In this document: one piece after another, positions 1-36,152 of the stretch
Position numbering within the stretch: the stretch's first letter is position 1
How the letters are laid out: every line of letters starts with the position of its first letter
Source: an uncultured bacterium
GTDB taxonomy: Bacteria > Cyanobacteriota > Cyanobacteriia > CAIUCS01
Assembly: GCA_964550475.1 (NCBI GenBank)
Contig: CAZJZR010000001.1
Span: 7,847-43,998 of the forward strand
Length of the DNA stretch: 36,152 nucleotides
Direction of reading: 5' to 3'
The notes under the pieces: generated by a model
Database searches by the model: none
Seen by the model: only the letters and a program-made list of their open reading frames with translations
What the model was told of the DNA's origin: nothing
Made by a program: the position numbers and the translations under genes

Positions 1-62
1 TCAAGCACGACATCTACATGGCAGAAGTGCCACTCGGTATGCCTGTGGCGCGTGCAGCGTAG
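1..62 (+). CDS. 3' end of an upstream ORF that runs off the window (possibly the preceding ABC-transporter gene of an nrt/cmp-type operon)
   Basis: The frame is open from the window edge to TAG at 60-62 (..KHDIYMAEVPLGMPVARAA*). It lies directly upstream of an NrtD-like ATPase on the same strand. The product is not identifiable from 20 codons. Confidence 0.3.
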   Translation, partial: KHDIYMAEVPLGMPVARAA

Positions 63-65
63 AGG

Positions 66-226
66 AGTGATGAGTGGTTAGTGGTAAGTGGTGAGTCAGT
101 AGCGATGAGTGACGAGTCATAACATCTGGTTGCATGACACATCGTGGTAAAGCCAGCAGGTTCTCACTCTGACACTCACTACTCTTTCACTCCCAACTCA
201 TCACTTACCACTCATTACTCACCACT
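66..226. repeat. Long imperfect inverted repeat built from heptamer-like units (GTGGTNA / TNACCAC)
   Basis: Arm 66-96 (agtgatgagtggttagtggtaagtggtgagt) is about 26/31 complementary to arm 196-226 (actcatcacttaccactcattactcaccact). The loop is about 100 nt. The element lies in the intergenic leader of the 257 ORF. Confidence 0.6.
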
Positions 227-256
227 TCTCTCTCCCTCTCCCACCCATTTCCTACC

Positions 257-1111
257 ATGCAAACCCTCATGACCACTGGAACCCCAACTTTACAAATCCC
301 TGATGCGCCACCGAGTCAGGATGCGTTTTTGACGATTGAGAATGTCTCGAAGGTCTACCAACTGCCCAAAGACCAAACCTATACGGTGTTGGAAAACGTC
401 AATCTGACGGTGCAGGCGGGTGAGTTTATCTGTGTGATTGGCCACTCTGGTTGCGGCAAAACCACGCTGCTGAATATGGTCAGCGGCTTTGCCAAGCCCA
501 CGACGGGTAGCGTCAAGCTAAACGGCAAGCCGATCGCCAAACCTGGCCCCGATCGCATGGTCGTGTTCCAAGGCTATGCGTTGTTGCCCTGGCTGACCGT
601 GTTTGAAAACGTCTATCTGGCGGTGAATGCGGTTTATCCAGAGAAGACCAAGGCGGAAAAGTCCCACATCGTCAAGGAACACTTGGCGATGGTGGGCTTG
701 ACGGAAGCGATGGAGAAAAAGCCAACCCAAATTTCCGGGGGGATGAAGCAACGGGTGGCGATCGCCCGTGCCCTGTCCATCCGTCCGGAAGTGCTGGTGT
801 TGGATGAACCCTTCGGCGCGTTGGATGCCATCACCAAGGAAGAACTGCAAGAAGAGTTGCTGAAGATCTGGAACGATTACCGCTGCACCGTGTTGATGAT
901 CACCCACGACATCGACGAAGCTCTGTTCCTCGCCGATCGCCTAGTGATGATGACCAATGGCCCCGCTGCCAACATTGGCGAAGTGATGGAAATTCCGTTC
1001 AAGCGTCCCCGCGATCGCGCCCGGATCATGGAATCGCCGGAATACTATCGCCTACGCAACTACGCCCTCGACTTCCTCTACAATCGGTTCGCCCACGACG
1101 ACACCGAATAG
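257..1111 (+). CDS. nrtD: ABC transporter ATP-binding protein, nitrate/bicarbonate (NrtD/CmpD) type
   Basis: 284 aa. Walker A GHSGCGKTT, ABC signature ISGGMKQR, Walker B LVLDEPFGALD and H-loop ITHD are all present. The overall sequence looks like the NrtD/CmpD/SsuB family. Choosing nrtD over cmpD is an inference. Confidence 0.88.
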   Translation: MQTLMTTGTPTLQIPDAPPSQDAFLTIENVSKVYQLPKDQTYTVLENVNLTVQAGEFICVIGHSGCGKTTLLNMVSGFAKPTTGSVKLNGKPIAKPGPDRMVVFQGYALLPWLTVFENVYLAVNAVYPEKTKAEKSHIVKEHLAMVGLTEAMEKKPTQISGGMKQRVAIARALSIRPEVLVLDEPFGALDAITKEELQEELLKIWNDYRCTVLMITHDIDEALFLADRLVMMTNGPAANIGEVMEIPFKRPRDRARIMESPEYYRLRNYALDFLYNRFAHDDTE

Positions 1112-1148
1112 ACGACGGTCATCGGCTTGGCCGAGTTAATTGCCGTAC

Positions 1149-1195
1149 AAACGCCTGATTGTTGGTGGATGCAGTCCAGAGACAATCAGGCGTTT
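1149..1195 (+). terminator. Hairpin element (aaacGCCTGATTGt ... aCAATCAGGCgttt); likely nrtD terminator and left copy of an inverted pair
   Basis: A 14-bp stem, 38 nt after the nrtD stop. The reverse complement is nearly identical to the element at 3800-3848. Confidence 0.45.
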
Positions 1196-1235
1196 CCATC
1201 TGGATTAACCTGAGTTCGGGATAAAAGATTGTGCG

Positions 1236-1386
1236 AATATGCTCTGGCGAATCGCATAAGCCCTTTGGGCAGGCTTTGCCTACGCGGCTATACGAACGAA
1301 GTCCCCCTACGGGAACCAGCCTTGACTGATGGTTGTTAGTGCGCGGAGGCGCACTTTGTCCGTGTAGACGCGGTTTCAACCGCCAG
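1236..1386. repeat. Dispersed MITE-like repeat modules
   Basis: 1236-1290 is the reverse complement of the module cgcgtaggcaaagcctgcccaa.gggc.tattc.attcgcc, also seen at 3947, 8615 and 32328. 1363-1385 (gtagacgcggtttcaaccgcc) is related to ggcggttaaaaccgcgactac at 13028 and 36056. Confidence 0.55.
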
Positions 1387-1503
1387 GTATCTCTTGTTCT
1401 CAGGCGATCGCGGCTACATACACCCGTAGTCCCCCCCAACGCCATCACCAAATTTGAACCAATCTCGACGGTCAACCCAGGGGTGCCTATACTGAATGCG
1501 TCA

Positions 1504-1645
1504 GCCTAAGTCGCTGATTCAGGATCTTAGGTGGAAAAAGTTCTACCTAATTACCCGTTTAAGCGATTTTAGGCAGAAGTAATTCAGCCTAATCAAGCTA
1601 TGGGGCGATTAGGTAGATTAGATTCTCTCTAATTACTAGTTAGGC
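1504..1645. repeat. Array of alternating CCTAA / TTAGG cores; three phased TTAGG-N14-CCTAA inverted-repeat sites ending in a GTTAGGC core
   Basis: GCCTAAG at 1504. TTAGG-N14-CCTAA at 1527-1550 and 1569-1592. TTAGG-N14-TCTAA at 1609-1632. GTTAGGC at 1639-1645. Site-to-site period is 40-42 bp. Confidence 0.55.
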
Positions 1646-1658
1646 ATCAGGTAAGCGT

Positions 1659-2021
1659 ATGAGCTACGACATAGGAATTTATCACCCAGAGGTTCGCGGT
1701 CGCGTTGAAGGGGGCGAGGATCTGGATGGGTTCGAACATCCACAACTCGATTCGGCTGCTGCCTCGCGGTTTGTTGAATCCCTCGCCGCCTATGGGTACA
1801 ACGCGGAGCCGTCGGCTCCGGATCACCGCGCGTTCGTAAAGAACGTGTCTGGAAACGAGGTTCTGGTACACGTCTTTCCGACCGAGATCGCATTTTCGGT
1901 TCCTTACGGAAAGAACTCAAAGGACGCGATCTTTGAGGCATTGCAGGATGCATCGGAGATCTTGGACTCCAAACACATGTGTATGTTCGATCCCCAAACA
2001 GGAGAGTGGGCTGATGCCTAA
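1659..2021 (+). CDS. Hypothetical protein (cassette ORF 1)
   Basis: 120-aa ORF with no motif I recognise. The ATG lies 13 nt after GTTAGGC. The TAA stop is embedded in GCCTAAC (2016-2022). Confidence 0.6.
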   Translation: MSYDIGIYHPEVRGRVEGGEDLDGFEHPQLDSAAASRFVESLAAYGYNAEPSAPDHRAFVKNVSGNEVLVHVFPTEIAFSVPYGKNSKDAIFEALQDASEILDSKHMCMFDPQTGEWADA

Positions 2022-2103
2022 CACCTCGCTGGAGCTGACGTGTGAAAGATAAAGTGCCAAGCTCAAACTCTGGCGCGCGCGCCGCTCATCTCAACCGTTG
2101 GGC
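2016..2103 (+). other. attC-like recombination site A
   Basis: R'' GCCTAAC, 5-nt spacer ACCTC, L'' GCTGGAGC ... L' GCTCATC, 6-nt spacer TCAACC, R' GTTGGGC. L''/L' pair with G at L'' position 4 bulged. T2036 is a second bulge before a GC-rich stem (2037-2044 with 2076-2083). Confidence 0.5.
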
Positions 2104-2193
2104 TGCTTCAGTTCTTGGTTGAGACAGCACTCGAATCGCTTCTGTTGAGTGCCGAAAGCGATCGCACAGATCCCGTTGCAGCATCAAAGTATA

Positions 2194-2223
2194 TTGACAA
2201 CGTAAATACGCCCTATTTACACT
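2194..2223 (+). promoter_or_regulatory. Candidate sigma70-type promoter for brnTA (possibly giving a leaderless mRNA)
   Basis: TTGACA at 2194-2199, an 18-nt spacer, then TACACT at 2218-2223. The ATG at 2230 is 7 nt downstream and has no Shine-Dalgarno sequence. Confidence 0.3.
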
Positions 2224-2229
2224 ACAAGT

Positions 2230-2526
2230 ATGGATGTGCATTTCGTTCTCAATGGCATCACGTTTGTCTGGAATGACGAGAAAGCCAGGATCAACCCGAT
2301 CAACCACGACGGTGTTACGTTCCAACAAGCCGCAGAAGTCTTCTTCGATCCATTGCTTGTGGTCGTTGATGCAAGTCGTAATGATGAAGCGCGGGATGCC
2401 GTTATTGGTTTAGATCGGCGTTGGAACTTGCTATACGTTGTCTTTGTTGATCGGGAAAACGACATCATTCGGATCATTTCGGCTCGTAAAGCGACACGTA
2501 AGGAGCGGGAATTTTATGAAGCCTGA
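2230..2526 (+). CDS. brnT: BrnT-family (DUF497) ribonuclease toxin
   Basis: 98 aa. The sequence F.WD..KA..N...HGV.F.EA..VF.D....V.D........R...IG.......L.VV...R......IISAR.A...E...Y is the typical BrnT signature. It overlaps the downstream antitoxin ORF. Confidence 0.85.
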   Translation: MDVHFVLNGITFVWNDEKARINPINHDGVTFQQAAEVFFDPLLVVVDASRNDEARDAVIGLDRRWNLLYVVFVDRENDIIRIISARKATRKEREFYEA

Positions 2527-2800
2527 AACGTTGAAAAAGCGGCTAGATCGAAACCGTCCCATGACGACGATCACCATTCGGATGCCTGAAGATGTGATTG
2601 AGGACTTGAAGCAAGTTGCCCCCCTACTGGGTTTTTCTGGGTATCAACCTTTAGTACGTGCTTATATCGGGCAAGGTCTACGAGCTGACTTAGAGCGTTT
2701 GGAAGGCGATACGGTATCTGCATTGATTGCAAGCCTCAAGCGTCATGGTGTCAGTGATGAGGTAATTCAAGAAGCACTAGGTGAAGTGACTGGGCGTTAA
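2516..2800 (+). CDS. brnA: BrnA-family antitoxin (RHH-like)
   Basis: I prefer the ATG at 2516 (MKPETLKKRLDRNRPMTTITIRMPEDVIEDLKQVA..), not the 2438 start in the ORF track. AGGAG at 2501-2505 serves as RBS. It overlaps brnT by 11 nt. Size and the ITIRMPEDVIEDLK strand-helix motif fit BrnA. Confidence 0.8.
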   Translation: MKPETLKKRLDRNRPMTTITIRMPEDVIEDLKQVAPLLGFSGYQPLVRAYIGQGLRADLERLEGDTVSALIASLKRHGVSDEVIQEALGEVTGR

Positions 2801-2987
2801 TTTGAGTCTGGCTTACAGCCAGCATCCCAATCGGGTCGAGGATGGTATTTCTCCCTCCCCTCCCACACCACCTGCCATGCGGGTCCGCAACAGGCGGTTC
2901 ATGAAGACGCGCAAACAACTCTAATGGTTTAGGTATAGCCTTGGACTTTCATCCAAAGACTACGAATAGATAGCAATCCCTGTTGCT

Positions 2988-3218
2988 CTAACCACGGCTC
3001 GACTGAGCATCGCCGAACGTCTCATTGGTCATTCCCGTCTGTGTCGCCAGCGTTTTGGACAACCGCCAATAGTCTTTGCGACTAATGCCCGTCAAAATCG
3101 CATGACGTTCAGATCTCCCTTCGTGGGTTTGCCCTTGCCTTAAGCTAGTAGTTGTCGTCACTTGGCTCCTATAACTTTCGAGCATTTGGACGCTGGTTCT
3201 CCTACAGGGGACTTTCAC
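2988..3218 (-). CDS. Possible small ribbon-helix-helix (CopG-like) protein, orphan or degraded
   Basis: The segment ILTGISRKDYWRLSKTLATQTGMTNETF resembles the RHH beta-strand/helix/G.S/helix pattern. There is no partner ORF, and the start and reality of the gene are uncertain. Confidence 0.25.
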   Translation of the reverse strand: MKVPCRRTSVQMLESYRSQVTTTTSLRQGQTHEGRSERHAILTGISRKDYWRLSKTLATQTGMTNETFGDAQSSRG

Positions 3219-3242
3219 CCCATTGATTCATGCCCATGCTGG

Positions 3243-3330
3243 GCGTACACAATTCGGGTGCAGTGGATTGATCGAAGCCGCTTGGGTTGGATGCAAAGAT
3301 GTCGGCAACCGCTGACCAGAACCGTTAGGC
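3243..3330 (+). other. attC-like recombination site B (degenerate R'')
   Basis: R''-like GCGTACAC, spacer AATTCG, L'' GGTGCAGT (3257-3264) ... L' GCTGACC (3311-3317), 6-nt spacer AGAACC, R' GTTAGGC (3324-3330). G3260 and A3267 are bulged. The 5' half is homologous to site C (G.TGCAG.G). Confidence 0.42.
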
Positions 3331-3341
3331 CACTTCGCACC

Positions 3342-3608
3342 ATGAGCGAGAATATCACCATCACACTGTCACGCGACGAGGGTCTTGTATTGTTCGAGTT
3401 CTTCGCACGTTTTGGCGAGGACGATAATGATTTCACTCTTCGCCACACTGCCGAGTATCTTGCGTTCATGCGGATGTCGGCGCAGCTCGACAAGATGTTT
3501 GTTGAGCCATTTGACCCGAAGTATAAGGATTTACTGCGAGCAGCACGCGACCGAGTTGCAGCAGGCTATGAAGGCAAAGCACCAGGAGTTCACGATGACG
3601 TGGCCTAA
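3342..3608 (+). CDS. Hypothetical protein (cassette ORF 3)
   Basis: I prefer the ATG at 3342 (MSENITITLSRDEG...), 11 nt after GTTAGGC, giving 88 aa. The TAA stop lies inside GCCTAAC (3603-3609). The 3162 start in the track would read through site B. Confidence 0.6.
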   Translation: MSENITITLSRDEGLVLFEFFARFGEDDNDFTLRHTAEYLAFMRMSAQLDKMFVEPFDPKYKDLLRAARDRVAAGYEGKAPGVHDDVA

Positions 3609-3695
3609 CCATGCGTTGCAGCGAACCCAGCGTGAGCGTTGCGGTTGCCATCGTTGCGTCCCGTGCGCCGGGTTGCTGAGCTTGGGGCGTTCGAC
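3603..3695 (+). other. attC-like recombination site C (degenerate R')
   Basis: R'' GCCTAAC, spacer CATGC, L'' GTTGCAGC ... L' GCTGAGC (3675-3681), 7-nt spacer, GTTCGAC. There is a stem of about 15 bp (3615-3632 with 3666-3681), with G3618 and G3623 bulged and one mismatch. Confidence 0.5.
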
Positions 3696-3799
3696 AGAAT
3701 CAAACTCAAGGAAAATGAAAAGCGTCAGATTTTGTGAGAAGGGAAGCGAACAGAGAGTTGCACTGGTGACGGGTTCAACATCAGGAATAATGCGGTGTC

Positions 3800-3848
3800 A
3801 AAAGCCTGATTGCGTCTGGACTTTATCCACAAACAATCAGGCTTTTTT
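3800..3848 (+). terminator. Hairpin element with T-tract (aaaaGCCTGATTG ... CAATCAGGCtttttt); right, inverted copy of the 1149 element
   Basis: A 13-bp stem followed by TTTTTT. The sequence matches the reverse complement of 1149-1195 over nearly its full length. Confidence 0.5.
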
Positions 3849-3946
3849 GCGGAGAACTAGACCTTTCTATGTATAAATGCAGGATATAGGGCGTATTTCA
3901 CGTTTGGGGGAGGGGCGGTTAAAACCGCATCTACAAGAACTAAACC

Positions 3947-4019
3947 CGCGTAGGCAAAGCCTGCCCAACGGGCATATTCTATTCGCCCGGATGTATCCCC
4001 CAACTGTTGGATACGCCCC
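3947..4019. repeat. Dispersed repeat module (cgcgtaggcaaagcctgcccaacgggcatattctattcgcccggatg..cccccaactgttggatacgccc)
   Basis: Near-identical copies lie at 8615-8685 and 32328-32399, with an inverted partial copy at 1236-1290. Confidence 0.75.
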
Positions 4020-4035
4020 AGGATATAAATGCAAG

Positions 4036-5118
4036 CTAGTCCGCCAGGAACTGCACCAATTTCTCTAAGGTTGTCCAAGCAGCACCACTGTTGAGGATAT
4101 CGTGGGCGATCGCCAGCCCAGCCGCATGATCGCCCAAAGGCACCACTTCGCCCACCTGCAATGCCAGCGAAGCATTCAACGCCACGGCATCCCGTTGGGC
4201 GGTGGTGCCTTTCCCCTGCAATACGGCTTGCAAAATGGCGGCATTTTCTTGCACATCTCCACCCACCAACGCACTAATTGGGGTGGGAGACAGCCCCAGA
4301 GCAGCGGGAGCTAAGGTTGCCGCTGACACCTGCCCTTGGCTAAGGATGGCCAAGTCGGTGACATCGCCTAAGCCGGCCTCGTCCAGCTTTTCCCGACCAT
4401 GGAGCGCGATCGCCCGTTGGATGCCCAACTGTCCCAACGCCTGCGCCATAATTTCCACCAACTTGGGATCCGACACGCCCAACACCTGCCCGGTGGGTCG
4501 TAATGGGTTCACCAACGGCCCCAACAAGTTAAAAATTGTCCGAATCCCCAAGGTTTTTCGCAGTGGTGCAACTGCTTTCATCGCTGGATGCCAACCGGGG
4601 GCGAACAGAAATGTAATCCCGACTTCCGTCAGTGCGGCCTGAATTTTCTCCGGTGCAGCGGCCAAATTAACGCCCAAAGCTTCCAGTACATCCGCAGACC
4701 CCACCTTGCCAGAGGCCGAACGGTTGCCGTGTTTGGACACCACCACCCCCGCCGCCGCCGCCACAAACGCCACTGCGGTTGAAATATTAAAGGTCGAAGC
4801 CCCATCGCCACCCGTGCCGCAGGTGTCAATCCGAGGGGTGGGCAAGTCCGTTATGGCCGTTCCCTCTACCCCACGGGACTGCCCTTGGAGCACCTGTGCC
4901 ATTCCCGTCAATTCTTCGACCGACACTCCTTTGGCCTGGATGGCAGTTAAAATTCCCCCCGACAACACCGGAGGAATCGCCTCTGCCAACCACCCCTGCA
5001 TTAACCCCTGGGCTTGCTCTACAGATAAGGATTGCCCGTCTAAGAGTTGTTGCAAGAGGGCAGACCATTGCAGGGTTGCGATAGATTCAGAGGCTTGCGG
5101 GGCAGGGGACATAACCAT
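4036..5118 (-). CDS. trpD: Anthranilate phosphoribosyltransferase
   Basis: 360 aa. It contains the TrpD hallmarks [17 protein letters not shown] and [22 protein letters not shown]. Confidence 0.95.
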
Positions 5119-5292
5119 GATGTACTTGCGGGGTAAATCGTCATTATTGTAATTAATCAGCTTAAATCATCCGCGTACCCAAGCGGTTCTGAGCAACGTA
5201 ATCTCTCCATGACTCTGGGTTTAATCCAAAACAGGATTAACTACTGGATCAACTAACAGTCACGTTCCTTATCGGTGCTAAGGGAGGAGCGT

Positions 5293-5409
5293 AAAAATAA
5301 AGTACCCATAATCTAAAGATGATGCGTTACGGCTGAAGCCTTTAGGCAAAGCCCATGCCGGAGGCTATACGCATCCTACGCTGGGTATTTTATTTATTTG
5401 CAGATCCCT
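5293..5409. repeat. MITE-like element with terminal inverted repeats (aaaataaagtaccc ... gggtattttattt)
   Basis: A second copy lies at 24423-24529 with the same internal sequence (gatgcgtt.cggct.aa.cc.t..ggc.aagcccat.ccggaggctatacgca.cctac). Confidence 0.7.
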
Positions 5410-5617
5410 AACCTGCTTGATTCACGACATTCTACACGCCAAACCGTAGGGGCAAGCCCCCCGTGGTTGCCTCATAGGTCAGACAATTAGACAGTGATCT
5501 TGTAGACAGTGATCTTGGTGTAAAGCGGCATTCCCTGCATTGGGCGGTGTCCCCGTGACCACCTCTACGAGTTTTGGGGCTTTTGCGTAAATCCGTAAAT
5601 CGTCATGAAAATGCAAG

Positions 5618-8320
5618 CTAATCCACCGTTTCATTCACCGGGAAGCGATCCATCAGTTGGATGGCTTGGCGGGCGGTGGTGTAGAGGCTGGTGGAAATGT
5701 GGGGGACGTGGGGGATTTGCGAGAGGAAGTCCACGGTGCGGCGGAGAATGCGTACCACATCGCCATCGTCTAAGCTGGTGTTGGCGCACAACTCCGACCA
5801 TTCGATCCCCAACGCCCACTGTTCGACTACACCAATCAGGTCATACTCCAACCACACGGGCAGGGCTACTTGCGATCGCCGTTGTCGCTGGAACAATTGA
5901 TGGCGCAGGGTGCGTAATCCGCCCAACGCTTCTTCGACTTCGCCAGAGGGCGTGTAGTTGATCCAAATATCCGGGCGGGAGACTTCCGTGGTGAGGGCAG
6001 CGGAGGCGGCAGCCAGATGGTGGGGAGCTAGATGATCCAACTCACCGGACATTAACGCTAAGCCCAGCCAGAGTTCGTTGTCGCCTCGGATGGCGGCGGC
6101 AGCTTCGCCCAATTCCGTCGGCTTCATGTTGCGATCCAGACAGCCGAAACTTTCGAGAATTTTGATCAGTTGCAGAAACTCATCCCAGTGGCGATGGGCA
6201 TGGTGATCCAGCTTGGTTTGCCGATCGGTCAATTCCTGCTGCAAGGACATAAACCGTTTGCGGCGTTTGAGCAAATTGGCGCGATCGCCCCACTGATGCA
6301 CCGGATGGGACAACAGCTTTTCCTCCACTGCTGTCACCCGCTTAATTTGGTTTTGCACCTCCTCGCTCATGTCTACTTGGGAGACTTCCAACACCTGGCG
6401 ATTGGCAATGGTGCTGAGTTTTTGGCTGATCGGCAGGGAGTCTTCGTGGCCGCTGCGGTGCTGTCCCGGTTTCAGGGGTAGCTCTGGCGGTGGGGTGAGA
6501 TTGTCCACGGCGGTAATGCGCGGCAATTCGCCATGCAACCCGACCACATCGTTGGTGGTGACGACATACCAACGGTTACTGTCAGACAGACAGACGAGGT
6601 AGGGGAACTGGCCGGAGCCTGGGACTTTGCTGACCAGGACTGCTGGAACGGGGGTGGGGACTGGGACGTGCTTGCCCTTGAGGCTGAGGATGGTGCCTGC
6701 GACGGCAAATTTGAGGGCGATCGCCATCTCGCTGCCAATGGTTTCTTCCGCCTGTTGTTGCAGAATTTTCAGCAGTCGCCGTTCTTCCTTCAGGTGCCCT
6801 TGGAGTTTTTCATAGGCATCCACCGCAGCCCAGTCCACCTTGCCCAGTTGGGCTTGCAGGCGGTCAAGTTCGGCTTCTAAGGCGGCGATCGCGTCCCGCT
6901 GCGGCTTCAGGTGCAAGGTGGACAGGTATTGGCCAAAACTGCGTTCCACCAGTTCCCGCGCTTCTTCCAACGTGTGGATTTGCAACAGGTTCAGCACCAT
7001 GCCGTAGCTGGGGGTGAACTGGCTGACCAGCGGATCGGCTCCGGCGGTGGTGAGATAGCTGGCTTCCTTGGCTCCCTCAAATGCTGACTGCACCGTCACC
7101 ACATGACCGACTGGATCCATGCCCCGTCGTCCGGCGCGTCCGGCCATTTGCAGAAATTCCGAGGGCGTGAGCAGTCGATGCCCCATATCCGTTCGTTTAG
7201 ACAGGCTGGAAATCACCGTGGTGCGGGCGGGCATATTGATCCCCGCTGCCAGGGTTTCGGTGGCAAACACCACTTTGACTAAGCCCTGCTGGAACAATTC
7301 TTCCACCAAGCCCTTCCAGGCAGGTAGCAGTCCGGCGTGGTGCGAGGCGATGCCCCGGTGCAACGGCTCCAGTTGATCCGCCTGTGCCATTTCCGGAAAC
7401 CGTTCTACGAATGCGGCGATTTGTCGGCGCAATTGGTCGGCTTCCCATTCGTTGACCAAACACAGATCGCCCAAGTCTCGGACGGCGCGATCGCAGCCCC
7501 GCCGACTGAAGATGAAGTAAATTGCGGGCAGCATATCTCGCTGGCTCAGTTGCGCGAGGGCAAAGGCCATGCTGGGGGCTTCTTGGCGGGGAGCTTTGCC
7601 ATTACCGCCGCGCCCCCGTCCGCCCTTGGGTTTGAGGCGGGGATTAATCTGCTTGCCGCTGTCATCCAGTAAGGGAAACAGCCCCTTGGGGTTGCAGAAG
7701 TAAAATTGCAGCGGTACCGGTCGGAAACTGGAGTGGATCAGTTCCGTCGGCCCGTGTACCTGGGCAATCCAGTCGGTGAGTTGGTCGCTGTTGGCGATGG
7801 TGGCGGAAAGGGCGACCAGTTGAATTTCCCTAGGGCAATAGATGATCGACTCTTCCCAGACGGTACCGCGCTGGCGATCGTTCATATAATGGCACTCGTC
7901 CAGTACCACGGCTTCCAAGTCCACGAGGGACGTGCCCACCTGCCCAATCGGGGTGCCATACAGCATATTGCGGAAAATTTCCGTCGTCATCACCACGACG
8001 GTGGCATCCCGGTTCACGGACAGATCCCCAGTCAGCAAACCCACCCGGTCTGCGCCAAACTGGTCACGGAAATCGCGGAATTTCTGGTTGGATAAGGCTT
8101 TGAGTGGCGTTGTATAGAACACCCGTCGCCCCCGTGCCAAGGCGCGATGGATGGCATATTCCCCAATCAGCGTCTTCCCCGATCCGGTGGGCACGCACAC
8201 CACCACCGATTTGTCGGCGTTGAGAGCCGCGATCGCCCGTTCCTGGAACTCATCCAGGGGGAAGGGAAACAATTGCTCTAGATTTAGCCCAGTTGCGATG
8301 GGGTCAACAGTCACGCTCAA
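5618..8320 (-). CDS. Ski2-like DEAD/DEAH-box superfamily II helicase
   Basis: 900 aa. Motif I PTGSGKT, motif II DECH, SAT, motif VI QMAGRAGRRG and a long C-terminal Ski2/DSHCT-like region are present. Confidence 0.9.
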   Translation of the reverse strand: MSVTVDPIATGLNLEQLFPFPLDEFQERAIAALNADKSVVVCVPTGSGKTLIGEYAIHRALARGRRVFYTTPLKALSNQKFRDFRDQFGADRVGLLTGDLSVNRDATVVVMTTEIFRNMLYGTPIGQVGTSLVDLEAVVLDECHYMNDRQRGTVWEESIIYCPREIQLVALSATIANSDQLTDWIAQVHGPTELIHSSFRPVPLQFYFCNPKGLFPLLDDSGKQINPRLKPKGGRGRGGNGKAPRQEAPSMAFALAQLSQRDMLPAIYFIFSRRGCDRAVRDLGDLCLVNEWEADQLRRQIAAFVERFPEMAQADQLEPLHRGIASHHAGLLPAWKGLVEELFQQGLVKVVFATETLAAGINMPARTTVISSLSKRTDMGHRLLTPSEFLQMAGRAGRRGMDPVGHVVTVQSAFEGAKEASYLTTAGADPLVSQFTPSYGMVLNLLQIHTLEEARELVERSFGQYLSTLHLKPQRDAIAALEAELDRLQAQLGKVDWAAVDAYEKLQGHLKEERRLLKILQQQAEETIGSEMAIALKFAVAGTILSLKGKHVPVPTPVPAVLVSKVPGSGQFPYLVCLSDSNRWYVVTTNDVVGLHGELPRITAVDNLTPPPELPLKPGQHRSGHEDSLPISQKLSTIANRQVLEVSQVDMSEEVQNQIKRVTAVEEKLLSHPVHQWGDRANLLKRRKRFMSLQQELTDRQTKLDHHAHRHWDEFLQLIKILESFGCLDRNMKPTELGEAAAAIRGDNELWLGLALMSGELDHLAPHHLAAASAALTTEVSRPDIWINYTPSGEVEEALGGLRTLRHQLFQRQRRSQVALPVWLEYDLIGVVEQWALGIEWSELCANTSLDDGDVVRILRRTVDFLSQIPHVPHISTSLYTTARQAIQLMDRFPVNETVD

Positions 8321-8403
8321 CCGTCCGAGGGGGATACCTCTTAAATCTTAAACCCCAAACCCGAAACTATAACGATTTCGCTCGGTTTTCATCTCTAGAC
8401 TTA

Positions 8404-8685
8404 GAGGGTGTTTTAAAAGCCCTATTTGATGTAGCCCTGGCGACTAAAGTCGCGGCTATACGGACACTAGCGAAGCCATGCCCGTAGGGCTATAACCTGC
8501 CTACGCAGGTTATGGAAATCCTTGATTTTCTATAGTCCGCGTAGGCGGACTATAGCCCTACGGGCAATAGCCTTCGGCATGGCTACGCTAGGGCTTCGCT
8601 AGTGTTTGTATAGCCGCGTAGGCAAAGCCAGCCCAAAGGGCTTATTCTATTCGCCCGGATGCCCCCCCAACTGTTGGATACGCCC
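8404..8685. repeat. Nest of MITE-like repeat modules
   Basis: It starts with gagggtgttttaaaagccctatttgatgtagccctggcgac, which is the reverse complement of the 13005-13136 element and the same end as at 36036. It has internal palindromes (tagtccgcgtaggcggacta). It ends with the 8615-8685 copy of the 3947 module. Confidence 0.7.
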
Positions 8686-8837
8686 TGTTCAGGAATATGT
8701 GCAGCAATAATTCTGCCAAATCTGCCAAATCTGCATGATCACCGCATCTCACTCTCCGGGCTGAGGGCGCGGCGATCGCTGCCTCAGCTCGCAGACCTAT
8801 AGATGTGACACAAAGCTAGATGTGACACAAAGCCAGA

Positions 8838-8956
8838 CCCATCTGGTTGAGTTCCGCGAGGTGTAGGGACGGGTTTTGTCGTCAAATTAACAATCCTAGC
8901 GAGAGTTTCTCGGCTAAACCCGCCCCTACATTGATCTAACGGAACTACCCAGGTGG
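8838..8956. repeat. MITE-like element with ~40-bp imperfect terminal inverted repeats
   Basis: cccatctggttgagttccgcgaggtgtagggacgggttt ... aaacccgcccctacattgatctaacggaactacccaggtgg. Confidence 0.6.
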
Positions 8957-8990
8957 ATCAATGCTGAATTGTTTGATCCATCAGGGGTGA

Positions 8991-9044
8991 GGTACTGCGC
9001 CCCTACATGCCCATCTTGTGTGTGGTCTGTAGGGGCGCGGTACC
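8991..9044. repeat. Palindromic repeat (ggtactgcgcccctaca ... tgtaggggcgcggtacc)
   Basis: A 17-bp inverted repeat. The gtaggggcgcgg core recurs at 13291 and 21207. Confidence 0.6.
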
Positions 9045-9226
9045 TGCGTCCTTAAGAGGTACGTGGGCAATTACGTTTTAGATTAAATTAAAGTTTCACA
9101 TCAGTGTTTACATGAACTTTGTCCCAGTCCTGTAACGGTTTGACTGCATTCTGTCGGGTGTTATGGCGTATATTAACAAGTAGTTAGGGGCATTCTGCTA
9201 CGTCCGTCCCATTATCCCTAACGGCT

Positions 9227-9640
9227 ATGAATGCAGATTGGTATCAAACCCTCAACGCGCTTCAGCAAAACTTAGCGATCAACGATCGCGCCCTTCAGGA
9301 ATTACGGCAGCAAAACGAATTGAATTGGCAGCAGATCCAATCCAGTGGCCAGTTGATTACGGCATTGGGGGAACGGATTACCGTCAATGCCCGCATGATG
9401 GGGGACATTCAGCAAACCCAAATCGACCTTTCTCGGCTATTCCATCAACAACAGGATCAGTTTCAAGAGTTGCAGATGTTGACCCAACGGTTAATGGAGC
9501 GCATCGAGTCTAACCAACTGGAAACCAATCAACGACTGGAAGCCATGAAGTTGCAAATTGTTACCTTACAGCAGCAATTGTTAGCTCTGCACCAACAAAT
9601 TGCCACGTTACTACAACGCCCCTATGTTAATGTCCGCTGA
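9227..9640 (+). CDS. Hypothetical Gln/Leu-rich coiled-coil protein
   Basis: 137-aa ORF with a heptad-like Q/L-rich sequence throughout. No enzymatic motif. Confidence 0.55.
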   Translation: MNADWYQTLNALQQNLAINDRALQELRQQNELNWQQIQSSGQLITALGERITVNARMMGDIQQTQIDLSRLFHQQQDQFQELQMLTQRLMERIESNQLETNQRLEAMKLQIVTLQQQLLALHQQIATLLQRPYVNVR

Positions 9641-9845
9641 CTTACAGCGGTAAGCGACTCGCCAGTTAAGTAGGCGTGGCTTGGCGATCGCGGATGGATT
9701 TACAGCTTAATCAGATTTACAGCTTAATCATCTATCCACACCGCCATCTTTAGGGACACGGTATTGCTCTGTCCCCACCACGATCAGCGGGATGTGATTT
9801 TTCTGCAAGTCCCTTCCGTTTTCCGGGCACTAGCCATCAATTTGT

Positions 9846-9869
9846 GGGGGCGAACTGCCGTTCGCCCCC
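9846..9869. terminator. GC-rich hairpin between convergent genes (gggggcgaac tgcc gttcgccccc)
   Basis: A 10-bp perfect stem. A related copy sits at 18743-18763, and both are followed by gtgattggggattt. Confidence 0.45.
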
Positions 9870-9906
9870 AGCGTGTGATTGGGGATTTTAGTTGCACGCT
9901 TGTGCC

Positions 9907-10890
9907 TTAGCTGGCTAAACCAGACTTGCGCGCTGGGGAATAGAAGCGTTTCGATTCCTTGATAAACCGGATGTAGAGGTGCTTAAAGGTGGAACGAATC
10001 ACCCGTGGCAGACCGAAGTCAATCGGCACTAGATTGGCGGGGAATTGCCAATCTGCCAACTCCAGTTCCTCTGGTCGGAGGTGGGGGAAGTGCAGTTGGT
10101 CGGGACTGGGACACAAGCCCAATCGCACCGAAGCGGCGATAGTGGGAATCGTCATTGGGTTGGCTTGCAGAATGGTTGCGATCGCCCAATCCAAGGCAAA
10201 CACATCCGTAGACGCTCCCAACACACCCAAATCGCGCGGTTCTCCACCACTGGGGCCATTGCCCTCATGCCCCACAATGCCATCCACAATCGTCAGGTCG
10301 GGGGCGATCGCCCGTGCCGTTTCCACCAACATGGTGCCAAAGCGGGCACTGTCCTTACCTGCTTCCATGTGCCACCATGCCTTCATCTTGCCGGGAACAC
10401 AGCCAAACAAATTCTTCACCCCCATGGTTAGGGTTAACTGCACATGGGACTTCACCTTGGGCAAATTAATCACCACATCTGCATCCATGGCTTCCTTGCT
10501 CAAGCGCAGATGATTAAACTCCTGACTCACGGTTTGATACCGCTTGCCCTTAAATTCCACAATTGGCACGCCCAATTCTGCCATCAATGGCAGATAGCCA
10601 CTGGCTTCGGCCACACCCAAGGCACTACCAAACGCTGGACTGTCACCCAGGAACGGTTTGCCCCCTGCCTCAATTACCAACTCCGCCACTGCCGCCGCCA
10701 ACCGAGGGTCAGTGACACAGGCTTTGCCGGGACGAGCACCCGTCAACAAATTCGGCTTCAGTAGCACACGATCGCCCGGTTTAACAATCGCCGCCATCCC
10801 ACCCATGGGGGCAAGTAAGGCTTCTAGGTTGGCACGCAGAACGGAGCGATCGTAGGTCTCAACTCGAAGCAAGCTAACCGTAGACTTCAT
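9907..10890 (-). CDS. DUF362 domain-containing protein
   Basis: 327 aa. The N-terminal V.IKPN....... pattern (VLLKPNLLTGARP) and overall layout resemble the DUF362 family. The assignment is from memory of that family. Confidence 0.75.
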   Translation of the reverse strand: MKSTVSLLRVETYDRSVLRANLEALLAPMGGMAAIVKPGDRVLLKPNLLTGARPGKACVTDPRLAAAVAELVIEAGGKPFLGDSPAFGSALGVAEASGYLPLMAELGVPIVEFKGKRYQTVSQEFNHLRLSKEAMDADVVINLPKVKSHVQLTLTMGVKNLFGCVPGKMKAWWHMEAGKDSARFGTMLVETARAIAPDLTIVDGIVGHEGNGPSGGEPRDLGVLGASTDVFALDWAIATILQANPMTIPTIAASVRLGLCPSPDQLHFPHLRPEELELADWQFPANLVPIDFGLPRVIRSTFKHLYIRFIKESKRFYSPARKSGLAS

Positions 10891-11084
10891 AGGTGATCCA
10901 GATGGGTGATACAGAGAAGGGGTAGAGGTGCGGAATCGGGTGACTGACTGTGTTAGGTCAACTCTCAGTCATCAATTAGTCATAATTGGCCAATGAATTA
11001 TTTGCCAGTGTACATGACCTGCAACGAAATGTTAAGGAATCCCCTGTGGTTGCTCCAATTGCGGATGCAGCGATCGCCCATCCC

Positions 11085-12986
11085 CTACCGTTGAAACACC
11101 AATGCACCATCGACTTGGATAATCTTCTTCTTCAATATAGATTGATCATTCAATACCGCCACAAACCCATCAGTGGGTAACTCCAAGGTTTGCAGCACTT
11201 GGCTCAACAATTGTTTAGCCCCATCATCCACTTCGATAAAACTTTTTTGCCGTATCAGCCCAACGACCACAAACCGTTGCTCTGGGTAATAGTCCAATAC
11301 TTTTTCCACCAGATAAATCTGGGTGATGCGGCGAAACGGTTTTAACTGTTCGACAATGGCGGCCACTTCATCGGCAGTGCAACTATGGGGTTTGAAGCGA
11401 TCGCTCTCCCTCAGTGTCGATCGCTCGTATTGGGCTTTAGCCAACAGATTATAGTGGGCATCGAGTTGTTGACGACAGGCTTTCACCGCATCCACCTGCC
11501 CGTGTTGAATATAAAACATCTCCAGCAGTTGATAGGCTTCAACCGTCCAAGCCGGTTCGTGGGCGATCGCCCGCTCAATCAACGGCACCCCCGCCGGATC
11601 TCCTTTCGCCAACAACAGTTGTCCCAACGTATAGTTAGCAGTGACATTGTTAGGATACTTGGACAAAAATTCTTGCGCCAGAGGCATCGCCACCGCTTCA
11701 CCACGCAATTCCAAGGTGTAGTAAACCCGTGTCCACTCCTCCAATTCTGATAATCCGGCCTCGCCCTCAGCTTGCCGTTTCTCCTCTAACATCTGCAAAT
11801 TCGCCTGAAGCTCCTGTAAATAGGCGTACCGCTGCCGCCATGGCGTAGAGGCTTCCGCCTGCCATTCCTGATCAAAGTGCTGGGTCAACTCCGGTAAGGC
11901 ACTGCCCAGCAACTGTTCTGCGGCAGTGGTTGCAGGTGGGCTGATCCGCAGCAGAGGGGCGATCGCATCTGTGGTATACCCCAGAGCGGCGAGGCGATCG
12001 CGCAGACAGGGATGGGTGTCGTCATTATTGGTCATTTTTTTCAGGGCTTGGCTGATCCATTGCTGCTGCTGATCCAGTGGCAAGGGTTGATGCAAAGCCG
12101 TAAACATCAGCGAGTAGGCATTGCCCGGTGGATCAGGCTGATGCTCTATCTGTTGATTCAGGTCTGACCAAAAGGTGTGTTGCAGAAACTGGCTTTTCAG
12201 CGCAACATGAATCAACGCTTCGGCAGCATGATCCGCTCCTGCTAATTGTGCAGCACAGCGATCGGCCTCATATTCATTCATCCGCCCCAATGTGAAGGAA
12301 TAGGCATTAAACCGTGGCCAATACCACTCCAAAAAATCATTAAACAGAGCCATGCTGCCCTGGTGTTCGCTATTGTGTAACCGTTGATAAATCTGCAACC
12401 AAGTGTTCCGCAGCCGATAAATCCAACCACCAAACCGCGAATGGTTGCCCGACAAATGACCAAATTCATGGGCTAAAACGGTTTTAAATTGATCCAGCGA
12501 TAGGGCTTGCATCAGAGGCAATCCTAGGATGAGATAATTCTCCTGCCAGCCAAAAATTCCCAATCGAGGAATTTGCTTCACTGCCGCATTCAATTCACCG
12601 ACAAGCAAAATATTATGAAACCTAGGAGTCTGTAATTTTTCAGTCAATTCATCGACTAAAGCAAACAAATTAGGTACTTGTTTTCGGGTAAGGCGCAAAC
12701 CATCGGGCGGCGGAAAATTCACCCGTAGAGAAGCCAAAATCATCCAGGCTGGAACCAAGGATAAAACCCCTAGTTTGATGATGAAGTAATTGAAGCTGCG
12801 ACTAACAACCATCAAGCCGACGAACAATAGAAAAAGTCCTAGTAAAATTCCTAAGACTAGAAAAATATAGAAATAGCCTAAGATGGCAAATAACCCAACC
12901 CGGAGCTGATAAATCCGAGGATGTTGCTGGGCAAATCCTTCTAATTTTTGTACTAAGGCATCAAACTGGTCAGAGGTAATGGCCAT
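11085..12986 (-). CDS. M48-family zinc metallopeptidase with N-terminal transmembrane segments and C-terminal TPR-like region
   Basis: 633 aa. It has HEFGH (HExxH), hydrophobic helices at the N-terminus and a helical-repeat C-terminal half. Confidence 0.85.
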   Translation of the reverse strand: MAITSDQFDALVQKLEGFAQQHPRIYQLRVGLFAILGYFYIFLVLGILLGLFLLFVGLMVVSRSFNYFIIKLGVLSLVPAWMILASLRVNFPPPDGLRLTRKQVPNLFALVDELTEKLQTPRFHNILLVGELNAAVKQIPRLGIFGWQENYLILGLPLMQALSLDQFKTVLAHEFGHLSGNHSRFGGWIYRLRNTWLQIYQRLHNSEHQGSMALFNDFLEWYWPRFNAYSFTLGRMNEYEADRCAAQLAGADHAAEALIHVALKSQFLQHTFWSDLNQQIEHQPDPPGNAYSLMFTALHQPLPLDQQQQWISQALKKMTNNDDTHPCLRDRLAALGYTTDAIAPLLRISPPATTAAEQLLGSALPELTQHFDQEWQAEASTPWRQRYAYLQELQANLQMLEEKRQAEGEAGLSELEEWTRVYYTLELRGEAVAMPLAQEFLSKYPNNVTANYTLGQLLLAKGDPAGVPLIERAIAHEPAWTVEAYQLLEMFYIQHGQVDAVKACRQQLDAHYNLLAKAQYERSTLRESDRFKPHSCTADEVAAIVEQLKPFRRITQIYLVEKVLDYYPEQRFVVVGLIRQKSFIEVDDGAKQLLSQVLQTLELPTDGFVAVLNDQSILKKKIIQVDGALVFQR

Positions 12987-13004
12987 AGTCTTAATTTGGA
13001 ATGA

Positions 13005-13136
13005 GAGGGTGTTTGAAAAGTATCTGGCGGTTAAAACCGCGACTACGCTAGTGTCCGTATAGCCGCGATTACCCTGCGGAAACGCAAGGCGAACAGTCGC
13101 CAGGGCTACATCAAATAGGGCTTTTAAAACACCCTC
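13005..13136. repeat. MITE-like element with terminal inverted repeats gagggtgtttgaaaag ... cttttaaaacaccctc
   Basis: The TIRs are read directly. Its internal modules are shared with 8404-8470 (inverted) and 36036-36152. Confidence 0.75.
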
Positions 13137-13205
13137 TGAGATAATTGGCGCAATTCTAGTTTCAGCAACTGTTGCAAAAGCGGTAATGGCGGTTTATTGA
13201 ATTCT

Positions 13206-13345
13206 AACTATTCAAGTTAATTAACGCTTGATTGCTCGATCTATAAAGGGTTGGGAAACCCAACCCGTACAATTCCATCCGTTGTCCGGTGTGTAGGGGC
13301 GCGGTTCCCGTGCCCTAGATTCGGCTACCTAAATGCTTACATTGA
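13206..13345. repeat. 140-bp MITE-like element, copy A
   Basis: It aligns end to end with 21121-21260 (aactattca.gtt.at.aacgct.gattgctcgatcta.aa.gggttgggaaacccaaccc.tacaat.ccatc.gttgt..ggtgtgtaggggcgcggtt.cc.gccctagattcggctacct.aat.cttac.ttga). It contains two internal hairpins. Confidence 0.8.
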
Positions 13346-13354
13346 ATTTAAGGT

Positions 13355-13861
13355 CTATTGATCTAAGATTTTTTGAATTGCCTTCGCTACATCTTGCTGC
13401 TCTTGAAACCACTTGTTATTGAAAGTGTTCAGCAATCCTAGGGAGGAATACACCGGATATTTATCCCCTGTACTGAAGTGGAGAAAAATTGGATGAATCG
13501 GTGTTCCTTCGGTATCAGCGGGTTTGATTTCTACCTTAGTAATCTCTGTTAGAGAGCGTGTAATGGTGGTTTTAGACAACAAGTATTGTTGTTCAATTGT
13601 GACCGTTTTAGTTGTGCGGTCTAAACTACAGGTGATCACGGCAACCGATGTATAAAACACCCAGCCCACAACCAAAAGCAGAGGAATCATCAACCAGCGA
13701 ATTTGAACTGGTAGTGGAGTTAGTTCATCCCCCCAGGATATCTGCGATCCCCAGATGAGAATGTACAGGGGGATGGCCAAAAAAATGCTGAGAAATAGCC
13801 CAATACTGAGAGGCTGGCTGTAGATCACTAATCGATCAGCAGTTTGTTCACGAATTTCCAT
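13355..13861 (-). CDS. Hypothetical membrane protein
   Basis: 168 aa, with two long hydrophobic segments in the N-terminal half. No recognisable domain. Confidence 0.55.
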   Translation of the reverse strand: MEIREQTADRLVIYSQPLSIGLFLSIFLAIPLYILIWGSQISWGDELTPLPVQIRWLMIPLLLVVGWVFYTSVAVITCSLDRTTKTVTIEQQYLLSKTTITRSLTEITKVEIKPADTEGTPIHPIFLHFSTGDKYPVYSSLGLLNTFNNKWFQEQQDVAKAIQKILDQ

Positions 13862-13914
13862 GGCTTGGGGTATGTCAAGTAGTTTGTGTTAAGGAACAAA
13901 AAAAGGAACAAAAA

Positions 13915-14097
13915 TTAGTCAGGAAACCGATCAGCGAATTCAATCGCGAAGCGATTCAGAGCAGGCTTCCAATCCCGGATCGGCATCGTCCACTTTTTGG
14001 CCATATTGACCATCGCCAGGTAGACCACTTTGAGTGCCGACTCATCGGTCGGGAAGGTGCGATGATTTTTAGTCACCTTGCGGATGGTGATATTAGA
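13915..14097 (-). pseudogene. IS256-family (Transposase_mut) transposase, C-terminal fragment only
   Basis: My own minus-strand translation is NITIRKVTKNHRTFPTDESALKVVYLAMVNMAKKWTMPIRDWKPALNRFAIEFADRFPD*. This matches the conserved C-terminus of IS256/mutator transposases (..RKVTKN...FP.DE.A.K..YLA......KW....DWK.ALN.F.I.F..R). There is no upstream catalytic region and no start codon. Confidence 0.75.
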
Positions 14098-14198
14098 CCT
14101 CTTGCAAATTAACCTGATTAAGCTGCTAGGGACAACTCAGCACATACCCTCCAGGTGAATCATGCAGGCTAGACGCACCCTATTGGTTGTCCTGTAGA

Positions 14199-14783
14199 AT
14201 GTCGTCAATTATCCCGGTAACTACCCCCCACACCCTACCCACTCACGTCCCCACCCACCCAGTCCCCCATATCCCTCGACCCCATCCAATTCTTCAAAGC
14301 CTGCAACCCCAACAAAACCCTGATTTCAGATAGCGATCGCCGCTACTACATCGACTTCACCAGAGCACGCAACAGCGGCAAACGCGCCGTCAGCCTAATC
14401 GACGAACTGTACCGCACCATCACCCGCAGCGACGATCGCAGCCACCAACTCTTCACCGGGCACATTGGCTGCGGCAAATCCACCGAACTCCGCAACTGCA
14501 AGCCAGCTTGGAACAAGACGGCTTCCACGTCGTTTACCTCGACTCCAGCGAAGATCTGGTGATGACCGATGTCGATATGTCCGACATTCTGCTGACCATT
14601 GCCCGTCAGGTGAGCAACAGCTTAGAACAACTCCACATGACCCTAGAACCCAAAGGCTTTCAGGGCGTACTCAACAAAGCGTGGAGCTTACTGCAAAGTG
14701 ATGTCAGTTTAACCGGAGCAGGCACCATTCCCGGCGTGGGCAAAGTCGCCGCCAGCGCCGAAGCCGAACAATTTAAGTCATAA
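14199..14783 (+). pseudogene. P-loop NTPase (AAA/STAND-like ATP-binding protein), frameshifted and 3'-truncated
   Basis: Frame 1 reads ..FFKACNPNKTLISDSDRRYYIDFTRARN...QLFTGHIGCGKSTELR (Walker A). A 1-nt loss near 14495 shifts the frame to ..LQASLEQDGFHVVYLDSSEDLVMTDVDMSDILLTIARQV... The only ATG (14199) is in yet another frame. The ORF stops at 14783, far short of a complete NTPase. Confidence 0.65.
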
Positions 14784-14843
14784 CCTGTAGGCTTGAGGCA
14801 ATTGATTGAACAGCCCTGACAGCAGTCCAGTCGAGTCAAGGCA

Positions 14844-14875
14844 TAAAAAACAGAGGCACGGCATTCGCGCCTCCG
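14844..14875 (-). terminator. Candidate intrinsic terminator downstream of the dehydratase gene
   Basis: The minus strand reads ggaggcgcgaatgccgtgcctc followed by tgtttttt. Confidence 0.4.
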
Positions 14876-14917
14876 TTTTCTTGTATCTGCGGATTTACAA
14901 GTCGTGAATTATCCGGC

Positions 14918-16240
14918 CTAAGCCAAAAACTCACGGGGATCGGTGATGTATCCAGTGAGAGCGGTGGCGGCGGCGGTGTAGGCCGAGGCCAAGTACACCT
15001 GGGCTTGCTTGTTGCCCATGCGTCCGGGGAAGTTGCGGTTGGTGGTGGAGACACAGACTTCCGGTTCGTTCAGCCGTCCAAAGGTGTCTTTGGGGCCACC
15101 GAGGCAGGCGGCGCAGGAGGGGGCAGCGGGTTCAATGCACCCAGCGGCCAAGAAGATTTCCGACAGGGTTTGGCCATCGTGCTTGATGGTGAACAGGTCT
15201 TCGTACACCTTTTGGGTGGCGGGAACCAGATAGGTGGGCACCTTCACCTGATGGCCTTTAATTAACCGGGCTGCGTTGAGGAAATCGGTGGTTTTGCCGC
15301 CGGTGCAGGAGCCGATGTAGACGCGATCGACTTTGACATCGCGGCAGTCGCGCACCAGTGCCCGGTTGTCGGGGGAGTGGGGTTTGGCGACCACGGGTTC
15401 CAGTTGACTGACATCGTAGTGGCGATCGCTGTAAAACACGGCATCACTATCGGTATAGACACACTCAAACGGCTTGTTTGTCCGCGCCTGCACGTAGTCC
15501 AATGTGGTAGCATCGGGGGCGATCACGCCATTTTTGCCGCCTGCTTCAATCACCATGTTGCACAGGGTCATCCGTTCTTCCATGGTCATCTGCTCCACCG
15601 CTGTGCCAGCAAACTCCATGGTGCGGTAGGTGGCTCCAGATACGGTGATGTCGCCGATGATTTGCAGAATCAAATCCTTAGCCAACAGGTAGGGCGGCAT
15701 TTCTCCATCCAGCACAAACCGCATCGTGGCAGGGACTTTGATCAACAGCTTGCCCGTGCCCATAATGAATCCGGCATCGGTGTTGCCGATCCCGGTGGCA
15801 AATTGGCCGAAGGCTCCGGCGTTGCAGGTGTGGGAGTCGGTGCCAAACATGACTTCACCGGGGCGGGTGTGGCCTTCTTGGGCGAGGGCGATGTGGCACA
15901 CACCTTTGTAGTCGGGGTTGGCTTTGAAGTTGCCGCGATCGGTGATGTCGTAAAAGTATTTGATCCCCTGTTCGTGGGCGAAGTCGCGCAAGATATCGAC
16001 GTTGCGGTTGGCTCGCTCATCGGCGGTAAAGATGTAGTGATCGGGGATCAGAACAATTTTCTCGGTGTCCCAGACCTTGGCATCTTGACCAAACTCGCGC
16101 TTAAACACGCCAATGGTTCCTGGTCCGCAAACATCGTGGGTCATCAGCAGGTCTACATTAACCCATACGTTCTCCCCTGGCTTCACACTGCTGCGGCCAG
16201 CGGCACGAGCCACGATCTTTTCGGTCAGGGTCATTCCCAT
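14918..16240 (-). CDS. leuC: Aconitase-family dehydratase large subunit (3-isopropylmalate dehydratase / homoaconitase LeuC-HacA type, short archaeal-like form)
   Basis: 440 aa. It has MTLTEKI...LLMTHDV, DSHTCNAGA, a Cys cluster (GSCTGG, CAACLGG) and TNRNFPGRMG. AAGGAG lies 8 nt upstream of the ATG. No small-subunit gene is adjacent. Confidence 0.82.
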   Translation of the reverse strand: MGMTLTEKIVARAAGRSSVKPGENVWVNVDLLMTHDVCGPGTIGVFKREFGQDAKVWDTEKIVLIPDHYIFTADERANRNVDILRDFAHEQGIKYFYDITDRGNFKANPDYKGVCHIALAQEGHTRPGEVMFGTDSHTCNAGAFGQFATGIGNTDAGFIMGTGKLLIKVPATMRFVLDGEMPPYLLAKDLILQIIGDITVSGATYRTMEFAGTAVEQMTMEERMTLCNMVIEAGGKNGVIAPDATTLDYVQARTNKPFECVYTDSDAVFYSDRHYDVSQLEPVVAKPHSPDNRALVRDCRDVKVDRVYIGSCTGGKTTDFLNAARLIKGHQVKVPTYLVPATQKVYEDLFTIKHDGQTLSEIFLAAGCIEPAAPSCAACLGGPKDTFGRLNEPEVCVSTTNRNFPGRMGNKQAQVYLASAYTAAATALTGYITDPREFLA

Positions 16241-16530
16241 GGTTGTTTCTCCTTAACGTGCAGCCCTGTGGGCGAGTGATGATGGGGTAATGGGTTGAGA
16301 GATCCGACGTTGCGAGATCCTACAATAAGATGCTTTGGCTGTATCCGTAAATACCCACTGCATAGTCATTCTAACGTTCTTACCTCCTCCTGTTACGCGG
16401 GAAGCGATCGCGAGTGTCCGGGGTTATTGACGATCTGGGGGCGGCTGACTGACGGGCGGATTGCTGACCGCTGCCGAGAGAACTCAAGCAGAATCGTTGC
16501 GAGCGGCTATGCGATTAGCCACCATCCCCC

Positions 16531-17640
16531 CTACACCAACACCAAATTATCCCGATGTACAACGGTTTCTGAGCCTTCGTAGCCCAGGATAGTGGGGATA
16601 TCGTCGGAATGGTGCCCCTGAATTTTTTGCAGTTCGGTGCTGCTGTAGTTGACCAGACCACGACCAATTTCCTGGCCGCTGCGATCGCACAATTGCACAG
16701 CATCCTGGGTTTGAAACTCCCCTTCGACTTGAACAATGCCAGCGGCGAGTAAGGATTTGCCCGATTGTTGCAGGGCGTTAACTGCTCCCGCATCCAAATA
16801 GAGTTTGCCAGCGGGAACGAGGCTGTTGGCGATCCAGCGTTTACGAGCGGTAACGGGACGGGGTTTGGGTTCAAATTGGGTGCCGAGGGGTTCACCGTTG
16901 AGAATTTTGAGAATATTGTGCGGCGATCGCCCTTCCGTAATCACCGTGCGGATACCGGCTTCAGCAGCGATCCGGGCAGCGGTGACTTTTGTAATCATCC
17001 CCCCTGTCCCCCACTGGGAACCCTGACCGCTGGCCTCTACTTGCATATCTGCCAATTGGTCAACATCTTCCACCAAGGTAATTGGTTTGGCATTGGGGTT
17101 GCTGCGCGGATCAGCCGAATAGAGCCGATCCACATCGGTGAGCAAAAATAACCAGTCCGCTTCAATTAACCCTGCCACCAAGGCGGATAGGGTGTCATTG
17201 TCGCCAAATTTCAACTCATCCACGGCAACGGTGTCGTTTTCATTCACCACGGGGATCACGCCCAAGCGGAGGAGTTCCTGAAAGGTGCGATGGGCGTTGA
17301 CATAACAACTCCGCTGCACCAAGTCGCTCCGGGTTAACAACACCTGGGCGATCGGTTGTCCTAAGGTGGTGAACAGGTCGTCATACACCCGCATTAAACG
17401 GCCTTGGCCAACGGCAGCGATCGCCTGTTTCAAGGCCAAGTTCTTGGGGCGTTCTGTCAGTCCCAGGCGAGCACATCCAACCCCCACTGCCCCCGACGAC
17501 ACCATCACCACCCGATAGCCTCGCCGCCGCAAATCCGTCAACGCTTCCACCAGAGTGGCAATGGTAGACAAGGCCAAATTTCCGGTTTCCGGTTGGGTAA
17601 GGCTAGAGGTGCCGATTTTAACAACAATGGTTTGGGACAT
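16531..17640 (-). CDS. proB: Glutamate 5-kinase with C-terminal PUA domain
   Basis: 369 aa. It has [32 protein letters not shown] and a C-terminal PUA-like segment. Confidence 0.93.
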
Positions 17641-17814
17641 TCGTAGGTTTGGGACATTCGCACAGTCAATTCAGGGTGATGTCAACGGACAGCCGCTGGA
17701 CTCAACCCCTGATCATACAAAATTCGGACGCGCTGTTATGCCGACTGGCACCGAGCATCGCAGGGCGGTACTGCTGGGTGGTGGGCTGGTTGATTGCCTA
17801 ACGGGTCAAATTGA

Positions 17815-18567
17815 CTATTGTGTTAAGGCGCGGAACATGGTTTGTAATTCGGCCAGAAATCCTTTTTTGGGCGGCTTGGTGGGTTGGGGCGCGTCGCTGT
17901 CGCCCTCTGGTGGGGCAGTAGCGGCAGCGAAGATGCGATCGAGTTCTTCACCAACGGGTTTGCGCGGCAATTCGGCAATCACTTCGTACTGATCAGGGTT
18001 CGTTTCTAGCCACACTTGCCACGGATCAGGATAGGCGCGGAGGATCGCCCCTCCTTCCAACGGACGCAGGTGATAGCAGGATTCGATCACATTCAAAAAC
18101 CGTTCTCGCAGTTGCCGTCCAGCGTAACCAATGCCAATGGTGGCAATATCCTCTAAGCGAGGGTTGAGCAAAACAACGGGGCGATCGCCCGCTTGTTCGC
18201 ACAGCTTTTCGACTTCTTTAACCTCAACTGAGGAGGGTTCAATAAACAGAAAAAGCTGATCCTCTGGTTGGATGGCGGCTTTGAGTTCACCAATCCCCCG
18301 AATGTCGTAAGGCTTTTCTCCCCAATCTCGTCGCGCCAATGCCGCCGCCCCAGCATCCGGGAAAAACACCCGTAACTTTAAGTCCAACCCCTCCAACATG
18401 GGCAGAAAACTCTGCGCCACTGGCATTACTTTTAATTCTGGAATCATAATTTCGACTTGCAACCGGGTGTAGCCTGCGTCTAAGGCTAACCGAGTCGCTT
18501 CCTTCGCTTGGGCGATCGCGCTATCCAAATCCTTGGGCAGTTCAGCCATAACTCGTCTCTCTTCCAA
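17815..18567 (-). CDS. DUF1995 domain-containing protein (cyanobacteria/plastid-lineage conserved)
   Basis: 250 aa, with LQVEIMIPEL...FFPDAGAAALA typical of the family. The true start may be the second ATG (MAELPKDL). Confidence 0.72.
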   Translation of the reverse strand: MEERRVMAELPKDLDSAIAQAKEATRLALDAGYTRLQVEIMIPELKVMPVAQSFLPMLEGLDLKLRVFFPDAGAAALARRDWGEKPYDIRGIGELKAAIQPEDQLFLFIEPSSVEVKEVEKLCEQAGDRPVVLLNPRLEDIATIGIGYAGRQLRERFLNVIESCYHLRPLEGGAILRAYPDPWQVWLETNPDQYEVIAELPRKPVGEELDRIFAAATAPPEGDSDAPQPTKPPKKGFLAELQTMFRALTQ

Positions 18568-18742
18568 TCACCTGTAAATGCTCAATCCACCAGTTAAAAG
18601 CTGTTCACACGCCGTCAGTGGGCAATGTCAACCATTCAGCCACTTTTCACTTTTCATTTGTCAATCATCGCATCATGGGTGATGCAACTAAAAGCCTTTA
18701 GGGATTTACAGATCAAGAATGTACCTCAATCCAAATCTGTCA

Positions 18743-18819
18743 GGGCAAACGGCAGTTCGCCCCTACCGGGTGATTGGGGATTTGCGGGTGATTGGGGATT
18801 TGCGGGTGATTGGGGATTA
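18743..18819. repeat. Hairpin (gggcaaacggcagttcgccc) followed by an 18-bp tandem repeat gggtgattggggatttgc x ~2.8
   Basis: Units at 18768-18785 and 18786-18803, with a partial unit at 18804-18819. A single-unit relative lies at 9846-9890. Confidence 0.8.
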
Positions 18820-18847
18820 TATTTTCACGCTGCTCCCTGATGGCCGT

Positions 18848-19483
18848 TTAACGGTTGACCACATTACTGGCTTCTTGGTCATAGGCTTGCCACGCCAACT
18901 CGACCAACCCGTTGATGATCGCCGCCGCGACCACGGCACTTCCCTTCCGTCCCTCCGCCCGGATATGCGGAATCATCGAATCATGCAAGCGATCCTTGGC
19001 TAAATCCGTGCCGACAAACCCAGATGGGGTTGCGATCACCAATGCCGGTCGAATTTCCTCCATGTCGATCAAATCCACCAACGACACAAGAGCCGTTTGG
19101 GATTCGCCAATCACAAAAATACCTTCGGGATAACGACGGGCTAGGGTTTCAATGCCCCAAGCTGCTTTGGTTTTTTCTTTTTGGGGACGAGTTAACGCAT
19201 CCATACTGCAATAGACCGGATTGACAAACGTATTTTGCAGCATGGGTGTAATGCCCACTTGCACCATGGGCACATCCACAATGATGGTGCTACGAGCCGC
19301 TAGGGCAGCCGCACCGGACTGAAGAGCTTGATCTGAGAACTTAATCAGAGTTTTATACTCAAAATCGGCAGTTGCATAAATCACACGTCGAACAATTTCA
19401 TACTCCGAAGGGGAGAACGCATGATGACCGACTTCCCGATCAATAATGGCTAAACTTTGGGCATCGGTAATATGCCATTCCAT
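18848..19483 (-). CDS. cobH: Precorrin-8X methylmutase
   Basis: 211 aa. The CobH/CbiC pattern is present (ESLAIID.E......S..E..IV.RVI.ATADF, IGE..TAL). Confidence 0.9.
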   Translation of the reverse strand: MEWHITDAQSLAIIDREVGHHAFSPSEYEIVRRVIYATADFEYKTLIKFSDQALQSGAAALAARSTIIVDVPMVQVGITPMLQNTFVNPVYCSMDALTRPQKEKTKAAWGIETLARRYPEGIFVIGESQTALVSLVDLIDMEEIRPALVIATPSGFVGTDLAKDRLHDSMIPHIRAEGRKGSAVVAAAIINGLVELAWQAYDQEASNVVNR

Positions 19484-20017
19484 AGAACTGAGAATGGATA
19501 ATAGGTTTCTGTATAGTGACGCGGTTATTCCGACTTATTGGTGAAACAGGATCGGCAGTTAGTCTTTCACCCCTAACACATGATTCAAGGGGTTACTGCT
19601 TATGTTGATAAACAGATCCGATCAGAATCAACCCGGAAGAAGCGTAACACTTGGTGTCAAGTCGGGGTAGAGATCCGAGGGAAAACGGTTGACCAACTGC
19701 ACCCATGGCGGTTCCCGTAAACCAAATAGTCTCACCCTCAGGTGAAGTATTCGGCTGTAAGCCATCATACTAACAGCGTATCTGTAAAACTCTCCGGTAC
19801 AGAAAATCCTGAGTGGAAATTAATCGAAAGATTTTCCGTCTTTTCTGTTGCCTAAAAAACTGATCAAATCCTGAATGGATAATGACTTCACGGCTACGAA
19901 AAAATCAGCGATCGCCCGTCCGCGACTCAATTTTATTGCATTAATTCTTGTTAAGAAGCCGTTGTCGGTGGTGGGCTAACACGGCGATTGTTTGACCTAG
20001 AGGTGCTGCTGAACAGC

Positions 20018-20076
20018 AGATCGAAAAGGTTGTTGTGGGGGCGGCTTTGCCGCCCCCACAACAACCTTTTCGATCT
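20018..20076. terminator. 28-bp perfect palindromic hairpin with A/T-flanked arms (bidirectional terminator candidate)
   Basis: agatcgaaaaggttgttgtgggggcggc ttt gccgcccccacaacaaccttttcgatct. It lies 11 nt past the stop of the 20088 ORF. Confidence 0.6.
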
Positions 20077-20087
20077 ACGGAGACTGG

Positions 20088-20753
20088 TTACAAACTATTG
20101 CGGGTGCGATCGGGATTGCCATAGGGATCGTAGGGTAACCCGACCGGATTGGGTAAAACCGTCGGAGCCACGGCTGGAGCATTGGGGATACCATACCCCG
20201 GTTGACCATAGCCGGGATGCCCATAGCCTTGGGTGAAGGCTTGGCTTTGACTATAGGCCGTTAACGCGCTGGCTTGGTTATTGCATAGTTCGGTGAGTTG
20301 TTTGTTCTCCTCCACCGCCTTATTCAACCGCTCATTCAGTTCCCGAATCCGAATCGAAAACAACCGAATGATATTGACTGCAATGCCAGGGGTTTCGTCG
20401 ATCGCCTCATACAGTTGCTGCTGGGTCAGGATCAAGCATTCGCAGGGGGTGAGGGTACCCACTGAAGCCGATCGCGGTTCCGCATCAAACAATGACATTT
20501 CCCCAAAGGTCGCGCCTTTGTCCAACTGGGCAATTTCTCGCTCACCATTGGCGGTGTTGACATACACCCGCACCCGCCCCGACACCACAATATACATGGA
20601 GCGGCCTTCTTGGCCTTGGGTGAAGATGGTGTGTTTGCTGGGAAAGGCTAACTCGTCCATGATCGAGGCCAGACGAATTAAAAAGTCGTCCCGCAACTCC
20701 TTAAAGATGGGGACTCCCCGCACAAACAGTAGGCGATCGAAACTGGTGAGCAT
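20088..20753 (-). CDS. Cyclic nucleotide-binding domain protein with coiled-coil and Pro/Gly/Tyr-rich tail
   Basis: 221 aa. It has a CAP-effector cNMP-binding fold signature (FGEMSLFD..PRSASV). The C-terminus carries GYGHPGYGQPGYG repeats. Confidence 0.85.
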   Translation of the reverse strand: MLTSFDRLLFVRGVPIFKELRDDFLIRLASIMDELAFPSKHTIFTQGQEGRSMYIVVSGRVRVYVNTANGEREIAQLDKGATFGEMSLFDAEPRSASVGTLTPCECLILTQQQLYEAIDETPGIAVNIIRLFSIRIRELNERLNKAVEENKQLTELCNNQASALTAYSQSQAFTQGYGHPGYGQPGYGIPNAPAVAPTVLPNPVGLPYDPYGNPDRTRNSL

Positions 20754-21120
20754 AAATAGTTAGCTTAGTCGTTCCACCCTAACGGTTCAGTCTCCCCTAG
20801 CCGCAAACCAACACAAGCACAGAGGAAATCGGCACCCTGACATGATTCCCTTAGCCTAGTATTCCCTCTATGTGATTAACATTTGAGCATAGATTGTTAG
20901 TTATTTCCCATTTTGTCGTGATTAGAATTGAATTAATTGTGGGTAATTGGTTCTGGGCGATCATGGGGCAGCCGTTGATGGGGGAGCGATCGCGCTCACC
21001 ATTGCGCCACGGTGCAACCCAGACTTGGGTCAACTCGACGCGCTCCTTTCGACTGCGCTCCTTTCGACTGCGCTCAAGGAGCGGTTGGACTACGCTCAAA
21101 GGACGGGTTAGTTGAGCGGT

Positions 21121-21260
21121 AACTATTCAGGTTGATCAACGCTCGATTGCTCGATCTAAAAGGGTTGGGAAACCCAACCCCTACAATGCCATCTGTTGTT
21201 TGGTGTGTAGGGGCGCGGTTTCCGCGCCCTAGATTCGGCTACCTGAATACTTACGTTGAG
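21121..21260. repeat. 140-bp MITE-like element, copy B
   Basis: See 13206-13345. It is flanked by a 15-bp x2 repeat (21040-21069) and a 21-bp x4 tandem repeat (21278-21360). Confidence 0.8.
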
Positions 21261-21639
21261 CGTAACTAAACGGAACTGAGCAAAGCCGAACGGCAGTTGA
21301 GTGAAGCCGAACGGTGGCTGAGCGAAGTCGAACGGTGGCTGAGCGAAGTCGAAGCCATCGTTCAAGAAGATCCAACGCTTGATCAATCGCGATTACAGTG
21401 GTGATCGATTGGGTACCACCACCACTCTTTACAGCACTTATTCACTCAGTCCAGATATTTACCGCAGCAAGACTAGATTTAGTGCCTTATTACAGCTAGT
21501 TTGGCAAGCAACAGCAAATGACAACACTAAAAGCTTGACCTGTAGAGCCGATGCCGCTAAGCACTGCCGTCGGGGTGAGTATGACTAGTGCGGCGCGATT
21601 TGAATTGGCTCAACCTGGCCAATCTGGGTTGGTAGATCA

Positions 21640-21873
21640 CTAAAGCAAATTCTCCCAAGCGGTCGCCACCACTTCGCTCAACCGTTGCCGCTGCCGTTGA
21701 TCCAACAGCGCATCATCAGCCAACAACTCAGCCATCAAATCCTCCAACGATTGGCCTTGATCGCGGGCAATGTAGATTACGCCCGCGATCGCCGCCGCCA
21801 CCAACTCATCACTGGTGGGTTGGTTTTTCAATGCAACAATTTCTTGGGTCGTGGTTGGAATAGGATAATTCAT
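21640..21873 (-). CDS. Small hypothetical protein
   Basis: 77-aa ORF with ordinary composition and no competing ORF of similar quality. No motif recognised. Confidence 0.5.
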   Translation of the reverse strand: MNYPIPTTTQEIVALKNQPTSDELVAAAIAGVIYIARDQGQSLEDLMAELLADDALLDQRQRQRLSEVVATAWENLL

Positions 21874-22090
21874 AGCCCAATTGCGGGGGTGGCGGATGCA
21901 GCAGATGCGAACAGTACAAGAGAACTTAGCCGATGCGGCCAGAAGATGTAAACAATTTTATGAGAATTATGAGAAACTTGTAACGTTTGTTAAAAGTTGA
22001 TTGTATTGGAGCAGTGTAGCTCAGTTTGTGCAATTGTCAATCCCAATTTTAGGCAATTTGTGGGAATTGACCTCATCCGACAGGGTGAAA

Positions 22091-22196
22091 GGGGTTAAGG
22101 AGCTAGGGGGTTAAGGAGTTAGAGAGTTGAGAACACAAATTACTCCTCTATTCCCCCACTCCTAAACTCCATCACTCCCCCACTCCTAAACTCCCC
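22091..22196. repeat. Purine-rich / pyrimidine-rich short-unit repeat blocks forming an imperfect inverted repeat in the leader of the 22232 ORF
   Basis: ggggttaaggag x2 at 22091-22131, against cactcctaaactcc x2 at 22157-22196. Confidence 0.55.
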
Positions 22197-22231
22197 ACTT
22201 CCCAAATCCCTCCCCCATCCACTCTCTCTCC

Positions 22232-24325
22232 ATGAAGCAACTTCTTTATATAGAACTGCCGACTCCCGATATCCAAGCGGTGAATGCCTGGTTGCAAACG
22301 CAATTTCAGCCAGTGGTGGGGGTAACCCGCGCAACTCCGGATGGGATTCAGGTGCAGGTGCCTTTGAGCCAAGGGCAGGACGATGGGGCGGAACTGGCGG
22401 TGTTTACGTGGACGGTGCAGCGGACGACCTATCTGAAGGTATTTCGTTGGGGCGATCGCCCCGTTCCCTCCGAGGCGGCGATTCTCCAACAACTCACCCA
22501 GCAATTGCGGCAACAATTTCCGTACCACTACCCCGAACCACCGGATATAGACCTATCCCGCGAGTCAATTTTCACCGCCTTAGCTCCCTACTACCCGTTG
22601 ACCGCCCAGTATTTCCAGTCGATCCCCAACGGTGAGTACGACTTAGCCCGCGCCTATTGGTGGGAGCGGCGATGGCGGGACAGTGTGCGGAATCCGCAAC
22701 AACCCAAGCAAGTGATCTTTGTCCAAGATGGGCAACCCAGCGAACCACCCCAACCAGTTGCCTATGACCTAATCTATGTGGGTGGGGCGTTGGGCGTGAT
22801 CCATGCGGCGGTGATGGCGCGGCGGGGCTATCGGGTGCTGTTACTGGAGCGGATGCCGTTTGGCCGGATGAATCGGGAATGGAACATTTCCCGCAGCGAA
22901 ATCCAAAGCCTGATTGATTTGCAACTGCTGACCCCAGCAGAGGTGGACAGCATTATTGGCAGTGAATATAAGGATGGCTTCCACAAGTTTTTTGATGCCA
23001 ACAATCCCGACTATGCCAAGGCCGCAATTCTGCACACGCCGACGGTACTCAATCTCAGCATCGACTCCGATCGCCTGCTACAAATCTGTGGTGAAAAGCT
23101 GAAGGCAGCGGGCGGCGAAATTTGGGATCAGACCGAGTTTATCCGGGCGGATGTGGGGGGCGATCGCGTCACCATCCAAGCGACCCATCTGCCCAGCCAA
23201 ACCCACAAAACCGTCAGCGGTCGGTTGCTGGTGGATGCCATGGGCACCGCGTCGCCGATCGCATGGCAACTCAACGGTATCCATACCTTTGATAGCGTTT
23301 GTCCCACCGTGGGCGCGTGCATCAGTAGCGGCTTTCCGGAAGGGGTATGGGATACCCAATACGGCGATGTGCTGAACAGCCACGGTGACATTTCTAGAGG
23401 GCGGCAGTTGATTTGGGAACTGTTCCCCGGTCGGGATGGCGAATTGACGGTGTACCTGTTCCACTATCACCAAGTCCACCCCGACAACCCCGGTTCCTTG
23501 CTGGAAATGTACGAGGACTTTTTCACCATCCTGCCGGAGTATCGCCGCTGCAATATGGATGATCTGGTCTGGCGCAAGGCAACGTTTGGCTACATTCCCG
23601 GCCATTTTAGTGTGCAAGAGGGCGATCGCCGCGTGGCCTGCGATCGGGTGATGGCGATCGGGGATGCCGCCTCGCTGCAATCACCGCTGATTTTCACCGG
23701 ATTCGGCTCCCTCGTCCGTAACCTGGGACGGCTGACCGAACTGCTCGACACCGCCCTGAAACACGACCTACTGCAAGCCTCCCATCTCGACACCATCCGC
23801 GCCTACCAAACCAACGTATCGGTCACCTGGCTATTCTCCAAGGGGATGATGGTGCCGACGGGAATGCACCTGCCGCCCGAACGGGTCAACGCCATGCTGA
23901 ATACCTTTTTTGGCATTTTGGCTAGCGAACCGCCAGCCGTCGGTGAAGCGTTTATGAAAGACCGGATCGACTGGCTCAGCTTTAACCGCATGGCACTGAA
24001 AGCGGCATGGCAAAATCCCGCCCTGTTACTGTGGATCTGGCAAATGGCCGGAGCGGCAGATATGCTGCGTTGGCTGGGGAACTACGTCAATTTTTCGCTG
24101 ATGGCAATGGTCAGTTTCCTGCTAGGTAGCTGGTTCCCCGCCTTTGTCCGTTGGCTGCAACCGTGGCTGGAACCGCGTTACCCCGCCTTCTGGCTGTGGT
24201 TGCTCAGCCGCACCTACGGACTCACCAATGGCTTAGGCAAGCCAACCCAGGACTGGGCGGGCTTTGTCGCCCCCAAGGTGGTAACCTCTGCACCCAACAT
24301 CGAAACGGCAATGAGTAACCGTTAA
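22232..24325 (+). CDS. FAD-dependent oxidoreductase, CruA-type lycopene cyclase-like
   Basis: 697 aa. It has a Rossmann dinucleotide motif (DLIYVGGALGVIHAAVMARRGYRVLLLE), a second flavoprotein motif (AIGDAAS) and a hydrophobic C-terminus. The CruA/CruP resemblance is from memory and not verified. Confidence 0.8.
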   Translation: MKQLLYIELPTPDIQAVNAWLQTQFQPVVGVTRATPDGIQVQVPLSQGQDDGAELAVFTWTVQRTTYLKVFRWGDRPVPSEAAILQQLTQQLRQQFPYHYPEPPDIDLSRESIFTALAPYYPLTAQYFQSIPNGEYDLARAYWWERRWRDSVRNPQQPKQVIFVQDGQPSEPPQPVAYDLIYVGGALGVIHAAVMARRGYRVLLLERMPFGRMNREWNISRSEIQSLIDLQLLTPAEVDSIIGSEYKDGFHKFFDANNPDYAKAAILHTPTVLNLSIDSDRLLQICGEKLKAAGGEIWDQTEFIRADVGGDRVTIQATHLPSQTHKTVSGRLLVDAMGTASPIAWQLNGIHTFDSVCPTVGACISSGFPEGVWDTQYGDVLNSHGDISRGRQLIWELFPGRDGELTVYLFHYHQVHPDNPGSLLEMYEDFFTILPEYRRCNMDDLVWRKATFGYIPGHFSVQEGDRRVACDRVMAIGDAASLQSPLIFTGFGSLVRNLGRLTELLDTALKHDLLQASHLDTIRAYQTNVSVTWLFSKGMMVPTGMHLPPERVNAMLNTFFGILASEPPAVGEAFMKDRIDWLSFNRMALKAAWQNPALLLWIWQMAGAADMLRWLGNYVNFSLMAMVSFLLGSWFPAFVRWLQPWLEPRYPAFWLWLLSRTYGLTNGLGKPTQDWAGFVAPKVVTSAPNIETAMSNR

Positions 24326-24422
24326 TTGCAGCGGAGCCGTTAGCGGATCCGTTAAAGGTCTTAGCCTGCATGATTCATGAGGATTTTGGTAAATCCTCGC
24401 AAGGTCTGTTCAGGACGAGCAT

Positions 24423-24529
24423 GAAAATAAGGTACCCCTGATGCGTTGCGGCTAAACGCCTTGAGGCGAAGCCCATCCCGGAGGCTATACGCAGCCTACA
24501 CCGGGTATTTGATTTATTTGCAGATCCCC
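24423..24529. repeat. Second copy of the 5293-5409 MITE-like element
   Basis: Direct alignment of the two sequences. Confidence 0.7.
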
Positions 24530-24693
24530 TATGCAGTCAATCTGGCGATTTGCTTAAAAGAACAGGCGTTTTTTTGAGGTGTCTCCACTATCAGGGTGCC
24601 AGCGGTTGGTGAATCATCCAGGTTAGGGTTGAGTCTTGCAAATCGAAGACTGTGGAAGTCTAGTTTGTGCAGTTCCAGAGTCTGCGATCGCCC

Positions 24694-25749
24694 TTAACTC
24701 ACCATAGCGGTCATATCCGACAAATTCGTGACCGTTGCCACATCCGCCTCAGGTAGCAACTCCTGCTCTTTAAATCGCTCTAACCCGCCACTACGGATAA
24801 ACTCAGAAAACTGAGCAATTAATTGGGGATTGCGCCAACCCTTGGCCGTTTCCTCTGCAATAATTTGCAAGGCCGCTTCCGCCGACATCGCCAACTTATA
24901 CGGACGCTCACTCGTCAGCGCATCATAAATATCAATCACCTGAAACACCTGCGCCAAGAACGGAATCGCATTTCCTTGCAACTGATCGGGATAGCCCGTT
25001 CCATCCCAGCGTTCGTGGTGGTGCCGGATAATCGGAGTCACCCCTTGCATAGTTCGCAAGGGCTTACAAATGCGCTCACCAATAATTACGTGTTGCTTCA
25101 TGACTTCCCATTCATCCGGTGTCAGTCGCCCTTGTTTCAACAACACCGCATCCGGCACCCCCACCTTGCCCAAATCATGCAGATAGCCACCCCAGACCAA
25201 ATCGCGAATTTCGGTCCGAGATAGCCCTAAATATTGGCCAAAGGCTTTGCCCAAGGTAACGAGCCGCTCACAGTGATCCCCTGTATTGGGGTCACGGCTT
25301 TCCACCGTTCGCGCAATTGAAAAAAGCACCTGTTCTGCGTGCTCCAAATCCTCATTCAAGCGTTTTTGTTGAATTAAGGACTTTACCCGTGCCGATAACT
25401 CTAACTGGTCGAACGGTTTGGTCAGGAAGTCATCGCCACCCGCCTCAATCCCTTTCACACGGGCGCGGCGATCGCTCAACGCCGTAATAAACACAATCGG
25501 AATCAGTCGCGTTTGTTCATCCTGCTTGAGGCGACGGCAAACTTCAAACCCATCCATTCCTGGCATCATCACATCCAACAGGATCAGGTCAGGATTTTCT
25601 TCTACAACCAACTTAAGAGCCGCAGAGCCGCTATCCACCTCAATCACCTGATATCCTTCAACTGACAACAGCGCAACTGCTGTCATGCGGCTAGAGGGAT
25701 GATCATCAACCACCAGAACTTTAGATGAACCTGAATGCAGGTAAGTCAC
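24694..25749 (-). CDS. Two-component response regulator with HD-GYP phosphodiesterase output domain (RpfG family)
   Basis: 351 aa. It has a receiver domain (VLVVDD, DLILLDVMMPGMDG, K at TKP) followed by HD (YLHDLGK) and HHERWDGTGYP. Confidence 0.92.
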   Translation of the reverse strand: MTYLHSGSSKVLVVDDHPSSRMTAVALLSVEGYQVIEVDSGSAALKLVVEENPDLILLDVMMPGMDGFEVCRRLKQDEQTRLIPIVFITALSDRRARVKGIEAGGDDFLTKPFDQLELSARVKSLIQQKRLNEDLEHAEQVLFSIARTVESRDPNTGDHCERLVTLGKAFGQYLGLSRTEIRDLVWGGYLHDLGKVGVPDAVLLKQGRLTPDEWEVMKQHVIIGERICKPLRTMQGVTPIIRHHHERWDGTGYPDQLQGNAIPFLAQVFQVIDIYDALTSERPYKLAMSAEAALQIIAEETAKGWRNPQLIAQFSEFIRSGGLERFKEQELLPEADVATVTNLSDMTAMVS

Positions 25750-26765
25750 TGGAACAACCCCTTAATAAACTGAAAATCAATAAACTAAAAATCAAAAACA
25801 AATCAAAAATGCTAGAAAACGGTGTCCACAAAGCATCTAACAGCTATCTCATCGCCTAAACTCATCGCCCAAAGTAGTGCAGCCAAGAATTAAGTAAAAA
25901 TACTGAGATAGCATCTGAGTCGGATGATTCAACAGACCTGCAAGCTTTGGAAGCTGCTTGGATAAAAATTTGCTTGGATAAATTTGCTTGGGTAAAAATT
26001 AATCTATTAGCTTGTCATACCTCACATCCCTATCGTTATCGTTACATCCTGATCGTCATATCTGGGTGTTGTGCGATCGCTCTTTTGTCAATCCCCTTTG
26101 AGCGAAACCACGCAGCGATACATCCCTACGATCCACTCTATCTAAAAGATCCACTCTATCTAAACCAAGATTTAACCCAGATCTAACTCAGGTCTAAGCG
26201 ACTGTTGGAAAAGTGGTCTAGACAATTGATTTTTCGTGCGCGGGGCGTAGGAAAAATCAACCTTTAAAGCACCCTCTAAGCCAGTCATCGCAAGGTACAT
26301 CAATTCCCTGGCCAATAAATTTTGATTGTTTATAGCCGCTTGCAGTGGTGTGGACATAGCCCACATCACTCAACCTCTCACCCGATGTCGGTTTGGATTA
26401 ATCACCTGTGCCGCATAAATATGAAAACTGCTATAAGTAATTTTATCTGTTAACTGAATAATGGCGATTCTAACCAAAGAATTGCAACTCCAACAAGCAG
26501 AGACAGCAACTCTTGTACAAAAAATTAGTTTCGTCTCGGCAGCTTTGTGAAAACACTATAGCTGTTTTCATCTTGGTGAGAACCACAGAAGGGGCGTAAG
26601 TCCCTTGTACAGCGATAGCCGTGTCTTTCCGTTGGTTGCAAAAAGCTAGACAGCCGCTTGCGGTGATATGGGCATGGCGCACACTCAATCTGTTCCTCAC
26701 GGGCTACGCGATGGAGAGCGTCAACTAATTTAGCGTTCTCATCAATCGGCAATTGCCCGATGGAA

Positions 26766-26847
26766 GTAACTGTTCACAGCCCCCCACATGAAAGGTGTTG
26801 CGGGTTATGCCCACGGGTTCCTCCCTTGACGGTGAGTAAACGGTTAC
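26766..26847 (-). repeat. 82-bp structured palindromic element (GTAACCGTTCAC family), copy 1
   Basis: gtaactgttcac...gtaaacggttac. Same orientation as copy 2. It has internal hairpins and inserts beside a Cys-rich ORF relic. Confidence 0.8.
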
Positions 26848-27547
26848 CTATGTCCGAAATCAGTCTCAAACAGGCAAGGGGCTGAAGCCCCTTGTTCTGC
26901 AAGTTGAACAACCCGTCAGGTTTGTCACTCTATTCGGATTGCTATAGTCCAAAGCTATACTCCAGAATAATTACCCTCACCATTAGTCTTCAATCTCTAT
27001 CTTAGATCGTCAGATCTGCCTTATGGGAGAGTCGATCATGCGCGAGAACAGACAGATAGGATCGCTTGAGTGCCTTCCACGGGGCATTAATGCAAATGCA
27101 GCACATTCCTGAAATCTGTCAACCACCGTGTATCAAATACCTAGAACTGGCAACCTGAGATCAAGAAAGTTCGACACTTAAGCTAAATAGTCTCATAGTA
27201 TACCGTTTATCTAGGGTTGCCCATCGGGAAATCCGCAACATGAGCCAATTTGACGCGACACAAGTCCACTATGCCACGCTCAACCGTTTTCCGTAATTTT
27301 AACGAGGGTAAAATTGGAACTGCTGAGATGCTGGATTGAAGACGCGGCAACCGTGCCTCCACAGGCCGAACAGATAATCAAATCGGAGGAATGGGAGGAA
27401 TGGGAGGACTTGGATTGACCACCCCCTGTGAATCAGGCAATCCACTGGTCATTTCCCCAAGTGCTTACGTAAAATCACTGGCAAGTAAAAGCTGCCCCAC
27501 GATCAGAGCGGCAGCATCTTGCATCCATGCTTACCAACCAGAACTGC

Positions 27548-29041
27548 TTACCAACCAGAACTGCGACTGTCGCCATAATTCGGCGTTTGGGGGTCAGGTG
27601 CAAACGCCAACCAGAGGGGGAACTGCAAAATTGACAAATTGATGAACTCCTCAGTTTCGTCAATCAAGATTAACGGCAGTGCCCGTTCACGGATTAGACG
27701 GTCGGCTTTCTGTGCCAAGATTTCCGGTGCTTCAAACAACAGAATGCCGCGATCGGGACCAAAGTCACTACGGGACACGCCTAAACAGTCCTGTAATCCG
27801 CGCCGCCATTCGCCCAAACGTTCTGGCGCATTGGCTAGTACGAGGGTGCGGAGGCGATCGCCATACAACTCCCGCAGCACAGAAATCGCCGCTGAAGCCA
27901 CCAAAATATTTTGCAATCGACTGCCCATACTCTTGAGCGCACCCCTGCCCCCTTGGGTAAAGAACCAATTACTCACCCGTTCCGCATGGATCGGCTCAAA
28001 TGTGCGACGCAATTGCCACGGTGGCCCATAATAATCCGGCTGGGAACGGTATTGATCCAACAACCGCCGCACTTGTTTAGTTTGGGCTTGAAATGCCTGT
28101 TCCGCAAATTTAGGTGTTGGTATCGCCTCTGGTTCCGTGGGGGCAGGAGCCGCCTTCGCGCTAGGTGGCGGGGCTTTCGGTACAAGTTCCAGTTGATCGG
28201 CAGCCGCAGCCAAATCCTGCAAACTGCCCACCAAGTAATCTTTAAATCCCTGGACACGAATCGCTAAGTCCTGGGATGCGCCCGCAAAATTGGTTCGCAT
28301 TTCGGCTCGAATCCGTTCTTGTCGCCGCTCCAACTGCTCGACGGCAATTTTCAGCGATTGTCGCCGTTCTTCCAGTTCCCGCAACCCATCCTGGATCAAC
28401 TGCCCCATATTGTTTTGGGTTTCCATCAACTGATCTTGGATTTGACGATAGGTAACCCGCAATTGGGCAATGTCTTGGCGCAGGATAGCTTCTTCCGTCC
28501 GCAAATCCGCAAGGGTTTGATGCAACACCGCTGACAAATCGGCAGAGTCTGCTGCTGCAACGTCAGGTGTTGGCAACTGGAGGCTATCGGGTGGTGACGG
28601 TTGATCCGGCTGTTGCTGTTCGGTCTGAACTGCTTCAGTGTGCATAGATTCATCACTCGCCAAGGACAAATCCTCCTGCTGATCCAGATTTTCAGTTCCT
28701 TCAACTGAGGCATCGGTTTGGTCATCCTGCCAAACGTCATCCACAACACGCACAGTATCCAAATTCCAATCCACAGAGACAGATGAATCTGCACCTGTGC
28801 CCTGATCCGTCACGGTGTCGAGTTTAGGTTGTTCCGGTGGGGTGAGAATGCTGAGATCCGGTAAAGGTTGACCACTGACCGCAGAGACAGTAGGGGAAGC
28901 GATCGCCCCCTCATCGTCTTCAGTAATTTCAATAAAATCTAAATCGATCGCATCCATGTCATCATCCGATGCAGAATCAGACTCATCAGGAGGATAGGCT
29001 TCTAGTCCTGACTGTGCCAAAGGTAGCTCATCTGCATTCAT
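27548..29041 (-). CDS. Conserved cyanobacterial protein with acidic N-terminus, coiled coil and conserved C-terminal domain (DUF3086-like)
   Basis: 497 aa. It has a D/E-rich N-terminal third, a heptad region (LRQDIAQLRVTYRQIQDQL...) and a C-terminal block YYGPPWQLRRTFEPIHAERVSNWFFTQGGRGA. The DUF number is from memory. Confidence 0.72.
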   Translation of the reverse strand: MNADELPLAQSGLEAYPPDESDSASDDDMDAIDLDFIEITEDDEGAIASPTVSAVSGQPLPDLSILTPPEQPKLDTVTDQGTGADSSVSVDWNLDTVRVVDDVWQDDQTDASVEGTENLDQQEDLSLASDESMHTEAVQTEQQQPDQPSPPDSLQLPTPDVAAADSADLSAVLHQTLADLRTEEAILRQDIAQLRVTYRQIQDQLMETQNNMGQLIQDGLRELEERRQSLKIAVEQLERRQERIRAEMRTNFAGASQDLAIRVQGFKDYLVGSLQDLAAAADQLELVPKAPPPSAKAAPAPTEPEAIPTPKFAEQAFQAQTKQVRRLLDQYRSQPDYYGPPWQLRRTFEPIHAERVSNWFFTQGGRGALKSMGSRLQNILVASAAISVLRELYGDRLRTLVLANAPERLGEWRRGLQDCLGVSRSDFGPDRGILLFEAPEILAQKADRLIRERALPLILIDETEEFINLSILQFPLWLAFAPDPQTPNYGDSRSSGW

Positions 29042-29242
29042 GCCAATTCATACTCCTAAATGATCTACTGATCGCCGATCTAGTCATCGGCATACCCCCT
29101 AACCATTCACATTCCCCCAGTCAACCGGGTTGATGCAGCAAAGCCGATTAGTGGAAGATTTTCACTGAAGCGGACGTTTTACAAAGTTGATTTTTCGTGC
29201 GCCCCACGCAGAAAAAATCATTTTCTACACCACTTGTCAAAC

Positions 29243-29324
29243 GTAACCATTCACATCCCCCCAGGGAAAAAGTGTTGCGGGCTGCGCTCGCTTGTTCCTC
29301 CCTTGACGGGGAGTGAACGGTTAC
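29243..29324 (-). repeat. 82-bp structured palindromic element, copy 2
   Basis: gtaaccattcacatcccccc...ggggagtgaacggttac. It is the reverse complement of copy 3. Flanks are tcaaac | element | tttcaaac. Confidence 0.85.
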
Positions 29325-29361
29325 TTTCAAACAGCCTCTCCGGTTAAGTATTGACTAACCA

Positions 29362-29796
29362 CTAAGCTTTGGGACATCGCTGCGCTAAACACTGACGCAA
29401 CATTGCCGCATCAAACAACATTGGGACAAAATGGATGCTCTTCACTTCTCGGAAGTAGAACAAAATCGGTACACCCGACCAGAAGATTTCCCAATTACTC
29501 CAGTCCGAATAGGGAAACTGGCGAATCCGTGTGCCCGACCGATAAACTTCCAATGCGGATTCGGTAAATGTTAGCCGAATGGTGGCCGTTTGAATGATCA
29601 GAAACAACCCAAAAATTTCTATCACCAGAGAAACCCAAGGTTGAATCAGTAAAAACGGAATCGCCAAAACTACAATCGCTAACGCCAACCTGTAGCTGGG
29701 AGCTAATTCAACAGTTCCACTTAAAGAACCAGTAGACATACTGGTAGTCACGGCAGTCGGCCTCCTAGAAATGGATGATATCAAGAGGAAAATCAA
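29362..29796 (-). CDS. Small two-TM membrane protein (DUF3119-like)
   Basis: It has two hydrophobic helices and then a conserved-looking soluble tail (FPYSDWSNWEIFWSGVPILFYFREVKSIHF). The likely true start is the internal ATG at 29739 (MSTGSL..). Confidence 0.62.
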   Translation of the reverse strand: MIFLLISSISRRPTAVTTSMSTGSLSGTVELAPSYRLALAIVVLAIPFLLIQPWVSLVIEIFGLFLIIQTATIRLTFTESALEVYRSGTRIRQFPYSDWSNWEIFWSGVPILFYFREVKSIHFVPMLFDAAMLRQCLAQRCPKA

Positions 29797-30053
29797 CGCA
29801 TGACTAAACCATGGCGTTGTCGCTACATTTCTACATTTATTTATTTTAGTCGGGACTTGGCTGAATCGAACTGGATGGTGGTCATAAAGACAGGTTGAGA
29901 GAACGAGGAAAGAGTACCCGTGGCGACTGTCTGCTTTGCGTTCCCCCAGGATAGTCGGTCGCAGCTAGACGGATACGAGCACAGCCCTAGCACAGTCATC
30001 CCGTAAGCTATGACTCGTAGATGGTGATCCGAGGCTATGTCCATTTTCAAAAC

Positions 30054-30135
30054 GTAACCGTTCACTCCCCGTCAGGGGAGGAACAAGCGGGTTACGCCCG
30101 CAACACTGTTCCCATGGGGGGATGTGAACGGTTAC
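30054..30135 (+). repeat. 82-bp structured palindromic element, copy 3
   Basis: gtaaccgttcactccccgtcaggggaggaacaagcgggttacgcccgcaacactgttcccatggggggatgtgaacggttac. The direct repeat ttcaaaac is present on both flanks. Confidence 0.85.
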
Positions 30136-31137
30136 TTCAAAACACTCTCTCAAGTTGCTGTGCCAGCATTCATTGGATTTTCACAATGCTGACACAAGAT
30201 TTTCACAGTGCTGAGCAACGATGATTATAGACCGGTCACAAGGTTTCATCAAAAATACTGCAAATATTTGCGATGGTGTATGAAAAACGCTGGCAGATCG
30301 TTAATGTGTGTCCATTTAAGCAAAATCACTCACGCTGAGGCCGTGTATTAGTCATTTTCTATACGCTGATACTGAACACCACCGCGATTGATTGATTGTT
30401 TAAATGAATGAACAACACGTTGGTATGATTTCATTGGTTTTCAATATTGGTTCTCAATATTGGTTCTCAATGATGTTGTGTTTGAACTAATCACCGTTAG
30501 GGGGTGTTAGCCCAGCCATGCCATAGGAGTAATGTCATATTCATCAATCCAACATCAGTTAATCTCTTCAATCATTTCAGTATTTGTAACATTGATCACT
30601 GTCCTAATCTAGTCATAAGTTCGTTTATAGTGCCTTGCATAAATATGCAAAGCCAGCAGATTCGTCTCAAATGGTAGTTATTTGACAGAAGGATGGCTGT
30701 AAAGCCTTGATTCCTGTGTGTCAGTGTGTTCAGTCCAAGTAACACCGTCGGTAGCTCTCTCCTTAAGCCGTTCGTGACGATCGCACAATCTACTTGTCCC
30801 ATCTGTTCTATTGCACTGTTGCGCCCAGCCCCCATTCACCCACCCCCAATACCCACCCAGCATATAGGGATATAGCAGTTTTCACATTTATGAGTCACAG
30901 TCAATAACTGTAAGATCCTCGCTGGTTAAGGGGTTAAATGATATTGGATAGCTTCCATCACCGCAAGTGGCTGTATGTGTCCCTGAATGTGTCCCTAATT
31001 GGTTGATGTGATGTAGTTCTCAGCTCGGCTTTCGGCTAAATGCTCAAGGTTAGGTCATCAGTTGGGTAATTCTACAGTTGTTGCTATCGCAAGCAGACTG
31101 TTTCAACCACATGTACTAATTGTCTAGGTAGTTTCAC

Positions 31138-32265
31138 ATGACAGACGTAATTGTTCGGCAAACCGAGTCTTCATCTCCACAGCGTCAGCCACTTGTTAGC
31201 GTCATTATCAATAATTACAATTACGGGCGATTTGTCCGACGGGCGATCGCCAGTGTGCTTGCCCAAACCTATCGCAATTTTGAGTTGATCATCGTAGACG
31301 ATGGTTCACCGGATAACTCACAGGAGGTGATTGAAACCTACTGTGCTGAATGTCAGGAAACAGCCCGTGCCCAGGGTGAACTGCTCCCCCCCATCATCAC
31401 CATCTTTCAGCCCAATTTGGGTCAGAACACCGCCTGCAATGCGGGTTTTCAAGTCTCCCGAGGCGAGATTGTTTGTTTTCTAGACGCAGATGACTATTTC
31501 TATCCGCAAAAGTTAGAGAAGGTTGTGCAGGCATTCCAAGCCCATCCGGAATGGGTGCAAATTGCCCATTGTTGGACATCGGTCAACAAACATGGTGAAC
31601 CTACAGGGCGCGGCACATCCGATCAATTAAGCCAGGGAGATGTGACTCCGTTGCTGTTGCAGTGGGGGCGGTACGCTTCTGGCATTACTTCGGCGTTGGC
31701 CTATCGTCGCCATATTTTGACAGAACTGATGCCCAGTGCTAGTCAATGGCGGATTGGCATCGACTCTTATCTAAATGTGTGTGTGCCGTTCTATGGGCTG
31801 ATTGGCCACATTAATGAACCGTTGATGTACTATCGCATTCATGGCAAGAATCGCAAGGCGCACAACAATAACATCGCCTATCTACTCCGCGATCGCCGGA
31901 TTATGGTTGACTGCTTGAACCATACCGCCGCCAAACTGGGACTGACTGAACGCTTCAGCCTAGAGCGGGATGCGGATTATCGCGCATTCGCCATCATTGA
32001 ACAACAGGGGGGGGCACTGGCCGACAAGTTAGCTGTAATGAAGTTGTCCCTACAAGAAAGCCGTGCGATTGGTCGCAGTTGGCGCGATACAGCGATTCGG
32101 CTGATCTCTCGCAGCATCTGCGTGCTATTCCCCAAGGATGCCCCAACCTTCCTGCGGCTGGGCTTCCGGCAATACATGAAGCAGAAGTTCAGACTGGCCA
32201 CGGTCGAAGAGACTCATCCACCTGTCACTTTGGCTGTAGAGGGTGGTTCTCACAGCCAAGCCTAA
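31138..32265 (+). CDS. Family 2 glycosyltransferase
   Basis: 375 aa, with VSVIINNYNYGRFV..AI.SVL.QTY..FELIIVDDGS.D.S and a DAD motif (FLDADD). Confidence 0.88.
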   Translation: MTDVIVRQTESSSPQRQPLVSVIINNYNYGRFVRRAIASVLAQTYRNFELIIVDDGSPDNSQEVIETYCAECQETARAQGELLPPIITIFQPNLGQNTACNAGFQVSRGEIVCFLDADDYFYPQKLEKVVQAFQAHPEWVQIAHCWTSVNKHGEPTGRGTSDQLSQGDVTPLLLQWGRYASGITSALAYRRHILTELMPSASQWRIGIDSYLNVCVPFYGLIGHINEPLMYYRIHGKNRKAHNNNIAYLLRDRRIMVDCLNHTAAKLGLTERFSLERDADYRAFAIIEQQGGALADKLAVMKLSLQESRAIGRSWRDTAIRLISRSICVLFPKDAPTFLRLGFRQYMKQKFRLATVEETHPPVTLAVEGGSHSQA

Positions 32266-32327
32266 TCGAAGAGTGCAGCAAAACTGTCCTGAGGTAACTG
32301 TTCACTCTTCGCTAGTGTTCACCTAGT

Positions 32328-32399
32328 CGCGTAGGCAAAGCCTGCCCAACGGGCATATTCTATTCGCCCGGATGTATCCCCCAATTGTTGGATACGCCC
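32328..32399. repeat. Copy of the 3947 repeat module, preceded by a solo gtaactgttcac end (32294-32305)
   Basis: Direct sequence identity with 3947-4019 and 8615-8685. Confidence 0.75.
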
Positions 32400-32522
32400 A
32401 AAACACTCTCTACGCCCGCAACCCGTTTTACTGGCTGAGTGAGTTGACTTTACTGGCTTACAACCTATCCGAAAAATAGGCTAGTAGAAAGTCTGGTTCT
32501 AATTAAATTTGTGTTGCCCAAC

Positions 32523-32595
32523 GTAGGGGCGAAGCATTCCGGTAGTTAAGTTAGGGAATGACCGAAAAATCATGGCCGGAATGCTTCGCCCGTAC
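32523..32595. repeat. Palindromic MITE-like element (gtaggggcgaagcattccgg ... ccggaatgcttcgcccgtac)
   Basis: 20-bp near-perfect inverted repeats around a 33-bp centre. Confidence 0.7.
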
Positions 32596-32639
32596 AAGGT
32601 TATCGGTTCAAACACAAAATCATTGAGGATCAGTAGAAA

Positions 32640-32677
32640 GTTAATTGTTCGTGTGCATTGCACACGAACAATTAACC
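32640..32677. terminator. 17-bp perfect hairpin between convergent glycosyltransferase genes
   Basis: gttaattgttcgtgtgc att gcacacgaacaattaac, flanked by aaag / cttt. Confidence 0.55.
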
Positions 32678-32832
32678 TTTAAAGGGAGTGGCGATGAACA
32701 TCGCGGCTCTCAGAACAAAACCTACCAGTTCTTCAGAAGTCTACGCCAAGCGCAGGTTGTTGATCGACAAAGCGGATCGACAGAATAGCCTGCCTTCTCA
32801 AGTTCGGTTAGGCGGTGATGATCCATTAGCCA

Positions 32833-33783
32833 TTATGTACCCGACTGAAGTTCTCGGTAGGCGGCATAGACAGCACGGACGTTGTACCAGTTCAAAAAGA
32901 TTCGGGCAATTTCTAAGGCTAGTTGGGATTTGCCTTGGTCAATCAGCCATTGCAAAAACGGAGCCATGGTGCGTTCGTTTAACCACCCACCTAGGGACAA
33001 CAGATTCCATAAAATCCGGTGCAGCCAGGTCATTTGAATCATTAACCGCACGTCCCAAGTTGGATGTTTTTGGTAAAACAGGACTCCCATCCGGCCCCGT
33101 TGAATTTCCCGGTCGATCATGCGGGGAATCTGATCCAAACTGAAGGGGGGATGCCAATGGTAGCCCACTGCGGCTGGGCATTTGATTAGCTTGAGGCCCA
33201 GTTGCTTCAGCCGCACTCCCAATTCCAAATCTTCCCAACCGTACAGTTGAAACCGGGTATCAAACAAGCCTGCGGTTTCCAGCCAATGACGGGCGATCGC
33301 CACATTGCCCGTTGCGAAATAAGCCGCAGAGAAATCAGTGATTTTGTACGGTTCACTGGTGGGATTGTCAAAATTAGCCGTGTTAATCACCGCACCGTAG
33401 GTAAAACAACGGGGTGGATGGCTGCTGCCTGTTTCCCGTTCTCCTTTCAACAAGCCATCTGCGTGGGCTTGCAGGAAACCGTCCAACACCACCAAATCAC
33501 TGTCGATAAAGATAATCGTTTCACCCTTCGCCTGTTGTACACCCAAGTTGCGGGCAGCCGCTGGGCCTTTGTGTTCCTGTTGGAATAGTCGGACATGGGG
33601 AAAGTCGTCAGCATGGCTCTGTAACCAGCCCACCGTCCCATCCGTAGACCCATCATCCACCACCACCACTTCATAGCCAGTAACGGGACTGTGGGGTGGA
33701 AGATGCTGCTGTTCCAAGGCACGCAAGCATTTCTCTAAAATCGGTTGGCGGTTGTAGGTGGGGATGACGATGCTAAAGAACAC
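32833..33783 (-). CDS. Family 2 glycosyltransferase
   Basis: 316 aa, with FSIVIPTYNR...VVVVDDGSTDGT and IFIDSD (DxD). Confidence 0.88.
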   Translation of the reverse strand: MFFSIVIPTYNRQPILEKCLRALEQQHLPPHSPVTGYEVVVVDDGSTDGTVGWLQSHADDFPHVRLFQQEHKGPAAARNLGVQQAKGETIIFIDSDLVVLDGFLQAHADGLLKGERETGSSHPPRCFTYGAVINTANFDNPTSEPYKITDFSAAYFATGNVAIARHWLETAGLFDTRFQLYGWEDLELGVRLKQLGLKLIKCPAAVGYHWHPPFSLDQIPRMIDREIQRGRMGVLFYQKHPTWDVRLMIQMTWLHRILWNLLSLGGWLNERTMAPFLQWLIDQGKSQLALEIARIFLNWYNVRAVYAAYRELQSGT

Positions 33784-33934
33784 AGGATTGGAAAAGTGAT
33801 GGTGGATCAGGAACTATCATAGACTCGAAACTAGGACAGCACAATTGATTGTGATCGGGATAGCTCGTCCTTGTGAACTGGCTGGTTTGCCTGTAGCGCG
33901 GCCAACTTGTCAAACAGTTTCTAAGAGAACAACT

Positions 33935-35779
33935 ATGCAAGTAGATGAGTTGCACGTTGATGTGTTGGTGGTGGGTGGGGGAACCGGAGGCACTGCCGCC
34001 GCCATTCAAGCGGCGCGGCGGGGCGCAAAAACTGTTTTAGTTAGTGAATTTGCCTGGTTGGGAGGAATGCTTACCAGTGCAGGTGTATCGGCTCCGGATG
34101 GCAATGAACTGGCAGCGTGGCAGACGGGAATTTGGGGCGCGTTTGTCCAAGCCCTGAGGCAGCGGCAACCTGTGAGTTTGGATTATGGCTGGGTCAGCAA
34201 TTTTGCCTATGATCCACGGGTTGGGGCGGCGATTTTTGCTGAGTGGGTGCAGGCGTTGCCAAATCTCAACTGGATTAGCGGCCAAACTCCCGTGGCTGTT
34301 AAACGTGAGGGCGATCGCGTTATCGGAGTCGAATTTGCCAATGGCACCATCTATGCCGAGATTGTGCTGGATGGGACGGAACTGGGAGATTTGTTAGCGT
34401 TAGGGGAGATCCCCTACCGTTGGGGTTGGGAGTGGCAGGCGCATTGGCAGGAACCGACGGCTCCCATTGCCCCCAATGTCATCACTGATACCTATCCGGT
34501 GCAGGCACCGACTTGGATTGTGGTGTTACAGGATTATGGCGAGGGCGCGATCGCCCCACCCATTCCCGCCCCACTCGACTATGATCCCAGCCGGTTTGCC
34601 GCTGCCTGGGAACGCCACGGAAGCGAGGCATTTATTACCTACGGTCGGTTTGCCGGAATCGAAGCGAACACGGGTAAAGGATCTGGAACGGGCGATCGCT
34701 TCATGATCAACTGGCCAATCCATGGCAACGATTACGGTCACAACTTGGATCGGTTACTGGAAAGCCCCGACCGTCGTCAGGACTTTTTCCAAGCCAGTCT
34801 TGCCTATAGTCAAGGTTTTGCCCACTTCATCCAGACGGAACTTGATCCGCGTTATGGGCTGGCTACTGGCATCTTTCCGGCCTCTCCCACCGCCCAAGCC
34901 CTCTTGCCCCCAGATTGCCAAACCGCCTTTGCCCTCCACCCCTACTTCCGCGAAAGCCGCCGTCTGATTGGCCTGACTACCGTGATTGAACCGGATATTC
35001 TGCCCATCCCCGGTGGGCAGGTGGCACAATTACCCATGGATGGGGATGGCAATGTCACCGCGATCGCCCTCGGCAACTACCCCAACGATCACCACTATCC
35101 CGGCTATGAATTTCCGCTGCATCCCAAATCGTTGCGTTGGGGCGGACGCTGGACTGGGACACCCTTCACCCTTCCCTATGGTTGCTTGGTTCCGGCTACC
35201 GTCGATGGTTTTTTAGTCTGCGAAAAAAATATTTCCGTCTCCCACATTGCCAATGGAGCGACACGATTGCAGCCGTTGGTGTTGGCAATTGGCCAAGCGG
35301 CGGGGATGGCAGCGGCTCTGTGTGTGGAGCGGGGTTGTCAACCAAGGCAGTTACCTGTGCAGGCGTTGCAACAGGCATTGTTACAAGACCCGATCGCCCC
35401 AGCCGCCGTAATTCCGTTGTTTAATCTGACGTGCGATCGTCCGGAATGGTTGAGCTTGCAACACCACTACCTGCGTCATCCTGAGCTGTACCCTAGCAAT
35501 GGCTACAGTCCCGATTTACTGCCGCTCCCCTCTCCCCCCACGCCTCCTGCTACCGCCACTCACCACTTCTCTGGCCAGTTGCAACGGCTAGGCGACCAAC
35601 ACTATGGGTTAGTCTCCGAACTGTCGCCCCTCGCCAGCCGACCGTTAACCCTGATTACCCTCGACCCTCAGATCGATGCACAATTGGCACAGTATGCTGA
35701 TGGACAGGCGATCGCTGGAGCGGGATCACTGAACACAGCGGGGCATTGGATCACTGTGGAATGGCTGAAACATGCATAG
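33935..35779 (+). CDS. FAD-dependent oxidoreductase (FAD_oxidored-type)
   Basis: I prefer the ATG at 33935 (MQVDELHVDVLVVGGGTGGTAAAIQAARRGAKTVLV). GGGTGG is the Rossmann motif. The 33845 start in the track is a TTG with no supporting context. Confidence 0.85.
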   Translation: MQVDELHVDVLVVGGGTGGTAAAIQAARRGAKTVLVSEFAWLGGMLTSAGVSAPDGNELAAWQTGIWGAFVQALRQRQPVSLDYGWVSNFAYDPRVGAAIFAEWVQALPNLNWISGQTPVAVKREGDRVIGVEFANGTIYAEIVLDGTELGDLLALGEIPYRWGWEWQAHWQEPTAPIAPNVITDTYPVQAPTWIVVLQDYGEGAIAPPIPAPLDYDPSRFAAAWERHGSEAFITYGRFAGIEANTGKGSGTGDRFMINWPIHGNDYGHNLDRLLESPDRRQDFFQASLAYSQGFAHFIQTELDPRYGLATGIFPASPTAQALLPPDCQTAFALHPYFRESRRLIGLTTVIEPDILPIPGGQVAQLPMDGDGNVTAIALGNYPNDHHYPGYEFPLHPKSLRWGGRWTGTPFTLPYGCLVPATVDGFLVCEKNISVSHIANGATRLQPLVLAIGQAAGMAAALCVERGCQPRQLPVQALQQALLQDPIAPAAVIPLFNLTCDRPEWLSLQHHYLRHPELYPSNGYSPDLLPLPSPPTPPATATHHFSGQLQRLGDQHYGLVSELSPLASRPLTLITLDPQIDAQLAQYADGQAIAGAGSLNTAGHWITVEWLKHA

Positions 35780-36035
35780 TGCCCTCCCTATACGTAACCG
35801 TTTACGCCACTCCATACACAGCTATCCATACACAGATATATAGGCATGTAGGTATAGTCTCGCAGTTGCCAACCCATTGCCGTATTCCCACACCCATCAC
35901 AGGGATATGATTTGCCTGCAAGTCCCTTAGGGTTTGTAAAGCAACAACTTCCAAGCATTCATTCAGTTTTCTTGGTGCATTCTTGGTGCCTTAGTACCTT
36001 GGTGGTGAAAGAAAGATGAACCACTAAGACACTAA

Positions 36036-36152
36036 GAGGGTGTTTTAAAAGTGTCTGGCGGTTAAAACCGCGACTACGTGAACAAAGTCCGCCTACACGG
36101 ACTGAAGAAAATCAAGGGTTTCCATAACCTGCGTAGGCAGGTTTTGTCCGTA
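36036..36152. repeat. MITE-like repeat modules (gagggtgttttaaaag.., ggcggttaaaaccgcgactacg, aacctgcgtaggcaggtt) running off the window
   Basis: It shares modules with 8404-8530 and 13005-13136. Confidence 0.7.

Follow-up and report, generated by a model that had tools for sequence, protein, structure and literature searches.

An integrase-less cassette array with an attI-like leader and an intron-split attC site between a nitrate-transporter gene and trpD in a cyanobacterial contig

INTRODUCTION

Between the gene of a nitrate-type ABC transporter ATP-binding protein (nrtC/D family; positions 257 to 1111; NCBIfam TIGR01184, 409 bits; Pfam ABC_tran) and trpD (4036 to 5118, reverse strand; NCBIfam TIGR01245, 383 bits), an uncultured cyanobacterium carries a row of small genes separated by attC-like sites. 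Is this an integron, and if so, how much of it is left? An earlier note on this DNA had read the row as an integrase-less cassette array, either a CALIN or a detached piece of a chromosomal integron. Here, we refer to the whole stretch analyzed (36,152 nucleotides) as the window; features lie on its forward strand unless stated otherwise, and the two flanking genes, both outside the element, are given only as context.

That reading was supported, as the units are cassette-like and the window holds no integrase. In our assessment (probability of roughly 0.85), the interval from 1487 to 3799 represents the remains of a chromosomal integron of cyanobacterial lineage that has lost its integrase gene (intI), retains the attI docking site along with three whole gene cassettes and the beginning of a fourth, and is most likely static. 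In IntegronFinder terms, the element is a CALIN, defined by two or more attC sites that cluster within 4 kb and lack an intI over that distance; here, three sites fall between 2016 and 3695. It belongs to a known kind, and its novelty is modest, but this locus allows it to be documented unusually well.

RESULTS

Three attC sites of different types

The boxes that the earlier note had assigned to the three sites could all be read from the sequence at the positions assigned. Site A (2016 to 2103, 88 nt), of the 'GCTGGAGCG.ACGCGTG.GG.ATAAAGTGCCAAG' type and structurally eroded, consists of GCCTAAC (2016 to 2022), GCTGGAGC, GCTCATC, and GTTGGGC (2097 to 2103), the first and last being its R''/R' pair. 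Site B, if taken as contiguous in the window, reads GCGTACAC (3243 to 3250), GGTGCAGT, GCTGACC, and GTTAGGC (3324 to 3330). Its left box had been described as degenerate; what stands there is intron sequence and not a decayed R'' box. The left part of the true R'' (TCCCA, 2825 to 2829) is severed by the intron from the remainder of the site (3249 to 3330), which retains the AC of R'', the spacer AATTC, L'' with its extrahelical G, a variable center, L', a spacer, and R' (GTTAGGC). Minus the intron, the R''/R' pair is TCCCAAC/GTTAGGC, with a T instead of a purine as the first base, the same as in uninterrupted homologues. Site C (3603 to 3695, 93 nt) is formed by GCCTAAC (3603 to 3609), GTTGCAGC, GCTGAGC, and GTTCGAC (3689 to 3695). 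Its right box is indeed degenerate, as had been proposed: GTTCGAC keeps the AAC/GTT match but pairs poorly with GCCTAAC, at only two of the four outer positions.

The geometry around the boxes is that of cassettes. The TAA stops at 2019 to 2021 and 3606 to 3608 lie inside GCCTAAC, and the ATG codons at 1659 and 3342 follow the GTTAGGC cores (1639 to 1645 and 3324 to 3330) by 13 and 11 nt, all as claimed beforehand; stop codons are found within or just before R'', and the cassette limits are at G|TT. Four of the six GCCTAAC/GTTAGGC 7-mers in the 36 kb of the window fall within 2 kb (1639 to 3609), with their strands alternating.

As a stand-in for the IntegronFinder attC model, we built a covariance model (R2) from 13 attC sites of contigs bearing the BrnT/BrnA (BrnTA) cassette described below, excluding the window. 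In its training alignment (87 columns, 83% of the cells paired), 9 of the 13 L-helix pairs showed compensatory changes, and the covariation score of 0.399 exceeded those of shuffles (0.133) and of slid alignments (0.125 at most). A search with an attC model had been suggested as a check. With R2, sites B (62.7 bits; E value, 6e-16) and A (31.1 bits; E value, 1e-6; full length) were recovered with the expected ends, while site C was returned with its exact ends but without significance (12.5 bits; E value, 0.27). The alignments place the R-to-L spacers at 5 and 5 to 7 nt, and in all three sites they bulge after the fourth base of L'' and again 8 nt further on, a geometry that the covariation within the family also supports. 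Within the window, the sites ranked B, A, C; a match at chance level fell between A and C, and the rest of the window gave none that was significant. Run on 1.36 Mb of cyanobacterial DNA, the model returned two matches, both at one locus, and it scored unrelated bona fide attC sites at 15 to 28 bits. Another model (R1, of the aadA/Xanthomonas type) missed all three sites, and also bona fide long attC sites, and was too narrow.

Each site has relatives in other arrays. Site A was 80% identical over 84 nt to an attC at locus L094. The remainder of site B shared 84% identity over 80 nt with an attC from a contig of a cyanobacterial MAG (L133) and could be aligned to the attC of the BrnTA cassettes at L106 and L108. 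Site C matched the attC of L087 and L088 at 86% identity over 84 nt; that of L087 belongs to a cassette adjoining an integron integrase.

Folding gave a more mixed picture. Whole-site folding energies of A, B, and C were no better than those of shuffled sequence (z-scores all at or above 0; relatives and class 1 attC sites, −1 to −4). When the bottom strands were folded, another check that had been suggested, restored site B formed a canonical but weak structure (−9.4 kcal/mol), and site C (−13.9 kcal/mol) formed the L-box stem and not the R box, which does form in L088 (−19.4 kcal/mol). The hairpin expected of site A did not appear: at −10.6 kcal/mol, there was no R/L stem in either the minimum-energy or the centroid fold, whereas its relatives have a canonical R/L hairpin at −11 to −18 kcal/mol, two of them being markedly more stable. 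Sites A and C therefore fold worse than their relatives, and the array looks fossilized.

Could the sites then be chance palindromes, or a host repeat family without any link to integrons? The positive z-scores would fit, as would the absence of an Rfam match and the behavior of a generic AAC...GTT hairpin score, which did not separate the sites from background and found equally good candidates elsewhere in the window. However, every site is homologous to attC sites of arrays adjoining integrases, the attC family shows compensatory covariation, R2 is highly specific, and an intron that homes to attC sites sits at the canonical position in one of them. We give this possibility almost no credence, and it is effectively refuted by the attC homology, the covariation, and the matches and specificity of R2. 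The three sites are genuine attC sites.

Gene cassettes

All three units behave as cassettes, in that the R' crossover marks where the resemblance of each to independent loci sets in and breaks off; the homology limits (1639 to 2099, 2094/2097 to 2830, and 3324 to 3686) are the crossover points. Two of the three recur as the first cassette adjoining an intI (L087 and L105).

Cassette 1 is bounded by two successive G|TT crossovers (1640 to 2097), and its similarity to L092 and L094 is confined to 1639/1643 to 2060/2099. It carries ORF1 (1659 to 2021), a protein of 120 amino acids with no assigned function, for which AlphaFold2 (AF2) modeled an alpha/beta fold (pLDDT, 94) with no convincing PDB match. 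Among its 42 homologues, those of Xanthomonas sp. CFBP 8703 and of a Pseudomonadota MAG are located in arrays with canonical 60-nt attC sites and have their stop codon within GCCTAAC, and the cassette as such occurs in Xanthomonas and metagenome arrays.

Cassette 2 (2098 to 3324) contains a BrnT/BrnA operon with its own promoter, followed by the intron-split attC B. The toxin-antitoxin pair recognized in the earlier note was confirmed as type II: brnT (2230 to 2526) encodes a ribonuclease toxin of 98 amino acids (Pfam PF04365; E value, 7e-23) and is followed, with an overlap of 11 nt, by a brnA-like antitoxin gene (2516 to 2800; 94 amino acids; weak RHH/CopG matches only), the two being kept together in 75 of 80 loci. 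All the organism-named sequences among the closest homologues of brnT (82 to 97% identity) are cyanobacterial. Over 2094/2097 to 2830, the cassette has 87 to 92% nucleotide identity to BrnTA cassettes in at least 10 contigs (L098, L099, L100, L105, L106, and others), most plausibly cyanobacterial; this identity starts at GTTGGGC and stops at the R'' box. At L105, it is the first cassette and adjoins a split intI. A consensus scan detected a promoter-like TTGACA-18-TACACT just 5' of brnT (2194 to 2223), in agreement with the earlier suggestion that the pair may have its own promoter, and in more distant BrnTA loci the nucleotide similarity starts at 2192, that is, with the −35 hexamer.

Cassette 3 (3325 to 3689) was delimited by its homology to L087 and L088, which reaches 93.9% nucleotide identity over 3324 to 3686 and is lost on either side. 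Its product, ORF4 (3342 to 3608, 88 amino acids), is a widespread and mostly helical cassette protein with no assigned function (AF2 model of low confidence) that has 88 homologues, with identities of up to 97%. At L087, it is the first cassette and adjoins an integron integrase (TIGR02249, 391 bits), and it was also found in CALIN-like contexts (L085, L086, and L095). From the geometry of the sequence, a fourth, truncated cassette may start at 3690 and extend to 3799, with an ATG at 3716, 20 nt past the core. Its peptide (MKSVRFCEKGSEQRVALVTGSTSGI...) had no family match, and it may resemble an SDR N terminus. The array as a whole is flanked by dispersed repeats (X) and by a pair of similar hairpins.

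The statement that few cassette arrays are described in cyanobacteria proved overstated. Integrons of Cyanobacteria appear in surveys (PMC2426708, PMC4889954), and we found further arrays with the attC type of this locus in two Kovacikia minuta plasmids and in many contigs bearing a cyanobacterial-type BrnT gene.

An attI-like leader without integrase

Upstream of cassette 1, an AT-rich leader (1487 to 1645; 42% GC) ends in the crossover core GTTAGGC (1639 to 1645). It contains two imperfect direct repeats of ca. 55 nt (about 1500 to 1556 and 1583 to 1640), rich in GCCTAA/TTAGG motifs (internal repeat score of 16 versus 6.5 ± 1.3). In local alignments, it matched the region between intI and the first cassette of the complete integron on plasmid pB of Kovacikia minuta CCNUW1 (NZ_CP083584.1) with a score of 38, versus 9.6 ± 1.4 for shuffles (0 of 1,000), the L100 leader with a score of 22 (versus 9.4 ± 1.4; 0 of 500), and the L105 attI with a score of 15 (versus 9.6 ± 1.3; 2 of 500). 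Judged by this homology, an attI region is present upstream of the first cassette, which would make the element an integron that lost its intI rather than a bare cluster of attC sites.

The absence of an integron integrase from the window, already noted before, was upheld by Pfam searches of all large ORFs and by tblastn with two IntI queries, which also found no intI remnant beside the leader or elsewhere in the 36 kb. A complete integron has an intI with the integron-specific extra domain adjoining attI, and within these 36 kb there is none. At the left edge of the leader, a consensus scan found the promoter-like TCGACG-17-TATACT (1465 to 1493; 9 of 12 positions matching), the sole candidate for Pc. 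Only its −10 hexamer lies in the part of the leader that is homologous to others, with the −35 outside, and it is a possible substitute for Pc.

A group IIC intron remnant in attC B

The sequence that interrupts attC B is what an internal deletion has left of an attC-targeting group IIC intron (2830 to 3248, reverse strand, read from 3248 to 2830; 419 nt). It keeps ca. 120 nt of the 5' end, a frameshifted maturase C terminus, which matches that of LtrA (E value, 2e-5), and domains V and VI. By blastn, it is homologous to ltrA introns of class 1 integrons on Klebsiella plasmids (ca. 70% identity) and to a copy on Kovacikia plasmid pA (84% over 118 nt), where the 5' end of the related intron abuts an attC. 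Rfam returned no group II intron match in this region; the 3' end folds into DV/DVI-like hairpins like those of the Klebsiella intron (z-score, −3.2).

The junctions, ...CGAATTGT|GTACGCCC...CGACCCGAT|TGGGA, match in kind those of an intron at L090 (...CGAATTGT|GTACGCCC...CTACCCGAT|TAGAC) and those of introns in the aadA1 and aadA2 attC sites of class 1 integrons. Removal of the intron restores TCCCAAC, the R'' box of the uninterrupted homologues (L099, L100, L105, and L106), which read AGCATCCCAAC-AACC.... It was found inserted in the bottom strand, at the R'' end and antisense to the cassettes; IIC-attC introns occupy the bottom strand, opposed to cassette transcription (PMC3001079), and the placement agrees with this published behavior. 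Of domains I to VI and the reverse transcriptase (RT)/maturase of a complete member, 419 nt are left, with no RT ORF. On its sequence, it is a remnant and not a functional member, and since the RT ORF is deleted and the maturase remnant frameshifted, it would be unable to splice or move by itself. This intron, the attI region, and the structural erosion of the attC sites are features that the earlier note did not contain.

DISCUSSION

Origin and present state of the array

We propose that the cassettes were captured successively, through IntI recombination of the folded bottom strand of attC with attI. Such capture would explain the G|TTRRRY limits of each unit and the recurrence of these units in other arrays, in other orders, or beside an intI. 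Later, by homing, a group IIC intron would have entered attC B on its bottom strand, between the GT and the T of the GTTGGGA core and in the orientation opposite to the cassettes, and would then have lost most of its interior. Judging from its structure, the array is most likely static at present: it lacks an integrase in cis, 419 nt of intron sequence divide attC B, attC A no longer forms its hairpin, and the R boxes of attC C are mismatched. The BrnTA pair would use its own promoter, and its nature as an addiction module probably guards the segment against deletion. For ORF1 and ORF4 to be expressed, transcription would have to read through from the leader or from farther upstream.

The same origin could also have left a reservoir that still works, if at least some of the cassettes could be excised and reinserted in trans by an integron integrase from another part of the genome or from a plasmid entering the cell. 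CALINs often co-occur with genomic integrases, and IntI tolerates divergent attC sites (PMC4889954); a matching integrase and attI exist on a cyanobacterial plasmid (Kovacikia pB), the R' cores have stayed intact (GTTAGGC, GTTGGGC, and GTTAGGC), and folding is retained in restored site B and in the L stem of site C. We consider this improbable, though the least so of the alternatives, against the physical split of attC B, the missing R/L hairpin of attC A in both folds, the unpaired R' of site C, and the lack of an integrase within 36 kb. Less probable still is that the array is one half of an integron split by rearrangement, with intI farther along the same replicon, outside the window. Rearrangement is among the origins that Cury et al. 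give for CALINs (PMC4889954), the flanking repeats and hairpins could mediate such events, and the attI homology ends about 107 nt short of where intI would start by comparison with Kovacikia pB. However, the breakpoint holds no intI fragment, and a housekeeping nitrate-transporter gene lies only about 375 nt to the left of the attI remnant. IntI-mediated insertion at secondary sites is another documented source of CALINs (PMC4889954), by which the cassettes would have entered one at a time, in trans, at a non-attI site, and the leader would be native DNA with an incidental likeness to attI. This is very hard to reconcile with a leader that aligns over ca. 104 nt to the attI region of Kovacikia pB, about 20 standard deviations above shuffles, aligns to the L100 and L105 leaders as well, and stops precisely at the crossover core, just as all three do.

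Comparison with known systems

Loss of intI from a chromosomal integron, the reading that we prefer, makes the element comparable to the CALINs of Cury et al. (2016; PMC4889954). It shares with them its small size (three to four cassettes), heterogeneous attC sites, a cargo of proteins without assigned function plus a toxin-antitoxin pair, and the lack of a recognizable intI pseudogene, which is also lacking in 95% of CALINs (PMC4889954). Unlike them, it has one attC interrupted by an intron remnant and keeps an attI homologue joined to the first cassette; the latter points to intI loss specifically, over the other origins proposed for CALINs. The Kovacikia pB integron has a homologous attI region, an 87-nt attC type that is the type of site B, and the same layout, in which one strand carries the leader, the crossover core, and the cassettes. 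It differs in having an intact intI (TIGR02249, 468 bits) and at least five attC sites and in sharing no cassettes with the window, which lacks both intI and the intI-proximal ca. 107 nt of the leader.

As for the intron, the known group IIC-attC introns (e.g., S.ma.I2 and the ltrA intron in the aadA1/aadA2 attC sites of Klebsiella plasmids) are likewise on the bottom strand, opposed to the cassettes, and separate a gene from its attC (PMC3001079). They have the same 5' (...GAATTGT|GTACGCCC) and 3' (...CCCGAT|T...) junctions, and homology extends over the 5' region and domain V. In contrast, the window copy has 419 nt instead of about 1.97 kb, with the RT ORF deleted; it is nearest to that of a cyanobacterial plasmid (84%, versus about 70% for proteobacterial introns), and a consensus scan detected no outward promoter in it.

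Compared with the sedentary chromosomal integrons with toxin-antitoxin cassettes of Vibrio and Xanthomonas, the array is very short, has no integrase, and has heterogeneous attC sites (three types) rather than homogeneous ones. It resembles them in its chromosomal location, in a cargo made up mostly of small proteins without assigned function, and in having an internal toxin-antitoxin cassette that is equipped with its own promoter, and a homologue of ORF1 is itself a cassette of a Xanthomonas array.

Layout of the array and its flanks

The array consists of a leader (1487-1645) followed by cassette 1 (ORF1, site A), cassette 2 (BrnT/BrnA, site B), and cassette 3 (ORF4, site C). Reading the sequence confirmed all the boxes and coordinates that the earlier note had claimed for three attC-like sites, that is, GCCTAAC-N5-GCTGGAGC ... 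GCTCATC-N6-GTTGGGC for site A (2016-2103), GCGTACAC-N6-GGTGCAGT ... GCTGACC-N6-GTTAGGC for site B (3243-3330), and GCCTAAC-N5-GTTGCAGC ... GCTGAGC-N7-GTTCGAC for site C (3603-3695). As also claimed, the stop codons of ORF1 (1659-2021) and ORF4 (3342-3608) lie inside GCCTAAC, and these ORFs start 13 and 11 nt, respectively, after a GTTAGGC core. The 36-kb window has six GCCTAAC/GTTAGGC 7-mers, of which four, with strands alternating, fall in the 2-kb array stretch. The BrnT/BrnA pair reported for cassette 2 was recovered as well: BrnT gave a clear Pfam match, the overlapping ORF 3' of brnT is RHH-like, and a promoter-like TTGACA-18-TACACT upstream of brnT is consistent with the separate promoter that had been suggested.

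The array is flanked by a nitrate-type ABC ATPase gene and trpD. The HIP1 count (48 observed versus 0.4 expected) and the presence of cyanobacterial DUF families indicate that the window DNA is cyanobacterial. Among 185,579 species genomes, the best trpD relatives were at most 76% identical, none had the nitrate ABC gene beside trpD, and the cassettes were absent from all of them. HIP1 depletion was considered as a sign of foreign origin and discarded (1 observed versus 2.7 to 3.6 expected, not significant). The sole HIP1 (GCGATCGC) between 1412 and 4105 lies at 2158-2165, within the 5' untranslated stretch of the BrnTA cassette. L105, one of the metagenome, MAG, or plasmid contigs used here as comparison loci (L numbers), has this HIP1 too, which fits a cyanobacterial origin of the cassette. 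At the right end, an ATG at 3716, after the site C core, opens a short ORF that extends into a hairpin (3800-3852) and a dispersed repeat of the host. On geometry alone, it may be what remains of a fourth cassette; its reading as an SDR fragment found no family support and was dropped.

Recognition of the attC sites by comparison

In single-stranded DNA folds, none of the three sites was more stable than its own shuffles. A home-made AAC...GTT hairpin score was rejected as uninformative because bona fide attCs rank no better than background either (true attCs 10.75 to 19.25, window background up to 15.75). Rfam, at gathering and permissive thresholds, returned nothing for the region, its library having no attC family, nor did the intron remnant described below match a group II intron there. 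Since these approaches fail to establish the sites, the case rests on comparison with other sequences.

Two covariance models were made from attCs of other loci. R1, built from 14 aadA/Xanthomonas-type attCs, missed sites A, B, and C in the window. It was set aside as uninformative, since true long attCs were also missed (the L085 and L086 sites) or barely scored (dfrA12, at 10 bits), probably because matches longer than ca. 75 nt are out of its reach. R2 was made from A6, an alignment of 13 attCs from BrnT loci (87 columns, aligned without difficulty), with the window sequences left out. The A6 structure, with R''/R', L''/L', two inner pairs, and bulges at columns 17 and 25, has 83% of cells paired, and both sides of the L helix change in 9 of 13 pairs. 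Its covariation score was 0.399, versus 0.133 in shuffles (0/500) and at most 0.125 with partners slid.

With R2 as a proxy for an attC model, the proposal of attC sites held for site B (62.7 bits, E=6e-16) and site A (31.1 bits, E=1e-6), while site C scored 12.5 bits (E=0.27). The right-hand ends of the matches coincide with those of the earlier note for all three sites and the left ends do so for A and C; since the true R'' of B has been split off, the match to this site begins within the intron, at 3245. No further significant match was found across the 36-kb window. Unrelated true attCs (class 1 orfF, dfrA12, Xanthomonas, L083, and L085) scored 15 to 28 bits, and therefore site A was detected by a model unrelated to it by descent. 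For site C, the low score is comparable to that of a canonical site, for example the one in L085. As for specificity, R2 gave only two matches in cyanobacterial trpD neighbourhoods totalling 1.36 Mb, both in the trpD locus of an Elainellales MAG (L039, 455-536 and 2159-2238, same strand, 1.7 kb apart), where they probably represent another small CALIN (cluster of attC sites lacking integron-integrase). Across the BrnT loci it found 42 sites; all of them share the strand of the cassettes, and the largest arrays have six. A segment of ca. 35 nt located 5' of R'' (TTAGTTTGAGT...GTTGCAGCCAGCATCCCAAC) is kept behind different cassette genes (L133, 6613-6650; window, 2796-2829; and the equivalents in L099 to L108), and the cyanobacterial attC family may therefore reach upstream beyond the canonical R''.

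Relatives of the three cassettes

Of the 42 homologues found for ORF1, those in Xanthomonas sp. CFBP 8703 and a Pseudomonadota MAG belong to arrays in which small ORFs, all on one strand, each have a canonical 60-nt attC behind them (GCCTAAC-N5-ATTCAAGC...GCTTAAT-N6-GTTAGGC), with the stop codon within GCCTAAC as in the window. The closer homologues, from metagenome contigs (L092/L093 and L094), have behind them an 88-nt attC aligning base for base with site A; this type reads GCCTAAC-AAxTC-GCTGGAGCG.ACGCGTG.GG.ATAAAGTGCCAAG...GCGCTCAGC-N6-GTTA.., and the sequence 5' of the gene is GTTAGGCATCAGG.AAGCGTATG, again as in the window. The nucleotide similarity of cassette 1 starts at 1639/1643 and ends at 2060/2099, with none beyond. 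Along similar lines, cassette 3 is 93.9% identical in DNA to L087/L088 from 3324 to 3686 (GTTAGGC core to attC 3' arm), and the identity is lost on both sides. ORF4 has 88 homologues with identities of up to 97%; the one in L087 occupies the first cassette position, at a distance of 120 nt from a divergent integron integrase gene, intI (TIGR02249, 391 bits; cut-off, 265), and other copies are found in short integrase-less arrays (L085, L086, and L095). The model predicted for ORF1 is confident and alpha/beta, with best structural neighbours at a TM of 0.45 to 0.52, none convincing, while ORF4 is predicted as a three-helix protein at low confidence. PDB sequence searches with the cassette cargo gave nothing useful.

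For BrnT, the nearest relatives (82 to 97% identity) were cyanobacterial whenever an organism name was available, and the metagenome scan returned 80 loci. The BrnTA cassette DNA is 87 to 92% identical in at least 10 loci, from 2094/2097 to 2828-2830 (GTTGGGC core to R'' box). The core is preceded in these loci by unrelated attC 3' arms, or by a leader in L100 and L105, and on the 3' side there is an uninterrupted attC beginning AGCATCCCAAC-AACC. In L105, the cassette adjoins a divergent intI split by an insertion of ca. 1 kb (QLAH01001021.1, 2222-4305, with the N-terminal part at 3625-4305 and the C-terminal part at 2222-2590). A plasmid search with cassette 2 DNA gave no match. L133 (JAESGQ010000066.1, 6639-13327), from a HIP1-rich cyanobacterial MAG, has at least six attC matches on one strand, one of them 84% identical to site B of the window, and no integrase in the 20 kb covered.

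A group IIC intron remnant in site B

The earlier note had described the left box of site B as degenerate. This reading does not stand, as that box is intron sequence: removal of 2830-3248 gives AGCA-TCCCAAC-AATTC-GGGTGCAG..., and thereby the very R'' that the uninterrupted homologues have. The intron lies in the 440-nt interval between brnA and site B; its minus strand, from 3248 to 2830, reads GTACGCCCAGCATGGGCATGAATCAATGGGGTGAAAGTCCCC ... GAACCGCCTGTTGCGGACCCGCATGGCAGGTGGTGTG ... CGACCCGAT, and in blastn it matched group II introns (ltrA) in class 1 integrons of Klebsiella plasmids. These introns are located between an aadA2 or dfrA1 cassette and qacEdelta1, in the orientation opposite to the cassettes, and the window remnant is likewise opposite. 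Their junctions (...GGCTTGAACGAATTGT|GTACGCCCGAC ... CTACCCGAT|TAGAC) are the same in kind as those in the window (...CTGCACCCGAATTGT|GTACGCCCAGC ... CGACCCGAT|TGGGA). Group IIC-attC introns are a described lineage that inserts in the attC bottom strand, opposite to cassette transcription, parting the gene from its attC (PMC3001079), and the window remnant shows the same behaviour. The 419-nt remnant keeps its 5' end for ca. 120 nt, a frameshifted piece of the maturase C terminus (E=2e-5 versus LtrA residues 399 to 448), and DV/DVI-like hairpins of the same shape as those of the Klebsiella intron. It has no reverse transcriptase and is therefore a dead remnant.

The nearest relative of the remnant (84%) is on Kovacikia minuta plasmid pA (L091). 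There, an IIC intron 5' end (9925-10119, 84% to window 3131-3248), with no maturase ORF, begins precisely where the R'' end of an opposite-strand attC match lies (...GAATAGT|GTACGCCC), which makes it the second case of a truncated, attC-associated intron from a cyanobacterium.

Since the same BrnTA genes are followed by different attC bodies in L097 and L105, we considered that the attC now behind cassette 2 could have been swapped in by recombination between intron copies. This explanation was rejected on the evidence of L106/L108, which carry an uninterrupted, site-B-related attC behind the same BrnTA cassette.

The folds of the window sites can be set against those of their relatives. Site A folds at -10.6 kcal/mol with no R/L hairpin, versus -11 to -18.2 and a hairpin with two bulges in L092 and L094, and site C at -13.9 kcal/mol with only the L stem formed, versus -19.4 with both L stem and R box in L088. 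Site B, physically split in the genome, gives a canonical but weak fold (-9.4 kcal/mol) once the intron is removed. The stem substitutions that separate the sites from their relatives are uncompensated, as expected for attC sites out of use.

An attI without its integrase

The leader is AT-rich (42% GC), with GCCTAA/TTAGG motifs in two direct repeats of ca. 55 nt. It aligned with the L100 leader (score of 22 versus 9.4 ± 1.4 shuffled, 0/500), with the L105 leader between intI and the first cassette (15 versus 9.6 ± 1.3, 2/500), and, over about 104 nt, with the region from intI to the first cassette in Kovacikia minuta plasmid pB (38 versus 9.6 ± 1.4, 0/1000). In all four, the leader ends in ...TAAT(N3-6)|GTT(A/G)G. 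These alignments identify the leader as the docking site, attI. Plasmid pB holds a complete integron, with an intI (468 bits on TIGR02249; product, WP_224346711.1) about 60% identical in its product to that of L105 and five R2 attC matches on the opposite strand. This locus (L178, strain CCNUW1, NZ_CP083584.1, 23042-41635) has an intact intI, and a DNA cytosine methyltransferase and an AAA ATPase are among the products of its cassettes. Compared with pB, the window leader lacks the intI-proximal ca. 107 nt and the integrase. The claim that the window has no integron integrase was borne out: Pfam found no tyrosine recombinase in the 36 kb, and tblastn with two IntI queries, even at E=10, found nothing beside the leader.

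History and significance of the array

Having attC sites and no intI in the window, the array is a CALIN, as had been proposed. CALINs are common, with 279 of them counted among 2,484 complete genomes (PMC4889954), and Cyanobacteria have figured in listings of integrons since 2007-2008 (PMC2426708). This array differs from ordinary CALINs in that the attI is retained, and therefore the route by which it arose is identified. Its anatomy, the homologies, and the lack of intI in the window are direct observations, from which we infer the following history. An IntI resembling those of Kovacikia and L105 would have brought the cassettes in at attI; the intron would have homed into attC B, on its folded bottom strand, and decayed afterwards; and intI and the proximal leader would have been deleted, leaving an array that now appears fixed in place. 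Toxin-antitoxin cassettes in chromosomal integrons have an established role as addiction modules that stabilise the segment. BrnTA, from its own conserved predicted promoter, could act in this way, disfavouring loss of the segment.

The locus does not change the understanding of integrons, CALINs and IIC-attC introns both being known kinds. It is a clean, well-delimited case of integron death in a chromosome, in which the docking site and cassettes remain, the integrase is gone, and the recombination sites erode, one of them broken by a retroelement specific to such sites. Somewhat beyond the ordinary are an apparent lineage of attC-homing IIC introns in cyanobacterial integrons (two instances) and the indications of a coherent cyanobacterial integron family (related intI, common attI, 87-nt attC, and cross-genus BrnTA cassette). 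We put at slightly under one half the probability that there is an integron lineage proper to cyanobacteria, characterised by intI genes related to one another, an attI in common, a homogeneous, covarying attC family of 87 nt, a BrnTA cassette circulating among many genera, and their own branch of attC-homing IIC introns. In the literature searched, such a lineage was counted in surveys only, and no description was found. If it exists, its arrays take up cassettes with relatives in the integrons of other phyla (for instance, the ORF1 family in Xanthomonas arrays and the ORF4 cassette, 94% identical beside an unrelated intI) and can be fixed in the chromosome through intI loss and intron damage. 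This little-studied cassette pool, with a recognisable attC family, a matching attI and integrase on a plasmid of the cultured Kovacikia minuta, and a cross-genus toxin-antitoxin cassette, could be used for tracing gene flow among cyanobacteria and to and from other phyla.

Other features of the window

Two ORFs had no Pfam match, 22232-24325 (+, 697 amino acids), which also had no NCBIfam match, and 13355-13861 (-, 168 amino acids). A match to Rfam CRISPR-DR28 at 1337-1360 (-) was taken as chance, being below threshold (23 bits, E=0.61) and without an array; it sits between the conserved parts (1246-1293 and about 1347-1386) of the left-hand copy of a dispersed repeat. Two similar hairpins of 53 nt each, mutually 83% complementary, enclose the array, one past the ABC gene (1143-1195) and the other before the repeat beside trpD (3800-3852), with no further copy in the window. 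They may be terminators or a recombination scar. The dispersed intergenic repeat (core, GGCAGGCTTTGCCTACGCGG) is found at 1246-1293, 3946-4018, 8608-8685, and 32328-32399, and in part at 13024-13046 and 36055-36094. The cassette array has a copy to its left and another, inverted relative to the first, to its right, and the repeat may have mediated the deletion or rearrangement that took out intI.

Follow-up and report, generated by a model that had tools for sequence, protein, structure and literature searches.

What kind of element is a row of evenly spaced palindromes that stands directly in front of a string of gene cassettes and carries the box sequence of a recombination site in its arms? 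The locus in question lies near the start of the window, by which is meant the whole 36,152-nucleotide stretch of DNA analysed here. A preliminary description had located TTAGG-N14-CCTAA at 1527-1550 and 1569-1592, TTAGG-N14-TCTAA at 1609-1632, GCCTAAG at 1504-1510 and GTTAGGC at 1639-1645, and all of these are found where it placed them. The spacing of 40-42 bp given there also stands, as a repeat search of the window finds three direct-repeat copies at spacings of 42 and 40 bp, but the count of three units does not. A fourth palindromic unit of 23 bp, CTATACTGAAtgcGTCAGCCTAA, is present upstream at 1487-1509. It was detected with a half-site PWM (consensus TTAGGCAGAAAA), which catches 23-bp units that a fixed 24-bp palindrome scorer misses. 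GCCTAAG, formerly taken as a bracket of the block, is instead the right arm of this unit and represents one more half-site.

The array at 1487-1632 is composed of four units, all on the plus strand. Unit 0 (1487-1509) reads CTATACTGAA-tgc-GTCAGCCTAA and agrees with the first-unit consensus gg.tg.TTat.c.gaaa.tttc.acctaA drawn from 48 arrays. Unit 1 (1527-1550, TTAGGTGGAAAAAGTTCTACCTAA) and unit 2 (1569-1592, TTAGGCAGAAGTAATTCAGCCTAA) are each recovered by pattern match, repeat search and PWM, and unit 3 (1609-1632) reads TTAGGTAGATTAGATTCTCTCTAA. Eight half-sites are found by the PWM in strict alternation of strand, at 1487+, 1509-, 1527+, 1550-, 1569+, 1592-, 1609+ and 1632-, with the consensus TTAGGCAGAA and a period of 40-42 bp. 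When the units are compared with each other, the palindrome is seen to reach further inward, to TTAGGnnGAA-N4-TTCnnCCTAA.

The array is not a by-product of base composition. Exact TTAGG-N14-CCTAA occurs twice in the 36 kb window, where shuffles give an expectation of 0.01. The TTAGG/CCTAA pentamer itself is at background level window-wide (54 found, 52 expected), with seven of the 54 inside 1505-1644. The loose pattern is not enriched in the genome from which the window comes (five sites, and 17 for a reversed control), but the extended pattern gives four sites there and none in the control, and 18 sites (these four included) in 12 of 201 class genomes as against one control site. Palindromic units are also confined: 15 of the 16 found in the 4.8-Mb genome fall within its seven arrays, and a shuffled genome gives two. 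Parts of the array that are specific to the window had no exact match in scans of genome contigs and metagenome contigs.

The right end of the array merges with a second motif. The right arm of unit 3, TCTCTAA at 1626-1632, is the L box of a core site, TCTAA-ttactag-TTAGG, whose R box is GTTAGGC at 1639-1645 on the plus strand. The site displays the two inverted boxes of an attI simple site in a TCTAA-N7-TTAGG arrangement, its R box matches GTTRRRY, and the inferred crossover lies between G1639 and T1640. The geometry is equal to that of the simple site of attI1, which is taken here to be CCTAA-N7-TTAGG. The TCTAA arm of unit 3 is not a degenerate copy of the other arms but a conserved L box with the consensus CCCTCTAAT; the CTCTAA form of the right arm of the last unit is kept in 55 arrays of the survey described below. 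If strands are exchanged between G1639 and T1640, all DNA to the right of G1639 would be captured cassette DNA.

This DNA has the appearance of an integron cassette array, with three cassettes in one orientation, on the plus strand, bounded by attC-like sites with R''/R' boxes at 2016/2097, ~3243/3324 and 3603/3689. Cassette 1 (1640-2097) contains an open reading frame at 1659-2021 (120 aa, no family match) and an attC at 2016-2103 (GCCTAAC ... GTTGGGC); the stop codon lies within the R'' box, and the 3' half of the attC is similar to the attC of an intact cyanobacterial integron. Cassette 2 (2098-3324) carries brnT at 2230-2526 (BrnT_toxin Pfam match, 7e-23), a brnA-like gene at 2516-2800 and a further 440 bp that are unassigned. 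It ends in an attC-like site at ~3243-3330 with R' GTTAGGC at 3324, whose fold is imperfect, and this boundary is the least certain of the three. Cassette 3 (3325-3689) has an open reading frame at 3342-3608 (88 aa) and an attC at 3603-3695 (GCCTAAC ... GTTCGAC), again with the stop codon within R'', that forms a long imperfect hairpin; its R' sequence GTTCGAC is also found at another cyanobacterial attI junction (G011). The attC calls in the window were made by hand criteria and a crude regex-plus-duplex finder and not with the IntegronFinder covariance model; the finder detects the first attC of the window and one attC elsewhere in the genome (on contig C185) but is insensitive on other genomes, where R'' is often AGCTAAC or GGCTAAC. 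When folded as single strands, the three attC-like sites have energies not distinguishable from those of shuffles. A PADLOC search of the cassette proteins gave no match.

An integrase is missing from this picture. No integrase-family domain is present in the open reading frames of window positions 1-8320, and neither intI nor an intI remnant is found upstream of the array. A cluster of attC sites that has no integron integrase is termed a CALIN (Cury 2016, PMC4889954). The window shows three attC-like sites and no integrase-family domain, and CALINs likewise are cassette arrays without a nearby intI, thought to arise from intI loss or rearrangement. The window array differs in that it still begins with a complete attI, and in related orphan copies cassettes have been replaced at G^TT. 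The integrase-less state of the window corresponds to a CALIN that kept its attI.

Upstream of the array are an ABC-transporter ATPase gene (257-1111) and, between this gene and the array, a MITE-like repeat at 1246-1386 for which BLAST gives more than 100 hits in the assembly. The repeat occurs as several module variants, and a copy of it truncates the intI remnant on contig C185. A weak CRISPR-DR28 Rfam match at 1337-1360 (E = 0.61, below threshold) falls inside it. After cassette 3 follow trpD and a helicase gene on the opposite strand. Synteny with a same-genus genome around trpD is not conserved on the relevant side, and no empty site is demonstrable there. A hairpin element of ~50 bp, present as an inverted pair (1143-1195 and ~3800-3852; 83% identity between 1143-1195 and C1:11698-11646), flanks the whole islet of attI and cassettes.

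The 4.83-Mb, 73%-complete assembly contains seven arrays by BLAST and PWM, namely that of the window and those on contigs C176, C185, C189, C330, C377 and C209. The C176 array is located just after hisS, and the C189 array beside kdpA, followed by a nucleotidyltransferase gene. The C377 array has one full unit plus unit 0, and the C209 array (C209:5295-5345) is truncated to unit 0 and half of unit 1. Well-preserved copies all finish ...CTCTAAT-N5-AGTTA and then diverge; the window, C185 and C189 copies, for example, have the last unit in common and differ beyond it. About 85 bp upstream of the C185 array, in divergent orientation, is MHVSDPPPRKLLDQVRLKHYSYRTEETYVQWVRRYILFH, the N-terminus of an intI (TIGR02249 positions 5-39). 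It is cut off by a MITE and is the only TIGR02249 match in the assembly; no intact integrase was found in this 73%-complete assembly. One open reading frame and a clean attC of 115 bp lie downstream of the C185 array. Behind the orphan array on C189, the first gene (C189:5952-6863) encodes a 303-aa nucleotidyltransferase-like protein (GSYGRDTDIHISDIDML motif), possibly a defence-type cassette. On C209, the truncated array is joined to the sequence upstream of a 1363-aa filamentous-haemagglutinin-like gene, beside pyruvate kinase.

Seven genomic copies, with a genuine abundant MITE just upstream of one of them, could also speak for a dispersed repeat or for a transposon end with phased transposase sites, since multiple phased sites are typical of Tn7 and Mu ends and of res. 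The copies do not behave in this way. They number seven, as against more than 100 hits for the true MITE; the generic MITE which the preliminary description had named as its own refutation is not what is found. The right end is always at G^TT, with unrelated DNA beyond it in all well-preserved copies, and homology on the upstream side ends at variable points. The contig lacks a second array in inverted orientation, and the 4 kb surrounding the array contain neither a transposase nor a resolvase gene. An origin as a MITE or transposon end is scarcely plausible. A likeness to the three-subsite res architecture, also raised earlier, does not hold either: no serine recombinase is encoded, and the units, which number four, have a uniform 23-24 bp geometry. 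Sites of the res type are bound by a serine recombinase and have three subsites that differ in spacing; here the half-site spacings do not differ in this manner and a resolvase gene is lacking.

The array is not peculiar to one genome. A scan with one and a half units as query, covering one genome per species (185,579 species genomes, 596 Gb), gave 92 loci, where about two are expected by chance on our own estimate. These loci hold 93 arrays from 90 contigs. Named records are nearly all Cyanobacteria, among them Leptolyngbya, Nodosilinea, Phormidesmis, Leptothoe, Halomicronema, Spirulina and Pseudanabaena. A match in an Enterocloster MAG is a lone palindrome and a chance match. One further array, on a contig labelled as a Verrucomicrobiota MAG (L112, P01_A01_bin.112), is of cyanobacterial type, and its flank is 81% identical to that of another locus of the survey (L151); this may be a mis-binned contig and not a non-cyanobacterial integron.

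The architecture of the block recurs in the 93 arrays of the 90 cyanobacterial contigs. Its commonest form spans 145 bp and has eight half-sites. Units follow each other at a period of 41 bp in 135 cases, 40 bp in 56 and 42 bp in 13; of the palindromes, 160 are 24 bp long and 125 are 23 bp, and 199 linkers measure 17 bp. Relatives' arrays have from three to seven units. The window copy represents the canonical form; all of its units agree with the consensus, down to the first half-site of TTATAC type and the GGnTG before it. The conserved half-site is ~17 bp long, GGGnnnTTAGGCnGAAA, and exceeds the R box alone, with GGG and GAAA parts that are absent from attC R boxes. Almost every palindrome pairs one TTAGGC-type with one TTAGGT-type half-site. 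At the variable position 6, the complementarity of the arms is below expectation (0.20 as against 0.50, and 0.10 as against 0.35, in units of the 93 arrays). This anti-covariation suggests two non-equivalent binding modes per unit.

Among 55 arrays anchored at GTT, the core consensus is CTCTAATaA.tAGTTAG, with N6 between CTAA and GTT in 51 of the 55. Information content stays high as far as CTCTAATaA.tAGTTAG.C and is down to about 0 bits at +10 and beyond. When arrays are oriented, similarity is found upstream in 96 pairs and downstream (600 bp) in none. Seven groups of near-identical arrays match over attI and flank at 82-99% identity and lose this match precisely past G^TT(A), and pairs that are 94-99% identical upstream likewise pass into unrelated sequence exactly there. 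At one such junction, ...AATAAATAG^TTATACC, one copy continues with gctcag and the other with tacaaa. A G^TT crossover point separates conserved attI from variable cassette DNA in these arrays. The break in homology at G^TT can be recognized as the signature of an attI/cassette junction, and it is the trace that repeated integrase-mediated exchange of cassettes at an attI should leave.

Intact integrons in relatives show what lies on the other side. Integron integrases above the TIGR02249 cut-off are present in 62 of the 201 sampled class genomes, along with many fragments. Matches to TIGR02249 often number two to six per genome in this sample, and many are truncated or have in-frame stops. 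Several integron platforms per genome and heavy decay of intI seem to be the rule in filamentous cyanobacteria. Intact cyanobacterial intI loci match TIGR02249 at 450-490 bits; in the alignment the integrases share 57-78% identity with its first sequence and, as judged by eye, carry the IntI-specific insertion. Between the intI start and the first GTTAG, at least 16 of the 24 intact loci have 4-12 alternating half-sites by PWM, as against 0.4 expected per 400 bp. Several of the remaining loci (G075, G171) show the same periodic design with other box sequences. In a complete genome of the same genus (G001), the intergenic region after the intI start codon contains four TTAGACAGAAAGTTTCTGTCTAA-type units and ends in GTCTAATACATAGTTAGAC, and in another genome (G014) the same design is built with TATAGAC boxes between intI and the first cassette.

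The subtype of the array tracks the IntI clade. In the same-genus genome the intI-linked array is of the TTAGAC subtype, which differs from the orphan TTAGG-type array of that genome. In the 93 surveyed arrays, an intI-like match is present within 1.5 kb in 21 cases. Without exception the match is divergent, and its distance is usually 93-100 bp; six of the matches span the full length, and the other 15 are fragments that vary in extent. In intact integrons the array is flanked by intI on one side and by the first cassette on the other. No conserved partner gene other than intI is found beside intI in the relatives' loci. A location between a divergent intI and the first cassette is seen in the family, in at least 16 of the 24 intact loci, and is absent in the orphan copy of the window.

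Positions 1487-1645 are very probably an orphan attI site of the sedentary chromosomal integron of a filamentous-type cyanobacterium, from which the adjoining integrase gene was deleted. The original suggestion of an attI-like platform for loading a recombinase at the edge of the cassette array gains support from the position of the array in intact integrons and from the end of homology at G^TT. IntI is expected to act on the double-stranded core site and on the folded bottom strand of a cassette attC, and strands would be exchanged at G1639^T1640, between the inverted L (TCTCTAA, 1626-1632) and R (GTTAGGC, 1639-1645) boxes. Upstream of the core are seven more TTAGG(C/T)nGAA half-sites, which together with the L box make up the four palindromic units. 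As the period of 40-42 bp is close to four helical turns, all units would lie on one face of the DNA. The upstream half-sites are putative accessory binding sites for IntI that would hold extra integrase protomers beside the core and might shape the DNA for attI x attC synapsis, the role that has been proposed for DR1 and DR2 of attI1. Occupancy of the array could also affect transcription, because the array sits where PintI and Pc must be.

Which protein binds the half-sites can be approached from the units themselves. They are confined to arrays, their arms anti-covary, and the outer box TTAGGC is the R box of both attI and attC; because of these features the data point to an integron-dedicated protein that would bind duplex DNA, and IntI is the sole candidate encoded nearby. 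The L box of the core, as the arm of the last palindrome, joins the two parts. Two observations do not fit easily. The boxes inside each palindrome face opposite to those of the core site, which counts against binding by IntI; the core-type orientation is found instead across the linkers, at 17 bp instead of 7, i.e., with one extra turn. Also, given the long half-site with its GGG and GAAA parts, a second protein may bind there.

The latter point leads to a different proposal, that the palindromes are operators of a dedicated regulator other than IntI that controls the divergent PintI and Pc promoters, and that only the last TCTAA-N7-TTAGG recombines. The location between intI and the cassettes, where both promoters must be, is compatible with this, as are the 24-bp palindromes, which are typical of dimeric regulators, and the flanks of the half-site that are foreign to attC R boxes. 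A sigma-70-like sequence, TCGACG-17-TATACT (1465-1493, plus strand), a possible Pc, overlaps unit 0 with its -10 at the first half-site. This promoter is weak and inferred only; it scores 9/12, not above shuffle expectation, and the TTATAC form of the first half-site is kept across arrays but the -35 is not. A dedicated regulator is nevertheless unlikely. There is no conserved partner gene next to intI to encode it, and with 15 of 16 units inside arrays there is no regulon of isolated operators and no other genomic target. In addition, the R box of attI and attC recurs as the outer box of the half-sites, and the sharing of the L box with the last palindrome makes array and core site one continuous design.

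Two further readings depend on a folded single strand. In the first, the block is an unusually long attC of 142 bp left by an upstream cassette, with R'' GCCTAAG at 1504 and R' GTTAGGC at 1639. Its end boxes do resemble R'' and R', its length falls at the upper end of attC sizes and, as a single strand, it gives a more stable fold than shuffles do (z = -4.3 and -4.6). No cassette is located upstream, however, the conserved unit begins at 1487 and not at 1504, and in intact integrons this array adjoins the start codon of intI. An attC is an imperfect hairpin of the single strand, with paired R''/R' and L''/L' boxes, in which structure but not sequence is conserved, and here the sequence is conserved across families and the arm positions anti-covary without pairing. 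The long attC has next to no likelihood. In the second, the block is a structured leader RNA with three or four hairpins that regulates expression of the cassettes, a reading compatible with its place downstream of the promoter-like site and upstream of the first open reading frame and with the predicted fold, stronger than that of shuffles. Compensatory changes are absent and pairing at the variable arm positions is below chance. Arm complementarity below chance rules out selection for hairpins and fits asymmetric protein sites. Furthermore, an Rfam search of the block gave no match and the arrays are conserved whatever the downstream gene. A leader RNA is extremely improbable.

The attI reading can be set beside the few sites of this kind known in detail. 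In the integron of class 1, attI1 is composed of a simple site (L and R) and two direct repeats, DR1 and DR2, which bind IntI1 and favour attI x attC recombination (PMC3146285, PMC8946536). Like attI1, the cyanobacterial element appears as a duplex site for integrase docking that separates intI from the first cassette, with two inverted core boxes in CTAA-N7-TTAG geometry, a GTTRRRY R box with crossover at G^TT, and extra copies of the box upstream, which in attI1 are accessory integrase-binding sites. In attI1 there are two accessory boxes in direct orientation within ~65 bp; the cyanobacterial site has seven accessory half-sites in alternating orientation that form four palindromes of 23-24 bp with a 40-42 bp period over ~160 bp. 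The window site shows no similarity to attI1 beyond the boxes, and the integrase gene is absent here. The simple site and DR1/DR2 of attI1 go back to Partridge 2000 and Gravel 1998 according to PMC3146285 and PMC8946536, and the attIA site of Vibrio and environmental attI sites reportedly to Nield 2001. Like attIA, the cyanobacterial site belongs to a sedentary chromosomal integron, has its simple site at the junction and appears to be cognate to, and to co-evolve with, its integrase. Unlike attIA, it has the most elaborate accessory array among the attI sites found described. The attIA of Vibrio cholerae and most environmental attI sites, for which Elsaied 2011 (PMC3146285) is a source, have been reported without accessory repeats (PMC3146285, PMC8946536).

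Phased protein sites beside a crossover are also found in other recombination systems. The arm-type sites of lambda attP, the accessory sequences of XerCD at cer and psi, and the res sites of Tn3 and gamma-delta are presumed to assemble a higher-order structure by which synapsis is controlled. In lambda, a separate domain binds the arm sites and host factors take part, and the Xer system relies on PepA and ArgR. None of the proteins of the lambda, Xer or res systems is encoded here, and the likeness is a functional analogy only, not membership.

A literature search for cyanobacterial attI sites or integrons found nothing specific. This agrees with the earlier statement that no element with this layout had been described, although accessory attI sites as such are known from DR1/DR2 of attI1. 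The evenly spaced palindromes probably constitute a conserved attI feature of filamentous cyanobacteria that is not found described in the literature searched. Detailed knowledge of attI sites is limited to a handful of integrons, and IntegronFinder searches for attI of classes 1-3 only, other attI sequences being unknown (PMC4889954). With the present data an attI of ~160 bp is defined, with a clear consensus, for a large group of cyanobacterial integrons. The consensus permits the annotation of cyanobacterial integron platforms, integrase-less ones included, and the boundary of the first cassette can be placed to the base. It also raises the question of why eight phased half-sites are present here when attI1 has two accessory boxes and attIA none, which bears on the accessory factors required by chromosomal integrases in attI x attC integration (PMC8946536).

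Orphan arrays are abundant. No intI-like match is found nearby in 72 of the 93 arrays, the window copy among them. In half of the testable orphans some of the flank on the intI side is retained, breaking off at points between -15 and -187 bp, and these left flanks are best described as a deletion series and not as the precise boundary of a mobile element. The orphans are as well preserved as the intI-linked arrays, with 7.2 and 8.2 half-sites, respectively, and an equal PWM score. Two Phormidesmidales MAGs have an orphan layout in common, consisting of an endonuclease-type gene, ~190 bp and the array, with 94% identity over 2.1 kb, and their first cassettes are unrelated from exactly G^TT. No intact intI was found in these two MAGs. 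The pair suggests that cassettes were exchanged after local loss of the integrase.

Genomes with orphan arrays often have an intact intI elsewhere, an example being Nodosilinea LVE1205-7, with two intact intI and at least six arrays. It can be tentatively hypothesized that orphan attI arrays are working docking sites served in trans by a distant integrase, in a distributed integron where each array is a self-contained recruiting platform; this is a possibility to which somewhat less than even weight is given. If the array of eight half-sites acts as an intasome-like scaffold that recruits integrase, its remote use by a distant integrase would become possible. A cyanobacterial genome would then run several attI sites, seven in the present case, on one or two intI genes. 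The observation that the subtype of an array can differ from that of the resident intI counts against use in trans, and so does the failure to find an intact intI in the two Phormidesmidales MAGs. With orphan attI sites abundant and cassettes turning over at them, action of the integrase in trans is directly testable.

Some orphans appear to have multiplied within a genome. On CP089923.1 of Nodosilinea sp. LVE1205-7, two paralogous orphan arrays (L117 and L137) share 300-1400 bp of upstream flank that is 83-96% identical and includes a low-complexity repeat ORF region, which suggests that arrays spread within one genome together with part of their flank. In a cyanobacterial MAG from LacPavin (L101), orphan arrays at 676-800 and 5055-5180 are 4.4 kb apart in equal orientation. 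They have ~430 bp of upstream flank in common, including ~54 bp of the 5' end of intI, and are followed by different cassettes; the two can be regarded as tandem decayed platforms.
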